64,000 bases of DNA from Candidatus Latescibacterota bacterium (GTDB lineage Bacteria; Latescibacterota; UBA2968; GCA-2709665): the NCBI GenBank assembly GCA_965116875.1, contig OZ220733.1, forward strand, positions 2,912,001-2,976,000, read 5' to 3'. The position numbers and the translations under genes are program-made. Under the pieces are notes generated by a model that did no database searches, had not been told where the DNA came from, and saw only the letters and a list, made by a program, of their open reading frames with translations. Numbering within the stretch: the first letter of the stretch is position 1; each line of letters begins with the position of its first letter. Below are positions 1 to 64,000 of this stretch, in pieces.

Positions 1-2930
1 CAGTTTCCGCCGCTGGTCCAGTGGGGCGCCGCAAATGTCGAGACGGATTCCTCGGTTGCGTTGTAGAACCTGGCCGTCCCGGGCGACGCGGCGAATGCGG
101 GCCATACGCCGAAGCCCAGGTCCCCGTCGGCGCTGATGCCCAGTTCGTCGCGGCACGTCACGCGAATGGCCAGAACGTCCGCGCCGGGCGCCAGCAGGTA
201 TTCCCATGCGATCGACTGACCGCGGGCGTGCTCCTGCGCGATCCGACAGTGGACGCGCACCCCGCGCCACACCAGGCCCTGGCGGCCCTTCCGTTCGATC
301 ACCCGGTACCTGAACCGTTCCTTGTAGAGCGTATCCTCGAGCCGGTCGTATTCGGGTGAAAGGCCGCCGTACCATGGATTCATCCATGCGCGCGGTTCTG
401 CATTGGGATACGGACAGTTGAGATACTCCATGCCGTCGCGGCTGAGAGAGATAACCGATCCCATGAAAGCCGGCGCGACCTTCGCGGACAATATCCCGTT
501 GTCAATCGCAAGGACGCCGCCCTTCTCCCGGCGCGACACCGTGACCTCGCGAGCGTCGGCGGGGAGCACCAGCGCTTTCTGTGTGAACCGGTAGACCGCC
601 TCTTCGGTCTCGAAACGCGCGCGGATATCTCTCGCGCCCGGACGGACTCGCGCCACGCGGCGAAAGACCACCTTCCGGACAACCGGTCTCGACTCGCAAA
701 GCCCCGTGACCTTGACCGCCCCAATGTCAGGGCACAGACCGTCGGAATCCTCCAGGATCAGTTCCCCATCAAGCTTATACCGGCCCACATGGTCCAGGCG
801 CAGTTTCGCTTCCACGGGAGCTCCCGCCACGACCGGCGGGCGCGGCTCGATGCGGCACTCGATCGGCCTTCGCGCAGGCGCCTGGGATGTCTCAACCTCC
901 GGAACGCTGTCGCACAGGGTCCGCCACCAGGCCCTCACCGTCTGCCAGTTCCCGTCGCCCACAAAGGCGTAGACAGGGTCCAGGGACGTTGACGCGCCCG
1001 GCTTCACGCGAACGGCCCGGGTTCGTAGACTGCCCCAGGGGCCGGGGCTCACCCGATCGGCCCTGCCCCACAGAACGCCGGCGGCACAGCCATCGTCTCG
1101 CTCCACGCAGAACCATCCCTCAAGCCACGCGGACGCTTCCTCCGAAAGCCTGAGGTCATCCAGGTCCCGTCCGCCCGAACCGAACGCCTGCCGGGACACC
1201 CCCTGCTTTCCCGGTACGACGAGGGCCGCCGTGCGGCCCATTTGTATCCACCAGCTCTGCGTTACCGATAGGTCAAGCGGCAGCGATGTTCCGTTGATGA
1301 CCGTATCCAGCACCCTGACCAGCGGGCCCTTTCCAACCTGGACGCTTCGTTCCAGCCACACGCCCGGTCGAGTCACGGAAGGGGTCCGAAGCCGAAGCAC
1401 AAGCCCGAAGCCATCTCGTTCGACCCGTGCCTCGGCCTTCTCCTGAAACAGGTCGCCACCGGCGAAGGGCGGTCCCAGCCTCGGGGCCTGCAGCTTCAGC
1501 CGGCGGGACCTGAGCGCCCGCAGCGTGTGAAAGATGTATAGCTCGCCGTTGCGCAAATCGGCGCTGACCGTCAGCCCGCCGCCGCACAGCAGGGCGCTCT
1601 CCGTCCCTACGGCGCCGGACGCGCCTCCCGGCTCAACGGCCAGCAGATCAAGGCGTTTGGTCTTGACTGGAATTTCCTTACCCGCCGCCGCCGCGCTCGT
1701 CCGGACGTCAATCGAAACGGGCCCGGCGCCTGGGGCCTCAAGCGGTACCGTCAGTTCGGCCCCTCCCTTCGGATCGAGCATCATCTGCTGCTCATTGGCG
1801 TCGACGTCCACGCCGCCCGCCGGCATGACCCGAAGTTCCGCCGCACAGGCTTCGTCCAGGTTGGAACGAAGGGTCAGTCTGGCTTCGTGCGGCTTCCCCG
1901 GCGTCAGGATGGAGCGGGGCGCATCGATAGAGACATCCACGGCCTGGCGAACGTCGATCCCCGCCGCGAGTTCGATGCCCACGCCGTCGATCACCAGGTC
2001 GGTCCGCAGCACAGCCGCTTTGGGTTCCCGCGTCTTCTCCTCGATGTTCGGATCGATGACGAACGTATCTTCTATTTCGGCGGTGTCCGCAACGTCCAGC
2101 GCCTCGCGCTTTTCGACCCTGACGCCCGGATCGCCCGACGTGGCGAGAAAGACGTGTGCCGGGTGCGGCTTCTTGTTGACGATACGCCAGCGGACAGCGT
2201 GGGAGATTCCCGCGACCAGCTTCTCGTCGGGCAGACTGCACGACACAGTCAGGTCATTGTTCTCGATCTCGATGATCCCCCAGCTCTGGCGGTCGAACAC
2301 CAGCCTGAGCAGATCGCCGTCCGGGGCGCGCCAGAGGTATTCGTAGACCTTCACCCTGCCCCGCATCATCACGTCCTCTTCGGGCTCGAGTTCCCGAACC
2401 TGGGTCTCGTACCAATCGTGCTGGTCGAAAAAAGAGGCGGCGAGGGGATGCCGTCGGGCGGCGGGCGTGAAATTCTCCATGTGTACGGACGAATCCGGAC
2501 GCCACATGAAGCCCATCTTCTTGTACAGGGGAACGGCCTGCAGGTTCCCCGGCCACGTGTACAGGTCGACCCGCTGATAGCCCGCCTCGTACGCTCGTTC
2601 CATCGCGCCCCACAGCGCCGATTTCCCGTGCTTCTTCCCGTGGAAGTCCGGGTGGCAGTTGAGGTGCGGAATGAACGCCTGCGCCTTCTGTCCCGGCGTC
2701 GCTCGTATCGTACACAGACTGATAATGCGCTCTTCATTCTCCGTGACGATTGCCCCCAGCAGGTTGCTCTCTTTGATGTTTCGCTCCTGCTCCTCGGCCG
2801 TCGTCTGCCATCCGCCGCCGCCCGGCCATCCCACGTCCGCTTCCATCTCGAGCGCGGCGAGTTTCCGGGCGTCGCCTTCCCGCCAGTCCTCAACGAGATT
2901 TCTGGTCTTATGCAGCAATGACTCCTCCAT
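1..2930 (-). CDS. Large GNAT-family N-acetyltransferase (probably >970 aa; 3' end lies outside the window)
   Basis: Absent from the ORF track, apparently because no stop lies in the window. Manual translation from ATG 2930 gives MEESLLHKTRNLVEDW...HLNCHPDFHGKKHGKSAL...RVDLYTWPGNLQAVPLYKKMGF (GNAT motifs A/B). The same frame reads open at the window edge; the middle was not checked codon by codon. Alternative TTG start near 2918 after GGAGGAG. Confidence 0.8.
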   Translation of the reverse strand, partial: MEESLLHKTRNLVEDWREGDARKLAALEMEADVGWPGGGGWQTTAEEQERNIKESNLLGAIVTENEERIISLCTIRATPGQKAQAFIPHLNCHPDFHGKKHGKSALWGAMERAYEAGYQRVDLYTWPGNLQAVPLYKKMGFMWRPDSSVHMENFTPAARRHPLAASFFDQHDWYETQVRELEPEEDVMMRGRVKVYEYLWRAPDGDLLRLVFDRQSWGIIEIENNDLTVSCSLPDEKLVAGISHAVRWRIVNKKPHPAHVFLATSGDPGVRVEKREALDVADTAEIEDTFVIDPNIEEKTREPKAAVLRTDLVIDGVGIELAAGIDVRQAVDVSIDAPRSILTPGKPHEARLTLRSNLDEACAAELRVMPAGGVDVDANEQQMMLDPKGGAELTVPLEAPGAGPVSIDVRTSAAAAGKEIPVKTKRLDLLAVEPGGASGAVGTESALLCGGGLTVSADLRNGELYIFHTLRALRSRRLKLQAPRLGPPFAGGDLFQEKAEARVERDGFGLVLRLRTPSVTRPGVWLERSVQVGKGPLVRVLDTVINGTSLPLDLSVTQSWWIQMGRTAALVVPGKQGVSRQAFGSGGRDLDDLRLSEEASAWLEGWFCVERDDGCAAGVLWGRADRVSPGPWGSLRTRAVRVKPGASTSLDPVYAFVGDGNWQTVRAWWRTLCDSVPEVETSQAPARRPIECRIEPRPPVVAGAPVEAKLRLDHVGRYKLDGELILEDSDGLCPDIGAVKVTGLCESRPVVRKVVFRRVARVRPGARDIRARFETEEAVYRFTQKALVLPADAREVTVSRREKGGVLAIDNGILSAKVAPAFMGSVISLSRDGMEYLNCPYPNAEPRAWMNPWYGGLSPEYDRLEDTLYKERFRYRVIERKGRQGLVWRGVRVHCRIAQEHARGQSIAWEYLLAPGADVLAIRVTCRDELGISADGDLGFGVWPAFAASPGTARFYNATEESVSTFAAPHWTSGGN

Positions 2931-3101
2931 TGATATCAGAATTGAATACTATTGAACATCCATTGCGAATAATTCAACAACAATTCGTAAAAATACAAGA
3001 TCAATTACGAAAAACACATACGTCGCCGATCAAAACGCAGCCTGGCTTCTCGACACACGAATAGCCGGCGTCCTATCCATTCCGTCCGCGGAGCCGTTCG
3101 T

Positions 3102-5513
3102 TCACTCAACCACCCGGAACACCACGTCCCGTTCCGCGATCTGACCGGTATACAGGTCCTTCAGTGTGACAATGAGCTTGTGGAAACCGGCGGGGGCGTT
3201 CGTCGCGTCGATCTGAAGGAAGGTGAAGTCGTCCTTCTGATTTCCCCGGTATTGCGCCGTGACCGTCGTCTCGGCGCCTTCATTCTCGCGGGGCGTATCC
3301 TCAATCTCTTCGGAGATCCTGTTTCGTTCCGGCAGGATGTATCTGACGCGATAGCTCACGGTCTCCTCAGGTTCATCCCGCCAGAGGTCTTTCTCGCTCT
3401 CGATGATCGATTCCTCCACGACGGTCTGAATTTCCACCGCGGCGCCCGCGTCCGGCGCATCCAGGGCAGTGAACTTCTCGGGTCGGATTTCCTCTCGATC
3501 GGGCCGGGTCAGCCGGTAGGAAATCCGGTATTTGGTTCCGCCGAATCTGTCTTTCTTGAGATTGTAGATTTCGAGATAGATGAAGACCGGCTCGGATCGG
3601 CCGTAGGTATGTATCGGATTGGGCGTGACGCGAAGGTCCTCGCGCCCCTCGGGAAACGCTGTCTTCGGCTCGATCCCGGACGCCAGCAGCAGATCGCTCA
3701 TGGCCAACAGAGAGTCCACGACCCGGAACTCACGGACTTCGCGAAACGTCCCGATCGATCCTGTTCCGCGGTCCCGGACCTCGACCACGAGCCGGTGCTG
3801 CCGGGGAGCGACCCGCAACGTTCGGAAGGAGACGACGTGGTTGCGCCGCAGGCTGTCGCTCTTTGATTCAATCGCCCGGTCGAAAACCGGCCATTGCATT
3901 GCGACGTCCATCTTCTTTCTGTATACTTCGTCCCAGCGTTCATCGAACAGAAACACGCCGTCCTCGAGATCCACAAATCCGTTCGGTTCGGATAACCGGA
4001 CCCGCGCCTTCGGAATTGCATAGGCGAATTCCACGCGAATACTATCGTCCTCATGAAAGGCCGCGACTTGACGAGGCAACTGATATTTCAGTTCGAGATA
4101 CGGGTCGATGTACCGCTGAGGCGTGTCGCGATACACATGCCGGGCCGGTGGTTCGAATGATCCCCCCAGTTTTTTTCTTCGTCCCTTGACGGAATAAAAA
4201 TCGCCGAGTTCGCTTCGCAGTTGTGTGATAAAGAAAATGCCACCGTCTTCTTCTTCAACCTCGACGCGCTCTGTCAGGCTTCTCGCACTTCCACCCCTGT
4301 GGCCCGATCCCAGTGCGAAACGCCATCTGTCCGCCCCGTCGTTTTTTTGGAAGCGGATGCGAAAGCCCTCGTAGAGCCATACATTTTTCCATATTCCCGA
4401 GGAAGATTGGAATATATGCTGTTTCAGATGCGGACCGAACTTGATGATCGTCTTGCCGGGATCGGTCTGCCACCCGGCAGTTTCCCTGAAGGGACGGCTG
4501 AACCTGAGATTTGCGTATGCAAATCGTCCGTAGTGCTCGATCTTTCTCTCGTTGAACTCGGTTAAAAACAGCGGATCCAGACTGCGCCAGAAACGGTCGC
4601 GCGCAACAGGGGTCCAATCGTCCGCATCCGTGTCTTGGTACACAATCGCCTGCTCCATCCGGCTGCGGTCGGCTTCCGAAGCAACCAAATCCAGCGACTC
4701 CATCCCGGACGCCTCGTCGACGGTCATCTGCTCGAGGGCTCGCCTGTAATAGTTGTGCGCGACGTCCAATTCGCCCAGCATCTGGTAACCCAGGCCGCAA
4801 TACAGAAGCGCGTCCTTATCCTCCGGTGCTCGATCCAGAAGGCGCTTGAAGAGGAGGATCATCTCATCGGGATGCCCGGTCTCCACGTGGAGGAGCCCAA
4901 GCAGGTTATATGTGCCGCGAAAATCGGGGTCCGCGTCAATACCGCGTCGAAAATGAGACTTCGCCAGATTGAGGTCCCGGTCGGCAAGATGGTTCCAGCT
5001 GTCGTTATCCAGGTAGGACAGATAGTCCTGCACCGCAAAATACCCGGCCCAGTACGCCGCCTCCGCGTTTTCCGGCTCCACTTTCAAAAGCTTCTCATAA
5101 TGACGCACCGCATGCCACAAGAACCCCTGCCTGCTGAGCAGTTCGCCCAACGTCATCTGATAGTCCTTGTTCTCCGGGTCGATACGCATCGCTTCATCCA
5201 GCGCCTTTCGGGCGCTCTGGCGGGTGAGCGGCGTGTTCAATTCCATATAAAGCTTTGCAATCTCATAGTGCGCGGGCGTGAATTTCCAGTCCAGCTTCAG
5301 GACCTGCTCAAACGCCTTGATACTCGCCTTCGGATGCACCTGGCCGACGTTCGCCAATGCCTCGCGATACAGCGAATCCCGTCGCGCATCGTTTGTCCCG
5401 GCTGATACTTCGGCTGTCGCCAGAAGCACCATTGCCAGGACGACCAGACCTGACATCAGCCAGACCGGCCGGAAATATACGGCAGAGTTCAAACCGTCCA
5501 TTTTCAAGACCAT
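3102..5513 (-). CDS. Secreted TPR + GWxTD-domain protein (copy 1)
   Basis: Signal peptide, TPR repeats, FWRSLDPLFLTEFNERKIEHYGRFAYANLRF...GWQTDPGKTIIKFGP, C-terminal beta-rich domain. Confidence 0.85.
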   Translation of the reverse strand: MVLKMDGLNSAVYFRPVWLMSGLVVLAMVLLATAEVSAGTNDARRDSLYREALANVGQVHPKASIKAFEQVLKLDWKFTPAHYEIAKLYMELNTPLTRQSARKALDEAMRIDPENKDYQMTLGELLSRQGFLWHAVRHYEKLLKVEPENAEAAYWAGYFAVQDYLSYLDNDSWNHLADRDLNLAKSHFRRGIDADPDFRGTYNLLGLLHVETGHPDEMILLFKRLLDRAPEDKDALLYCGLGYQMLGELDVAHNYYRRALEQMTVDEASGMESLDLVASEADRSRMEQAIVYQDTDADDWTPVARDRFWRSLDPLFLTEFNERKIEHYGRFAYANLRFSRPFRETAGWQTDPGKTIIKFGPHLKQHIFQSSSGIWKNVWLYEGFRIRFQKNDGADRWRFALGSGHRGGSARSLTERVEVEEEDGGIFFITQLRSELGDFYSVKGRRKKLGGSFEPPARHVYRDTPQRYIDPYLELKYQLPRQVAAFHEDDSIRVEFAYAIPKARVRLSEPNGFVDLEDGVFLFDERWDEVYRKKMDVAMQWPVFDRAIESKSDSLRRNHVVSFRTLRVAPRQHRLVVEVRDRGTGSIGTFREVREFRVVDSLLAMSDLLLASGIEPKTAFPEGREDLRVTPNPIHTYGRSEPVFIYLEIYNLKKDRFGGTKYRISYRLTRPDREEIRPEKFTALDAPDAGAAVEIQTVVEESIIESEKDLWRDEPEETVSYRVRYILPERNRISEEIEDTPRENEGAETTVTAQYRGNQKDDFTFLQIDATNAPAGFHKLIVTLKDLYTGQIAERDVVFRVVE

Positions 5514-5554
5514 TCAGAAAGCCATCTGACGTGTGCGTGTACCTACGGTCGGCA

Positions 5555-7888
5555 TCACTTCATCACGAATCCCGCGTCCTTGGTCACCGTCTCACCGCTG
5601 TTCAAATCCGTGACCGCCACCTGCAGCACCTGCCGGCCCTCGTTCCGCTGTCCCAGTTGCAATGCGACGTATTCCACCTCAGTGGGGTCGGTTCCCACCT
5701 GCTCCGATGCCACCTCGATCTCCACCTGCCGCTTCCCTCGCAGCCTGACGAGCCGAGCGATATTGCCAGCATCGGATTCTCCCTTTCTGCCCACGGTATA
5801 GGCAACCCGGTATCTCGTCCTCCCGAACGTATCCCTTGCCAAATTATATATTTCGTAGTACACGTAGACGCTGTGTCCCCTGCGGTAGGTGCGGGTCGGC
5901 ATTGGGACCACGTGCAGGTCTCCTTTGCTGAATTTGTCATCCAGACTGGTCTCCGAAATGCGCCAGGCCAGTTCAAGGTCGCTCATCCGAAGACCTGTCT
6001 CCGGGTAGGCCTCCAGGTGGATGATCTGGCGGTACCGCCCACGCCTGCCGGTTTGTTTGTCCCTGGTCTTCACCTCCATCCTGTAATGGCCCGGCGGAAC
6101 ATCCAGCCGAACCACGTCAGGAACAAACGCGCCCTGTTGTTGCCTCACGTCCCCGATTTGCCTGAACCGAATTGCGCCGCTCTTGCGGTAGACCTCACCA
6201 GTTTCCTTGTTCAGTAAAGCCACTGTCCTTTCGACGTCCAGCGTCGTTGCGTCCTCGGCCTCCAGGTACTGCGCTGCGTGCTGCGGAATTCCGGCATAGA
6301 TTTCCAGTGCGGATGCCGCTTCAGCCCGCCCTCGGAAATCGGCCAGATCGTAGTAGAATTCCAGCGGATCTTCGTTCACAGGCGGCTGGTAGTAGTCGGG
6401 GTATCGCGCCGCCGTCCGCATGCTCACGTTTCGGGGACTGAACCGGTTGAACGCGGCAAGCTTTTGGATGTCGATATCCACGTCGATCGGCGGCGGCGCG
6501 AAGTCGAATTTCCCGTTCAACATCTCATCCGTAAACGTCACCTCCATGCCGCCTCCCGCGCCGTTATTGACATAGACCCAGCTTTCCCATGGTACCATAG
6601 ATTCGTCCGGTCCATTCGCAATCACCGGTCTATATGCGGGAGCCGTGAATCCGCCGAAGTCGTGCCCCTCGGGGATACTGCGAACCGGAAAGGCAACCAG
6701 GATGTCTCCCCAACTCGCGACGTGTGCCGCGCCGTGGATCTGCCCTGCAAGCGCCTCCTTCACACGCTGGACGTCGAGATTCTGCTGGAAATTCACCCAG
6801 TCTGACCTGGAGCGATGGTCCGGCTCTCCGAATCTCACGTATACTTCTCCCCGCGTATCCCAGGGTTGCCGCGATTTGGAAAAATGCCGTCGCGCGAACC
6901 ACACCCGCCGGTAGTGCTCCAATTGCCGCTCGTTGGCGGCGGTTGTCAGATCCGGGTCCCGGTCTCCCCAGAACCGGGTCAGATAGGCGTCTTTATCCGG
7001 CGCACGAACAAAAGCGTCGTACTCGTCCGGAGAAGCCAGGAGACGGATATCCTCATACAGCATCCGCTCCGCCGGTTCGCAGGCTTCGAGATATCTCTCG
7101 AACGCGACCTCCGCCAGGTCCAGGGAATCTTGTGCGAGATAGGCGTTCGCGAGGACGGTCGACATTTCGATTGCATCGGGATGGCTGAGCATCTGCGTGC
7201 GCATCAGGTCGACAACGCGTGCATGGTCGCCGGTCTTACCGAGCGCGTTGGCCAGCCGTAGAGCGACCTCAAAATCATCGGGCTGTAGAGAGAGGAATCG
7301 TTCGTAGTGCTCGGCCGCGCGAAGATGATCTTCCTTGAATGTCACATACCATTCACCGAGCAGCCGGTGCGCCGGCGCAAACGTGGCATCCATCTGGAGC
7401 AGCTTTTCCGCTTCCCGCTTTACATCGTGTTCCCCCAATGCGTACCTCGCCTCGGCGATATGGTACCTCGCTTCGAGATAATTCCGATCATATCGCAACG
7501 CCATCTTGAAATAGTCTATCGCCGTGTACAGGCCCTTCGGTTTTTCTCGCCACACCAACCCGAGTCCGTTGTATGCCGGAGCGTATTTGTGCTGTCTCCG
7601 CCGCGCATTCATGAATGCCCGTTCGGCGGCTTTCAGATCGCCCGCCTTCAGGAATACGTGGCCCAGACCGACGTGAGAAGGCGCGTGTTTCCTGTCGATC
7701 TCGATTGCAGCCCGGAAATTCGCCGCGGCCGCGTCCAGACTGTCGCTTTCGAGCAGGTCCATCCCCTCGCTGTAAATTTCCTCAATCGACGCATGGTCCC
7801 TGGCAGAGATCGACGTCGCCGCGGCCTGCGCAAAGAAGAACGTTGCCGCCGCAACGACCAGAACCTTCAGAACCGTCGCTGGTCTCAT
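5555..7888 (-). CDS. Secreted TPR + GWxTD-domain protein (copy 2)
   Basis: Signal peptide, TPRs, FWGDRDPDLTTAANERQLEHYRRVWFARRHF...PWDTRGEVYVRFGEPD. Confidence 0.85.
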   Translation of the reverse strand: MRPATVLKVLVVAAATFFFAQAAATSISARDHASIEEIYSEGMDLLESDSLDAAAANFRAAIEIDRKHAPSHVGLGHVFLKAGDLKAAERAFMNARRRQHKYAPAYNGLGLVWREKPKGLYTAIDYFKMALRYDRNYLEARYHIAEARYALGEHDVKREAEKLLQMDATFAPAHRLLGEWYVTFKEDHLRAAEHYERFLSLQPDDFEVALRLANALGKTGDHARVVDLMRTQMLSHPDAIEMSTVLANAYLAQDSLDLAEVAFERYLEACEPAERMLYEDIRLLASPDEYDAFVRAPDKDAYLTRFWGDRDPDLTTAANERQLEHYRRVWFARRHFSKSRQPWDTRGEVYVRFGEPDHRSRSDWVNFQQNLDVQRVKEALAGQIHGAAHVASWGDILVAFPVRSIPEGHDFGGFTAPAYRPVIANGPDESMVPWESWVYVNNGAGGGMEVTFTDEMLNGKFDFAPPPIDVDIDIQKLAAFNRFSPRNVSMRTAARYPDYYQPPVNEDPLEFYYDLADFRGRAEAASALEIYAGIPQHAAQYLEAEDATTLDVERTVALLNKETGEVYRKSGAIRFRQIGDVRQQQGAFVPDVVRLDVPPGHYRMEVKTRDKQTGRRGRYRQIIHLEAYPETGLRMSDLELAWRISETSLDDKFSKGDLHVVPMPTRTYRRGHSVYVYYEIYNLARDTFGRTRYRVAYTVGRKGESDAGNIARLVRLRGKRQVEIEVASEQVGTDPTEVEYVALQLGQRNEGRQVLQVAVTDLNSGETVTKDAGFVMK

Positions 7889-7983
7889 ATCGATACTCCC
7901 GAATATACGTAGCTCGCTCTGCTAATTTGCTGCCGATTCAGAAGAGCAGGATTGCGCGTACCCGCACTGTCTTGCTCCCTCTC

Positions 7984-8158
7984 TCGAGACCTACCCCCTG
8001 GCCCCCTTCCCACGGGAAGAGGGAATGGTGACGGTTCGATGTTCGCGGTCGTGCCGTGACAAAGTTGTCCTATCGATCAGGATGTTTTTAGAACACCTGT
8101 ACGCGACGCCAGCCTTTCTCGCCCTTTCCTTTAGGAGAGGGGGCCGGGGGGAGAGGTC
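7984..8158 (+). repeat. ~175-bp MITE/REP-like element, copy 1 (inverted copy at 22958..23131)
   Basis: Close reverse complement at 22958..23131; terminal CCCC..GGGG hairpins; partial copies of the right end at ~33793-33840 and ~14641-14690. Confidence 0.85.
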
Positions 8159-8206
8159 TGCGAGGCCGGGCGGAGGGGTTGCTTCTGATCTTGCCTTTCG
8201 TTTTTG

Positions 8207-8237
8207 GCTGACGGCTAATGGCTAACAGCTGACGGCT
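8207..8237. repeat. Heptamer tract (GCTGACG)n; similar tracts at 22918-22949, 27401-27424 and 38152-38175
   Basis: gctgacg-gctaatg-gctaaca-gctgacg-gct, 7-bp periodicity. Confidence 0.65.
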
Positions 8238-8278
8238 TTGTGTAAAGCGCCGAGAGGAGAGGTTCGAAATCACGAACC

Positions 8279-11200
8279 CTATTCCAACACCAGTTCCACC
8301 GACTGCTCCCGCTCCGTGCCCGCGTGGACGTCGCGGACCTTTACCTTCAGCAGAAACTCTCCTGAGCCGGCTTTGTTCAGGTCCAGCGCCAGAGACTCCC
8401 GTGTGTCGGGAGAATCGCCGAGTCGCTCCACCGTGACGGTGGTGGCGGGTTTTTCGCCGCTGCCGAAAATCCTGAGCAGCCGCTTGATTCCCTTCCTCTT
8501 CAGCCGGGTCAACCCGTACGAGACATCGAACGAGGTCGTGCCGCGCGCATCGGGTGTCAGATTGTAGAGCTCGAAATAGATGTACACCGGATCCTTGCGC
8601 GAGAACCGAAGCGAGGGATTCGGTACGGCCTGAATACCTCGAAGATTGAACCCATGGGAACCCTCGACGTCGGCCCGGATCACGTGGGCCGGCACGAGGC
8701 TGCTCATGTCAAGAGTCGTCTCCGAGAATTCCGGTATTCGCAGGTCCTGCTTCCACCCGCCAAGTAGGTTGTCCCGCGAGGGGCGGAGGAAAAACGCCGC
8801 GTGGCCTGAATCGGGGTCCGCGGAAAACCGGAGCACGCCAAAGCTCCGGTCTTTGTAACGCGACCGTTCGACGTGGGATTTACCCACGTATCCGGTCAGG
8901 TTTTCGTACCGGTTCCATTGCATGTCATGCAACGCCAGGCCGTATTCATAGATCGCAGCCGTATCGGGCAATTGACGAATGTCTTTCTTCAGGGCATTGA
9001 ATGGCATTCCGTAATACAGTTCAACGTCGCCCCTTCCGCGTTCGCCCTTGAAATACGCCAGGTAGGACTCGTAATCGAGGTCATCCACGTCGTCCTCCCA
9101 GGTATGGCGGTCCGTCTGCAGCCCCGTCTCTACTGACCGTTGCACTTCGCGCCTGAGTTTCTCATTCTCCCACCGGAGGCGCCGTCCGTAGTTCCCCGAA
9201 CCGGACAGGGACTCCACAAGACGCCAGTTGGAGCCCATACTGCTGGGCGTTGCCGCGAAATTGAACACCATCTTCTGAAATGCATCCGTCTTCCAGTAGT
9301 GCCAGACTTCGGCCATGGAGAATTTCTGCGTATCCGACGGGCGGCCGTGACGTATATAGATGAGCCCCGGATCGTTGAACCGGTCGTTCAACTCAACCGT
9401 CGTCGGATACGGGATGTTGTCGCCCTGGTCCGGATCGTAGAACCAGGTACGAAATCCATCGTAAATGTAATACCGTTCGGCATACAGGATCCGCCGGTAG
9501 TGCTCCGCCAGCCGAACGTTGGGAGACACGGCCGGGGTGGGGTCCCGGCTCACCCAGATCTTGCGGAAGAATTCCCGATAGGACTCCGGCGTTTCGAGCC
9601 TGGAAAACGCATCCATCTCCTCGACGGTTACGATGTATTTCACGTCCTCATACATCAGTTGCGCGTCCAGGGAGTCCCGAATGCTTTCCACGGCCTTGTA
9701 GTAATGGGATTCTCCCGTTTCGACTTCATCGCTTCCGTAAGCGATGCGCGTCAGGGAAAGATAGGCGGGTATTGCGCTCAGGGAAGGGTCCGACGCCAGC
9801 CAGGACCGCAGGACCGTGTCGGCCCGCGCCGTCCGTCCGGCGAGTCGCAGGGCCTCGCCCTCGAAGTACTGCGCGTATTCGGTACCATGCCTGCGCAACC
9901 ACTTCAAGGCGTCCTTCGGATCCGTATTGTCCAGGAAATACAGGTATAGACGCCGCAGCCTGCGCCGGTGTATGAGTTCGTCCGGCTTGATCCGCACCTG
10001 ACTCTCGCCGAGTCGGATCGCCTTTCTAAACGCCTTGTCGTAGCGTCTGAGTACCGCAAACTGATACAAAACGTCCCGGTATTGCGGCGCTTTATCCAGA
10101 AGTTGCCTGAAGTGCCGCTCCGACCGTCGCCAGTCCAGCCAGCGCGCTACCGTCCCCTTGTGCTTGCCGGATTCCCGGTAGGCGATCGCCCGCCGGTAGA
10201 GCGCTTCCGGGTTTTGCGGATCCCGGGCCAGAATCTGCCCCGTCCACTTCTTCTGGTCCCCCCAATCCTCGCCCCGCATCGCCACGTCGCTGAGCGCCTT
10301 TAACGCCGAAGGAGACCCGGGCGACCGCTTCAGCGCCTTCTTCAGATAGTATTCCGCGTCCTCCCCGGCGCCCTGCTCCATATAGACCCTGCCCAGCCCC
10401 ACATAGGAAGGCGCGTACCCGTCGTCTTCGGAGATCGCATCTTCGAACCGCTGTCTCGCCTCATCGTATCTGCCGGCAACCAGCAGCCCGACGCCCTGGT
10501 TGAATGCCGTCGGCCCCCGGGGGTCCGTCGCCAGCGCCGCGCGCGGCGCAGTGCGTGGGACGACACCGGGTCCGGAAGAACCCGGCCCGTGCCTTGCCGG
10601 AACGGGCGGCACACCGCGTTGCGCCCAGTATCCCGCTTCAAAACCCGTCGTCCGCTTGAAAGCCGCGGTCCGCTTCCGCGGCGCGGCCTTCAGGCGCTCC
10701 AGCAGCTTGTCGCTGTTGACGAGGTGGACCACGTGGACGCCCTCCATGTCCCGGATCGCCACGGGCTCCGCACGATCCAGCAACAGCCGTTCGGGGCGGG
10801 GCACCATCGTGGACGGAAAGACCACCATCCCACGCGCGGGCGGGTCATCCGCGGTCGCCCCGGGCGGCGCGTACACCCCGGTGGGATCCGAGACCGAAAC
10901 CACGGTGATCGCACCGGAGATGCCCCCGCCCTGAGCTTCATCGAGCCCCTCGGTCGCCAGGGCTACCGCCGCGGCGCTATGTACGGAGACATCCGCATTT
11001 ACGTTCGCCGCCTTCTCCAGCGTATTCTCGTCCGGCATGGCCTCCTTCGCAAAACCGGAGAACGCGGGAACATACACCACGCGAATGGTATCGGCGTCCC
11101 AGACGTCCGCCGCCAGCTGTCCCCGGGTACGATTTACGATCAGGATGTTGGGCGTCGCCGGCGCCGCCGTGAACAGGCGCACGGGGTCGCCCCACAACCC

Positions 11201-11614
11201 GTACAGATCCTCATCCTGCGCAACGCGGTTCATAAAGCCCATCAGGTTCAGGCTCACCCGCGCGTCTATGCGGCGCATACGGATATCGGCCAGAAGCAAC
11301 CGGGTCTCGTCGGCGCCGACCGAGCCCGCTTCCAGCGCCACGTTCATCGCGTCGACGTCCCGTTTGAGCTCCAGAAGCGACTTGCGGTTCCGGACTCGCA
11401 GGTCCTTGAGCATCTCCCTGAAGTCGCCCGTGGAGGACGGTGTCTCCGGCGCGGGTATTTCCGTGGAAACAGGCCGCCTTCCATCCCACTTCAGATGGAT
11501 GCTGTCCACCGTTCCCCCCATACCCTGTACCTGCACGTCCACCGTATCCCCGCGGGCCGAATTCGTGCCTGCCAATAACGCAAAGCCCAGGACGACTGAA
11601 ATCACGTGTCGCAT
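8279..11614 (-). CDS. Large secreted TPR + GWxTD-like protein (copy 3) with extra N-terminal helical domain and linker
   Basis: Start refined to ATG 11614 (MRHVISVVLGFALLAG, GGAG RBS); TPRs; IWVSRDPTPAVSPNVRLAEHYRRILYAE...FNDPGLIYIRHGRP; C-terminus shares PNP..PVYIYFELYNL with copies 1 and 2. Confidence 0.8.
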   Translation of the reverse strand: MRHVISVVLGFALLAGTNSARGDTVDVQVQGMGGTVDSIHLKWDGRRPVSTEIPAPETPSSTGDFREMLKDLRVRNRKSLLELKRDVDAMNVALEAGSVGADETRLLLADIRMRRIDARVSLNLMGFMNRVAQDEDLYGLWGDPVRLFTAAPATPNILIVNRTRGQLAADVWDADTIRVVYVPAFSGFAKEAMPDENTLEKAANVNADVSVHSAAAVALATEGLDEAQGGGISGAITVVSVSDPTGVYAPPGATADDPPARGMVVFPSTMVPRPERLLLDRAEPVAIRDMEGVHVVHLVNSDKLLERLKAAPRKRTAAFKRTTGFEAGYWAQRGVPPVPARHGPGSSGPGVVPRTAPRAALATDPRGPTAFNQGVGLLVAGRYDEARQRFEDAISEDDGYAPSYVGLGRVYMEQGAGEDAEYYLKKALKRSPGSPSALKALSDVAMRGEDWGDQKKWTGQILARDPQNPEALYRRAIAYRESGKHKGTVARWLDWRRSERHFRQLLDKAPQYRDVLYQFAVLRRYDKAFRKAIRLGESQVRIKPDELIHRRRLRRLYLYFLDNTDPKDALKWLRRHGTEYAQYFEGEALRLAGRTARADTVLRSWLASDPSLSAIPAYLSLTRIAYGSDEVETGESHYYKAVESIRDSLDAQLMYEDVKYIVTVEEMDAFSRLETPESYREFFRKIWVSRDPTPAVSPNVRLAEHYRRILYAERYYIYDGFRTWFYDPDQGDNIPYPTTVELNDRFNDPGLIYIRHGRPSDTQKFSMAEVWHYWKTDAFQKMVFNFAATPSSMGSNWRLVESLSGSGNYGRRLRWENEKLRREVQRSVETGLQTDRHTWEDDVDDLDYESYLAYFKGERGRGDVELYYGMPFNALKKDIRQLPDTAAIYEYGLALHDMQWNRYENLTGYVGKSHVERSRYKDRSFGVLRFSADPDSGHAAFFLRPSRDNLLGGWKQDLRIPEFSETTLDMSSLVPAHVIRADVEGSHGFNLRGIQAVPNPSLRFSRKDPVYIYFELYNLTPDARGTTSFDVSYGLTRLKRKGIKRLLRIFGSGEKPATTVTVERLGDSPDTRESLALDLNKAGSGEFLLKVKVRDVHAGTEREQSVELVLE

Positions 11615-11619
11615 AGCCG

Positions 11620-12093
11620 CTATCTCCACTGTTGCTCCAGTTCGGCTTCCATATCCAGGATTGACGCCTTGATCTGAGCCAGTTCCTTCCGCACCGGCGC
11701 CGTTCTTCCGTTCCCCGCCGGTGCGTTGGTTTCATACACCTCGATTCCCCAGACCGCAAGCATCAGCACCGTGGCCACCGCAACGGGCGCAAGCACCCCG
11801 CGAGGGATCCTCTCAATGAGGTCCTGGAGGCGCCATCGAACCCGTCCCGGCCGGGTCCCCAACCGTTCCGACAGACCATCCCAGAACCCGGCTGGCGCCG
11901 CCTCGTTCGCGACGGACGCCGCAAAATGGCTCCGGACCGCGTCCTCGCTTCGCTGCAGCCGCTCGAACGCAGGCGCGCAGTCCCCGCACCGCACAAGGTG
12001 TATTCGCATCGCCTCTTCTTCCGCCGGCGATAAATCGCCGTCCAGATAGCGGTGCATTCGCTTCCTTGTCATACGACATTCCAGATTCGGCAT
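11620..12093 (-). CDS. Zinc-binding (zf-HC2) transmembrane anti-sigma factor
   Basis: C..YLDGDL......HLVRCGDC (HxxxCxxC), single TM helix; directly downstream of an ECF sigma. Confidence 0.9.
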   Translation of the reverse strand: MPNLECRMTRKRMHRYLDGDLSPAEEEAMRIHLVRCGDCAPAFERLQRSEDAVRSHFAASVANEAAPAGFWDGLSERLGTRPGRVRWRLQDLIERIPRGVLAPVAVATVLMLAVWGIEVYETNAPAGNGRTAPVRKELAQIKASILDMEAELEQQWR

Positions 12094-12110
12094 GTTGCAA
12101 TCCTTTCTTA

Positions 12111-12190
12111 GAAGCTGTCTTAAAATTACCGGTGAGTTCCCGGCGCTTTTGCAGCCGCGCGAAGACCGCTGGGAATTTTAAGACAGCTTC
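12111..12190. mobile_element. 80-bp MITE-like element with 17-bp terminal inverted repeats
   Basis: GAAGCTGTCTTAAAATT ... AATTTTAAGACAGCTTC; the right half recurs at 41133-41168. Confidence 0.7.
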
Positions 12191-12199
12191 CTGTTTCGG

Positions 12200-12760
12200 T
12201 CAATCCAGCAGATCCTGCCTTTCGATCTCCCTATGCAGTTTTTCGCGCGCCCGGTGGAGCCGGGACTTGACCGTGCCTTCAGGGATGTTCAGTATTTCCG
12301 CGATCTCACCGCAGGCGAGTTCCTGCAGATAGGTCAACACCACAACCTCTTGGAGCTTTGCCGGCAAACGGTCGATGATCGCCCGCAGGCGAATTCGCGC
12401 GTCCCGTTTCGCAAACTGGGTGTCGGGCGCTTCTGTATCCGACGACGCCAGTCCACCGAACCACGCGGGCGGCGTCAGTCGCTCGAACAGACGCCGTCGC
12501 CTCCGCCTGCGCACGTTCAGGGCGGTCCGAATCGCAATGCGGTATATCCACGCCTGAAACGGGACCTTCGCTGAAAACGAACCCAGCCCCCGGTACGCGC
12601 GGACAAACGCATCCTGAGCGGCCTCTTCCGCCTCCTCCCGGCTGCCCAGAACCGCGAGCGCAACGCGGAAAACGAAGTCCTGGTGGGGTTCGATCAACCT
12701 CCGGAACGCGTCCTGATTTCCTGTGAGACATTGCTGGATCAGGAACCGTTCCTGGGGCAT
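12200..12760 (-). CDS. ECF sigma-70 factor
   Basis: Region 2 (EAEEAAQDAFVRAY...FQAWIYRIA) and region 4 (EIAEILNIPEGTVKSRLHRAR); start refined to MPQERFL after GGAG. Confidence 0.92.
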   Translation of the reverse strand: MPQERFLIQQCLTGNQDAFRRLIEPHQDFVFRVALAVLGSREEAEEAAQDAFVRAYRGLGSFSAKVPFQAWIYRIAIRTALNVRRRRRRRLFERLTPPAWFGGLASSDTEAPDTQFAKRDARIRLRAIIDRLPAKLQEVVVLTYLQELACGEIAEILNIPEGTVKSRLHRAREKLHREIERQDLLD

Positions 12761-13028
12761 TCGGGACTCCGGCGTATCGGCGCGCTGAGGAATCGGTATC
12801 GTGAGTTGATTTTGTAGTTCTACGGATAACACTTTTTTACCCGCAATCGGCAGAAGAAGCGCGATATTCCCTGTTTCACACTTTACAAGACACAGCTCGA
12901 GTGGAGCCGGTTCAGTATAAATTCGCCAGTTCGTCCGAAAAAGCAACAGTTATTGCGTGGAAACGAAACGCATTCCTGCAGATTCCGTTCACCTCGAGGC
13001 TGCCCGCCGCCCGCCGCAGAATAATCCC

Positions 13029-13057
13029 TTGACGCGTATTACCCATGTCCGTACTAT
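13029..13057 (+). promoter_or_regulatory. Sigma70-like promoter for the PhyH-HEAT gene
   Basis: TTGACG-N17-TACTAT. Confidence 0.55.
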
Positions 13058-13126
13058 TTCGTTGTTGAGGCGCAACAGAGCGAACACGCCCCGCCCCTGT
13101 TCACCAACATCTCGGAGATTTGACCC

Positions 13127-14497
13127 ATGCCGGACCCCAAATACCTTCTCGACGACCGGAAAATGCAGGAATTCATCGCCAATGGGTTCATCACGATCAA
13201 GGTGGACCTTCCGCCGGAGTTCCACGAAGAAATCTACCGGAAGACCGACGAAGTCTTCCTGAAGGAAGGCAACCCCGGCAACAACGTCCTGCCGCGCATT
13301 CCCGAAATCCAGACCGTATTCGACCAGCCGGAAGTCAACGGCGCCTTTTCGTCCATCCTCGGGCATGATCACACCATGCACGTCCACCGGCACTGCCACT
13401 TCAACAAACCCAACGGCCCGGGCGGAGGATGGCACAAAGACAGCTACTGGGGTTATTACAAGCTGCGTTATCATCGCAACCGGTGGGCGATGGCCTTCTA
13501 TTATCCCCAGGACGTGGAATTGATCAACGGACCGACGGGCGTCATTCCCCACACGCATTGCTACATGGACCGCCTCGAGGATCCGGACGACGCCGGAGTT
13601 TCCGTATGCGGAGAAGCGGGTACGATCGCAATCGTCCATTTCGACATCTGGCACAGGGCCATGCCCAACCAGGTGGACTTGAGACGGTATATGATGAAAT
13701 TCCAGTTTACCCGCATGTCCGATCCCACGCAGCCGGAGTGGAACCACACCGACGAGGCCTGGAGCAACACGGACGTGGGCGACAGGCACCCGTTTGTCTG
13801 GAACAGCATCTGGGAGTGGTCGCGCGGCTCGAACGCCAACGGACACGCCGGCAACGTGGACGCGCTCACCCGGACGCTCCGCGACGGCGACGAACATGCC
13901 CGGCTCAACGCGGCGTACGAACTGGCCGCTACCGGAGAGCCGGCTGTCGGTCCGCTTTGCCGGGCCCTTCAGGCCGAGGATGAAAACGTCAAGCTCAACG
14001 CCGCCTACGCGCTGGGCGCGGTTGGAGAACCCGCAGTATCCGAACTGGCGGCTGCGCTTGGTGATGACGATGAGAAGGTGCGCGGCCATGCCGCCTTCGC
14101 GCTGGGCGACGCGGGACCGGCGGCCGCGGAAGCGGTGTCAGCACTCGCGAATACGTTGAAGGATCCGTCTGAATGGGTACGCCACCACGCGGCCGAGGCC
14201 CTGGGCACCATCGCCGGCAATCCGGACGAGGCCGTGCCCGCATTGGCGAACGCGCTGAAGGACGATGACAGCCAGGTCCGCTACACCGCGGCCTACTCGC
14301 TGGCGCGATTCGGGGCGGACGCCGAAGGCGCCATTCCCGCGCTGGGCGAGGCACTGCAGGATGAGAATCGCTACGTCTCCGGGCATGCCGCGGTGGGGCT
14401 GCAGTATATCGGCACGCCTGAGGCGCTCAACATCCTTCTGGACCATCTCTCCACGGCGCGATGGTGTCCGATAACGACGAGGGAAGATCTGTATTAG
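13127..14497 (+). CDS. PhyH-family dioxygenase fused to HEAT/PBS repeats
   Basis: WHKD...WHR Fe(II) triad; C-terminal repeats of the VR..AA.ALG type. Confidence 0.88.
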   Translation: MPDPKYLLDDRKMQEFIANGFITIKVDLPPEFHEEIYRKTDEVFLKEGNPGNNVLPRIPEIQTVFDQPEVNGAFSSILGHDHTMHVHRHCHFNKPNGPGGGWHKDSYWGYYKLRYHRNRWAMAFYYPQDVELINGPTGVIPHTHCYMDRLEDPDDAGVSVCGEAGTIAIVHFDIWHRAMPNQVDLRRYMMKFQFTRMSDPTQPEWNHTDEAWSNTDVGDRHPFVWNSIWEWSRGSNANGHAGNVDALTRTLRDGDEHARLNAAYELAATGEPAVGPLCRALQAEDENVKLNAAYALGAVGEPAVSELAAALGDDDEKVRGHAAFALGDAGPAAAEAVSALANTLKDPSEWVRHHAAEALGTIAGNPDEAVPALANALKDDDSQVRYTAAYSLARFGADAEGAIPALGEALQDENRYVSGHAAVGLQYIGTPEALNILLDHLSTARWCPITTREDLY

Positions 14498-14555
14498 ATA
14501 TGTTCCCAATCGGGACACCATCTGCGCGTTGCGGTGCCGGGTTTCGCATGAAGCG

Positions 14556-14650
14556 GTGAGACGGTAGAAGAAACCCTTGCCCGGTATGTTTTTCCTCCTT
14601 GCCTTCGGCACGAAAAGAATTCTCACGAGGCAGGCGATCTCCTCCCTCTT
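14556..14650 (+). repeat. Heptad-flanked repeat with TGCC-NNN-GGCA hairpin core (family H), copy A
   Basis: Alignable by eye with copies at 19948, 27211, 33691, 42973, 53457 and 62573. Confidence 0.8.
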
Positions 14651-14717
14651 TCCTTTAGGAGAGAGGTCTGCGGGGTTGGGGGCAGAGGTCTCCCCGGGGT
14701 GCATACATGAGGTGTTT

Positions 14718-15851
14718 ATGCCAACAACATTGTCCAGAACGCTCATCTGTCTCGTCGTACCGATTCTCCTTGCGGCCTGCGGCGGGGAGGAAAAACCCGC
14801 GCCCCCTGCGTCGGCGCCGGCGCCTGCAGAGACCACGGACAACACCCCCCGGCAGCCCAGACCCCTGCTGTCGGACAGCACGTTCGGCGCCGACTCGAAC
14901 CCCACGGGCAATCCCATCGGCGGGGGAGACGGATACGACCAACTGGTCGAGGAATACGACTACTTCGTCACCGGCCGGGCGGAGCTTCTCGACGCGCTCA
15001 AGCAGGCGACCCAGGGCCAGGTGGTCTATCTGTCGGACACCTCCAGGGTCGATCTGACGGGCGATCAGAATATCGAGATCCGCGCCGGCGTGACGCTGGC
15101 CAGCGGGCGGGGCAAACCGGATTCAGAGGGTGGTCTGGTCTTTTCCGACGAACTCGAGACCATTCCCCTTTTTTTGGCGACGGGTCCAAACGTCCGTGTG
15201 ACGGGCCTGCGGCTTCAGGGTCCGGATACGATGAGGCGCACCGAGCAGATGAGGCAACTGTATTCGGAGGACAGGTACTACAGCATACCCAACTCGCGCG
15301 CCATCCAGACCGCGCATCCGAAGCTTGAGGTGGACAATTGCGAACTCTGGGGCTGGAGCCACGCCGCGGTTTTCCTCCGGGCCAATTCCACGGAGAACCA
15401 CATCCACCATAACTTTTTTCACCACAACCAGCGCAGCGGGCTGGGTTACGGCGTCTCTATGGACCGATCCGATGCCCTCATTGAAGCCAACCTGTTCGAC
15501 TGGTGCCGTCACCACATCGCCGGTACGGGCAGGCCCGGCACAAGCTACGAGGCCCGCTACAACCTGGTCCTGGAAAACGCCAACAGCCACAGCTTCGACA
15601 TGCACGGCGGCAGGGACCGGGACGACGGTACGGACGTCGCCGGCACCGTTATTGCCATACATCACAACACGTTTCTGGCGATTGACGTGGCGGCTGTTGT
15701 CATCCGGGGCGTTCCCGAGGAATATTGCGACATCTACAACAACTGGTTCATCCACGCTGTCCCGGGCGTCGCCGTCAAACAGACCAACGCCAAGGGCAAC
15801 GTCCGCCACTACTCAAACCAGTACACCAACGATCGGGTCGTCAAGGATTGA
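14718..15851 (+). CDS. Lipoprotein with right-handed parallel beta-helix (pectin-lyase-like), paralog 1
   Basis: Lipobox LAAC; Pro-rich linker; repeated IHHN/NLF/HHNTF strands. Confidence 0.8.
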   Translation: MPTTLSRTLICLVVPILLAACGGEEKPAPPASAPAPAETTDNTPRQPRPLLSDSTFGADSNPTGNPIGGGDGYDQLVEEYDYFVTGRAELLDALKQATQGQVVYLSDTSRVDLTGDQNIEIRAGVTLASGRGKPDSEGGLVFSDELETIPLFLATGPNVRVTGLRLQGPDTMRRTEQMRQLYSEDRYYSIPNSRAIQTAHPKLEVDNCELWGWSHAAVFLRANSTENHIHHNFFHHNQRSGLGYGVSMDRSDALIEANLFDWCRHHIAGTGRPGTSYEARYNLVLENANSHSFDMHGGRDRDDGTDVAGTVIAIHHNTFLAIDVAAVVIRGVPEEYCDIYNNWFIHAVPGVAVKQTNAKGNVRHYSNQYTNDRVVKD

Positions 15852-15929
15852 GATAAATACGATGGACGATCTGTTAAAGAATAACGCGATGGTGAGCGGA
15901 TCGATCTTCTCCACGGGATGAGGTCAGAT

Positions 15930-17057
15930 ATGACAACGTCCGTTATCAAGCTGCTTGCCTGTCTCGCGGTTCTTTTTTGTGTCGCGTCCTGCGGCGGCGA
16001 GGAAACGCCGCCTGCGCCCGAGCCGGAGCCCACCGAACCGACGGGCGGACGGGACCTGAGCGACCGCGCACTGTTATCGGACGACAAGTTCGGGGCCGAC
16101 TCGAACCCCACCGGAAATCCCATCGGCGGCGGCGAGGGATACGATCAGCTTGTCGAGGAGTACGACTACTTCGTCACCAGCCGGGCGGAGTTGCTGGATG
16201 CGCTGAAGCAGGCGACGGGGGGGCAGGTGGTCTACGTGGCGGATACCGCGAGGGTGGACCTGACCGGTGACACGGACATCGAGATCCGGGCGGGCGTCAC
16301 GCTTGCCAGCGGCCGGGGCAAGCCCGATTCCGACGGCGGCCTCATTTTTTCGGAACAGCTGGATACGGCCCCGTTGTTCGTCGCCATCGGTCCGGACGTT
16401 CGCCTTACCGGACTCAGGCTGGAGGGACCCGACTCGATGAGGCGTACCGAACAGATGACGCAACTCCTGTCGGAAGGGCGGTTCTACAGCATACCCAACT
16501 CCAGGGCCATCGAGACCTTCCAACCAAGGCTGGAAGTGGACAACTGCGAACTCTGGGGCTGGAGCCACGGCGCGATTTTCCTCCGGAGGAATTCAACGGA
16601 CAACCACATCCACCACAACTATATCCACCATAATCAGCGCCACGGCCTCGGCTACGGCGTGGTGATGGACAATTCCGAAGCGCTTATCGAAGCCAACCTG
16701 TTCGACTGGTGCAGGCACCACATCGCGGGCACGGGCAGGCCGAACACCAGCTACGAGGCCAGATACAACATGGTCCTGGAAAATGCCAACAGTCACAGCT
16801 TCGATATGCACGGCGGCAGAGACCGAGAAGACGGAACGGACATTGCCGGGAACGTCATTCTCATCCACCACAACACGTTTCTCGCCGTCGACGTGGAGGC
16901 GGTGGTCATCCGGGGCATACCGCGGGATATCTGCGAAGTCTACAACAACTGGTTTATCCACTGGCTCCCGGCTACGGCAATCAGACAGGTCTACGCCACG
17001 GGAAATATGAGAAACTACTCAAACCAGTACACGCACACCCGGGTCGTGAAGGACTGA
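15930..17057 (+). CDS. Lipoprotein with right-handed beta-helix, paralog 2 (tandem duplicate)
   Basis: Lipobox VASC; long identical stretches shared with paralog 1. Confidence 0.8.
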   Translation: MTTSVIKLLACLAVLFCVASCGGEETPPAPEPEPTEPTGGRDLSDRALLSDDKFGADSNPTGNPIGGGEGYDQLVEEYDYFVTSRAELLDALKQATGGQVVYVADTARVDLTGDTDIEIRAGVTLASGRGKPDSDGGLIFSEQLDTAPLFVAIGPDVRLTGLRLEGPDSMRRTEQMTQLLSEGRFYSIPNSRAIETFQPRLEVDNCELWGWSHGAIFLRRNSTDNHIHHNYIHHNQRHGLGYGVVMDNSEALIEANLFDWCRHHIAGTGRPNTSYEARYNMVLENANSHSFDMHGGRDREDGTDIAGNVILIHHNTFLAVDVEAVVIRGIPRDICEVYNNWFIHWLPATAIRQVYATGNMRNYSNQYTHTRVVKD

Positions 17058-17181
17058 GCAACGAACCGTTGTTCGCCCGAATTGCAGGGTAACGCGACGT
17101 TTACGGCCTGCGAACCCGAGCGATTCAGAGCCGGGAACCACGCATTCAGGTCGCGCACGATTGCATACAGGAGTCCTGAGA

Positions 17182-17634
17182 ATGTCGAAGCAGTGGAAGG
17201 TGTACCTGGCCGGCGAAATCCACAGCGACTGGCGGGACCGGATCGTAAGCGCCGCAACGAAAAGGGATCTTCCGGTTTCCTTCACGGCCCCGGTGACCGA
17301 CCACGCCGCCAGCGACAACTGCGGCGTGGACATCCTGGGCCCCGAGGAATCCTCATTCTGGAAGGACCACAAGGGCGCGAAGATCAACGCCATCCGGACA
17401 CGGACGCTCATTGGCGATGCCGACGTGGTGGTTGTGCGCTTCGGAGGCAATTACCGGCAGTGGAACGCGGCGTTCGACGCGGGCTTCGCCGCCGCCCTCG
17501 GCAAACCCATTGTCGTGATCCACGACGCGGGCATCGCCCACGCGCTCAAGGAAGTCGACTCGGCGGCGCTGGCGGTGGCGGAGACACCGGAACAGGTGGT
17601 GGACGTACTCGCTTACGCGATCCGGGAGACCTGA
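17182..17634 (+). CDS. ytoQ: YtoQ-family protein (nucleoside 2-deoxyribosyltransferase-like fold)
   Basis: VYLAGEIHSDWR...NAIRTRTLI..AD.VVVRFG..YRQWNAAFDAG signature. Confidence 0.85.
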   Translation: MSKQWKVYLAGEIHSDWRDRIVSAATKRDLPVSFTAPVTDHAASDNCGVDILGPEESSFWKDHKGAKINAIRTRTLIGDADVVVVRFGGNYRQWNAAFDAGFAAALGKPIVVIHDAGIAHALKEVDSAALAVAETPEQVVDVLAYAIRET

Positions 17635-17695
17635 ACGGCGTATTCCGAAATTGGTTTTTTCCCCGCATCCGCCGTGCCGGCGCACAAAAAACACC

Positions 17696-17724
17696 TTGAA
17701 AGATGAACAAAGATGCACTATATT
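17696..17724 (+). promoter_or_regulatory. Sigma70-like promoter upstream of parE
   Basis: TTGAAA-N17-TATATT. Confidence 0.55.
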
Positions 17725-17865
17725 ATGGTGTTGTCTTTCCCCTTTATTTCCCCACAGTTAAGTTCGTTTTCAGCTCCTTGACCCCACGTTGGGTGCGTCT
17801 TCCTCCCCTGATTGTACGGTCTTCAAGCGGGGTTGCGTTTTCCTGCGATCCCGAGAAGGTATGTT

Positions 17866-19767
17866 ATGCCTGAAACAAAATCGACACTGCGCGGTTCGGG
17901 TCAGCTTTCGCTTTCCATAAACGGGAAGCCCGCGCCTGCCCGTCGATCCTCCGCCAGGAAGAACAACGGCGAATCCCCCGAACACGGGTACGACGAGTCC
18001 AAGGTCAAAACACTCAGTTCGCTGGAACACATTCGCCTGCGCACCGGCATGTACATCGGCCGGCTTGGCGACGGTTCCAATCCGGACGATGGGATCTACG
18101 TCCTGCTGAAGGAAGTCATCGACAATGCCGTAGACGAATTCATCATGGGCTACGGAAAAAAGATCGACGTCAGTATCGAGGACAACCGGGTCCGGGTCCG
18201 TGACTACGGCCGCGGCATTCCGCTGGGCAAGGTCATCGACTGCGTTTCCATCATCAATACCGGCGCGAAATACAACGACGACGTCTTCCAGTTCAGCGTG
18301 GGCCTCAACGGCGTGGGCACCAAGGCCGTCAACGCCCTCTCTTCCGACTTCAGGGCAGTCGCGTACCGGGAAGGAGAATACTTTGAAGCCCGCTTTGAAC
18401 GCGGCCGATTGAAGAAGAAGATGAAGGGCCTGAAGCCGGGCGAACCCGACGGGTCGTTTTTCGAGTTTCTGCCCGATGTTCAGATCTTCGGCGATGACTT
18501 CGCGTTCAACTTCGATTACGTCCGCCAGCGGCTGTGGAACTACGCCTGCCTGAACAGCGGACTTTCCCTCGTCTTCAACAGGGAACGATTCGTATCCAGG
18601 AACGGTTTGCTGGATTTCCTCACCCGCGAAGTCGGCGAGACGGCCCTCTATGAGCCCTTGTATCACAAGTCCCAATACCTCGAGTTCGCGTTCAGCCACA
18701 CGGCCAGCTTTGGGGAAACGCATTTCTCTTTCGTCAACGGCCAACACACCAGCGACGGCGGGGCCCACCAGAGCGCCTTTCGCGAGGGCATCCTCAAGGG
18801 CGTGAACGAATTCTACACGAAGAATTACAACGGCATCGACGTTCGGGAGAGCATCTCCGGCGCCGTCGCCGTCAAGCTCAAGGCGCCTGTATTCGAGTCG
18901 CAGACAAAGAACAAACTGGGGAATACGGATATTCGGGGGTGGATTGTCGCGGAGGTCAAGAGCGCCGTGGTCGACCTCCTGCACAAGAACCAGACCGCGG
19001 CCCAGAGGCTGTCCGATAAAATCGCCCAGAACGAAAAGTTGAGGAAGGAACTCAACGCCGTCAAGAAAGAGGCGAAGGAAGCCGCCCGGAAAATCGCAAT
19101 CAAGATTCCGCACTTCAAAGACTGCAAATTCCACCTGGGCCACAGGAAGCATGGCGACGACTCAACCATCTTCATCACCGAAGGTCCTTCGGCGGCGGGA
19201 TCCATGGTCTCCGCGCGCGACGTCCTCACCCAGGCGATCTTCGGCCTGAAGGGTGTTCCTCTGAACGTATTCGGCAAGAATAAGGCCGCCGTGTACAAGA
19301 ACGAGGAACTCTACAACCTCATGATGGCGCTCGGTATCGAAGACGGCATCGAAAACCTGCGGTTCAATAAAATCGTCATTGCCACCGACGCCGACCACGA
19401 CGGTTACCATATCCGGTACCTGCTCCTCACGTATTTCCTGAACTATTTCGAGGAACTGGTGCTGGCCGGCCATCTCCATATCCTGGAGACACCGCTCTTC
19501 CGCATCCGGAACAGCAAGGTCACGCGCTACTGCTACAACAACCGGGAGCGCGACAGCGCCCTGGAAGAGGTCAAAAACCCCGAGATTACACGGTTTAAGG
19601 GGCTCGGGGAAATCTCGCCGAAGGAATTCGGTCAGTTCATCGGCGACGATATGCGGCTGGTCAAAGTCAATATCCGTTCCATATCCGAAATCGCCAACAC
19701 GCTCAGCTTCTACATGGGCAAGAATACCCCCGAACGCAGGGACTACATCATCGAAAATCTGGTTTGA
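17866..19767 (+). CDS. parE: Type IIA topoisomerase B subunit (topoisomerase IV ParE-like)
   Basis: GHKL ATPase (EVIDNAVDE, DYGRGIP, GLNGVGTKAVNALS); TOPRIM ITEGPSA and ATDADHDG; RFKGLGE. Confidence 0.9.
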   Translation: MPETKSTLRGSGQLSLSINGKPAPARRSSARKNNGESPEHGYDESKVKTLSSLEHIRLRTGMYIGRLGDGSNPDDGIYVLLKEVIDNAVDEFIMGYGKKIDVSIEDNRVRVRDYGRGIPLGKVIDCVSIINTGAKYNDDVFQFSVGLNGVGTKAVNALSSDFRAVAYREGEYFEARFERGRLKKKMKGLKPGEPDGSFFEFLPDVQIFGDDFAFNFDYVRQRLWNYACLNSGLSLVFNRERFVSRNGLLDFLTREVGETALYEPLYHKSQYLEFAFSHTASFGETHFSFVNGQHTSDGGAHQSAFREGILKGVNEFYTKNYNGIDVRESISGAVAVKLKAPVFESQTKNKLGNTDIRGWIVAEVKSAVVDLLHKNQTAAQRLSDKIAQNEKLRKELNAVKKEAKEAARKIAIKIPHFKDCKFHLGHRKHGDDSTIFITEGPSAAGSMVSARDVLTQAIFGLKGVPLNVFGKNKAAVYKNEELYNLMMALGIEDGIENLRFNKIVIATDADHDGYHIRYLLLTYFLNYFEELVLAGHLHILETPLFRIRNSKVTRYCYNNRERDSALEEVKNPEITRFKGLGEISPKEFGQFIGDDMRLVKVNIRSISEIANTLSFYMGKNTPERRDYIIENLV

Positions 19768-19947
19768 ATACAGGGTCGAATTAACGTCCCCTAAAGTTGA
19801 CGAACCGAGGTTAACCAGGATTCGTAATTCTCCGTGCACGTTAATTCAAATATGTGCTTGTAAATAAAGGCGATTAGACGGCGAATTATCAGGATACACC
19901 AGGTCACTGGAAGCGAACAGGAACTTTCTTCCGGGCCCCTCAGAAAC

Positions 19948-20085
19948 GGGTAGACGGGAGACGGTAGAGGGGAGAGATTTCCTGCCTAGTGGAGTTTCTT
20001 CTCCTGCCGGAGGCAAGAAGGAATAGAGTAGCGGGCAAGGGCTTCTTCTCCCGTCTTCCCTCTACACTCTACCCGCATTCAGGCT
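19948..20085 (-). repeat. Family H repeat, copy B
   Basis: TGCCGGAGGCA at 20005-20015; GAGACGG/CCGTCT heptad flanks; AGCCTGAATGCGGG end on the minus strand. Confidence 0.75.
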
Positions 20086-20178
20086 TTTTCGAACCAAGGT
20101 TAATGCAGGGGTCAGGAGAAAACCGAGGTCCCATCTTTCCCTGACCCCTGAGTTCTTACGCGGTAAAGAGGAGAAGCC

Positions 20179-22068
20179 GTGGCATACGTCGATACGCTTT
20201 ACGACAAATACTATCTGGAGTTTGCGTCCTATTCCATCAAGAACCGGGCGATCCCCAGCATAGACGACGGCTTCAAGCCGGTTCAGCGGCGCATTCTGCA
20301 CGCCCTCCACGAGATGGACGACGGCAAGTACCACAAGGTCGCCAACGTCGTGGGCCAGACGATGCGGTATCATCCCCACGGGGATCTCTCCATTTTCGGC
20401 GCCCTCGTCAACCTGGCCAACAAGGAGCTGTTCATCGACAGGCAGGGCAATTTCGGCAACATCTTCACGGGCGACGAGGCCTCCGCGGCGCGCTATATCG
20501 AGTGCCGGCTCACGCCTCTGGCCAGAGAGGTCCTGTTCAACCCGGAGACGACACAATTCGAGGATTCGTACGACGGCCGCAACCGTGAGCCGCTCGCCTT
20601 TCCCGCGAAGATCCCGGTCTTGCTGGCGATAGGCTCGGAGGGCATTGCGGCGGGAATGACCACCCGCATTCTCCCGCATAACCTGATTGAGCTGCTCGAG
20701 GCGCAGATCGCCTGCCTGCAGGACCGACCCTTCCGACTCAATCCCGACTTTCCCACGGGCGGGATGGTGGATGTCTCCGGATATGACGACGGAAACGGAA
20801 AGGTTCTCGTCCGGGCAAAGCTGGATACGAAAGACCCGAAGCGCATCATCGTGCGGGAACTGCCTTTTGGCACGTCAACCGAGACCCTCATCGCCTCCAT
20901 CGAAGACGCTTCCAAAAAAGGGAAGCTCAAAATCTCGGGTATCAGCGACTATACGACCGATCAGGTGGAAATCGAAATCCAGCTCGCGCGCGGCGTGCAC
21001 ACCAAAGATACCGTAGACGCACTCTATGCATTTACGGACTGCGAGACGTCAATTGCGGCGAATCTGCTGGTCATTCGCGAGAACCGCCCGCAGATCACAA
21101 CCGTGACCGACGTGATTCGATACAATACGGACCGCCTGGTCGAGCTGCTCAGGACCGAACTCAAGCTGGAAGAGCGCCGGTTGACCGTCCGGCATCACGC
21201 GAAAACGCTCGAACAGATCTTCATTGAAAACCGGATTTACAAGCACATCGAGGAGGAGACCACCTCCGAGGACGTCTACCGCGCGGTGTTCGACGGGTTC
21301 GAACACTTCAAGGAAAACATCAGGGCGGAAGTCTCGCGTGAGGACGTGGATAACCTGCTCAAGATCCCCATCAGGCGCATCTCGCTCTACGATATCAACA
21401 AGGCCCAGGAGGAAATGCAGGAAATCCGCAAGCGCCTCAGGGAGGTCCGCGCCAACCTTCGCGGCATCCAGGCCTACGCTATCGGGTTCGTCGAAGGGAT
21501 CATAGAGAAATACCGGGCAGATCACCCCCGGAAGACAGAGATCGCGAGCATCCAGAGAGTCGACGTCCGGGAGGCGGCTCAGCGAAATCTCAAGCTGCGC
21601 TACGACAGGAATACCGGTTACCTGGGCCACGAGGTCAACGGCGTCGCCCTTTTCGACGTGTCGCCTTACGACCGTGTTCTGGTCATTCGCAAGTCCGGAA
21701 CCTACTCCGTGGTGGACGTCCCCGAAAAGCTCTTCGTGGACAAAGGTATGCTCTTCTGCAATTTCATTGACGAAGACCGCGTCTACAATATCTTCTACAA
21801 AGAGAACAAGACCGGATATCTCTACATCAAACGGTGCAAAATCGACAAATTCATTCTGAACCGGGGATACGAACTGGCGCCGGAAGGCTGCCGCATCCTG
21901 AAACTCACCACCAACTCCAAACGTACGATCCAGGCCAAATTCAAGCCCAAACCGCGCGTGCGAATCACCGAAGAGGAATTCAACATCGGCGACTATCCCG
22001 TTCGCGGCAACAGGGCGAGGGGCATCCGCCTGGCCAACCGCGAAGTCAAGAGCGTGAAGTTCATCTGA
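20179..22068 (+). CDS. parC: Type IIA topoisomerase A subunit (ParC-like, short C-terminal domain)
   Basis: RAIPSIDDGFKPVQRRIL, YHPHGD, QGNFG, AARYIE (catalytic Tyr); no GyrA box seen. Confidence 0.9.
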   Translation: MAYVDTLYDKYYLEFASYSIKNRAIPSIDDGFKPVQRRILHALHEMDDGKYHKVANVVGQTMRYHPHGDLSIFGALVNLANKELFIDRQGNFGNIFTGDEASAARYIECRLTPLAREVLFNPETTQFEDSYDGRNREPLAFPAKIPVLLAIGSEGIAAGMTTRILPHNLIELLEAQIACLQDRPFRLNPDFPTGGMVDVSGYDDGNGKVLVRAKLDTKDPKRIIVRELPFGTSTETLIASIEDASKKGKLKISGISDYTTDQVEIEIQLARGVHTKDTVDALYAFTDCETSIAANLLVIRENRPQITTVTDVIRYNTDRLVELLRTELKLEERRLTVRHHAKTLEQIFIENRIYKHIEEETTSEDVYRAVFDGFEHFKENIRAEVSREDVDNLLKIPIRRISLYDINKAQEEMQEIRKRLREVRANLRGIQAYAIGFVEGIIEKYRADHPRKTEIASIQRVDVREAAQRNLKLRYDRNTGYLGHEVNGVALFDVSPYDRVLVIRKSGTYSVVDVPEKLFVDKGMLFCNFIDEDRVYNIFYKENKTGYLYIKRCKIDKFILNRGYELAPEGCRILKLTTNSKRTIQAKFKPKPRVRITEEEFNIGDYPVRGNRARGIRLANREVKSVKFI

Positions 22069-22146
22069 CCGCGGGTGTCAGACGGGATCGGTCGATACGG
22101 TCGGAGGTGTCCTTCACCTCCCCGCCTCACGCAGAAAGAGAACCTG

Positions 22147-22911
22147 ATGTCCCCAAAACCCCTTGCCGGCCTTCTGGACCTGTCCGGACAGGTCGCCATT
22201 GTTACCGGCGCGAGCCGCGGCATCGGCAGGAGCATCGCCGAAATCTTCCATCAGGCGGGCGCCAGTCTCACGCTGGTCGCGCGCAACGCGGGTCCATTGG
22301 AAGCGGTAGCCGATGCGCTGTCTGACGGAGGAGACGTACTCGCCGCGGCGGCCGACGTTGCGGACGAGGCACAGGTCAACGCGTTCGTACAAAGAACCGT
22401 GGACGCGTTCGGCCGTGTCGACATCCTGGTCAACAATGCCGGGGTGTCCAGCCCGGGACCCTATACGGGCGTGGACCACGCCGAATGGCAGCGTGTGATC
22501 GGCGCCAATCTCACCGGCGCGTATCTCTGCTGCCGGGCGGCGGCCCCGTACATGGAAAAACAGAAAAACGGCCGTATCATCAATATTTCCTCCATTAGCG
22601 GCCAGACGGGAGGTGTCGCAGGCGGCGTCCACTACGGCAGTTCGAAGGCCGGAATGATCGGGATGACCAAGACGCTCTCTCGCGACCTGGCTGCGAGCAA
22701 TGTCACGGTCAATGCCATTACCCCGGGCGTCATCGAGACCAGCATGCAAATCCCGCCAGAGACCCGCAGCCGGATCAACGAACTCATTCCTCTGGGTTAC
22801 GTCGGCCAACCCGAGGAAATCGCGTACGCCGCACTCTTCCTGGCCTCGCGGATGGGGGCATATATCACCGGCGCCACGATCGACGTGAACGGCGGGATAC
22901 TTAAGCGGTGA
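22147..22911 (+). CDS. SDR-family oxidoreductase (FabG-like)
   Basis: TGASRGIG, NNAG, YGSSK catalytic motif. Confidence 0.92.
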   Translation: MSPKPLAGLLDLSGQVAIVTGASRGIGRSIAEIFHQAGASLTLVARNAGPLEAVADALSDGGDVLAAAADVADEAQVNAFVQRTVDAFGRVDILVNNAGVSSPGPYTGVDHAEWQRVIGANLTGAYLCCRAAAPYMEKQKNGRIINISSISGQTGGVAGGVHYGSSKAGMIGMTKTLSRDLAASNVTVNAITPGVIETSMQIPPETRSRINELIPLGYVGQPEEIAYAALFLASRMGAYITGATIDVNGGILKR

Positions 22912-22957
22912 AAAAAACAGCTATCAGCGGTCAGCCGTCTGCAATCAGCGAAAGGCG

Positions 22958-23131
22958 GACCTCTCCCCCCGGCCCCCTCTCCTGAAGGAAAGGGGGAGAA
23001 AGGCTGGCGTCGCGTACCGGTGTTCTAAAACATTCTGATCGATGGGACAACTTTGTCACGGCACGACCGCAAACATCGAACCGTCACCATTTCCCCTTTC
23101 TTCAGAAAGGGGGCAAGGGGGTAGGTCTCGA
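22958..23131 (-). repeat. ~175-bp MITE/REP-like element, copy 2
   Basis: Reverse complement of 7984..8158 with scattered substitutions. Confidence 0.85.
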
Positions 23132-23157
23132 TAGGTGAGAAAGCAAAGGAGATCGAT

Positions 23158-24348
23158 ATGACAGCACGTTTAGATGAATGGAAACCTGGTCCCGAGACGA
23201 TTGAATCTCTGTCCTCGCTGATCCGGTCAAAACCCGAGGAAGTCCGGTGGACGGAAATCGGATGGGATACCGACCTCTGGGCGGCCCGCCGCCGCGCGGC
23301 CGCGGTGCGGAGACCGTTGTTCATCTGGGCGATGAACGGCAACCCGCTCGGCTGTGTCTGAAACAACGGCATCGCGGGCCGTGAGTCCGTTTTCTCCCAT
23401 CCCGACATTATCCGGATCCTCAACGAATCCTACGTTTCGGTTGCGGACAACTGCAGCTATACCCAGACGCAGAAGGACGCCAAGGGCGAGTTCTTCCGCC
23501 TCGTGGCCGAACAGGGCCATTATGGTGGAGTCACCGAACCCACGGCCACCCGGCAGGGCCTGTACGCGTGCACGTCCGACGGCGAGTTGCTGGGGTCCAT
23601 CAACACGCGGGACGCCGCCCCGCTTCTGGAAGTGCTCGAGCAGAGCCTGGAAAGGTGGCGGAAACGCCCGGATGGCGGCGATTCGCCCGACATTTCCGAA
23701 ACCTATCCCGTCGATCCCAGGCTCGGATGGTCCTATCCGGAAAACGGCCTTGTGCTGAGAGTCACGGTTCGCGACCTTCCGCGGAACTCCGGCGACGTCG
23801 ACCCCCGGCACAACATCGACTTCGCGTGGTTTACCCGGGAGGAGACCCGGTCTCTCGCGCCCGGGAATGTCGTGCCCGGCCAGACCTGGCGCGCGCCGGA
23901 TTTCTTTACCAGACGTCTCGCCCTGCGCCACTTCATCGACACGGCACGCGGTCAATCGCCTGGATGGAAGGAAGAAAATCTGAAGGACGCGGAGATCCGC
24001 CTGACCGTCGAATCCGTCGAAACCGACTGCGTCCGGCTTCGCATGGAAGGACGCATCCACCTGGTGGGGGAACCCAGTTTCGAATCCAATCCCCACAGCG
24101 GCCTGACGGTTGACAAGCCGCGGGGTCTCGATTTGACCCTATATGGGCGCCTCGCGTACGATCCCCTGCGGCGGAGCTTTAATGCCTTCGATGCCGTTGC
24201 GACGGGCGACCGATGGGGCTGCACTACCTACAACGTTCGCTTCGACGACCCCGGCCCCGCGCCCATCGGTTTCGCCTTCGAACTCGCGTCGGACAATCCC
24301 ATCGAACGCACCCCTCCCGCATCCATCAGGCAAAATTACTTCGATTGA
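23158..24348 (+). CDS. Probable selenoprotein (396 aa; Sec at TGA 23359-23361; thioredoxin-like, SELENON-like core)
   Basis: ORFs 23158..23361 and 23503..24348 are in the same frame and the gap between them is open: ...FIWAMNGNPLGCV[TGA]NNGIAGRESVFSHPDIIRILNESYVSV...; AAGGAG RBS before 23158, none evident before 23503. Confidence 0.75.
23362..23395 (+). promoter_or_regulatory. Candidate bacterial SECIS hairpin
   Basis: Starts 12 nt after the UGA: GCGGGC-CGTGA-GTCCGT, 6-bp stem with G-containing apical loop. Confidence 0.55.
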
Positions 24349-24413
24349 CATTGCCATTGGGATGCTTCAGAAATATCGGATTGATGCAGCAGCCATTATC
24401 GCATACAAACGCG

Positions 24414-24446
24414 AAAAGCGCCCCGGTGAAGAGCCGAGGCGCTTTT
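24414..24446 (+). terminator. Intrinsic terminator-like hairpin downstream of the putative selenoprotein
   Basis: AAAAGCGCCCCGG-TGAAGAG-CCGAGGCGCTTTT. Confidence 0.6.
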
Positions 24447-24481
24447 GGTGTCAATTATACATGCCGCACATACGCCCAAAC

Positions 24482-24699
24482 TGTCATCCTGAGGAAGCCC
24501 CCCAGGCTGACGAAGGATCTCCTGCGGCATGGTCGGATGTCCTGGCTACTTTGAATCGACAACACATCAGAAGCAGCACAAACGCGCAAGATTCGCGGGA
24601 GGCCGGCGAACATCGGGCGATCTGTGTCCAATCGGCGCCGGTGCGGGGTGAATAATGGCGCGAAACTTCCAAGCCTGGGGCGGACATTCCTGTCTGCCC
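24482..24699. repeat. Two REP-like motifs (TGTCATCCTGAG..GAAGGATCT at 24482-24520; GGGGCGGACATTCCTGTCTGCCC at 24677-24699)
   Basis: Short motifs resembling widespread REP-type repeats; each is single-copy in this window. Confidence 0.45.
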
Positions 24700-24834
24700 T
24701 TCTAATCGTCTTCTCGCCGGACTGTATGCAGTCGTAGACCTCGCGCCAACTGATTTCCTCATACCCGCGCGGCGGGGCGACCCGGAGCCTGAGCGGGCTC
24801 CTCGAAACGTCGTATTCGACAGGACTTTGGTGCC

Positions 24835-25023
24835 TCAGGCGGTTCCGTCACCAACCGACCGGTGTTCCTGTTCCAATCTATCGCCATAGCGCTCGCTCGC
24901 CTCGTCCAGCTTTCCGCGCACTTCGGGCGGCAATTCCAGCGCCTCACCGGCGATTGTCTCATCCACGTGGGCTGTGTTCTCGGGGCCGGCCAGTACCGAC
25001 GTCCAATCAAGGAGATTGTCCAT
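24835..25023 (-). pseudogene. Probable C-terminal remnant of an aldo/keto reductase
   Basis: WTSVLAGPENTAHVDETIAGEALELPPEVRGKLDEAS resembles AKR C-termini; no N-terminal part; overlaps the RBS of the divergent gene. Confidence 0.45.
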
Positions 25024-26002
25024 GAACGTCCCACCGACAGACGGGTTTCGCGTCCCCGTCGAAGACCTGCGTCGCCTCGTATGCGCAATCTACGAAGCCG
25101 TGCCTCTGCCCGCGGAGCACGCTCGGCTGATCGCCGATCTGCTGGTCGACACCGAACTGCGCGGCGTGGTCAGCCATGGCGTGATGCAGGTGGAGCGCTA
25201 CGTCCGCTCGTTCCAGGAAGGACGCGCCAATCCCGATCCCACCATCCGGGTGCTCCACGAAGGCCCCACGACGGCCGCGCTCAGCGGTGACGGCGGCCTG
25301 GGGATGATCGTCGCCACACGCGCGATGCAGATGGCCATTGCCAAAGCCAGGGAACTGGGCGTCGGCGTGGTCACGACGGTCTATCACGACCATCTGGGCA
25401 GTTCGGGGAAGTACGTGCGGATGGCCCTGAGGGAGGACCTCGTCGGCATCAGCCTCTCCGGCCGGAACGCCGCGCCATCCTACAATCGTGCCGACAGCAT
25501 CCGCGGCTCGATACAGGGCAGCCCACCGCTGTCGTTCGGGATGCCCGCGGGCCCCGGTCGGCCCAACTTCCTGCTCGACTATGCCAGCCATTTCGAGGCG
25601 GACGACGAGGACGTCCACAGGAATCCGGCGGTATTCGTGAAGGCCATCGGCATGTCCCACGTGGCCAACATTCTCTCGGGGACCCTGGGGGGACAAATGC
25701 TGCCCGAATTCGACCGGCGAGCCACGAGGTTCCAGGGCGCGGACCAGTCCGGTTTTCACATGGCGCTGGACGTGAGCCGCTTCACCTCACCCGACGCGTT
25801 CAAGGCGGACGTGGACTACCTGATGGACGAGACCGCGAAGATGCAGCCGCTGCCCGGACTTACGGAAGCGGGTCTGCCGGGGCAGAGGGCCTGGTCCAAG
25901 GAGGCGGGCTATCGGAAGAACGGCATTCCCGTCAGCGCGAATGCGATAGCGGCGCTTGAGGGCCTCGCCCGTGAGTTTTCCCTTCCGGTCCCGTGGGCGT
26001 AG
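25022..26002 (+). CDS. Ldh_2-family (malate/L-lactate/ureidoglycolate-type) oxidoreductase
   Basis: DTELRGVVSHG, DGGLG, HDHLG; AAGGAG RBS. Confidence 0.88.
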   Translation: MNVPPTDGFRVPVEDLRRLVCAIYEAVPLPAEHARLIADLLVDTELRGVVSHGVMQVERYVRSFQEGRANPDPTIRVLHEGPTTAALSGDGGLGMIVATRAMQMAIAKARELGVGVVTTVYHDHLGSSGKYVRMALREDLVGISLSGRNAAPSYNRADSIRGSIQGSPPLSFGMPAGPGRPNFLLDYASHFEADDEDVHRNPAVFVKAIGMSHVANILSGTLGGQMLPEFDRRATRFQGADQSGFHMALDVSRFTSPDAFKADVDYLMDETAKMQPLPGLTEAGLPGQRAWSKEAGYRKNGIPVSANAIAALEGLAREFSLPVPWA

Positions 26003-26039
26003 GGTTTGGCCGCGCGATCCGGAACCCAGATTCTTTTCT

Positions 26040-27161
26040 CTAGCGGAACCAGTCATAGTTCAGCCCGAGAGACCGGTCCTCCAGCGGCAGTTCCACGCGC
26101 TCTCCGCCGCGGGCGGATGAGAGTTTCAGCGCAATCTCGACTTCCAGGGCCACAGCAATCCGCCGGCCCGAGTTCTTCGGTTCGTCCAGGCGGCCTTCCA
26201 TGCAATCGATCACGTCGTTCAGCGAGTAGACCGCGCCGTACGGGTGCACGAACTGCGGCTCCGGCCACGGCATCTCCACGCGAATGTTGCCGGTCGTCTC
26301 CAGTTGCTGTCTCAGGTGCCATTTGCGGCCCGCTCCGAACTCGATCTCACCCGTACTCCCCGCCAGCCGGACCCCGGGCGCTCCCGCCCGAAAATGCACG
26401 ACCGTCCGGTCCGCCGTGACCATGATTCCCTGGCCCCTGAATTCGTCGCTTCCACCGGGGCCGTCGAATTCGTCGGTGCCGGCTCCTCGACGGGGGAGGT
26501 CTCCAATGCCCGAGACCCACGCGGGGGCGCTGTCCAGGAAATACGACCAGTTCTGATGCTGCGCGAACGGCGAGTTGGCCTCAATGGACAGGATCTCCCC
26601 GATGGCCCCGCTTTGCACCAGTTCTCTGGCTTTTCCAAAAGAGGGGTGGGTCGTCGAGATCGCACCGCAATTGAGGGGGACGCCCGCATCAGCGCAGGTT
26701 GAAACCATGCGATCCGCCTCCTCGAGCGTGTGGCACATCGGCTTGTCGGTAACAATGCCGCGCGCCCCGTGTTGCACCGCGAGACAGGTCAGGTCGACGC
26801 GTCCCTTGGTATTCGTGGCGATGGCCACGATGTCAGGACGCTCGGCGCGAAACATCGCTTCGGCATCCTCGTAAGTCGCCTCGATCCCGTAGCGTTCGCT
26901 GAACGCCGCGAGTCGTTTGGGGTCCCGGTCGGCCGCCGCCGCCAGTTCCACCTCGGGACGGTTGTGCAGCGCTTCCGCGTACGTGGAGGGGTTCCCCTCC
27001 GTGCCCGGGTGGTCGTGGTGATAAAACCGGCGATGGATATCCAGTTCGGGCGTCGGGCGGTCCACGTCGTCCACGTCGAACAGGTCGGGGATGCGCTCTG
27101 CAAGATCGTACAGCATGCCCATCCATCCCAGGCCGATCACTGCTGCTCGGTATTTCGCCAT
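26040..27161 (-). CDS. Gfo/Idh/MocA-family oxidoreductase
   Basis: AAVIGLGWMG Rossmann motif; DKPM in place of EKP. Confidence 0.88.
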   Translation of the reverse strand: MAKYRAAVIGLGWMGMLYDLAERIPDLFDVDDVDRPTPELDIHRRFYHHDHPGTEGNPSTYAEALHNRPEVELAAAADRDPKRLAAFSERYGIEATYEDAEAMFRAERPDIVAIATNTKGRVDLTCLAVQHGARGIVTDKPMCHTLEEADRMVSTCADAGVPLNCGAISTTHPSFGKARELVQSGAIGEILSIEANSPFAQHQNWSYFLDSAPAWVSGIGDLPRRGAGTDEFDGPGGSDEFRGQGIMVTADRTVVHFRAGAPGVRLAGSTGEIEFGAGRKWHLRQQLETTGNIRVEMPWPEPQFVHPYGAVYSLNDVIDCMEGRLDEPKNSGRRIAVALEVEIALKLSSARGGERVELPLEDRSLGLNYDWFR

Positions 27162-27210
27162 AAGATTCTCCAATCGTAATGATTTGAAAAGTAGCGGTCA
27201 GCCAGAGTCG

Positions 27211-27337
27211 GTTAGAGGTAAGAAGGTAGACGGGAGAAGAAATCCTCGCCCGGAATGTTTTCCCTCCTTGCCTGCGGCACGAACGGAATCCTCACAAGGC
27301 AGGCAATCTCTCCCCTCTACCGTCTTCCGTCTCCCCG
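27211..27337 (+). repeat. Family H repeat, copy C
   Basis: TGCCTGCGGCA at 27269-27279; heptad flanks. Confidence 0.75.
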
Positions 27338-27463
27338 CTCTTAAGGAACACGCCGTAGGCAGGGAATCTGGGGAAGAGGGGATTCCTGGTTTTGGTCTTT
27401 GCGATCAGCGATCAGCCGTCAGCCATAAGTAAAGCCGTCAACACCTGCGCCTGTTGCGCGTCT

Positions 27464-27489
27464 GTAGGGGCACCCCTTGTGGTTGCCCG
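27464..27489 (+). repeat. GTAG-type REP (GTAGGGGCACCCCTTGTGGTTGCCCG)
   Basis: GTAG tetranucleotide plus imperfect palindrome; five copies in the window. Confidence 0.8.
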
Positions 27490-27656
27490 CCTTTTCGCGG
27501 TTTCCTCAAGTCAGAAGTTTCTGGTGTTCCTGTCGCGTATCCTGTATGGTATACACCTGTACGAGAAAAATATCAGTCCAATTTCCCGGTCCCCTTGTTC
27601 AAGGTCCAGATCGCGGGATCCGGAAGGATTCAATCCTTACTCCAGGAGTCACCAAT

Positions 27657-28433
27657 ATGCGCAAAAGCAAACTGCTCGCGAAGCTGCGCGATGGCAAACC
27701 GGCCAAAATCTGCGGACTCGGTCACTTCATACCCGCGTACATCCGCATGGCCGCGAACGCGGGCTACGACTGTATCTGGCTGGACGGGGAGCATCGCTGT
27801 TTCACCGACCGGGAAATCCAGTCGATGCTCGCCTACTTTCACCTTTTCGACATCGACTGCATGTTCCGACCGCCCACCACGGAGAAAACGAGGCTGTATC
27901 GTTATCTGGAGGACGGTGCGACGGGCCTGATGATCCCCCACGTCTCGACGCCGGAGAAGGCGCGGATGCTGGTGGACGCCGTCAAGTTCCCGCCGGTTGG
28001 CGACCGCGGCCAGGACGCGGCCGGGCTCGATGCGGACTTCTATATGTCAGGCGGGGAAACATACGTGGACGATGCCAACCGCGAGACCTTCCTCGTGGTT
28101 CAAATCGAAACGCCCCAGGCTATGGAAAACCTGGACGCGATCGTATCCGTGGAGGGCGTCGACGGGCTGTTCATCGGACCCGGCGACCTCGGTTTGAGGA
28201 TCGACCGGCTGAAACCGGGATTTACGCTTGACGAGGCCGTTCGAAGGGTCGCCGCCGTCGCGGGCGAACGGGGGATGGCGTGGGGCTGTCCGGCGGCGTC
28301 TCCGGATCACGTAAGAGAACTCTACGACATGGGAGCCCGGCTGATCGCCCACGGCAGCGAGTTCTTCGCCCTGACACAGATGCTTGAAGCGTGTTCGGAC
28401 GACCTGGACCGGGTCTACGGCGACGTCGACTGA
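27657..28433 (+). CDS. HpcH/HpaI aldolase-family protein
   Basis: WLDGEH, KFPPVGDRG, QIET, FIGPGDL. Confidence 0.92.
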   Translation: MRKSKLLAKLRDGKPAKICGLGHFIPAYIRMAANAGYDCIWLDGEHRCFTDREIQSMLAYFHLFDIDCMFRPPTTEKTRLYRYLEDGATGLMIPHVSTPEKARMLVDAVKFPPVGDRGQDAAGLDADFYMSGGETYVDDANRETFLVVQIETPQAMENLDAIVSVEGVDGLFIGPGDLGLRIDRLKPGFTLDEAVRRVAAVAGERGMAWGCPAASPDHVRELYDMGARLIAHGSEFFALTQMLEACSDDLDRVYGDVD

Positions 28434-28450
28434 AGTCCGCGGCCAGTCAC

Positions 28451-29458
28451 TCAGTTCTCCTCGAACCGGGCCAGCAATTCCGCCGCCCGTTCCTTCATCG
28501 CGGGATCGTTGTGCCGCGCGATGATGCGCTGGAGCGCCGAGATGGCGGTTTCGTCTCCCTGCTCGGCCATGTCGAAAGCCATCCGGTCACGCATGTCGTG
28601 GTACCTGTTGTCGTATTCCCTGATCTCCAGTTCGTATTTCTCCCAGTAGTACTTCAGCGATTCGTCCTTCCAGCCCCGATAGATGTTCTCCCAGGTGTTC
28701 GGCTGGCTGTGGGGGAGTATGCTTCCCGGCGCGATGGGATCGCCGGTCCTCTGATATCGCGCGTCGATGGACATGCGGAGCAGGTCGGAACGGTTCGGAA
28801 GGCCCTTGTGAACGAGCATGCTGTGGAAGAAGAGGACGTCGCCCTGCGCGAAAGGACTGTTGACCCATGCGCCTTCGAGGGGATCGGTAATCTCAATACC
28901 CCCGGCTCCCATGGCCGGCTTGAAGTCATACACCCCTTTGCTGTGAGATCCTGCGGCAACCTGCAGGCCGCCCATTTCGGACGGCAGGTCGCTGAGCGGT
29001 ATCCACGCGGTGTACGTTTCGGCCGTCCCCTGGATGGGAATGAAGTCCTGGTGGGCGGGGGTCGTATAGGCCTCCCGTTGAGGAAAGATGGTCCTCGCGA
29101 TAATGCGCGAATGCGGCAGCATCGGCTCACGCGCCATTCGCTCAAGAAGCCTTACGATGTTCGGATGATGCTGGAGCGCGTGAAACGCCTCGATGCTGTA
29201 CATGTCCGCGTACACGTCCATGTAGGCCGGCTCCGGCTCAACGCAGAAACCGTTCAGGTCCGCGATCCCGTCCTCCGGCGGCGTGTCCTTCCTCGCCCAT
29301 CCGGCCTTCCGTGCAATCTCGAGGAACGCCGATCGCAGCGCTTCCAGGATCTCTCGGGGCAACAGGTTTCGGATGAAGAGGTATCCGTCCTCCTGCATGC
29401 GTTCTCGCAGCAGAGGTCCGTTTCCCGCGATGTCCGTTGCATCGTTGAATGGATTCAA
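28451..29458 (-). CDS. PhyH-family dioxygenase
   Basis: TPAHQD, TAWIPL, GDVLFFHSMLVH; TTG start after GGAGG (alternative ATG 29476). Confidence 0.88.
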   Translation of the reverse strand: MNPFNDATDIAGNGPLLRERMQEDGYLFIRNLLPREILEALRSAFLEIARKAGWARKDTPPEDGIADLNGFCVEPEPAYMDVYADMYSIEAFHALQHHPNIVRLLERMAREPMLPHSRIIARTIFPQREAYTTPAHQDFIPIQGTAETYTAWIPLSDLPSEMGGLQVAAGSHSKGVYDFKPAMGAGGIEITDPLEGAWVNSPFAQGDVLFFHSMLVHKGLPNRSDLLRMSIDARYQRTGDPIAPGSILPHSQPNTWENIYRGWKDESLKYYWEKYELEIREYDNRYHDMRDRMAFDMAEQGDETAISALQRIIARHNDPAMKERAAELLARFEEN

Positions 29459-29502
29459 AGCCAGTCCTCCCGTCATGCGCGTATGAGACGTATCGTGTGC
29501 GA

Positions 29503-30360
29503 TCAAGTCAGATTGCGGAAGAAGAAGCCCTGTGCCGTTCCCCAAAGAATGGCGTCTTTCTCCGCTGGGCTGAGGAAATCCGCGTGGTCCCGGATCAGCG
29601 CCACGGCAGCGGGGTAGTCGGTCATCGGGTCCTCCATCTCAATGGGTCCGCCGCTGTCGGACTCCCACATGCAGCGATGGGCGCCGTACGCTTCCACCAC
29701 CCTGCGGATCAGCGGCAGGACGTCCAGGTAAGGCGCCCGGCGCGAGCACAGCGCCTGGAGCGGACCGATCTTGACCATCACGTTCCGATGCCGGGCGAAC
29801 CGGAGCAGGGCTTCCAGGTCTTCTTCGCTGTAGTCGGCTTCCCGGATCCCCACGTGGCACACGTGGTCGAGAATGACCGGCGTATCCGGAAATCGGGTAC
29901 ACAACCGGTCCAGGTCCGGCAGCAGATCGACCTGCATATTGAAGCTGAGTGCGAGCTCGTGTTCTGCTCCGGCGGCGAACATCTTTTCGAATGCCGGGTG
30001 ATCCAGTGCGTCGGGCGGTTCGCGAAAGGCCAGACACCCCTGTTGCGAAAGTTCGAGCATGGTCCTGTCCGGCTCCGGATCGTCCAGACTGATCATGCCG
30101 GTGCCCGCGAACGTCTCCGGGTCGCCGGCGATGAGGTCGAGGATGTAGCTGTGATCGTAGTCGTACCAGATCATCTGTACCAGGTTGATGCGCACGTCGC
30201 CCACGGACCGGCTGTAGCTGAAGTACTCCTCCGGCGTGAAGGTTGGATGCCAGAGGTCCTCTTCCCTGACCCTGGGTGACAAAGGGTAGCGGTCGAAATC
30301 GTCCGTCCAAACGTGGATGTGCGCGTCGACGATCCGATGGGAGGATGTCTGGTCTGCCAT
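29503..30360 (-). CDS. Amidohydrolase_2-family protein (lactonase-like)
   Basis: VDAHIH, ILDH, CMWESD. Confidence 0.88.
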   Translation of the reverse strand: MADQTSSHRIVDAHIHVWTDDFDRYPLSPRVREEDLWHPTFTPEEYFSYSRSVGDVRINLVQMIWYDYDHSYILDLIAGDPETFAGTGMISLDDPEPDRTMLELSQQGCLAFREPPDALDHPAFEKMFAAGAEHELALSFNMQVDLLPDLDRLCTRFPDTPVILDHVCHVGIREADYSEEDLEALLRFARHRNVMVKIGPLQALCSRRAPYLDVLPLIRRVVEAYGAHRCMWESDSGGPIEMEDPMTDYPAAVALIRDHADFLSPAEKDAILWGTAQGFFFRNLT

Positions 30361-30504
30361 TGGAACACCCCGTTCGTGGTTCCCTTTGGGGCGCGACACA
30401 TCCGCGACCCTGGTCAACCTTTCCGCCCCTTTTGCGTTGTGCGATCGTATTGGCTATATTTGTCGGTCCTGAAAGAACCTGAATCACGTCGCACGGACTA
30501 CGAT

Positions 30505-31263
30505 ATGGCAAAAGCAAAATACGAAGGCTTGTGGCAACCCGATATGCTGGACCGTTTTCCAATGAATCCGAACGTCATGGTGCGCGACCTGGACCGTGAG
30601 CGGCTGGACCTTCTCCTCACATACGTGGCGGAGACCGGCCGAAGCGAGTCCCTTTCCGCTTTCATATCGGGGATCGTGGATCGTCACCCGAAATATCTGC
30701 GCGTAAAAGAACTCTTCGAGACGTTCGAGGCATACCGGCGCATCGGCCAGGCCGTCTACGAACAGTGGCGCGCGGGCAACGTGGAGACGATATACGACAT
30801 GGCCTGCGGCCACGGTCTGCTGGGCATTCTGCTGGCCTGGCGGTTTCCCGCGCTTCGCGTGGTCTGCGTAGACCTGGAGCGCCGGCCGGCCTTCGACCAC
30901 TACCTGGAGATCGTACGCGAGCAGGCGGTGCCGATGGAGAACGTGGAATACATCGAAAGGGACTTCAATGACGTGGAGTTGGGCCCGAGGTCCTACGTCA
31001 TCTGCATCCATGCCTGCAACGAGGGTACCCGGGATGCCCTGGAGATGGCCGGCGCGGCGAACGCGTGTTTTGCGGCCATGCCCTGCTGCATCCGGGACCG
31101 GCTGTACCTGCGCCGGATCAACCACCTGGACGATGACGCGCGATACACGGCGGCCGTTGGCGTTATCGCAGGCAGGTACGGGGCCTACAAGATCACCGCG
31201 ATCGACGATCGCATCACCAACCGCAACCTCATCCTCCTCGGCGCGCCCGCGCCGTCATCGTGA
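30505..31263 (+). CDS. Class I SAM-dependent methyltransferase
   Basis: YDMACGHG, IHAC, MPCC. Confidence 0.8.
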   Translation: MAKAKYEGLWQPDMLDRFPMNPNVMVRDLDRERLDLLLTYVAETGRSESLSAFISGIVDRHPKYLRVKELFETFEAYRRIGQAVYEQWRAGNVETIYDMACGHGLLGILLAWRFPALRVVCVDLERRPAFDHYLEIVREQAVPMENVEYIERDFNDVELGPRSYVICIHACNEGTRDALEMAGAANACFAAMPCCIRDRLYLRRINHLDDDARYTAAVGVIAGRYGAYKITAIDDRITNRNLILLGAPAPSS

Positions 31264-31344
31264 CCCACGAAACGCAATGCCGCCCCGGACTGCCGGCCTC
31301 GTCCAGTCCCTCGCGCCGCATCGGTCTTACCCGAACGCCGTCTC

Positions 31345-32349
31345 TCACCACCGGAAGTCCGGCGCTCCCGCCTCGAAGGCGGCGGCCGACGCCATCATTG
31401 TCTCCAGGTCTCCCCTGGGACGGTACCCGATCAGGGATTTCGCTTTCGTGACGTCGTGATCGTACATCCAGCGCACGGGTACCGTTACTTCCAGGGGCTC
31501 CCGTCCCCTGATCTCGCCGAGCAGCCGTGCGCCCTCCGGATACGTGAAGGGAGCGGGGGCGCCGCCGTTGAACGACTCGCCAACCGCATTCGGAGACCGC
31601 AGGGCGCACACGATGCACTGCGCAATATCCCGCGCGTCATTCGGCTGATAGTACCAGGGTCGCCCGGCCTCGTCCCGGACGGCGCACGGCTGATCAGGAT
31701 CTTCGGCCCGCGCCTCGATCTCGTGCCAGAGTTCGGTACCGTCGTGCATATACATTTCCGTACGCGGACCCGCCTGTCCCGCTTTCAATATCGCGCAGAC
31801 CCGTCCAGCCGTGAACTGATCGAAAATCGCGCTGCCGGACAGCACGTGGCTGGGCCGAACGATGGAAATCCGCAGCCCGGTCTCACGGGACGTCCGTTCC
31901 GCCATCAGTTCCCCGATATACTTGGACAGGGAATACTCGTTATCGGGCCGCTTGGGATGCAACTCGTCCACGGGATGGTAGGCGCAGGCGATGTTCTCGC
32001 CATTATTCGGAAACACGCCGGACGAACTCACGTACACGTAGCGCTCCAGGCTGTCCGCGAACCGCCCGCAAGCCCGCGACACCTCCAGGTTGATCTGCGT
32101 GTTGATCTCGAAATAGGGTCCTACCAGGTTGGCCGTGTGAATCACGGCATCCGTCCCCGAGACAAGCTTCTGCGTGAACGCTCCGTCCGCCAGGTCTCCT
32201 TCCACGAGCTCCACGTCCAGACCGTCCAGCCGGCTCAGACAGGGGTCGTCCGGCAATACGCAGCCCCGGACGTCCAGGTTCAGGTCCAGTAGCTGACGTA
32301 CCAGCCGGCATCCCACCTGTCCCGCCGCGCCGGTCACGAGTACCTTCAT
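31345..32349 (-). CDS. NAD-dependent epimerase/dehydratase
   Basis: VTGAAGQVG, YSLSK. Confidence 0.9.
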   Translation of the reverse strand: MKVLVTGAAGQVGCRLVRQLLDLNLDVRGCVLPDDPCLSRLDGLDVELVEGDLADGAFTQKLVSGTDAVIHTANLVGPYFEINTQINLEVSRACGRFADSLERYVYVSSSGVFPNNGENIACAYHPVDELHPKRPDNEYSLSKYIGELMAERTSRETGLRISIVRPSHVLSGSAIFDQFTAGRVCAILKAGQAGPRTEMYMHDGTELWHEIEARAEDPDQPCAVRDEAGRPWYYQPNDARDIAQCIVCALRSPNAVGESFNGGAPAPFTYPEGARLLGEIRGREPLEVTVPVRWMYDHDVTKAKSLIGYRPRGDLETMMASAAAFEAGAPDFRW

Positions 32350-32623
32350 GGCAGACCTCCTGATCGATTTGCGGAACGGCAGAAACCCGCTCTGCAGTCA
32401 CTGCGGTGGGCGAACGAACCCAATATATCCCCTGGGGTCCGATATCGCAACCCCGCCGCCAACGTACAGAACTTCCAGCGCGCCTTTCATTCTATTGGAA
32501 TGTGCCTACCCGATTTGCTAAATTGACGAAACTCCGCACGCGTTCATCCGTATGTAAAGTCCGTCGCGCGAAACCAAGACATCCCTGTCGTTCGGCCTCC
32601 CAGCCCATCCCGGAGCGCAGCCC

Positions 32624-33694
32624 ATGTCCACCGCACAACGCTTCCGCCCCGCGCACATGCACGCCATCGCCCGCAATCTGTTGTCGGCTGCCGGCGCCCC
32701 GCGCCACGTCGCAGATACCGTTTCCGGAGTCCTCGTCAACTCCAACCTCTCCGGCCACGACTCCCACGGCGTGCTCCGGATCCCCACCTATCTGGACGGT
32801 ATTTCCGGCGGCGCAATCGTGCCGGCCGCCGAACCGGAGATCGTCCGGGAGAACGGGAATACGCTGATTGTGGACGGCCATAGCGGGATGGGGATCTATA
32901 CCGCGCGAAAGGCCATTGACCTCGCCATCGACAACGCCGCCCGGTCCGGGGTGTGCTGCATCAGCTTCAGACGCGTGGGCCACTTCGGACGGCTCGGAGA
33001 ATACGCGGAGATCGCCGCCCGCGCCGGCTGTATCGCCATCATCACCATCGGCGTGGGGACCGTGGACGCCGTCGCGCCGTACGGCGCAACCCGCGGCCCC
33101 CTCGGGACGAATCCGATCGCCTTCGGAGTGCCCACCGGCGATGCCGCCCCGTTTATCCTGGACATTGCCACGAGCGTCGTGGCCGAAGGCAAGCTGCAGG
33201 TGGCCCGCGCCGAGAAGTCGTCCATTCCGGAAGGAAATATCCTGGACAAACACGGCAAGCCCAGCACAGATCCGCTGGACTTCTACGACGGAGGATATCT
33301 CCTGCCGTTCGGGGCGCACAAGGGCTCCGGGCTCCTGCTGCTGACCTGCCTGTTGAGCGGCCTGTCGGGCGTTCCGGAAGTGGAAGAGGGTACACTTTCG
33401 GGCGCGTTCATGCAGGTGATACGCATCAGCGCCTTCACTCCGCTGGCGTCCTACCAGCGCGGGATTCGCGCCTTCCTGGACATGATCAAGGCCATCCCCC
33501 CGGCGCCCGGCTTCGACGAGGTCCTCGTGCCGGGGGACTTCGAACACCGCACCCGCGCGCAACGCCTTCGTGACGGATTCGACGTCCCGGGCCCCATCGT
33601 GGAGGCGTTGACGGATCGCGCGGACCGGCTGAACGTGTCCATGGCGGAAGACACCGTTGAGCCTGGAGATGAGGAAAGGTACATGAGGCGGTGA
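32624..33694 (+). CDS. Ldh_2-family oxidoreductase (second copy)
   Basis: GHDSHG, GHFGRL, GTNPIAFG, DIATS, HKGSGL. Confidence 0.92.
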   Translation: MSTAQRFRPAHMHAIARNLLSAAGAPRHVADTVSGVLVNSNLSGHDSHGVLRIPTYLDGISGGAIVPAAEPEIVRENGNTLIVDGHSGMGIYTARKAIDLAIDNAARSGVCCISFRRVGHFGRLGEYAEIAARAGCIAIITIGVGTVDAVAPYGATRGPLGTNPIAFGVPTGDAAPFILDIATSVVAEGKLQVARAEKSSIPEGNILDKHGKPSTDPLDFYDGGYLLPFGAHKGSGLLLLTCLLSGLSGVPEVEEGTLSGAFMQVIRISAFTPLASYQRGIRAFLDMIKAIPPAPGFDEVLVPGDFEHRTRAQRLRDGFDVPGPIVEALTDRADRLNVSMAEDTVEPGDEERYMRR

Positions 33695-33840
33695 GACGGT
33701 AGAGGGGAGACGGGAGAAGAAGCCCATGCACGGTATGGTTTTCCTCCTTGCCTTCGGCACGAGAAGAAACCCTATGCGGCACGCGATACCCGCCTTTCCT
33801 CCCCCTTTCCTTTAGGAGAGGGGGCCGGGGGGAGAGGTCC
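33691..33840 (+). repeat. Family H repeat copy D followed by the right end of the 175-bp element
   Basis: GTGAGACGG overlaps the Ldh stop codon; TGCCTTCGGCA at 33749-33759; CCTTTAGGAGAGGGGGCCGGGGGGAGAGGTC end. Confidence 0.75.
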
Positions 33841-33862
33841 CGTGCGCATCGACGTTGCAATG

Positions 33863-33888
33863 GTAGGAGCGTCCCTTGTGGGCGCCCG
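33863..33888 (+). repeat. GTAG-type REP, left of the TA module
   Basis: GTAGGAGCGTCCCTTGTGGGCGCCCG. Confidence 0.8.
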
Positions 33889-33912
33889 CCTTTTCAAAAA
33901 ATATACTGAATT

Positions 33913-33955
33913 AATATAATTATTATATTGAAAATATATGATTATTGTATATATT
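33913..33955. promoter_or_regulatory. AT-rich palindromic operator/promoter of the TA operon
   Basis: Perfect inverted repeat AATATAAT-T-ATTATATT (33913-33929) and a second AATATAT..ATATATT. Confidence 0.55.
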
Positions 33956-34012
33956 CTATGCGGAATCGCTGAATTGGATGTTTGATAATGGCCGAATGGA
34001 CGGACCCTGTCA

Positions 34013-34282
34013 ATGGAGTTCGAATTCGACGATTCGAAGAGTCAGAGAAATATGGAAAAACACGGCATCGACTTCATTGAGGCTCAAGGGATCTGGGATG
34101 ATCCCGAAATCATCGAAATCCCGGCTCGGGTCGTAGACGAACCCAGGTTTCTTGTGATCGGGATGATTCGCGGGACCTGCTGGTCTGGTATCGTCACGTA
34201 TCGCGGGGAGAAGGTCCGGATCATATCCGTCCGCCGGTCCAGAAAGGAGGAGATCGAAATCTATGAAAGCGCAAGAACTTGA
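34013..34282 (+). CDS. brnT: BrnT-family type II toxin
   Basis: MEFEFDDSKSQRNMEKHGIDF...VRIISVRRSRKEE signature. Confidence 0.92.
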   Translation: MEFEFDDSKSQRNMEKHGIDFIEAQGIWDDPEIIEIPARVVDEPRFLVIGMIRGTCWSGIVTYRGEKVRIISVRRSRKEEIEIYESART

Positions 34283-34490
34283 GGAGAAATTCGACAGCGG
34301 AGAAGATGTAACCGGGTACCTGGACCTGGATCGGGCGAGAAGGCCAGCCCAGGAGCCGAAGCGGGTGAACGTGGATTTTCCAATCTGGATGGTTCATTCG
34401 CTCGACAGGGAAGCCGGGCGTCTGGGTGTAACGCGGCAGTCGATCATCAAATTCTGGATCGCGGAAAAGCTGAAGGTCGTGTCTTCGTGA
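34263..34490 (+). CDS. brnA: BrnA/CopG-like RHH antitoxin
   Basis: KRVNVDFPIWM..LDREA.RLGVTRQSIIK; overlaps the toxin 3' end. Confidence 0.88.
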   Translation: MKAQELEEKFDSGEDVTGYLDLDRARRPAQEPKRVNVDFPIWMVHSLDREAGRLGVTRQSIIKFWIAEKLKVVSS

Positions 34491-34541
34491 GATGGAGCGG
34501 AGGGCCGACCGGGCAGTGGACTCCTGGTTATCGCCGGTGTC

Positions 34542-34647
34542 CGGGCGCCCACAAGGGACGCCCCTACAAGACCGGACATTCACGAATTGGACTGTCCGGA
34601 ATCCGTACCGACATTACATTCGTAGGGGCGCCCCTTGTGGGCGCCCG
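34542..34647. repeat. Two GTAG-type REPs (34542-34567 minus, 34622-34647 plus)
   Basis: CGGGCGCCCACAAGGGACGCCCCTAC and GTAGGGGCGCCCCTTGTGGGCGCCCG. Confidence 0.8.
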
Positions 34648-34730
34648 CCTCTCCGGTGTTCCTCTCACAAGAATGAAAACGGGGGCGAGATGAATCGCCC
34701 CCGTTTACCTTTCATCATTTTTCCCCGCGC

Positions 34731-35324
34731 CTATACGTGCGGGCCTCGTTCCCTGATAATCCGTAACGCCAGGTCCGGATCGATCTGAACGATCATCTCC
34801 GGTTCGATTTTGCAATGGCCGGGCAGGTCGAACCCCGCCACCGCGCTGCGGGCGTGCCATCCCGACAGCGATGCGTCCATCCCGTCTTCGCCGAACCGCG
34901 AACCCGGTCCTCCGAACACGTCGTGGAAGACCGTGCTGTACCCGTCCACGACCTGGGGCGACTTCGAAAAGGAACCGCCGCCGGCGGAATTCACCATCCC
35001 GATGCATTTTACGCAATACCACACGTCGTTCAGCGTGCCGAACGGGTCCAGCGCCCAATGCAGCGTCACGACGTGGGAAATGCCCGCCTCCCTTCCGGCC
35101 TCGAAACCTGCTTCCACGTCCGCGTCGTCATTGGTCACCGCGCCTGTCCCACCCCCCGTCCCTGATGTAAACACCAGCCCGGAAGGCGTAAACGTGGCCA
35201 TGCAGATCCGCCGTCCCTGAGGCGCAGGACACGCATCCTCCCTGGATCCCAGATCGATTCCCAGCTCCTCCAACCGGTCGTATACGTCGAAATCCCTCTG
35301 CCATGAACCGTGCAGTTCCGCCAT
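34731..35324 (-). CDS. RidA/YjgF-like family protein
   Basis: LVFTSG, KCIGMVNS, VVDGYS..F..VFG, HARSAV. Confidence 0.75.
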   Translation of the reverse strand: MAELHGSWQRDFDVYDRLEELGIDLGSREDACPAPQGRRICMATFTPSGLVFTSGTGGGTGAVTNDDADVEAGFEAGREAGISHVVTLHWALDPFGTLNDVWYCVKCIGMVNSAGGGSFSKSPQVVDGYSTVFHDVFGGPGSRFGEDGMDASLSGWHARSAVAGFDLPGHCKIEPEMIVQIDPDLALRIIRERGPHV

Positions 35325-35473
35325 TTGCTCTCCTCCGTGTAAGTTGGCGATTCCGAAAAACGTGCACTTAAAATATAGTCTGTATACGCGATGTCAAGCC
35401 TCGAAAACGGCACCGCGTACCGGAATTTTCCTGGCGAGATCGTCGCGGAATCCGGTCTCTCTCCGCGTTCCCG

Positions 35474-36544
35474 CTACCAGATGGTGGCGGCGATATACCG
35501 CTCACCGTCGGGCTCGTCGTCGTAATAATACGCGGAAACGACCCTGCCGTCCGGCCGCTGCACCGCGCGTGGATAGCCGACGTCGTGGTCCCCGCCGTCG
35601 TCCCTCAGGACAATGGGGTCGGTCCACGTCGCTCCCTCGTCTTCGCTCACCACGGCCCGAAGCCCCGAAGGCGCGTCGCGGTACCCGTATACGAGGCAGA
35701 GGCGCCCGTCGTCCAGCAGCATCATCGCGGGCGGGTTGCCCCCCGTCCCGGTTTCGGCCACCGGCCGGTTGACGTAGCGCCAGTTCGCCGCGTTGTCGTC
35801 CGAACTGTACAGGTCGATCCAGTTGCCTTCCCTGCTCCCGCCGCCCCCCCGGCATCGCACGGACACCAGGATGCGTCCTCCGGGAAGCCGGATGCTGGCC
35901 GGCATGATGGCGAATCCCTCCGGTTCATCTCCGATCCAGGACAGGAACTCAAACGTCCTCCCGCCGTCCAAGGTGCGCGCGCAGAACACCCGGCCCTCGC
36001 GCCCGTCGGATTTGGCCGACGTGAGGAACAACGTGCAGGTGTCCGGTCCATCCAGCAGATAGTCCGTTCGGGCCGCGATTCCCCGCAGCCCGAACATAGG
36101 CAGACCAAAGGGACCGTCCCATGACCGGCACCGGTCGGTCGACGTATAGAACCAGGACCGGGCGCCGTCTGCAAGTCCTGTACGGGCGCACATCAGCGCG
36201 ATATCCGGATGGCTGAAGTCGATCCCATAGGGATGCCCGGGCGGCAGCTTAGCCGCCACTTCAATCTCCAGCGAGCGGTTCACATGCTCGTTCGCCGATA
36301 CCCCCTTGCCTTCCGGAGAGGCGATCGGTATCGGTTCGACGGACCAGTTCAGACCGCCGTCCGGACTGCGCGCCTGCATGGTCTCAAAGGGCCGGTCCCG
36401 GTCGCGCCGGTGAAACCCGCCGTCCGACTTGTGATACCCCAACGTGAAGCCGACCACGATCTCGTTTCCCCACGACCAGATCCCGTAGTTCGCCGGCCAC
36501 CCGGCGTATCTCCCCTTTTCCCTGTAGACGACGACGTGTTCCAT
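35474..36544 (-). CDS. Sialidase/BNR-repeat protein
   Basis: Five Asp-boxes (SPDGGLNW, STDRCRSW, TLDGGRTF, SDDNAANW, SEDEGATW). Confidence 0.88.
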   Translation of the reverse strand: MEHVVVYREKGRYAGWPANYGIWSWGNEIVVGFTLGYHKSDGGFHRRDRDRPFETMQARSPDGGLNWSVEPIPIASPEGKGVSANEHVNRSLEIEVAAKLPPGHPYGIDFSHPDIALMCARTGLADGARSWFYTSTDRCRSWDGPFGLPMFGLRGIAARTDYLLDGPDTCTLFLTSAKSDGREGRVFCARTLDGGRTFEFLSWIGDEPEGFAIMPASIRLPGGRILVSVRCRGGGGSREGNWIDLYSSDDNAANWRYVNRPVAETGTGGNPPAMMLLDDGRLCLVYGYRDAPSGLRAVVSEDEGATWTDPIVLRDDGGDHDVGYPRAVQRPDGRVVSAYYYDDEPDGERYIAATIW

Positions 36545-36777
36545 GTTCAGTACTCCCATCTTCGGTAATATGTATTACTGATGGCGGTTGTCGTTGAATT
36601 CAATCAGATCACCCGTATCGCAAACCACGCGTAAAGGTTATCGCTGGATATTCTGACGCCAGCCCGCGCAAATCCGCCTTGTGCGCCATCACGGGCGGCA
36701 TTATTCTATACCGGCCGCGGCATACAGATCTCCTCGCCCTTCGCGTCCGGACCCGTATAAACAGAAAGGACCTCTCG

Positions 36778-37422
36778 ATGGATACACTGCAACTGGCGGC
36801 GCCCACCAACGCCTTTGTCCTGTTCAACGGCAGGGACCTCAGCAACTGGACCGCCCGGGACGGAGGCGATCCCGGATGGTCCGTGGAAGACGGCATCCTC
36901 CAGGTCGTGCCCCGGACGGGTGACATCATCCACACCGAGCCCCTGACCGACTTTTTTCTCCACCTGGAGTTCCGCAGTCCGGACATGCCCGAGGCCACGG
37001 GACAGGCCAAGGGCAACAGCGGGGTCTTTTTGCAGGGCCTCTACGAGATTCAGGTCCTGGATTCCTCGCACGTCAACGTCCCCGGCACCGGCGACTGCGG
37101 CGCCTTTTACCTCGAGTCCGCCCCGCTCGTGAACGCCTGCAGACCGGCCATGGAATGGCAGACGTACGATATCTGGTTCCGGGCGCCCCGCCTGGGCGAC
37201 TCCGGCGACGTTTCCGAACACGCCCGCGCCACCGTTCTCCAGAACGGCATCGTCATCCAGAACAACGTGCAGATCTCCGGCCCCACGGGATCCGCTTCCG
37301 GCTTGACGGTTGGAACTTCCGGCCCGCTGCGCCTGCAGGACCACGGAGACCGCGTCGCCTACCGCAACATCTGGGCCGTTCCGCTTCCCACAAAGGGTTC
37401 CGACACGTACGAACCGCAGTAG
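36778..37422 (+). CDS. DUF1080 (3-keto-disaccharide hydrolase-like) protein
   Basis: LFNGRDLSNW, GNSGVF, YEIQVLDS, LQDHG..VAYRNIW. Confidence 0.92.
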   Translation: MDTLQLAAPTNAFVLFNGRDLSNWTARDGGDPGWSVEDGILQVVPRTGDIIHTEPLTDFFLHLEFRSPDMPEATGQAKGNSGVFLQGLYEIQVLDSSHVNVPGTGDCGAFYLESAPLVNACRPAMEWQTYDIWFRAPRLGDSGDVSEHARATVLQNGIVIQNNVQISGPTGSASGLTVGTSGPLRLQDHGDRVAYRNIWAVPLPTKGSDTYEPQ

Positions 37423-37485
37423 CATTCGCGATGGAACCCGCGCTGTATTGTAATCGGCACGACTTGCATACAATGACGGTCTCCC

Positions 37486-38082
37486 ATGAATAACGCCATT
37501 GATCTGGCCGGCCTTGACACGGATCCCGGTCTCCTCAGGTTCGCCCTGAACGGAAGTTGTGTCGACGGCCCGTCCTTCGAAACCTGGAGGCGGGCGCGAT
37601 CGTTCATCGCCTCCGAGATCCATCGGCCGGGTGCCATGCTGGATATCGGATGCGCCAACGGATTCCTGTTGCGTTGTCTACAGGAATGGTCCGAATACCC
37701 GATCACTCCGTTCGGTATCGACTCCAGCGCGGGCAGGGCCCGGGACGTCGCCAGGTTCTTTCCCTCGCAGCGAGACCATTTCGCCCGTCTTCCCGTAGAG
37801 CGGATGGGCGAAATCGACGCTCACGGTCTTCCCACCAAATACGATTTCATCTACTGGGCCGTCTGGGACAATTACGGGTTCGACCGTCAGGACCGGATCG
37901 ACCTTCTGCAACGGGCCTTCGAGAGTGTGAAAGACGACGGACGGCTGATACTGGGCTTCTACGACCGCGATCCCAAGACGATCGATAACAAGATCGCCCG
38001 GATTCAGGACCTCAATCTCGGGCACGGGGTCCGCGTGGCGAATCCCAACGGACCGCAGGAACTGTTGCGGATATCGAAATAG
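37486..38082 (+). CDS. Class I SAM-dependent methyltransferase
   Basis: MLDIGCANG motif I. Confidence 0.8.
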   Translation: MNNAIDLAGLDTDPGLLRFALNGSCVDGPSFETWRRARSFIASEIHRPGAMLDIGCANGFLLRCLQEWSEYPITPFGIDSSAGRARDVARFFPSQRDHFARLPVERMGEIDAHGLPTKYDFIYWAVWDNYGFDRQDRIDLLQRAFESVKDDGRLILGFYDRDPKTIDNKIARIQDLNLGHGVRVANPNGPQELLRISK

Positions 38083-38088
38083 CAAAGG

Positions 38089-38114
38089 CGGGCAACCACA
38101 AGGGTTGCCCCTAC
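38089..38114 (-). repeat. GTAG-type REP
   Basis: CGGGCAACCACAAGGGTTGCCCCTAC. Confidence 0.8.
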
Positions 38115-38183
38115 AATTGCACATCAGGCGCAGGTGTTGATGTTGATTTTTCTGACGGCTGACGGCTGAGAGCTGCTTCCCAC

Positions 38184-38648
38184 TCATCTCCTGATCACGT
38201 CCTCGAACTCCTGGAACATTTCGATGCTGATGCCGTCCGGGTCCAGTGCGTACATCGCACGGGCCACCACCACCCCGTCGCGGTCCACGTCCGTGGGCGG
38301 ATTGATCGAACCGAAACCCGCCTCCTTGAGTCGCGCGTGCATCGCGTCCACGTCGTCCACCTCGAACGCCGCGTGCGATGCGCCCAGATACCGGTTTTCC
38401 TGGGGCCGGGGCTCAACTTCCGGATGAACGTATTGAACGAGTTCCAGTATGAACTCGTTCACGGGATGCCGCAGGATCGCAATCTTCAGATGGACCTCGT
38501 CGTAGCCCAGAATCGTATCGTACGACGGAAGGTCCTTCCGCTCGGATATCCGCACAAGCTCCAGCCCGAGCAGGTCCCGGTAAAACGCAACCGAACGATC
38601 CAGGTCCGATACCGTAAATCCGTGATGGTGCCCCATTACAATGCCCAT
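38184..38648 (-). CDS. VOC/glyoxalase-family protein
   Basis: HHGFTVSDLDRSVAFY, ELVQY, HAAFEV, DPDGISIE. Confidence 0.92.
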   Translation of the reverse strand: MGIVMGHHHGFTVSDLDRSVAFYRDLLGLELVRISERKDLPSYDTILGYDEVHLKIAILRHPVNEFILELVQYVHPEVEPRPQENRYLGASHAAFEVDDVDAMHARLKEAGFGSINPPTDVDRDGVVVARAMYALDPDGISIEMFQEFEDVIRR

Positions 38649-38859
38649 ATCTCTTTACTCCATGAAAGTAGACAGCCGCGAGGATGGTAATGAAAAACCT
38701 GCCGAAAGGGCGCTGTCGATTGCTGTTCGCACGGAAATCATACCCGAAATATACCACTCTAAATCATGCGAAGTTATGAACGCCATTTTAGCTAATATAT
38801 AACCGGGAGTGACAAAAAGCCGACATTTTTCGCACCTCCTCGACGTGTATTTTCGCAGC

Positions 38860-38980
38860 GCGTTCATTGAGCTTGTCGAAATGCCCGCGCTGCGGTAGCC
38901 AGTCGTTGTCCTTCGCCGACCCTTCGACAATCCTTCGGCAGGCTCAGGACAACGGCTCAGGGACCGCAGGCTCAGGGGGC
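38860..38980. repeat. Degenerate TGAGCTTGTCGAA / CCCTTCGACA..GCTCAGG REP-type cluster
   Basis: Inverted TTGTCGAA/TTCGACAA and three GGCTCAGG copies. Confidence 0.55.
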
Positions 38981-39321
38981 GGGAAAGGTTGCGCGAGATT
39001 GAATCCGTTCGCGGTGGCATCGATCGAATACAGGAATCGACCCAGACGTCGCCCTTGGTTTGCGGGAACCCGCGCCCCGTCACGGTCGTATATATGGCAT
39101 CTGTGGCGGTGACCCGCTGACTGTTCGGAAAGCTACGGAACCGGTCTGACAGACGTGGGGCCGTCCGGCGCGGATACCTGCTGAACCTTCCGTACCCTAT
39201 CGACGGAATGGGGCTCCGGCAGTTGCGTCGATTCCGTTGTCCGTCCAGGCAGGGCGCGCGTCCGATCATCGGGCCGCGGCCGGCCTGGTCCGTTTTCAAC
39301 CTGTTTCAAAGGAGTTGATCC

Positions 39322-39750
39322 ATGCGCATCCGAAGTACGCTTTCTGTCGTCACCCTTTCGCTCTTTCTGATGGCCGGATCCAGTCTGGCAGGAACCGTGG
39401 AGGTACCGGGCGACGGCAACCCGGCCCTGTACGTCGTGAAGGTACACGCAGACTGGTGCGGCGCCTGCACGGCGCTGATACCCGTCCTGGACGAGGTCCG
39501 GACGTCACTTGCGGACAAGCCGGTTCTGTTTCTCGAGCTGGACGTGACCGACGCGAAGCGCACCTCCCAGTCGCGCCTGCTGGCCGCCGCCCTCGGTATC
39601 GAGGAGCCGTTCAAGGCCAACAACAAGACGGGCCTGGTCCTGCTCATCGATCCCGCGAAGAAAGCAGTCGTGGAGACCCTGACGCGCAAGAATCCCGCGG
39701 ACGAGATGACGGGCAAAATCAAGGGCCACATCGCCGCGAATGGCAAGTAA
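39322..39750 (+). CDS. Secreted thioredoxin-like protein
   Basis: Signal peptide; HADWCGAC; AAAGGAG RBS. Confidence 0.88.
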   Translation: MRIRSTLSVVTLSLFLMAGSSLAGTVEVPGDGNPALYVVKVHADWCGACTALIPVLDEVRTSLADKPVLFLELDVTDAKRTSQSRLLAAALGIEEPFKANNKTGLVLLIDPAKKAVVETLTRKNPADEMTGKIKGHIAANGK

Positions 39751-39773
39751 CGCTAGTGTAAGCCTGCGACGTG

Positions 39774-39935
39774 GCAGTCCGTTGATAAGGTCGCTCTGCA
39801 GGCGAGGCCGAGCCATTGTGGTCGAAGACAAGGCGCGCGACCGAGTCCCATCCTGCGATTCGGCGAGGGAGCGCAACGCAGTATTTCGACCGCAAGGGCC
39901 GGACGCAGGCCGGATGGACTTTTTCAACGGGCTGC
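39774..39935. mobile_element. ~160-bp MITE-like element with imperfect terminal inverted repeats
   Basis: GCAGTCCGTTGATAAGGTC ... GACTTTTTCAACGGGCTGC. Confidence 0.6.
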
Positions 39936-40063
39936 TAAGGTCGGGTGACAAAAGCATTGCGGAGAAGCGATCCCCGAGGTTTCTTTCTGATTGAGATATC
40001 CGGACGTCAACCCGTTCCGCGCATCCGGGAAGCTCCCGTCCCCGTCGACTAAGGATTCGTTCA

Positions 40064-41131
40064 ATGATCATCAAAAACATCAGCGCGACCACGGTCAGCA
40101 TCCCCTACGCCGCGCCCGTCGGGCCGTACGTCGGTCGCGGCGCCGGAGGCGGCACGCTGGGTGGAACCGGCCTCATCGTCAGAATCGAGTCCGATTCGGG
40201 CCTCGTGGGTTGGGGCGAGGGCACCGGCGGCTTCGCAACGGACCCGAACGCGGTTCTGTCAGGCGCCCACGTTTCCGACGTTGAAAAGGCAATCGGCCTC
40301 ATGGAGCGTGCGGGCATTCCGAGGGGCCCGATGTCCGGCATCGAAATGGCGCTCTGGGACCTCCTTGGCAAGCACGCCGGGCTGCCCCTCTGCCGCCTGA
40401 TGGGCGGTATCGTGCGTACGGAGGTCGACTTCACCGCGTGCATGGGCCTGAAAGCGCCGGAAGAGTCGGCAGCCACCGCCCGTGAATACATCGACCGGTG
40501 GGGATTTCGCGTCATCAAGACGAAAGCCGGAAACGACCCCGCGCAGGACCTGGCCATTGCCGAAGCGGCCCAGAGGGAAATTGGGGACGAAGCCGCATTC
40601 CGTCCGGACGCGAACGGCGGCTATCCCCCTGAAGAGACGCTGGAGATCATGAGGAAGATGGCGGATCTCGGCGTCATGCATTTCGAAGACCCGTGCGACA
40701 CGGAACACGTGGAAACGCTGGCGCGTGTGCGGGCCGAGGTGGGCACTCACATCCTCGTGAACGGCGGCGTGGCCCTGCCCGGCAGCATCCGGCCTTTTCT
40801 GGAGTCAGAATGTGCGGACTCCCTGATGCCGGACACGCCGGCCGCCGGTGCGCTGCTCCGCGTGAGAAAAATCGCGGACGCGGCCGAGCCCTGGGGCGTG
40901 CCGTGCCTGATGCACTGTTCGCACGACCTGGGCCTTAAAACCGCAGCCATCACCCATATCGCCGCTTCAACGCCCAACTTCTCGGGTCCCAACGACACCT
41001 GCTACCACGGGCTTGTCGACGACGTTCTGGCCGAACCGTTCAAGTTCGAAAACGGGCGGCTGAAGGTTCCCCTCGGCCCGGGCCTCGGCGTGGAAGTCGA
41101 CGAATCCAGGGTTGAAAAGTACCGGGTCTGA
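40064..41131 (+). CDS. Mandelate racemase/muconate lactonizing enzyme family (enolase superfamily)
   Basis: GWGE, IEMALWDL.GK, KTK, PDANG, FEDP, GPGLGVE. Confidence 0.9.
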   Translation: MIIKNISATTVSIPYAAPVGPYVGRGAGGGTLGGTGLIVRIESDSGLVGWGEGTGGFATDPNAVLSGAHVSDVEKAIGLMERAGIPRGPMSGIEMALWDLLGKHAGLPLCRLMGGIVRTEVDFTACMGLKAPEESAATAREYIDRWGFRVIKTKAGNDPAQDLAIAEAAQREIGDEAAFRPDANGGYPPEETLEIMRKMADLGVMHFEDPCDTEHVETLARVRAEVGTHILVNGGVALPGSIRPFLESECADSLMPDTPAAGALLRVRKIADAAEPWGVPCLMHCSHDLGLKTAAITHIAASTPNFSGPNDTCYHGLVDDVLAEPFKFENGRLKVPLGPGLGVEVDESRVEKYRV

Positions 41132-41181
41132 ACCGCGCGAAGACCGCTTGGGGTTTTAAGACAGCTTCTGAAGGGTCCGGT

Positions 41182-42021
41182 ATGGATTTCGTCCGCGTCG
41201 ACGACCGGGACTGGTCCAAACTCACGCTGGGCGAACGCATCCGCCAGATCGAACTCGACGGATACGTCGTCATGCCCGATCTGCTTGAGCCCGGTCACGT
41301 TACCGAGCTCAAGGCCGAGACCACCAGGCTCGAGACGCGTGCGGTGGACTACAGCGTCCGCCAGCAGGTCTGTCCGAACCTGCAATTCATGGGCGGTCCG
41401 ATCACCCACCTCATCGCCCATCCTCCCACCCTCGCCTTTCTGAGAGAACTCTTCGGCGGCGAGACCATCTTCATGTCCTGCACCTACGCCCGCTCCGAGC
41501 CCGGTCACCCCGGCATCAGTCTCCATACCGACGGGCAGCCCTACGGTTCACAGATCTTCGGTTACGGCGGCAGCGTACCGTTCATGGTGAGGGTGCTCTA
41601 TTATCTGGACGATCTCACGCGGGATGTCTCGCCCTTTCGCGTGATCCCCCGCTCCCATCTGTCCATGCACGCGGACGCCAACCCGTACAAACGTTACGAG
41701 GACCATCCCGAACAGGTGATGGTCCCCGTTACATCCGGCGGCGCCGTTCTGATCAACCACAAGGTCTTTCACGGGAACTTCCCGAACACCGGCGCCCACG
41801 CCCGCGAAATGATTGCCATCGCCTACCGCCCCGCCTGGGCGGGACCCATCGACGAAGTCCCCGCGTGGGACGAGGCCGACCTCGCCGCCCTGCCCGATAC
41901 CGTACGCCCCCTGTTCGCCGATCCCAACACCCGCCACTGGGATTTCCACGGCGGCAACAAACCGGCCGATATGGCCAGCGAAGCGCCGGGAATCAACCCC
42001 AGCCGATGGGATCGTCGATAG
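41182..42021 (+). CDS. PhyH-family dioxygenase
   Basis: LHTD, VIPRSH, VFH. Confidence 0.88.
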   Translation: MDFVRVDDRDWSKLTLGERIRQIELDGYVVMPDLLEPGHVTELKAETTRLETRAVDYSVRQQVCPNLQFMGGPITHLIAHPPTLAFLRELFGGETIFMSCTYARSEPGHPGISLHTDGQPYGSQIFGYGGSVPFMVRVLYYLDDLTRDVSPFRVIPRSHLSMHADANPYKRYEDHPEQVMVPVTSGGAVLINHKVFHGNFPNTGAHAREMIAIAYRPAWAGPIDEVPAWDEADLAALPDTVRPLFADPNTRHWDFHGGNKPADMASEAPGINPSRWDRR

Positions 42022-42063
42022 AAAACCGTCCGAGATCGGCAGGAGGCGATCCTCAACCGCGCT

Positions 42064-42951
42064 TCACGTCAGCGAATTCCACTCCGCTCCCAGCGCATCG
42101 AACTGCCCGTAGAACGCCTCCAGGACGGGGTCCGCGAGGGGTCCTTTCGCCGTCAGCGCCAGGTTGTGCCTGGCGTGATCCGGATTCGTGGTGCCAACGA
42201 TGGCCGTGTCGACAGCCGCCTGAGAAAGCGTAAACCGCAGGGATAGCTCGATGGGATCTTCCGGGGCCCCGTCGGGAATCTCGAGTTGCTGCGCCCGATC
42301 CCAGTACGCGTCGGCGTAACCGTAGGGGGACGCTGCCTTGCCGATCGCTCCGTTCGCGATCGGCCGTTTGACGATCACGCCCATCCCAGCCTCCTGCGCC
42401 TCCGGCAGCACGTTGCCGCGACCCTTCTGGTCCACCAGGTTGAAGGACGTCTGCAGCGTGCTGAATACCCCCATCCGGATGGCTACCAGCGCGTCCTCTC
42501 CGTCGCCGCTGTACCCCACGTACCGCGTCTTGCCCGCGTCCTTCGCCCGCATCACCGCGTCCACGGCCTCTCCCGTCCGGAGCACGTCGGCCGAACACGT
42601 GTGTAGCTGTACAAGGTCGACGTGGTCCGTCCTCAGCCGCTTCAGCGACCGGTCGATGCTTTCATCGATCACCTCGCCCGACCACGGCTCCCCGGTTGCA
42701 TCTCCGGTCACGTGGCCGCACTTGGTCGCCAGCACGTATTCATCCCGCCGACCGCCGATGTGCCGGCCGATCAACTCCTCGCTGTTGTGATAGCACGCCG
42801 CCGTGTCGATCAGCGTGATCCCGTCGTCCAGCACACGGTTCAGCAATCGCCCGACCCGCTCAGGGTCCACGTCTTCAAGTCCGATCCTGGCGCCGCCGAA
42901 CCCAAGGCGGGTCACCTCCATGTCCGTCCTGCCAAGCGTGCGCGTTTCCAT
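42064..42951 (-). CDS. Aldo/keto reductase
   Basis: RLGFGG, IDTAACY, LATK, SLKRLRTDHVDLVQLH. Confidence 0.92.
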   Translation of the reverse strand: METRTLGRTDMEVTRLGFGGARIGLEDVDPERVGRLLNRVLDDGITLIDTAACYHNSEELIGRHIGGRRDEYVLATKCGHVTGDATGEPWSGEVIDESIDRSLKRLRTDHVDLVQLHTCSADVLRTGEAVDAVMRAKDAGKTRYVGYSGDGEDALVAIRMGVFSTLQTSFNLVDQKGRGNVLPEAQEAGMGVIVKRPIANGAIGKAASPYGYADAYWDRAQQLEIPDGAPEDPIELSLRFTLSQAAVDTAIVGTTNPDHARHNLALTAKGPLADPVLEAFYGQFDALGAEWNSLT

Positions 42952-42972
42952 TGTGAGACCTCCGAAAGAACC

Positions 42973-43097
42973 GTAAGACGTGAGACGTGAGAGGGGAGAG
43001 ATTGCCTGCCCTGTGAGGTTTCTCCTCGTGCCGGAGGCAAGGAGTAAAAAAAATGGGGCATGGATTTCCTCTACCGTCTCCCGCCTCCCGTCTCCCC
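42973..43097 (-). repeat. Family H repeat, copy E
   Basis: GAGACGT heptads; TGCCGGAGGCA at 43029-43039. Confidence 0.75.
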
Positions 43098-43193
43098 GCA
43101 TTTCTTCTACCCTCTCCCCTCTTGCCGTGTTTCGGGCAAGATACCGCCAACGACAGGATAATGCAAGAGGTTACCCCGTGATCCCGTTTTGGG

Positions 43194-43222
43194 TTGACAG
43201 CATAGCCCGTGTGGTTTAGGTT
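43194..43222 (+). promoter_or_regulatory. Sigma70-like promoter
   Basis: TTGACA-N17-TAGGTT. Confidence 0.5.
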
Positions 43223-43299
43223 TGAATAACACGATCCGGGATGAATCGGCGCGAGAACGGTTGGATAATTTCGAGGCAGGATACCAGGGGGAAACACCG

Positions 43300-44166
43300 A
43301 TGGAACAGACCCGAGACCGGGTGGCCTTTGACAATTACGTCAACGACGGCGGCTACACCGCGGACCTCTACGAATACCACGAAATCGACGAAGGAATCGA
43401 AAGCCTGGATGCCGCGACCGATGCGGACGTGGATTTCTTTCATCGGAACGGCTATCTCGCCGTCAGGAACGCGTTCACGAGCGCCGAGGTCGAGGATATG
43501 CTCGATGGCCTCATGGATCTCATTAAAGGGAAGAATCCGGAGTTCAAAGGCGTTCAGTTCGAGGCCAGTTACAAGGACACCCTGGACACGCTTTCGGACG
43601 ACGAACGGTGGGACGCCGTGAGAAAACTCCAGTACTTCATGGGCTACGATCATCGCCTGACGGTTGTGGCCGAACACCCGAGGATCCTGGACGTCATGGG
43701 GCGGATCCTCGGCGAGGAGCCGGCGCTCTATTCCCACCAGGCCATCCTCAAACCGCCGCTGGTCGGCCGTGAAAAACCCTGGCACCAGGACCACGCCTAT
43801 TTCAATCTGCCCATGGGAACGCAGATTGTAAGCATGTGGATTTCACTGGACCACGCCACGCCCGAAAACGGATGCATGAGGGTGATACCCGGCACGCACC
43901 TGCGGGGTCCCGTGGTCCATTTCAAGCGACGCGACTGGCAGCTTTGCGATACGCACGTGGTCCGAGACCGCGTCGTGGCGGTCCCGCTTAAGCCGGGCGG
44001 CTGCCTCATCTGGTCCGGCCTGATCCATCACGGCACCCCCGCCAACACCACGTCGCAGCGCCGCCGCGCCCTCCAACTCCACTATTTCCCCGCGCGCGTG
44101 AAGGAAACCACGTCACAGGAACGCCTGGCCGTATTTGGCAGCGAGGGCAAGGACGTCACCTGCTGA
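43300..44166 (+). CDS. PhyH-family dioxygenase
   Basis: PWHQD, ENGCMRVIPGTH, IHHGT. Confidence 0.92.
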   Translation: MEQTRDRVAFDNYVNDGGYTADLYEYHEIDEGIESLDAATDADVDFFHRNGYLAVRNAFTSAEVEDMLDGLMDLIKGKNPEFKGVQFEASYKDTLDTLSDDERWDAVRKLQYFMGYDHRLTVVAEHPRILDVMGRILGEEPALYSHQAILKPPLVGREKPWHQDHAYFNLPMGTQIVSMWISLDHATPENGCMRVIPGTHLRGPVVHFKRRDWQLCDTHVVRDRVVAVPLKPGGCLIWSGLIHHGTPANTTSQRRRALQLHYFPARVKETTSQERLAVFGSEGKDVTC

Positions 44167-44245
44167 CGCTCCCACGAACTCCAAAGCTCCATCGAACAAG
44201 CCCCGGTGCATTTTCCTCCGGGGCCTTTTTCGCCCGGGTCCAGAT

Positions 44246-45076
44246 ATGGACACCAAACTCCACATCCTGGTACGGATCCTCCTCGGCGGCCTGGCGCTCT
44301 ATATTTTCTACGGCGCCGTCCTCTTCTTCGCGCAGCGCCGCTTCCTGTTTCCGCGGCACCTGGTCCGGACGCCGCCCGGCGTCGCGTCGGATGCATCGGA
44401 TATCGAACGCATCTGGTTGACGTCGCGCGCCGGCCGAACGGAAACCTGGCTGCTCCCGCCCCAGAACGGCGCGGGCCCCGCTCCGGCGTTCATCGTCGCC
44501 CACGGCAATGCCGAACTCATCGACCACTGGGCCGGCGAAATGGCGGCGCTCAGACGTCTGGGAATCGCGGTCCTTCTCGTGGAATACCCCGGTTACGGAC
44601 GGTCCGAAGGTTCGCCGACCCAGGCCCGCATTACGGAGGCCTTTGTCGCCGCGTACGACATGCTGGCCTCCCGGGAAGATATCGACGCGGACCGGATCGT
44701 ATTCATGGGCCGCTCGCTCGGAGGAGGCGCCGCATGCGCGCTCGCGGCCGAACGTCCCCCGGCGGCGCTGGTGCTGATTTCCACATTCAAAAGCGTCAAC
44801 GCCATCGCCGCGGAGAAATTCTTCGTCCCTTCGTTCTTCGTACGAGACCCGTTCGACAATCTGAAGACATTAAAGAACTATCCCGGGCCCGTTCTCATCG
44901 CGCATGGCAAGCGGGACAATCTGATTCCGTACAGCCACGGCGCCGCGCTGCGAGAGGCGTCCGGGCGCGGCCGCCTCATCACCTACGAGGCCGGCCACAA
45001 CAACTGCCCGCCCGACTGGCCGACCTTCTGGGCGGAGGTCGAACGCTTTCTCAAGGAGGAAGGAATTCTACCGTAG
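44246..45076 (+). CDS. Alpha/beta hydrolase (ABHD-like, N-terminal membrane anchor)
   Basis: HGNA, EYPGYGRS, GRSLG nucleophile elbow, HG..D, GHN. Confidence 0.9.
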   Translation: MDTKLHILVRILLGGLALYIFYGAVLFFAQRRFLFPRHLVRTPPGVASDASDIERIWLTSRAGRTETWLLPPQNGAGPAPAFIVAHGNAELIDHWAGEMAALRRLGIAVLLVEYPGYGRSEGSPTQARITEAFVAAYDMLASREDIDADRIVFMGRSLGGGAACALAAERPPAALVLISTFKSVNAIAAEKFFVPSFFVRDPFDNLKTLKNYPGPVLIAHGKRDNLIPYSHGAALREASGRGRLITYEAGHNNCPPDWPTFWAEVERFLKEEGILP

Positions 45077-45241
45077 ACGCCGTGCCGGCCGGTCCGATTG
45101 CGATTCCGCCCGAGACCTCCGCTTGAACGACCTCGATACCCCGCTTTCGCGCTTATACCTTTTGTGCTTTTTGTGGTAAATTTACCGGCTGTCTTCTTTC
45201 GAATTGTGGTTAAACCCTGCAAAGGAACGGAGAATGCACGC

Positions 45242-46018
45242 ATGCAGGCCATCGACTTCCACAACTCGTACCTCGGCTGGCGGATCGACTGGGACGTGCT
45301 TCCGCCCGATACCGCTTCGCACAGGCCTCCGTGGGCGCTCAACGAAGTCCGGATCCCTATCGAATGCCGGTGCATGGTAACGGAAAAGGCGTCGGGAGCG
45401 TCGGGGGAATTTGTGCTGGGGGCCAACTGCAAGACCGAACGCGTCGGGGTGCCGAAGGATATCTGGACGACCCCCAACGCGGATTTCGTTCCCATCTTCA
45501 CACACGACCGCTTCCTGATGATCAAGACGTACGACCACGTCGGCCGGCGCGTCCCGGCATACCCTCCCTCGCTCGGCGAGCAGCCGGAACGACAGACCGG
45601 CCTTTCCGGAGAGACCTTCGTAGACGTTCGCATCGACATTGCAAAGCGCGAGGGCATGCTGTTAGACAATGCGAATGACGTCATCCGGGCCGTGTCCGAC
45701 AACGGCCAACTCGTTGCCCGCACCGAATTCGAGTATGAGCGGTACCTAGCTGTAATCGACTATCCTGTGAGGACGATCAATACGAACGAGCGGGACGGTT
45801 TCTTTCAGACCGACACCGGACCTCTGCTCTTCCCGGACCTGAGCCGGGAGCCCGACGAATTGATCGAAGGAATGGAACTCGCGTTTTCGGCGTTCAACTC
45901 GCCGGACTGGATTGAGTTTCTCGTGAGGGTCCCGTCGCCGCTGACCGACGGTCTCAGCGTCTGGCACTATTCCAGGTCCGTCAGGCTGGACTGCAGGAAC
46001 ACGGTCGTTCGGATCTGA
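45242..46018 (+). CDS. Hypothetical protein
   Basis: 258-aa ORF with host-like codon usage and GGAG RBS; no motif recognised. Confidence 0.7.
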   Translation: MQAIDFHNSYLGWRIDWDVLPPDTASHRPPWALNEVRIPIECRCMVTEKASGASGEFVLGANCKTERVGVPKDIWTTPNADFVPIFTHDRFLMIKTYDHVGRRVPAYPPSLGEQPERQTGLSGETFVDVRIDIAKREGMLLDNANDVIRAVSDNGQLVARTEFEYERYLAVIDYPVRTINTNERDGFFQTDTGPLLFPDLSREPDELIEGMELAFSAFNSPDWIEFLVRVPSPLTDGLSVWHYSRSVRLDCRNTVVRI

Positions 46019-46065
46019 CTTTCCGCGCAAAAATGGTGTGTGAAACCAACCGCAGGGAGTGAAAC

Positions 46066-46557
46066 ATGGGCGTAGCTGTCATAGACGTGCCGGTTGCGGG
46101 AGAATTATCGTCTCTGATAGATCGTTCAGCGCGTGAAAACATGGATGCATTGTCGCGCTCTTCAATTCTAGGCGAGATATACCGGAATTTCGAAAATACC
46201 AATGAGGCAGTCTTGAATGCCATGTCTGATTGGCGCGAGTTTCTGAAGCTTCTTGAACAGAAACCGGAAAATTACAAATCCATGTGCCGCAATGGTGACG
46301 TGGAAAGGGCTATTGCTGGCCTGGATGAAGCCGGGAAGACAGTGCGCAGAGAGAGTTGGCTGGTTCTGGGGGAAGAAATCAGGGAGAACTACCCGGGCAT
46401 TTACGATAGATTTAAAGCGGTGGATGAGAATATTGAAGCCTATGGCGCCCTGCTTCAAGAGGTAAGCTGGACCATGTTGATTCTGCATCGGGAAAACCAG
46501 CTAGGCACGGGAAAGACGTTTGCCGTAGGCGAGGCAATAGCCGATTTGTGGAGATAG
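46066..46557 (+). CDS. Hypothetical protein (lower GC)
   Basis: GGGAG RBS; helical-looking sequence; followed by a terminator. Confidence 0.65.
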   Translation: MGVAVIDVPVAGELSSLIDRSARENMDALSRSSILGEIYRNFENTNEAVLNAMSDWREFLKLLEQKPENYKSMCRNGDVERAIAGLDEAGKTVRRESWLVLGEEIRENYPGIYDRFKAVDENIEAYGALLQEVSWTMLILHRENQLGTGKTFAVGEAIADLWR

Positions 46558-46585
46558 ACGTAGCTGGATTGTCTCTCCTGCCAGT

Positions 46586-46620
46586 AAAAAAAGCCGAGGT
46601 TTTCACCTCGGCTTCTCTTT
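46586..46620. terminator. Bidirectional intrinsic terminator
   Basis: AAAAA-AAGCCGAGGT-TTTC-ACCTCGGCTT-CTCTTT between convergent genes. Confidence 0.8.
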
Positions 46621-46769
46621 TATCTGTTGTCTCGTGGCCCGGGCGGTGATTGCGGCCTGGGTGGCGCTTGTGGCGTTGTTTCCGGCCTTGGAGGCGGTGC
46701 GGGTCTGGGGCGTTCGGGATTGCGCGGCGGCCTGATTGCTCTTTCTTCGCTGGCCTTTTCCGGCATCAT
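46620..46769 (-). CDS. Proline-rich micro-protein (49 aa)
   Basis: Manual translation MMPEKASEERAIRPPRNPERPRPAPPPRPETTPQAPPRPQSPPGPRDNR; AAGGAGG RBS; ATGA overlap with the upstream stop; ends at the terminator. Confidence 0.6.
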   Translation of the reverse strand: MMPEKASEERAIRPPRNPERPRPAPPPRPETTPQAPPRPQSPPGPRDNR

Positions 46770-47281
46770 GCCTCCTTGATCGAATATTGATCTACCAGCG
46801 AATCATCCGCTTCTCTCTGGCTCTGCCTGTTCAATCTGTCATTAACTGAAATATCTGCCCATCCCGGAATGCTTGTGGCCCTCTCGCCGGCCTCGACAAG
46901 ATCCATCAATATATCGTAGGCTTCGTCGTTGCCTATTACATTGTTTTCTATCTTCGACCACAACGCTTTGTGTTTATCCTGCAAGTCAAAACACATCACG
47001 CTGACCGCATGAAGACTGGCAGATTTTCTCGCATAATTCCCGAGTAAACCGAACACACTGACAGCTATAATGCCCAAATCGACGATGACTTCAGCCAGCC
47101 GGCCGATGTAGTCCGAAAACATAAAGCGCCCGGCTCCGGCGATCGCGCACAGAGCGAGTCCTATCATGACTGCATTGTGCCGCCTGCGATACTGGCGTGA
47201 GAGTTTATCGTAGTATCTGGCTGCCCGCTCCACGTCCAGGTATTCGTTCCAGGCCATATTTCGAGTCGCATCACTCACCAT
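46766..47281 (-). CDS. Two-TM SLATT-like membrane protein
   Basis: N-terminal helix, TM hairpin (VMIGLALCAIAG; VIVDLGIIAVSVFGLL), then a YARKSASLH helical tail; lower GC. Confidence 0.55.
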   Translation of the reverse strand: MVSDATRNMAWNEYLDVERAARYYDKLSRQYRRRHNAVMIGLALCAIAGAGRFMFSDYIGRLAEVIVDLGIIAVSVFGLLGNYARKSASLHAVSVMCFDLQDKHKALWSKIENNVIGNDEAYDILMDLVEAGERATSIPGWADISVNDRLNRQSQREADDSLVDQYSIKEA

Positions 47282-47450
47282 GGCAGACCTCCGCCGTCAA
47301 CTGAATTCCGTCGCAATTTCCCAATGCGGGTCTTATCCCCTTGACGACAAATATAAAGTACCGGATCGTACCTGTCGAGTCAAGCCGTATCCGGGATCCG
47401 GACTCGTTTTCTGAAGCCAGTTCTTCTCCTGACCCATCATCAGCCGGTCT

Positions 47451-49133
47451 TCAGCCCCCCGGCAATTCTACGCTCCGGCCGCTTTCCAGGTCCATCGTAA
47501 CGGCGCGGAACTGGAATCCGTATCGCTCGACCACGTCCCCGCGCGTGTCCCCATCGACGTCAAGCAGCAACACTGTCGCGCCCTTCAGGTTCGCTCCGGC
47601 GCTGATCTCGTACGCGCCGTTATCGCGACGTCCGAACCGCACCGTGCGCCGCGCGCGTTCCCATGCGTCGATCCGCTCCGCCGTCCACCAGGGCATTCCC
47701 TTGTCTTTGGTGTATCCGACGATCTCCCTGAGTCCGCCGCGTACGGCCGGTTCCCACACGTGGGCGGGATGAAAGAGAAAATGCGCGATCCCGTGGTGTC
47801 CGAATGCCCGGTCCGCGAAACAGTGCGCCAGACGGGTGGAACACCGTTTGTGGATGTCCTGCACGGTCAGATTCACTTCCAGCACGTTGATCGGCGGACC
47901 GCCCGGCTCTTCGTCGTCAATGGGAAACCAGGGGTGGCACCCCCCGAAGGGAAAGCCGTTGGTATAGGGTGTATTCGGCCCGCGGCTCTGTTCCAGGGTG
48001 ATGCCCAGGCGTTCGCACCAGCGGAAGAACTCCAGCCGGCCCTGCCAGCGCAGCGTATGGTTCTTGTTGGTGGTGACCGGCCTTCCCGCCGCTACCGTAA
48101 CCGTCTTCAACTGACCCGCCAACTCGTCATATCCCCATTTCAGATGGGCGGTCTCCGGCTTCCGGTCGTCCGGCGCCGTCTGCCAGGTCTGGGCGTCGTA
48201 GTGCAGCGCCACCTCCGAGCCGTAGTCCTGGATGGCGCGGTAGAACGCCGGCTGGTAGTGGCCCGCCATGTTGCACCATGTCGTACGGATGTCTACCTCC
48301 TGCGTCATACGGAGCAATGACCACCCCAACGCTTCGTCTCCGCCGTCCGAGTCGTGCGACATGTGCGCGATGGCGTGCAGATTGTCCGGCCAGTACCACA
48401 GGAGGGGCAGGGAGACGCCGCACTCCCGGCAGGCGTAGAGAACGGACTTGATGATCAATTCCCGGAACTCATCCGCGATCGGCTCCAGGAAGACCAGGTT
48501 CTCCTCTTCGCCGGGCACGGGCGACCGGTCGCGGTCCAGGTCCAGCGCCAGGCCCTGGATCACGTCGATCCGCGTGGGACCGGTCGCGGGGGGAACCGGA
48601 TGCCCCTGCTGGATCTGCACGATGGTCCGGACCACGTCGGGGCCCACGGCGATCGCCAGGCCGTTCCCGGTGCGATGCTCCACCACCCCGTCGCTTGCGC
48701 CCATCACCCGCGCCAGCGCCGTACCATCCACCGCCTTGATTCGCCGCCCGCCGAAACAATGCAGGCTGCTGTCAAATCCGGAGGTGACCGGGTGGTCCTT
48801 CGCCGTCACCTGAACGTATCCATCCGCCATTTCACCCCGGTCCGCCGCGCCGAATACGTCGTCGAGCCCGGACATGCCTCCCAGGCCGATCAGCGCGCCG
48901 CCGGATTCCACGAATCCCGCAAGCAGCGTCCGCTCCGACTCTGCCAGCGGCATATGCCAGGGCAGCAATACCACGCGATATCCATCCAGGGCGGCCAGGG
49001 GACGATCGATCTCGTCATACGGAATACCGGCGTGCGCGAGAATCTCCCGGATGTAGAACCCGCCGTACACCCGGGATCCCTCCGGCGCCGTCTGCCCTTC
49101 CGGGTCCGTTACCACGCAGAATGGAAGACTCAT
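47451..49133 (-). CDS. Hypothetical: GATase-like (beta-galactosidase trimerisation-type) domain plus polysaccharide-deacetylase-like domain
   Basis: VVLLP...FVESGGALI; MSHDSD, EVALHYD, LFHP. Confidence 0.6.
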   Translation of the reverse strand: MSLPFCVVTDPEGQTAPEGSRVYGGFYIREILAHAGIPYDEIDRPLAALDGYRVVLLPWHMPLAESERTLLAGFVESGGALIGLGGMSGLDDVFGAADRGEMADGYVQVTAKDHPVTSGFDSSLHCFGGRRIKAVDGTALARVMGASDGVVEHRTGNGLAIAVGPDVVRTIVQIQQGHPVPPATGPTRIDVIQGLALDLDRDRSPVPGEEENLVFLEPIADEFRELIIKSVLYACRECGVSLPLLWYWPDNLHAIAHMSHDSDGGDEALGWSLLRMTQEVDIRTTWCNMAGHYQPAFYRAIQDYGSEVALHYDAQTWQTAPDDRKPETAHLKWGYDELAGQLKTVTVAAGRPVTTNKNHTLRWQGRLEFFRWCERLGITLEQSRGPNTPYTNGFPFGGCHPWFPIDDEEPGGPPINVLEVNLTVQDIHKRCSTRLAHCFADRAFGHHGIAHFLFHPAHVWEPAVRGGLREIVGYTKDKGMPWWTAERIDAWERARRTVRFGRRDNGAYEISAGANLKGATVLLLDVDGDTRGDVVERYGFQFRAVTMDLESGRSVELPGG

Positions 49134-49152
49134 TGATGGTCTCCTGATTTGA

Positions 49153-49191
49153 AAACGGGTCGCCCGAACTGTTCTCAGAGGCGACCCGTTT
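49153..49191. terminator. Stable hairpin, possible terminator
   Basis: AAACGGGTCGCC ... GGCGACCCGTTT. Confidence 0.45.
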
Positions 49192-49256
49192 GAACATGCG
49201 GATGGAATCGGTTGTGGATTTCCAGAGTCATCCGGAATCCCGTTCTGCGGAACCTC

Positions 49257-50273
49257 TCACGATTGCTCGGCCATATCCTTCAGCCGGTTCAGCTGACTGT
49301 CGCTGCCCAGCGCGATGAGTACGTCGTCCTGGAAAATCGTGACGCCCGAGAGCCCCGCCGAATCCGCCGGATCGACCCGGGGTTTTCCGTCCGACCCCTG
49401 GATTCCCACGACAATCGCTCCCGTCCGCTGCCCGATGTCGGTCTCCTTCAGTTGTCTGCCTACGAGCGGAGACTCGTTGCCAATGTGGAACTGTTCGAGT
49501 CGCATCGCCGCCTCGCCCTCGCCCACGACCACGTCAAGAAAGTCCACGATCGACGGACGAAGTAGCGCCGACGCGATTCTCCGCCCCGCCAACTGGTAGG
49601 GCGACATCACCCGGTCGGCGCCTGCGGTCATCAGCTTTCCAATGGTCCGCTCCTCCGCCGCACGCGCGACAATCGTCAAATCGGGATTCGCCTGCCGCGC
49701 CGAAAGCACCACGAACACATTGAGCGCGTCCTCACGCAGCACGGCAATCAGGCCCTTTGCATTGTGGATGCCGGCTTCGACCAGCACCTCATCATCCTCC
49801 GCACGGCCCGCCACGAATAGGACGGTTTCGTCCCGCCCCAATTCGGAACGTTCCGGATCCTTATCCACGATCACGAAGGGCATGCCTGCCCGCTTCAGTT
49901 CCTGCGCCACCTCCTTGCCCACCACTCCGCCGCCACAGATGATGTAGTGATCTTTCAGGTTCGAGACCAGACGTTTCATTCTGCGCCCCCGCATTGCGTG
50001 GATAATCTGACCTTCGAAAACGAAACTGATAACGGTTGTCACCGAATACCCGACGGCCACAAAACTGAACATCAGAAACAGGATCGTGAATCGTTGACCC
50101 ATCGGCGAAAGCGGATGCACCTCGCCGTAGCCGACGGTCGTAATCGTAATCACCGTCATGTACAGACTTTCCCACAATTCCCATCCCTCAATCCAGACGT
50201 AGCCCAGCGTGCCGCCCAGCACCAGCAGTATCGGAACCATGAACGCAAGGGCAACGCGAAGAAGCGGCGACAT
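49257..50273 (-). CDS. Potassium channel with RCK (TrkA-N/TrkA-C) domains (MthK-like)
   Basis: TTVGYG selectivity filter; HYIICGGGVVG. Confidence 0.92.
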   Translation of the reverse strand: MSPLLRVALAFMVPILLVLGGTLGYVWIEGWELWESLYMTVITITTVGYGEVHPLSPMGQRFTILFLMFSFVAVGYSVTTVISFVFEGQIIHAMRGRRMKRLVSNLKDHYIICGGGVVGKEVAQELKRAGMPFVIVDKDPERSELGRDETVLFVAGRAEDDEVLVEAGIHNAKGLIAVLREDALNVFVVLSARQANPDLTIVARAAEERTIGKLMTAGADRVMSPYQLAGRRIASALLRPSIVDFLDVVVGEGEAAMRLEQFHIGNESPLVGRQLKETDIGQRTGAIVVGIQGSDGKPRVDPADSAGLSGVTIFQDDVLIALGSDSQLNRLKDMAEQS

Positions 50274-50433
50274 CTGGAAACTCCGGGAAGGAAACCGCCA
50301 ATCGGGAGCGGGTGACGGCGGGTACGACCGGGCTTCGCAAGCTGCGGCGTGCACACCGCGCGGTTCAGTCTCACGCGGTACGCCCATCGTGCAGGGTGAC
50401 GACGGCCGACTCAATCAACGAGGATGGGCTTGT

Positions 50434-51492
50434 TCAGGTACCCACGTCGGCATTGGCCACCAGGACCGGATCCGCGAGTCCGTAGGCGTTGTTCCGGACC
50501 CGGGTCTTTCCGTCCGACCGTACCGACAGTTCATCCGGTTGCTGGTAGAGCCAGTTGTGATGGATATCCACGCCCTCTTCGGGGACGCCCCGTATGACGA
50601 CGGCGGTTTCGGGACAGCGGAACGTGTTGTGATGCACCTTCATCCAGGTGCCCGCGACGTCAGTCCCGTCCTTACGGTCCCTGCCTCCGTGCATATCGAA
50701 ACAGTGGCTCAGCGATTCACCGATTTCCACGTTGTTCCGGGCCTCGTACCCGCTCCCCGATCTGCCCGTTCCCGCCAGTGAGTGCCGGTTGTAGTCGAAC
50801 CGGTTGTATTCGATCAACGAGAATGCCTCGTCGTGGCTCACTCCGTATCCCAGGCCGTTGTATTGGTTGTGATGGATGAAATTGTGGTGGACGTGATGTC
50901 CGTCTCCGGCGCTGAGATAGACCGCCGCGTGGCTCCAGCCCGCAAGCTCGCAGTTGTCCACTTCCAGCCCCGGCTGTCTGGTGGTGATCCCATTGGATGT
51001 TGGGAATTTATAATAATACTCGTGCCCCCTGCCTTCGCGGAACGACCGGTTGTGGTGTTCCAGGCACCGCTTGGGATTGGGGCCTTTTATGCGCAATCCG
51101 GAGACCCTCACATTCGGCCCCGTCACATGGATCAGGGGATTTGTATCGAACGTGTCGCTCAGGATCATCCCGCCGTCCGAACCGCCCACGCCCCTGTCGC
51201 TGGCGAGGGTGACGCCTTCGGGGATCTCCAGCACGATGGACTCGATATATACGCGTTCGGTGCAGTCGATTCCCGCCGCGCCGTCAATGTAGACCGCGTC
51301 TCCGGATTTCGCCTGCGCCAGCGCCTCGAGGAGGTCGTCCAGCGTCGAAACGGTGTCCGCCGGTGCGGATACCGCGCTTTCATATCCCTCGCCTCCACCG
51401 ATGGGGCCTCGTTCGTCTGCCCGTGCGCCGAATGCTACACCTTCGATTTCGATCCAGGTCTGTCCCAACGGTTCCATTTCGCTGCCGAACAT
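50434..51492 (-). CDS. Right-handed beta-helix protein, paralog 3 (no signal peptide)
   Basis: Shares PIGGGEGY, GVTLAS.RG, EVDNCEL.GWSHAA and FDMHGGRDR.DGTDVAG with the two lipoproteins. Confidence 0.8.
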   Translation of the reverse strand: MFGSEMEPLGQTWIEIEGVAFGARADERGPIGGGEGYESAVSAPADTVSTLDDLLEALAQAKSGDAVYIDGAAGIDCTERVYIESIVLEIPEGVTLASDRGVGGSDGGMILSDTFDTNPLIHVTGPNVRVSGLRIKGPNPKRCLEHHNRSFREGRGHEYYYKFPTSNGITTRQPGLEVDNCELAGWSHAAVYLSAGDGHHVHHNFIHHNQYNGLGYGVSHDEAFSLIEYNRFDYNRHSLAGTGRSGSGYEARNNVEIGESLSHCFDMHGGRDRKDGTDVAGTWMKVHHNTFRCPETAVVIRGVPEEGVDIHHNWLYQQPDELSVRSDGKTRVRNNAYGLADPVLVANADVGT

Positions 51493-51515
51493 CGCCAGCC
51501 TCCTTTTCAGTGCGG

Positions 51516-52478
51516 TTATTCACTCAGCGCTACCACGTAACCCTTTTTATTGTCCACCACGTTCAACAGCGGTTCGCCGTCCCGGAACCGCTGTATGTTT
51601 TCCAGAATCAGGCCGATCCGTCGATCCTCGATCCGGTCCGAGATTGCCGCAACGTGCGGGGTGATCATCACGTTCTCCATCGCCCACAGCGGATGCCCTT
51701 CCTGTAGCGGCTCTTCCTCGAAGACGTCCAGCCCGGCGCCCGCCAGTTCTCCCTTCTGCAGCGCCCGCGTCAGCGCGGCAAGGTCCACCACCTTTCCCCT
51801 GCCGATGTTGATGAAAATGGCGCTCGGTCTCATCGCCTTCAGCGCCGCGGCATCGATCATCCGGTCGGTCTCGCCGGTATGCGGGGCGCAGATGACGAAG
51901 AAATCCACCTCACCCAGCATCTCGTGCAGTTCGTTCACGCCGTAAATCCGCTCGACGTGGTCGGGGCGCGCTTTCGGCGCCGGATCCAGCGCCAGCACGC
52001 GCATGCCGAACGCATGGCCCCGTTCGGCAACCGCCAGCCCGATGCCGCCCAGGCCCAGCACGCCGAGGGTTGTGCCCGCCACGTGGATTACCGGTACGGC
52101 TTTTTTCTCCCATCGACCCTCCAGTTGACTCCGGAAATATGCCGGAATGCCCCTGGCCAGGGAAAGCAGCAGCGCAAACACGTGCTCCGCAATGACGTCG
52201 CTGTAGATCCCGCGCAGGTTGGTGACAGTGACCTTGCTTTCTCGCAACTCAGGGAAATAATAGCCGTCCAGCCCGGCGCTCGTTGCCTGAACCCACCGCA
52301 GCTTCTTTCCGGCGGACAGCAGCGACGGCGTCATGCGGCCGTAGTATGCGTCGGCATCTCCGATCAGATCCAGCGCCGCCGCCTCGGAATCCGCTTCGCA
52401 CGCCTCCACGTCCAGCTCCCTCACCCGTGCCATCCAATCCGGCTTGAACGCCGGCCAGAATACCATTTTCACAGCCAT
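51516..52478 (-). CDS. D-2-hydroxyacid dehydrogenase
   Basis: GLGGIG, INIGRG, LDVFEEEP, TPH. Confidence 0.92.
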   Translation of the reverse strand: MAVKMVFWPAFKPDWMARVRELDVEACEADSEAAALDLIGDADAYYGRMTPSLLSAGKKLRWVQATSAGLDGYYFPELRESKVTVTNLRGIYSDVIAEHVFALLLSLARGIPAYFRSQLEGRWEKKAVPVIHVAGTTLGVLGLGGIGLAVAERGHAFGMRVLALDPAPKARPDHVERIYGVNELHEMLGEVDFFVICAPHTGETDRMIDAAALKAMRPSAIFINIGRGKVVDLAALTRALQKGELAGAGLDVFEEEPLQEGHPLWAMENVMITPHVAAISDRIEDRRIGLILENIQRFRDGEPLLNVVDNKKGYVVALSE

Positions 52479-52479
52479 T

Positions 52480-53352
52480 TCATAGCTCCTCCACCGGAGT
52501 GTATTCACCCCTGTCGTCAATCGTGATGGTTGCCCAGACCTGCTCCGGGTCGTGGGGCCACGCCACCAGCCAGCCTTCGTCGGCCGCCTGATTCAACACC
52601 TGCTGCCGCACCGTGAACGTCTTCCTGGGATACAGGTCGAACGCCATGATGTAGACCGGGTGCACGTGATGTCGCGTGGGGACCAGGTCCCCAATGAAAC
52701 AGACGGTCCCGCCACCCGAATGTACCAGGACGGACTGATGCGCCTTCGTGTGCCCGGGCGTAAGAAAAACGCGCACGCCATGGCAGACCTCCACGTCGCC
52801 CTCCACAAGCTCCAGTACGCCCGCGCGTTCCAGCGGCAACAGGTCGGACGCGGCGTTGTACCCGTGAACGGTCTGCCGGTCCGCGCCAACGGCGTCTTCC
52901 CATTCCTGTCGTTGCACGATGTACCGGGCGTTCGGAAACGCGGGCTCATAACCGTTGTGGGTCCGAACCGTTGTCCCGCCCGCGTGGTCCATGTGAAGGT
53001 GGGTGAGTACCACCCGGTCCACCGCCTCCGGCGCAACGCCCGCATCAGCCAGCGCTTCGATTACTCCCCGGGAGGGGTCCACGCCATAGATGTCCCGGTA
53101 CTTCCCGGACAGCTTCTCGGCGCCGACGCCGGTTTCAACCAGAACGGTCTCCGCCGCTGTCTCCACCAGCAGGCAGGTCAGGCCGAGTTGGATCCGGTTC
53201 CGCCCGTCCGGCGGGATCTTCTTTTCCCAGATCGACCGGGGGACCACGCCGAACATCGTCCCCCCGTCGAGACGGAGTCGCCCCGCGTCCAGCGCGGTTA
53301 CGCGGATGTCCCCGATCGTCCTCGAATCGACCTTTCGATTGGATTCGCTCAC
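52480..53352 (-). CDS. MBL-fold metallo-hydrolase (YtnP-like)
   Basis: LDGGTMFGVVP, THLHMDH, PGHT, HDP. Confidence 0.9.
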   Translation of the reverse strand: MSESNRKVDSRTIGDIRVTALDAGRLRLDGGTMFGVVPRSIWEKKIPPDGRNRIQLGLTCLLVETAAETVLVETGVGAEKLSGKYRDIYGVDPSRGVIEALADAGVAPEAVDRVVLTHLHMDHAGGTTVRTHNGYEPAFPNARYIVQRQEWEDAVGADRQTVHGYNAASDLLPLERAGVLELVEGDVEVCHGVRVFLTPGHTKAHQSVLVHSGGGTVCFIGDLVPTRHHVHPVYIMAFDLYPRKTFTVRQQVLNQAADEGWLVAWPHDPEQVWATITIDDRGEYTPVEEL

Positions 53353-53415
53353 CTGACTCCAATGTTGAAGTGGCTAAGTCCTGACACCGGTTTCCAACAA
53401 GGATTCGTGCATTTG

Positions 53416-53592
53416 ACCTCATTTCAAACAAGGACAAAGGTCAAATTGGCCACAAAAAGCCTGAAAGCGGGGAGACGTTAGAGGTGAGACGGGAGAAGAA
53501 GTCCATGCCCTGTATGTTCTTTCTTCTTGCCTTCGGCACGAGAAGAATCCTCACGAGGCAGGTAATCTCTACCCTCTTCCGTCTCACGTCTT
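53416..53592 (+). repeat. Family H repeat copy F with an extended left arm directly repeated at 62533
   Basis: ACCTCA..GTCAAATTGGCCACAA..AGCCTGAA.GCGGG; TGCCTTCGGCA at 53528-53538. Confidence 0.75.
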
Positions 53593-54158
53593 CCTGCTTC
53601 TGGGGCGCCGGAGGGAGAGATCCCGTTCACGTCCAGCGACCTGGTGTATCCTGGGTATCCGCAGTTGAATCGCCTTTATCAACGTGAGCATATACGAATT
53701 AACGTGACCGAAACACGACGAATCCAGGTTGACCGCAGTCATTATGCAAGCATCGTTCGCTGGATGTCAAGCGCAAAAACAGCGCCGGTATCCACGTTCG
53801 GCGTTGTAAACGCGACCGGCGCAGACAGACCGACAATCCTGCTGTTAGCGGACATGCCGGCTTTCCCCGTCCTTCGATCACTGACTCTTCCAGATTACGC
53901 AGCCGGATTTTCACGTAGTCCGTATCGGCGTTTGGCGATGCTCCGTTTTCCGTCAATATGAGTTTCAGTCCACAATTGACCTGCGTTAATGTAGAATGCT
54001 ATTGCGTCCGACAGGCATCCGATATGTCGATATGACACGGACTTCAGCAGATTTTTTTTAGGATTCGGGATCGGGGGTCACTATTATGATAGGAGCAGGG
54101 ATCGATTCACGAACCTTTGGCAAGGTGCCCAAACAGATCCCTGTAATGTGGAGGTTGT

Positions 54159-55463
54159 ATGGACGTGGCAGACAGCATATTTGTCAGGCGAGTCTTGTCG
54201 GGCGACAAAGACGCTTTCGAACCGCTTGTTGAACGTTACAAGGGGATGGTGTACGCTCAGGTCGTGGGAAGGACGGGAAATTTCGACTCTGCGGAGGACA
54301 TCGTCCAGGCGACTTTCGTAGAGGCATATCGGCAATTGAAATCCTTGAGAGACCCTGCCAGATTTCGCGCGTGGGTTCGGGGTATCGCTATGAATCTTTC
54401 CCGGGAATGGAATCGGAAACGCAAGCAGAACGTACCGATTGAGGATATGGACAGTTCACAGGACGCGGCGGTTTATGACAAGGTTCTGCCGGATACACTC
54501 GTTGAACTGCCCGCGCCGCCGGACAGAGAGTTTGAAGCGGAAGAAACACGAGACTACGTGTTTCGTGCGGTCGAACGACTTCCGGAAAAGTATCGAGAGG
54601 TCGTGCTCCTTCACTACATGGAGGGGTTGAAGTACAGGGAAATCGCCGAGATGCTGGAAGTACCCGAAAGCACCGTGCTTGGCAGGCTTCAGGTGGGCCG
54701 CGACCAGCTTCGCGAAGATCTGATGCCGATCGTCGAGGAGACATTGAAGGAGCGCCAACCGACGTCTGAACTGACGAAAAAGGTAATGGCCGCACTGCCG
54801 CCGCTGCTCCTGTTGACTCCGGATTCGATCTGGGCAAGTGCAAAGCGGTTCTTTTCCCGAAGTCCGTACTGGCGAACCGGAGGTATTCTGACTGCAGCAG
54901 TTGTTGGAACGGGGATATACTATTCCGGATTCGTCGCCATTGTCCAATGGGAGAACGGCTCAGTTTCGTCACCGAAGCCGGAGGCGACCGCCGAGCAGAT
55001 GACAATCGAAATAGAAAGGGACGACCCGTCCAACCCCGTCAACCGGCCCAAACAGGCGGAAGTTGCCCTTCAGCAAAACGCTACGAAAGGAAGAGCAGAT
55101 GGGCAGACCGAAAGTGCCGACACCACAAGATTCACGCAGCAACGGAAAGCTTCAACAGACAGTCCTGCCAAGCCAACGCTGACACTGTCCGATTCGCCGG
55201 CGGATTCCGTGTTAACGATTGCCTACACAATTCCTGACTCCGCATTTAAGGATTCCGTGCACGTTGGGCTCAAAGTCTACAATATGTCTGGAATGCTGGC
55301 TGCATTGCTTGTAGACGACATCCAGAGGGTGGGAAGTCATACGTTACTACTCGAAAAACGTCGCCTGTCGGACGGCGTTTATATTGTCGATCTCAAGTTA
55401 AACCGGTCTAGAACGCATGCCGCGCAGAAGACATTTAGTCTTTTTTGGGCGGACAGACGTTAA
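54159..55463 (+). CDS. ECF sigma factor with C-terminal extension (TM helix plus FlgD/Ig-like domain)
   Basis: AEDIVQATF, FRAWVRGIA, EIAEMLEVPESTVLGRL; TM GILTAAVVGTGIYY; tail IAYTIP...LKVYNMSG..LVD...GVYIVDL. Confidence 0.85.
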   Translation: MDVADSIFVRRVLSGDKDAFEPLVERYKGMVYAQVVGRTGNFDSAEDIVQATFVEAYRQLKSLRDPARFRAWVRGIAMNLSREWNRKRKQNVPIEDMDSSQDAAVYDKVLPDTLVELPAPPDREFEAEETRDYVFRAVERLPEKYREVVLLHYMEGLKYREIAEMLEVPESTVLGRLQVGRDQLREDLMPIVEETLKERQPTSELTKKVMAALPPLLLLTPDSIWASAKRFFSRSPYWRTGGILTAAVVGTGIYYSGFVAIVQWENGSVSSPKPEATAEQMTIEIERDDPSNPVNRPKQAEVALQQNATKGRADGQTESADTTRFTQQRKASTDSPAKPTLTLSDSPADSVLTIAYTIPDSAFKDSVHVGLKVYNMSGMLAALLVDDIQRVGSHTLLLEKRRLSDGVYIVDLKLNRSRTHAAQKTFSLFWADRR

Positions 55464-55475
55464 TAGGAGGCCCGA

Positions 55476-56834
55476 ATGTTGACATCAATGTTAGAAATGA
55501 AGTATCGAAGTCGTCTTATGGAAATCGCTGTTCTGGTTCTGATTGCGATATTTCTGAGCTCGGACGCTTATGCAGGCGCACCGACTTATTCCAGGGAGGA
55601 ACAACGGCGCTTTTCAAAGGCGACAATGAAGCTTGCACGCGCAGAAGAAACAGAAGAGCACTGGGATGGGATACTCGCACTCGAAGCATTCCGCACAGAA
55701 TATCCGCAGACGAATTTGAAGGTAGATGCGCTGCAGTGGCTGTTTGTTCACTACAGCATGGTTGTCGATGATCCTGTGTTCCTCCTTCGCCTGGCTGAGG
55801 AAGCCATTGCGTTACAGCCGAATCGAAACGGTCTATACAGAAAGATAGTTACGACTTTTATTGACAAGGAGATTTTCCCGAGTCAAACCCTTATTTTCGC
55901 GCAAAAGTCACTGGCAATCGCGGAGAGCTTACATACCAATTCAGGTGACGGTTACCAGCGAGGTATTCTCCAAAGACAAGGAATGTTGAGCCAGGCTTTT
56001 CAGATGGCGAATCAGCCAGAGGAGGCATTGAAGGTAATCCAGCACAGCTTGCAGCAGGCGGAGGCGCTGCCTGTGACGGCCTTCCCGGATCAGGCAACCC
56101 GCCAGACAACCGTAGACGGGATTCGGCTGGATCTGCTGAGGCTCTACATCAAACAGCGCCGATGGAATCCTGCGTATGAACAGGCATGTGACCTTCTGAA
56201 GAGATCGGTGAACCGCGAACCCGTCTACGAACTCTGGAGCAGAGCGTATGTCGGGAAGTTCGGTTCTGCGGAGGGGATTATCAATGTTTACGCGGACCTG
56301 AAGGCCGAGATTGAAGAAATGCGCAAAGCCCGGATGGTTGAAAAACGCGTGAGGCGACCGGCGCCGATGTTCACATTGAAGACCTTGAATGATGAGACAG
56401 TGAGTTTGGAATTGAAGACCTTGACTGATGAATCAACGAGTTTGGAAGCGTTAAAAGGGAAGGTCGTGTTGATTAATTTCTGGGCCAGTTGGTGCGGTCC
56501 ATGTCTTGAGGAATTGCCTCAACTCGAAGCGCTGACGCGTATATTTAAACCGGAGTCGGTAGCGTTTCTGGCCGTCAATCTGGATACGCATGACGAGGAG
56601 GAGTATCGGAAGGATCTGGTGTTGAGCACAAAGGCGCGGTTGGCGCCCAGCATGACTTATCTGATGGGCAATGATGAAGTGAGGCGTGAATTCGGTTTCG
56701 ATAAAATACCGTATACGTGTATTGTGGATCGAGACGGGCACATCCGTTACGAAAAAACCGGCCTGAGCAGCGATTTCAAGGCATCCATCAAAGATCAGTT
56801 GACGTGGGTGATTGGATTATCCAAGACTGAATGA
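55476..56834 (+). CDS. Secreted TPR-like + TlpA/ResA disulfide reductase
   Basis: Signal peptide; INFWASWCGPC; IPYTCIVDRDG. Confidence 0.88.
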   Translation: MLTSMLEMKYRSRLMEIAVLVLIAIFLSSDAYAGAPTYSREEQRRFSKATMKLARAEETEEHWDGILALEAFRTEYPQTNLKVDALQWLFVHYSMVVDDPVFLLRLAEEAIALQPNRNGLYRKIVTTFIDKEIFPSQTLIFAQKSLAIAESLHTNSGDGYQRGILQRQGMLSQAFQMANQPEEALKVIQHSLQQAEALPVTAFPDQATRQTTVDGIRLDLLRLYIKQRRWNPAYEQACDLLKRSVNREPVYELWSRAYVGKFGSAEGIINVYADLKAEIEEMRKARMVEKRVRRPAPMFTLKTLNDETVSLELKTLTDESTSLEALKGKVVLINFWASWCGPCLEELPQLEALTRIFKPESVAFLAVNLDTHDEEEYRKDLVLSTKARLAPSMTYLMGNDEVRREFGFDKIPYTCIVDRDGHIRYEKTGLSSDFKASIKDQLTWVIGLSKTE

Positions 56835-57144
56835 CGGAGGGTCGTTGGGCTGGGATTCGTGAATGGATAAGGCGCAGCGAATAGCGGATTCCGTTTCTGA
56901 TATTTCGTTGACATTTACGCTCCTGAGAGTAGGGACTCGGGAGCGTTTCCTGTTTACGACCGTCGTCACCTGTATTTGCACTGTCAATAAACCTTGTTTA
57001 TATTGAAATTAGTCCAACTGATGTTTCTGCGGACTATTGAGTGAGCCGGTAGGGTTTCTCAGATAAGACTTCAGTCCCGCGCGCTCGATCCGGAATCTGA
57101 ACGTGATATTCAAGAAGCATTAGAAACCGGAATGGAGAACACAA

Positions 57145-58320
57145 TTGAGCAGGGTTCGCGCCTATATTGAATCGAGCCCAACATCTCCTGTGCCCATCTT
57201 TCTGATCGCTGCCGCGCTTATGGTGGGTACCATTGCCGGGTGCGGATGGACCGGCGTTGTGGATGAGATTCCGGATGAACAGCACATTCCCGAAAGGACA
57301 ATACGAAATGCAGGGAAAGTAGCGCTTGAAATGCGAGAAAGCGTCGAGCTTGTGTTTGATGAGGACATGCCAGAGATTCGGGATGTTGAGTGGATAGGTA
57401 TTTCACCTGAGGGCACCTTGTTGGTTACCGACCGTGAAAACCATCAGGCGCACGAAATCAACTACCGGGACTTAGAGTACATTCGCTCATTCGGGCGTAC
57501 AGGCAGAGGTCTAGGGGAGCATTTGTCGGCTGACAATATGACGATAGATCCTGAGGGCAGGGTCTATCTCCTGGATGGAGTTCAAGGGCAGATCCTGCGA
57601 TTTGATCGCAAGGGCCGATTCCTGGATCGGACCCAATCTGTCGGGGTATCGAAGATTCACGCGGGTCGCAATGATGGGGTATTTTTTCTACGCGTAAACT
57701 CAAGCCTTATCATGGAATTACAGCGCCGGGACCCGTCGACGTGGGGCGTTTTGAGCCGTACACCGCTTTCCGATCCAAAACAGAGTTATGTGTCGTTTCG
57801 GATGAGGTATCTCGCAAAGTTGTGCTATAACGCGTCATTGCAGGTGTTTTATTATCTGGGCCCGAATGACTACATGGTCAAAGAGATCGATGCGGTAACA
57901 GGTGAGATTACGGCGAAATTCGGCCGGCGACCCAACGGGTTCGTTGCCGTGCCCGATCTCTACCACCATATCGGGCGCGGAACTTTTGATGAATTGACAC
58001 CTTTGGATATTACCACTGTAGGATCTATGACACTGGTTGAGGATCGATATCTATTCGTCTCACACGACCACCCGGAAACTTTAACGAGGGAATGGGTCGT
58101 CTATATGATAAACCCGTCCGGGACGTTCGAAGTGTTCGATCTGGATGACGTTACGATTGGACGCCTTCGCCAATTCAGCGGCCATGGCGGTGTGCCGGGG
58201 ATGGGAGCCATCACCGCCGCGAAGGAATCCATATATATCTGGAGGCCGCCTCGCAGCGAGGTTGCGGACAAATCCATCGGTACGATAGAAGAATATGCGG
58301 TTGTGTCGGGCCTGAACTAA
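57145..58320 (+). CDS. 6-bladed beta-propeller (NHL/TolB-like) lipoprotein, paralog 1
   Basis: Lipobox IAGC; SFGRTGRG.GE; DPEGRVYLLD. Confidence 0.8.
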   Translation: MSRVRAYIESSPTSPVPIFLIAAALMVGTIAGCGWTGVVDEIPDEQHIPERTIRNAGKVALEMRESVELVFDEDMPEIRDVEWIGISPEGTLLVTDRENHQAHEINYRDLEYIRSFGRTGRGLGEHLSADNMTIDPEGRVYLLDGVQGQILRFDRKGRFLDRTQSVGVSKIHAGRNDGVFFLRVNSSLIMELQRRDPSTWGVLSRTPLSDPKQSYVSFRMRYLAKLCYNASLQVFYYLGPNDYMVKEIDAVTGEITAKFGRRPNGFVAVPDLYHHIGRGTFDELTPLDITTVGSMTLVEDRYLFVSHDHPETLTREWVVYMINPSGTFEVFDLDDVTIGRLRQFSGHGGVPGMGAITAAKESIYIWRPPRSEVADKSIGTIEEYAVVSGLN

Positions 58321-58549
58321 GAAGGGTCGCCGGGGCACTCAGGGATTTCGCGAAGAGTTCATTTCATTTGTCATCCAGGCTGTCAGCACGCGATCTGCGG
58401 GTCGATGTGTCTATGCGAATCGAAATTGCCATCGCCGCTGTTTTCGGTCGCGCGCCGACAATGCGGCAAGCCGTTTGAAGGCTGTGGGTTGCAACCGAAG
58501 GGTCCGTCGAGGACGGCGGCAAGGAACACTCAATGAAGGGAGAACACCA

Positions 58550-59719
58550 ATGAGTATGGTTCGTGTGTACACTTATTTGTGCTCGATATTTCCTGTTCGC
58601 GTCTTTTGGATCGCTGGCGCGCTCATCGTGGGTACTATTGCCGGGTGCGGAGGGGATCGGGTCTTGGAAGGGGTATCGGATGACGAGCGCATTCCCGAGA
58701 AGCAACTGCGATATGCTGGGAAAGTGGCGCTTGAATTGCAAGAAACCCTCGAGCTTGGGTTTGATCAGGACATGCCCGGGATCGGGCTTGTTCGTTGGAT
58801 GGGTATTTCACCTGAGGGCACCTTGTTGGTTACAGACTTTGAAAGCCATCGGGCGCACGAAATCAACTACCGGGACAACAGGTACATTCGCTCATTCGGG
58901 CGTACAGGCAGAGGTCCCGGGGAGCATTTGTCGGCTGAAAATATGACGATAGATCCTGAGGGCAGGGTCTATCTCCTGGATCCGGCTCAAGGGCAGGTCC
59001 TCCGGTTTGATCGCATGGGCCAATTTCTGGATCGGGCCAAATCTACCGGTGCATCGAAGATCCATGCCGGTCGCACAGGAGAGATATTTACTCTTCGTGT
59101 AAACTCAAGTCTTATCATGGAATTGCAGCGCCAGGACCAGGCGACGTGGGAAGTCTTAAGCAGTACACCGCTTTCCATTCGAAAGCAGAGTTTTGTGTCG
59201 TTTCGGTATAGAAGTGCGGCGCAGTTGTGCTATAACGCTTCGCTGCAGGTGTTTTATCATCTTGGCCCGAATGACTACATGATCAAAGAGATCGACGCGG
59301 GAACAGGTGAGATTACGGCGAAATTCGGCCGGCGCCCGAATGGATTCGTTGCGTTGCCCGATCGCTACCACGATATCGGGCGTGGAACCCTAGACGATTT
59401 GGAACAACTGGATTTTTCCCTTGTAGGATCAATGACATTGATCAGGGATCAATATCTATTGGTTTCATACGACCATCCAGGATCTCGAAGGTGGGAATGG
59501 GTCATGTATATGATAAATCCGTCCGGGTCGCTTGATGTGTTTGATCTGGATGACGTTACGAGTGGACTCTTTCAGCCGTTCAGCCACGACGGTGTGGATA
59601 TGGGAGCCATCACGGCCGCGCAAGAATTCCTATATATTTGGAGACCACCTCGTAGGCGAGTTGCTGACAGATCCATCGGTACGATAGAGAAATACGCGGT
59701 TATGTTGCACCGGAACTGA
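58550..59719 (+). CDS. 6-bladed beta-propeller lipoprotein, paralog 2
   Basis: Same motifs; start placed after GGGAG, aligned with paralog 1. Confidence 0.8.
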   Translation: MSMVRVYTYLCSIFPVRVFWIAGALIVGTIAGCGGDRVLEGVSDDERIPEKQLRYAGKVALELQETLELGFDQDMPGIGLVRWMGISPEGTLLVTDFESHRAHEINYRDNRYIRSFGRTGRGPGEHLSAENMTIDPEGRVYLLDPAQGQVLRFDRMGQFLDRAKSTGASKIHAGRTGEIFTLRVNSSLIMELQRQDQATWEVLSSTPLSIRKQSFVSFRYRSAAQLCYNASLQVFYHLGPNDYMIKEIDAGTGEITAKFGRRPNGFVALPDRYHDIGRGTLDDLEQLDFSLVGSMTLIRDQYLLVSYDHPGSRRWEWVMYMINPSGSLDVFDLDDVTSGLFQPFSHDGVDMGAITAAQEFLYIWRPPRRRVADRSIGTIEKYAVMLHRN

Positions 59720-59943
59720 GAAAGGTCGCCGGGCCAATCAGGGTTTTCGAGTTGATTTCAATCATCCGCCGGACCGTCAGTGAGCGATACGGAGCCGATT
59801 TGTCAACAACGAGTTGTACTCGCGATCGCCGCTGTTTTCGGTCGCGCGCCGACAATGCGGCAAGCCGTTTGAAGGCCGTGGGTTGGAACCGAAGGGTCCG
59901 TCGAGGACGGCGGCAAGGAACACTCGATGAGGGGTGGACACCA

Positions 59944-61122
59944 ATGAACAGGGTTCGCACGTACACTGATTCGAGCTCAAAATTTCCTGTCCGGGTCTTG
60001 CTGATCGCAGGCGCGATGATGGTGGGTACAATTGCCGGGTGCGGAGGGGATCGCGTTTTGGAAGGGGTTCTGGATGAAGAGCGCATTCCCGAAAGGCCGC
60101 TGCGATATGCCGGGAAAGTGGCGCTTGAATTGCAAGAAACCTTCGAGCTTGGGTTTGATAAGAACATGCCTGAGATTGGGCGTGTTGAGTGGATGGGTAT
60201 TTCACCCGAGGGCACCCTGTTGGTTACCGACCGTGAAAGCGATCAGGCGCACGAAATCAAATTCAGGGACAACCAGTACATTCGTTCATTCGGGCAAACA
60301 GGTTTCGGTCCCGGTGAGCATGCGTCGGCGTACAGTATGTCGATAGATCCTGAGGGCAGGGTCTATCTCCTTGATAGGCGTGGAGGGCAGATCCTCCGGT
60401 ATGATCGTATGGGCCGATACCTGGATCGGACCCAATCTATCGGCATATCGAAGATTCACGCAGATCGCATGGGAGAGATATTCTCCCTACGCGTAAACAC
60501 AACAAGCCTCATTATGGAATTACAGCGCCGGGATCCGGCGACGTTGGAAGTATTGAGCAGTACACCGCTTTCCGATCTGAATCGGAGCTTTGTGTCGTTT
60601 CGGGTGAGCAAATTCGCGAGGTTGTGCTATAATGCTTCATTACAGGTGTTTTATTATCTGGGCCCGAATGACTACATGGTCAAAGAGATCGATGCGGCAA
60701 CAGGTGAGGTTACGGCGAAATTCGGCAGGCGCCCGGAAGGATTCGTTGCGTTGCCCGATCGCTACCACGATATTGGCCGTGGAACCTTCGACGATTTGAA
60801 ACAATTGGAAATCACCAAAGTAGGATCTATGACATTGGTTCAGGACCGATATCTGTTCGTCTCATACTACCACCCGAGACCTCCAGTGATCGAATGGGTG
60901 GTCTATAGGATAAATCCGTCCGGGTCGTTTGATGTGTACGATCCGGATGACGTTACGAGTGTACTCCTTTATCCATTCAGCGATCGCGCCCGTGCGGGTC
61001 GGGCTGAAGCCATCACGGCCGCGCGAGAATTCATGTATATCTGGAGACAGCCTCCTGGCGAAGTTGCGGACAAATCCATCGGTACGATAGAAGAATACGC
61101 GGTTACGTTGGACCTGAATTGA
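59944..61122 (+). CDS. 6-bladed beta-propeller lipoprotein, paralog 3
   Basis: Same motifs. Confidence 0.8.
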   Translation: MNRVRTYTDSSSKFPVRVLLIAGAMMVGTIAGCGGDRVLEGVLDEERIPERPLRYAGKVALELQETFELGFDKNMPEIGRVEWMGISPEGTLLVTDRESDQAHEIKFRDNQYIRSFGQTGFGPGEHASAYSMSIDPEGRVYLLDRRGGQILRYDRMGRYLDRTQSIGISKIHADRMGEIFSLRVNTTSLIMELQRRDPATLEVLSSTPLSDLNRSFVSFRVSKFARLCYNASLQVFYYLGPNDYMVKEIDAATGEVTAKFGRRPEGFVALPDRYHDIGRGTFDDLKQLEITKVGSMTLVQDRYLFVSYYHPRPPVIEWVVYRINPSGSFDVYDPDDVTSVLLYPFSDRARAGRAEAITAAREFMYIWRQPPGEVADKSIGTIEEYAVTLDLN

Positions 61123-61354
61123 GTAAGGTCGCCGGGACACTCAGGGAATTCGCGTGGCCCGTTTCATTTCATTCATCCTCCTGGCTGTCAGCATGCGAGC
61201 CGCGGGCCGATGTGTCCACGCGAATCGGAATCGGCATCGCCGCTGTTTTCGGTCGCGCGCCGACAATGCGGCAAGCCGTTTGAAGGCCGTGGGTTGCAAC
61301 CGAAGGGTCCGTCGAGGACGGCGGCAAGGAACACTCGATGAGGGGAGAACACCA

Positions 61355-62533
61355 ATGAGTATGGTTCGCATGTACACTTATTTAAGCTCGATATTTCCTG
61401 TTCGCGTCTTTTGGATCGCTGGCGCGCTCATAGTGGGTACTATTGCCGGGTGCGGAGGGGATCGGGTCTTGGAAGGGGTATCGGATGACGAGCACATTCC
61501 CGAGAAGCAACTGCGATATGCTGGGAAAGTGGCGCTTGAATTGCGGGAAACCTTCGAGTTTGGGTTTGATCAGGACACGCCTGTGATCGGGCGTGTTGAT
61601 TGGATGGGTATTTCACCTGAGGGCACTTTGATGGTTACCGACTTTGAAAGCGATCAGGCGCACGAAATCAACTACCGGGACAATCAGTACATTCGCTCAT
61701 TCGGGCGTCCAGGTAGAGGTCCCGGCGAGCATTGGTCGGCTGAAAGCATGTCGATAGATCCTGAGGGCAGGGTCTATCTCCTTGATGGGGTTCAAGGTCA
61801 GATCCATCGGTATGATCGCAAGGGCCGGTTTTTGGATCGGACCGAATCCATCGGCATATCGAAGATTTATTCCGGTCGCAAGGGAGAGATATTTTCACTA
61901 CGCGTAAACCCAACAAGCCTTACTATGGAATTACAGCGCCGGGACCCTGCGACGTGGGGAGTTTTAGGCCGTACACCGCTTTCCAATCCGAATCAGAGTT
62001 TCGTGTCGATTCGGATGAGGAAATTCGCGAGGTTGTGCTACAATGCTTCATTGCAGGTGTTCTATTATCTGGGCCAAAATGACTACATGATCAAACAGAT
62101 CGATGCGGCAACAGGTGAGGTTACGGCGAAATTCGGCAGACGCCCGAAAGGATTCGTTGCGTTGCCCGATCGCTACCACGATATCGGGCGCGGAACTTTC
62201 GAGGATTTGCAAGAAGTGAGAATCACCCTTGTAGGATCTATGACACTGGTTGAGGATCGTTATCTGTTCGTCTCATACGACCACCCGGAATCTCCAGTTA
62301 GGGAATGGGTCGTCTATATGGTAAATCCGTCCGGGCCGTACGACGTGTTCGATTTGGATGAAGTATGGAGTCTACGCCTACAGTTTAGCGGCGGTCACGG
62401 CCGTGTGCGGATGGGCGCCATCACCGCCGCGCATGAATCCATATATATTTGGAGACCGCCTCGCCATAACGAAGTTGCGGAGAATTCCAACGGAACGTTA
62501 GAAAAATACGCGGTTGTGTTGGACCTGAATTAA
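61355..62533 (+). CDS. 6-bladed beta-propeller lipoprotein, paralog 4
   Basis: Same motifs; N-terminus nearly identical to paralog 2. Confidence 0.8.
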   Translation: MSMVRMYTYLSSIFPVRVFWIAGALIVGTIAGCGGDRVLEGVSDDEHIPEKQLRYAGKVALELRETFEFGFDQDTPVIGRVDWMGISPEGTLMVTDFESDQAHEINYRDNQYIRSFGRPGRGPGEHWSAESMSIDPEGRVYLLDGVQGQIHRYDRKGRFLDRTESIGISKIYSGRKGEIFSLRVNPTSLTMELQRRDPATWGVLGRTPLSNPNQSFVSIRMRKFARLCYNASLQVFYYLGQNDYMIKQIDAATGEVTAKFGRRPKGFVALPDRYHDIGRGTFEDLQEVRITLVGSMTLVEDRYLFVSYDHPESPVREWVVYMVNPSGPYDVFDLDEVWSLRLQFSGGHGRVRMGAITAAHESIYIWRPPRHNEVAENSNGTLEKYAVVLDLN

Positions 62534-62732
62534 CCTCAATTTGAAAAATGACAACAGTCAAATCGGCCACAAGAGCCTGAATGCGGGTAGAGGGTAGACG
62601 AAATTCGGGAAGACGGTAGACGTAAGAGGTTAGAGATGACCCGCCTCGTTTGGTTTCAATTCATGCCGGAGGCATTGAGGAGAAACGAATTGGCAAAGAT
62701 TCCTTCTTCCGTCTCCCCTCTCCCGTCTTCCC
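62533..62732. repeat. Family H repeat copy G (left arm direct, core inverted relative to copy F)
   Basis: ACCTCA..GTCAAATCGGCCACAAGAGCCTGAATGCGGG; TGCCGGAGGCA at 62664-62674. Confidence 0.65.
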
Positions 62733-62809
62733 GCCTTTTTGTTCTTTCTCCTCCCCTCTCACCAGGTGGTGGGACGATGTGTATACGCGAATCGAATTTG
62801 GCTTCGCTG

Positions 62810-63484
62810 CTATTTCCGGTCCCGCGCCGTCATTGCGGCGAGCCTTTTGAAAGCGGCGGGTTGAGGGCCGTGCTTCAAATGTATTAAAATTGCCCGGCTG
62901 CATTCCTCCGGACGCATCCTCGCGGTATCGACTTCGAGGTCATAGATTCCTGGTTTGTGCACTTCGCGGTCCCATCGATGCACGCTGTAGGGCGGCGGCG
63001 TGTCATCCGCGATTCGCTGATCCTTGAGCCATGTGTTACGCCGTCGTTCCCATACGATTTCAACAGGACAACGTACGCCAACGAACCAAACGGGCAGGCC
63101 TTCCATTCGCCGCGCACAATCGTACAGGATTCCTTGAGGAATATTGTAGTCGTCATGGTGACCGGCGTCGGTAACGACGTTTATACCCAGACGACTGTGT
63201 GCCGCAATCGACTCATACATCGCTGCATACATTGTTGGCACCAGGAGTTCGATCTTCTCTCTTTGCGCAAACGGTTCTTCTTCCATTCTCTCGATGCCGG
63301 CTGGCCGAAGCCCGACGCCCGGACGATACTGTTCGGGTGTAATGCGTATGTAACGATCTGCGCCGAGGTTCATCCACGGTTCGTCCGACGCCTCCTGGAT
63401 CGCGGTGGCAATGCTCGACTTCCCGGATCGCGGAGCGCCGTTTAGTATGATTACCTGTCCCAGCTGAGTTTCCTGTTCCATCAT
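62810..63484 (-). CDS. Chloramphenicol phosphotransferase-like (CPT) P-loop kinase
   Basis: IILNGAPRSGKSS, WMNLGAD, FVGVRCP, YDLEVDT. Confidence 0.88.
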   Translation of the reverse strand: MMEQETQLGQVIILNGAPRSGKSSIATAIQEASDEPWMNLGADRYIRITPEQYRPGVGLRPAGIERMEEEPFAQREKIELLVPTMYAAMYESIAAHSRLGINVVTDAGHHDDYNIPQGILYDCARRMEGLPVWFVGVRCPVEIVWERRRNTWLKDQRIADDTPPPYSVHRWDREVHKPGIYDLEVDTARMRPEECSRAILIHLKHGPQPAAFKRLAAMTARDRK

Positions 63485-63702
63485 TTATCGTGCCTCGATT
63501 ATGGTCATGGAACCTGTGCTTTCAATCTCGGATAAATTATCTCCTGACTCAAAGGAACCGGCCATACGCGCTTCTTTCTTGCTCATCCACAGTTGTTGAT
63601 TAAAACGCTCCAAAATCCCACTATTCCTGCTTGACAATTCGCGTCCACTTGACGTTCTTTTGCAAGAGTTGTGTATAGAACAACCTGAACTGCCCGGAGC
63701 GT

Positions 63703-63930
63703 GTGATGAACGGGAAATTTCTCAACAACGACAACATTCGCATGGCAATCTTGCTGTTAACCATCCTGGGTTCCTGGTGGCACCTGTCCTCTGAAATCAG
63801 CAGACAGATAGACCGTGTGGATCGAAGATTGGATTCGGTTGATCGAAAACTGGAGAGAATCGACGAACGCCTGGATTCCTTCGGAGAGCGAATTGCCGCG
63901 AACGAAACAAGACTAAGCGTAGAAAAGTAA
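63703..63930 (+). CDS. Small TM + coiled-coil hypothetical protein
   Basis: TM AILLLTILGSWW followed by heptads IDRVDRRLDSVDRKLERIDERLD. Confidence 0.65.
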   Translation: MMNGKFLNNDNIRMAILLLTILGSWWHLSSEISRQIDRVDRRLDSVDRKLERIDERLDSFGERIAANETRLSVEK

Positions 63931-64000
63931 GAGCCTGAGTCCTTAGTCTACGTCAACAACCTGCCTGCCGGTTTGCTAAACTGGCGGGCTGAATTTTTCC

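Follow-up and report, generated by a model that had tools for sequence, protein, structure and literature searches.

A lone in-frame TGA joins two reading frames of a Latescibacterota genome into a probable two-domain C-x-U selenoprotein

The window analyzed here, a stretch of 64,000 nucleotides from a Candidatus Latescibacterota genome (contig OZ220733.1), contains two open reading frames that share one frame and are separated by a lone TGA (Table 1). The first (23158-23361) encodes 67 amino acids and ends at this TGA; the second (23503-24348) encodes 281 amino acids, from a GTG at 23503 to the TGA at 24346-24348. Between the two, 47 codons (23362-23502) stay open, with no frameshift and no other stop. 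Reading through the TGA yields a predicted protein of 396 residues and about 44 kDa, ...PLGCV-U-NNGIAGRESVFSHPDIIRILNESYVSV, with the motif G-C66-V-U68-N-N-G. The sequence-only reading had proposed such a single gene, with a cysteine two residues ahead of the UGA, a ribosome-binding site in front of the first frame only and a terminator behind the second, and all of these elements proved to be in place.

The ribosome-binding site lies 6 nt 5' of the ATG, and GGAG-type sites are also found in 19 complete homologous loci, ahead of a start 67-72 codons 5' of the TGA. Inspection of the sequence preceding GTG 23503 revealed no ribosome-binding site. Downstream of the second frame, the strong hairpin with its U run was more stable than every one of 200 shuffled sequences (0/200 as good); a simple terminator scan, with a loop limit of 8 nt, did not pick it up. 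By eye, the outermost stem of the hairpin spans a longer stretch than this limit. At gathering thresholds, Rfam had no match in the window.

The neighboring genes vary from clade to clade and offer no clue to function. In the window they are a gyrB/gyrA-like pair and genes of the SDR, Ldh_2, GFO_IDH_MocA and HpcH types, and in other clades a DegT aminotransferase or His_Phos_1 gene. When the ORFs within 1.5 kb flanks were clustered, none proved common to different clades.

Table 1. Coordinates of the features of the selenoprotein locus, in window numbering.
Feature	Position	Strand	Evidence
Ribosome-binding site AAGGAG	23146..23151	+	Read in the sequence; equivalents in 19 complete homologous loci
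Complete predicted gene for the selenoprotein, 396 codons (one of them for Sec) and the terminal TGA	23158..24348	+	Homology across the TGA
Cys66 codon TGT, putative Sec partner in C-x-U	23353..23355	+	Cys in 63/64 loci
In-frame TGA, almost certainly read as Sec (U68)	23359..23361	+	Conserved in homologs; second run identical
bSECIS-type hairpin: 5' arm 23374-23379, apical loop CGUGA 23380-23384, 3' arm 23385-23390	23374..23390	+	Covariation, RNAalifold
N-terminal thioredoxin-fold domain (predicted), residues ~28-172	23239..23673	+	AlphaFold, Foldseek
C-terminal beta-rich domain (predicted), residues 176-396, no recognized relative	23683..24345	+	AlphaFold, Foldseek, no Pfam/NCBIfam match
Terminator-like hairpin and U run, 61 nt past the stop codon	24409..24451	+	-28.1 kcal/mol, z = -5.5

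The in-frame TGA is conserved far beyond this genome. Among 41 related genomes, all 34 matches that span the site (41-89% identity) carry exactly one in-frame TGA, and the same is true of 41 of 41 site-spanning matches when 151 genomes were sampled from the phylum. In both sets, the homology runs across the TGA and covers query residues 1-396 or 11-396. Conservation on both sides of the site, with TGA or cysteine aligned to it, had been named in advance as the supporting outcome; more distant homologs do carry cysteine there. The column C-[V/T]-TGA-N-N-G was identical in 20/20 loci and, under other record titles, recurred in 63 of 64 loci; these titles name Latescibacterota, Gemmatimonadota, Poribacteria, Chloroflexota, Planctomycetota and Akkermansiaceae (six phylum-level labels). 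Cys66 was kept in the same proportion of these loci and was invariant in alignments A4 and A6. No Cys or Trp codon was found at the Sec column of these loci, though one of the two scan patterns allowed them.

The site was also compared with public sequencing runs. A contig from a second run (X2) covers 23296-23524 with zero differing letters. Run X3 contains a relative that is 90-99% alike, and none of its contigs covers the TGA site. Small shares in public runs labeled sponge, coral reef or marine metagenome were also seen; they are no evidence of habitat. No RNA dataset was among the runs listed.

A 6-bp hairpin (GCGGGC-CGTGA-GTCCGT) begins 12 nt past the UGA, where the sequence-only reading had placed a bacterial SECIS element. 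According to PMC13188914 (legend of Fig. 2), bSECIS elements have an apical loop of 3-9 nt with a G in its first two positions, an upper stem of 4-16 bp, a distance of 16-37 nt from UGA to loop, and a minimum free energy of -7.5 kcal/mol or lower. The hairpin in the window has a loop of 5 nt (CGUGA, with G-U at loop positions 2-3), a stem of 6 bp, an apical loop 18 nt from the UGA, and an energy of -7.6 kcal/mol, all within these published ranges. Of 43 homologous hairpins, 31 reach -7.5 kcal/mol and 12 are weaker.

Support for the hairpin comes from comparison and not from energy. In the alignment, 96.9% of cells were paired, against 29-51% in slid controls, and all six pairs (6/6) showed changes on both sides; the RNAalifold consensus of 43 sequences recovered the same structure. 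Folded as a single sequence, the region was not more stable than shuffles (z = 0.14), and its minimum-energy structure uses base pairs other than those of the conserved hairpin. To judge from the aligned sequences, the conjunction of TGA and hairpin is more than chance, being conserved and covarying in dozens of homologous loci. The hairpin lies inside conserved coding sequence, so that its conservation is partly protein-driven. Its covariation involves amino-acid changes on both arms.

The genome has the machinery for selenocysteine insertion, as the proposal of a selenoprotein demands. The tRNA-Sec gene selC (73.4 bits, anticodon TCA), selB (373 bits), selA (549 bits) and selD (366 bits, with an in-frame TGA of its own) were all detected above curated cut-offs, selB and selC at C1:184347-186371, and selA was found in 39 of 41 relatives. 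TGA is still used as a stop codon, as it terminates both the selenoprotein gene and the neighboring SDR gene.

It had further been expected that standard gene callers would split the gene, and the public protein records bear this out: the records seen for the Sec form are all truncated, labeled "hypothetical protein" and without the active site. In an exhaustive HMMER search, 136 of the best 150 matches start at query residue 72 or later, just past U68, which is the signature of truncated gene calls. In another protein search, 114 of 117 matches cover 82% of the query or less.

The read-through protein was modeled with AlphaFold at high confidence (model m8d8bf6bb6fdc, pLDDT 93.2). Its N-terminal part shows a beta-alpha-beta-alpha-beta-beta-alpha core, with modeled strands at 54-59, 93-98, 134-138 and 144-148 and helices at 71-79, 82-91, 108-117 and 153-168. 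The redox motif C66-V-U68 falls in the loop between strand 54-59 and the first of these helices, in agreement with the strand/motif/helix pattern read from the sequence, and the predicted fold thus runs over the TGA, with the strand encoded before it and the helix after it. The best Foldseek matches of this domain were 7tkv_A (Thioredox_DsbH; probability 1.00, E-value 6e-3, 148 columns, rmsd 4.2) and 3ph9_A (AGR3; probability 0.99, TM 0.65 on the target). In the model, the N-terminal domain is therefore a thioredoxin fold of the Thioredoxin_7/DsbH-like type, at Foldseek E-values that are weak (6e-3).

The protein of the window had no match at E <= 1 among the Pfam and NCBIfam models, including the Thioredoxin_7/DsbH HMMs PF13899 and PF03190, and a set of 89 family members yielded one weak match to PF13899 (E-value 0.03) and one to NF041383 (E-value 0.0068). 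Neither the protein nor an N-terminal profile retrieved anything meaningful from the PDB by sequence; two profile matches with E-values of 0.37 and 1.4 were dismissed as chance.

The C-terminal domain, which had been described from the sequence as beta-rich and of a type not recognized, keeps both attributes. Modeled alone, it reached a pLDDT of 95.1 and a pTM of 0.90, and Foldseek against the PDB gave 0 matches at E <= 0.001 (best probability 0.33, best TM <= 0.36). The protein of the window has no hydrophobic N-terminus and no signal peptide and therefore appears, from its sequence, to be cytoplasmic. The family as a whole occurs both with and without signal peptides.

The family is large. 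With matches clustered at 50% identity, the exhaustive search returned 1615 clusters at E <= 0.001, including 164 at E <= 1e-30, and the record titles point to at least six phylum-level groups. Among 15 full-length homologs without the TGA, five have a cysteine at the Sec column (two C-x-C, three x-x-C); these cysteine forms are distant (28-37% identity), and no close cysteine twin was seen among them. Elsewhere in the superfamily the column is also A, S, G, N, R or D. Four of the 15 have no cysteine in the motif at all, which implies that the scaffold is not always redox-active. The most conserved residues of the superfamily belong to the C-terminal domain (W224, G298, R205, N219, D221, R253, H258 and D261). 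In some homologs the module is fused to Ser/Thr kinases (P0147, P0149, P0150 and P0172), in others to a FecR domain (P0261), a SecDF P1 head (P0234) or a PQQ propeller (P0135).

Several readings of the TGA other than selenocysteine have to be considered. Two separate products, a 67-residue peptide ending at UGA 23359 and a second protein starting, for example, at GTG 23503, would correspond exactly to the public gene calls and would fit with a hairpin to which the single-sequence fold lends no special stability. This reading is nevertheless very improbable, in view of the GTG without ribosome-binding site, the conservation of the 47 intervening codons as protein in all homologs, the full-length homologs without a stop that span both parts, and a predicted thioredoxin fold that needs residues from either side of the TGA. 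Seen in one sequence only, a solitary in-frame stop might also mean a pseudogene, a nonsense mutation or a sequencing error. The comparative data contradict this: the same TGA is present in every site-spanning homolog examined, the contig from the second run (X2) shows no difference there, and there are neither frameshifts nor other stops, leaving practically no room for such an explanation. Equally hard to credit is an insertion of Trp, Gly or Cys at the UGA, whether by an altered code or by general read-through. Two database proteins, P0048 and P0067, do show a W at the position. P0048, however, is 83% identical to locus L078, whose codon is TGA, so that the W is most likely due to a gene call under code 4. 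Moreover, TGA still ends genes here, each homolog has exactly one internal TGA, and the Sec machinery is there, as is a SECIS that covaries. We conclude that TGA 23359-23361 almost certainly encodes selenocysteine and that the two ORFs are one gene.

The full reading that we favor, a single selenoprotein gene at 23158-24348 with a recoded UGA and a two-domain redox protein as its product, is very probable, although the selenium insertion itself is something we infer. UGA 23359-23361 would be recoded by SelB and tRNA-Sec under the direction of the SECIS hairpin 12 nt downstream. Sec68 would then be the attacking or exchanging redox center and, by analogy with other CxxU/CxU thioredoxin-fold selenoproteins, may shuttle with Cys66 from a selenol/thiol pair to a selenenylsulfide and back. 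The substrate would be held by the C-terminal domain, on its conserved polar surface. For this mechanism as a whole, we see about an even chance. A genuine selenoprotein might instead use Cys66-x-Sec68 to bind a metal or metalloid or to sense a ligand, with the module acting as a binding or sensor unit. The fusions to kinases, FecR, SecDF P1 head and PQQ propeller would suit such a role, as would the homologs lacking any motif cysteine and the concentration of top conserved residues in the C-terminal domain. Against it, Cys66 and Sec68 are kept together in 63/64 loci of the Sec-bearing clade, the motif occupies the classic redox position of the predicted thioredoxin fold, no metal-handling genes lie nearby, and Sec mostly serves redox catalysis (PMC13188914, section 7). 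We consider the binding or sensor role unlikely and retain the redox selenoprotein as the preferred reading.

Thioredoxin-fold selenoproteins with CxxU, UxxC or CxU motifs are catalogued in Table 1 of PMC13188914, whose entries include a Trx7/PDZ domain protein (NF041199), Sec.1 (thioredoxin-like, CxU) and DsbA-, DsbG- and TlpA-like forms. The protein described here resembles the forms in this catalogue in having Sec at the redox position, a bSECIS just downstream within the coding sequence, and a gene that is split by callers. Unlike those families, it has no Pfam or NCBIfam match and carries an extra beta domain of 220 residues. None of the families of that table matched when compared through their Pfam and NCBIfam models, that is, for all but a few entries having only cd or PTHR models. 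The solved structures nearest to the N-terminal domain, 7tkv (Brucella Bab1_2064) and 3ph9 (AGR3), share 12-14% identity with it at E-values of 6e-3 to 8e-2; their HMMs are unmatched and the partner domain is different. Proteins of the Thioredox_DsbH and AGR3 types have CxxC or CxxS motifs, in contrast to the C-x-U found here. The eukaryotic thioredoxin-like selenoprotein SELENOF (Sep15) has a CxU motif, so that its Cys and Sec, also in a thioredoxin-like fold, are spaced as they are here. It differs from the present protein, which is a much larger two-domain protein with a bacterial-type SECIS and no Pfam match at E <= 1, the models searched presumably including that of the Sep15/SelM family.

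The sequence-only reading had also pointed to a resemblance to selenoprotein N. SELENON has an adjacent Cys-Sec pair (SCUG-type), and a transmembrane segment and an EF-hand lie N-terminal to its redox region. Like SELENON, the family has Sec in a thioredoxin-like region, and the spacing of the conserved residues after Sec may be similar. The motif here, in contrast, is C-V-U-N instead of an adjacent pair, and the thioredoxin domain comes first, followed by the new beta domain, with no EF-hand or other Pfam domain. Selenoprotein N was not among the PDB matches by sequence or fold. When residues 36-100 of one family member were used in a word-seeded search, 35 candidates came up, none at E <= 10; this negative is a weak one, as the search required exact 5-residue words and scored 65 residues. 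The resemblance may reflect no more than a general spacing pattern of Thioredoxin_7/DsbH-like domains. A bolder picture, in which the family would be a prokaryotic counterpart of the thioredoxin-like redox core of animal SELENON, its second domain a new substrate-binding fold, and the module without its redox residues an extracytoplasmic sensor recruited by Ser/Thr kinases and FecR-type anti-sigma factors, is quite unlikely.

The family has no entry in the selenoprotein catalogues checked and is split in two by public annotation. No paper on it was found in the literature searched, which included passages of PMC12013277 and PMC9344019; supplements of deep-Sep or metagenome selenoproteome papers could list it. 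The motif strings CVUNNG and GCVU occurred in no paper, and the single match to CTUNNG was a journal contents page of 1825. Adding the family to catalogues and annotation models would correct truncated records and would enlarge the selenoproteomes of Latescibacterota, Gemmatimonadota, Poribacteria, Chloroflexota and Planctomycetota. Since the rare C-x-U motif is combined with a domain lacking any solved relative, in proteins with and without signal peptides, the family could bring to light a redox reaction that is so far without an assigned enzyme. Should the link to SELENON hold, the family would also provide a tractable bacterial model for a human disease selenoprotein of unclear chemistry.

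The sequence-only reading had proposed one hidden selenoprotein gene, and its layout was confirmed in the window sequence. Two ORFs of one frame are separated only by a TGA, 47 open codons lie between this TGA and the GTG of the second ORF, an AAGGAG precedes the first ORF, and a very stable terminator-like hairpin follows the second. With the TGA read as U, translation gives a 396-residue product (...WAMNGNPLG-C66-V-U68-NNGIAGRES...), in which a Cys does stand two residues before the UGA-encoded position. The stretch 23296-23524 is identical in one contig of a second public run.

Features of the selenoprotein gene
Feature	Position	Strand or place	Remarks
Start codon ATG	23158	+	read in window sequence
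AAGGAG	6 nt upstream of ATG 23158	+	read in window sequence
First ORF, 67 codons	ends TGA 23359-61	+	ORF reading
Hairpin arms	23374-79 / 23385-90		loop CGUGA; begins 12 nt after UGA
Second ORF, 281 codons, GTG start	ends TGA 24346-48	+	ORF reading; frame same as 67-codon ORF
Hairpin and U run	24409-24451	3' of gene	-28.1 kcal/mol, z = -5.5

That the gene encodes a real selenoprotein is strongly supported by a single conserved in-frame TGA, a covarying hairpin and the Sec machinery of the genome; its family is widespread and uncatalogued. The last of these had been set as a check, and the source genome, a single 5.45-Mb contig, was found to carry tRNA-Sec, selB, selA and selD, all with matches exceeding curated cut-offs. 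The tRNA-Sec gene (73.4 bits; called SeC with anticodon TCA by ARAGORN) is adjoined by selB and selA in one minus-strand cluster (C1:184347-187783; loci L001, L009, L014). The selD match (C1:1070717-1071640, locus L020) has one in-frame TGA, so that the selenophosphate synthetase is probably a selenoprotein itself. TGA also terminates both the selenoprotein gene and the upstream SDR gene, and the genetic code is therefore not reassigned.

Aligned TGA codons with conservation on both sides were found as anticipated. The gene is present in 31 of 41 related genomes. Their 34 site-spanning matches, at 41-89% identity and homologous from residues 1-19 through to 388-396, each contain exactly one in-frame TGA, and the 35th match is only an end fragment of 54 residues. 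In a sample of the phylum, 40 of 151 genomes had a match, with one TGA in 41/41 site-spanning matches and four more partial rows short of the TGA site. The TGA column was identical in 20/20 fetched loci. When one genome was scanned for each species, with one motif-anchored pattern that permitted Cys or Trp codons and one site-independent pattern, 64 loci were obtained, several of which are places already among the related-genome matches, so that the counts overlap. C-[V/T]-TGA-N-N-G was seen in 63 of them, the exception (L071) having no match to the pattern used. By record title, the 64 loci are from Latescibacterota, Gemmatimonadota, Poribacteria, Chloroflexota, Pirellulaceae/Planctomycetaceae and Akkermansiaceae. 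Among the 41 relatives, selA was detected in 39, and the two others are 80% and 91% complete.

Some relatives have two or three copies of the gene, each with its own TGA and some at most ~20 kb apart (three places in genome G017; G029:C1:3301759-3321133; also the locus pairs L096/L102 and L101/L105). One subfamily of ~422 aa has additional Cys residues and an insertion after a QG(H/R)(Y/F) motif. At a Chloroflexota locus (L103:1639-1953), similarity is lost in frame ~38 codons after the TGA, which may reflect a frameshift, misassembly or decay of this copy.

For the hairpin analysis, 72 nt around the TGA were taken from loci L024 and L044-L107, giving 61 distinct sequences. Of these, 43 were aligned after 18 near-duplicates of included sequences, picked by eye, had been dropped (L046, L048, L049, L052, L067, L068, L076, L077, L082, L088, L091, L092, L093, L096, L099, L100, L101, L105). 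The RNAalifold consensus is exactly the hairpin named from the sequence. Its paired cells amounted to 96.9% versus 82.5% in shuffles (0/500 as high), both-side changes occurred in 6/6 pairs (33 cells), and the covariation score was 0.58 versus 0.285. Pairing fell to 29-51% when the 3' arm was slid by 1-3 columns. Since both arms are coding, the compensatory changes alter amino acids as well (A/V/T with S/L/T). As quoted in PMC13188914, the bSECIS model has a loop of 3-9 nt with G in its first two positions, a stem of 4-16 bp, a UGA-to-loop distance of 16-37 nt and an MFE <= -7.5 kcal/mol. In the window hairpin, the loop measures 5 nt and bears G-U at its positions 2-3, the stem has 6 bp, the loop lies 18 nt from the UGA and the energy is -7.6 kcal/mol; -7.5 was reached by 31/43 homologous hairpins. 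Speaking against the hairpin, the window's 65-nt stretch, when folded alone, preferred another pairing, with a stability no higher than that of shuffles (z = 0.14).

Public gene calls are split, as had been foreseen. In the 90%-cluster database, 114 of 117 matches cover at most 82% of the query, and all named ones are "hypothetical protein". The representatives found by an exhaustive HMMER search number 1615 at E <= 0.001, of which 676 reach E <= 1e-10 and 164 reach E <= 1e-30; among the best 150 matches, 136 start at query residue 72 or later. Gene calls begin directly after the UGA. Two full-length database records, P0048 among them, have W at the Sec position. P0048 shares 83% identity with locus L078, which has TGA as this codon, and its W is thus taken as the probable product of a code-4 gene call.

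The AlphaFold2 model (89-row alignment; pLDDT 93.2, pTM 0.91) supports the suggested thioredoxin-type pattern, with a predicted strand 54-59, the C-V-U loop and helix 71-79 preceding more strands and helices. Residues up to ~172 are predicted to form a thioredoxin fold, followed by the beta-rich domain that had also been proposed. Foldseek of the full model against PDB found nothing at E <= 0.001; its top matches fell on the N-terminal domain, which resembles 7tkv (prob 1.00, E 6e-3, 148 columns), a Thioredox_DsbH domain protein, and AGR3 (3ph9, prob 0.99). Modelled separately (pLDDT 95.1, pTM 0.90), the C-terminal domain had no PDB neighbour by Foldseek (best prob 0.33, TM 0.36 or less). Pfam and NCBIfam had no match to the window's protein at E <= 1, and a scan of 89 family members gave only one weak match each to Thioredoxin_7 (E 0.03) and NF041383 (E 0.0068).

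A likeness to SELENON had been suspected, and such a link may exist. SELENON has an adjacent Cys-Sec pair, a transmembrane segment and an EF-hand, all absent from the window's protein, and a word-seeded search, a weak test with exact 5-residue words and 65 residues scored, gave no match at E <= 10. Table 1 of a 2026 review (PMC13188914) gives model accessions for 119 prokaryotic selenoprotein families or subfamilies; no Pfam/NCBIfam model matches the family. Literature and motif-string searches of main texts returned nothing on it. The family is therefore new within the bacterial thioredoxin-fold selenoproteins, a well-known kind, among which its C-x-U spacing and second domain are unusual.

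By analogy with other thioredoxin-fold selenoproteins, we infer a redox role, in which Sec68 and Cys66 would cycle via a selenenylsulfide while the C-terminal domain holds the substrate; we give this mechanism about an even chance. The main rival is a binding, sensor or metal-related role instead of a redox cycle. Cys at the Sec column, which the sequence-only reading had named as one form of support, was found in 5 of 15 full-length homologs without TGA (28-37% identity), and the remainder have other residues there (motif C-x-C 2/15, x-x-C 3/15, C-x-x 6/15, no Cys 4/15). Conservation across the superfamily peaks in columns of the C-terminal domain.

Non-Sec homologs show module fusions (P0147, P0149, P0150, P0172, P0261, P0234, P0135). 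The whole two-domain module forms the C-terminal part of a FecR protein and of Ser/Thr kinases, in one of which Kelch repeats occur; elsewhere it precedes a SecDF P1-head domain or, as the N-terminal part, a PQQ propeller. By crude hydropathy from the first in-frame start, the N-terminus resembles a signal peptide in 12/56 loci, whose record titles are those of Poribacteria, Planctomycetota, Akkermansiaceae and one further bacterium. No such N-terminus is seen in the loci of Latescibacterota, the window's among them, Gemmatimonadota and Chloroflexota. A stop 12 codons 5' of the window ATG leaves no space for a signal peptide.

Gene neighbours compared between clades showed no conservation and gave no pointer to function. 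The genes immediately upstream in the window (17812-22065) are gyrB/parE-like and gyrA/parC-like, the latter short at 629 aa, and the SDR gene follows them. The 245-nt intergenic region 5' of the selenoprotein gene holds two G/C-tract palindromes (22930-23000 and 23093-23112); the latter, near-perfect, 20 nt long and occurring once in the window, could be the SDR-gene terminator or a small repeat element.
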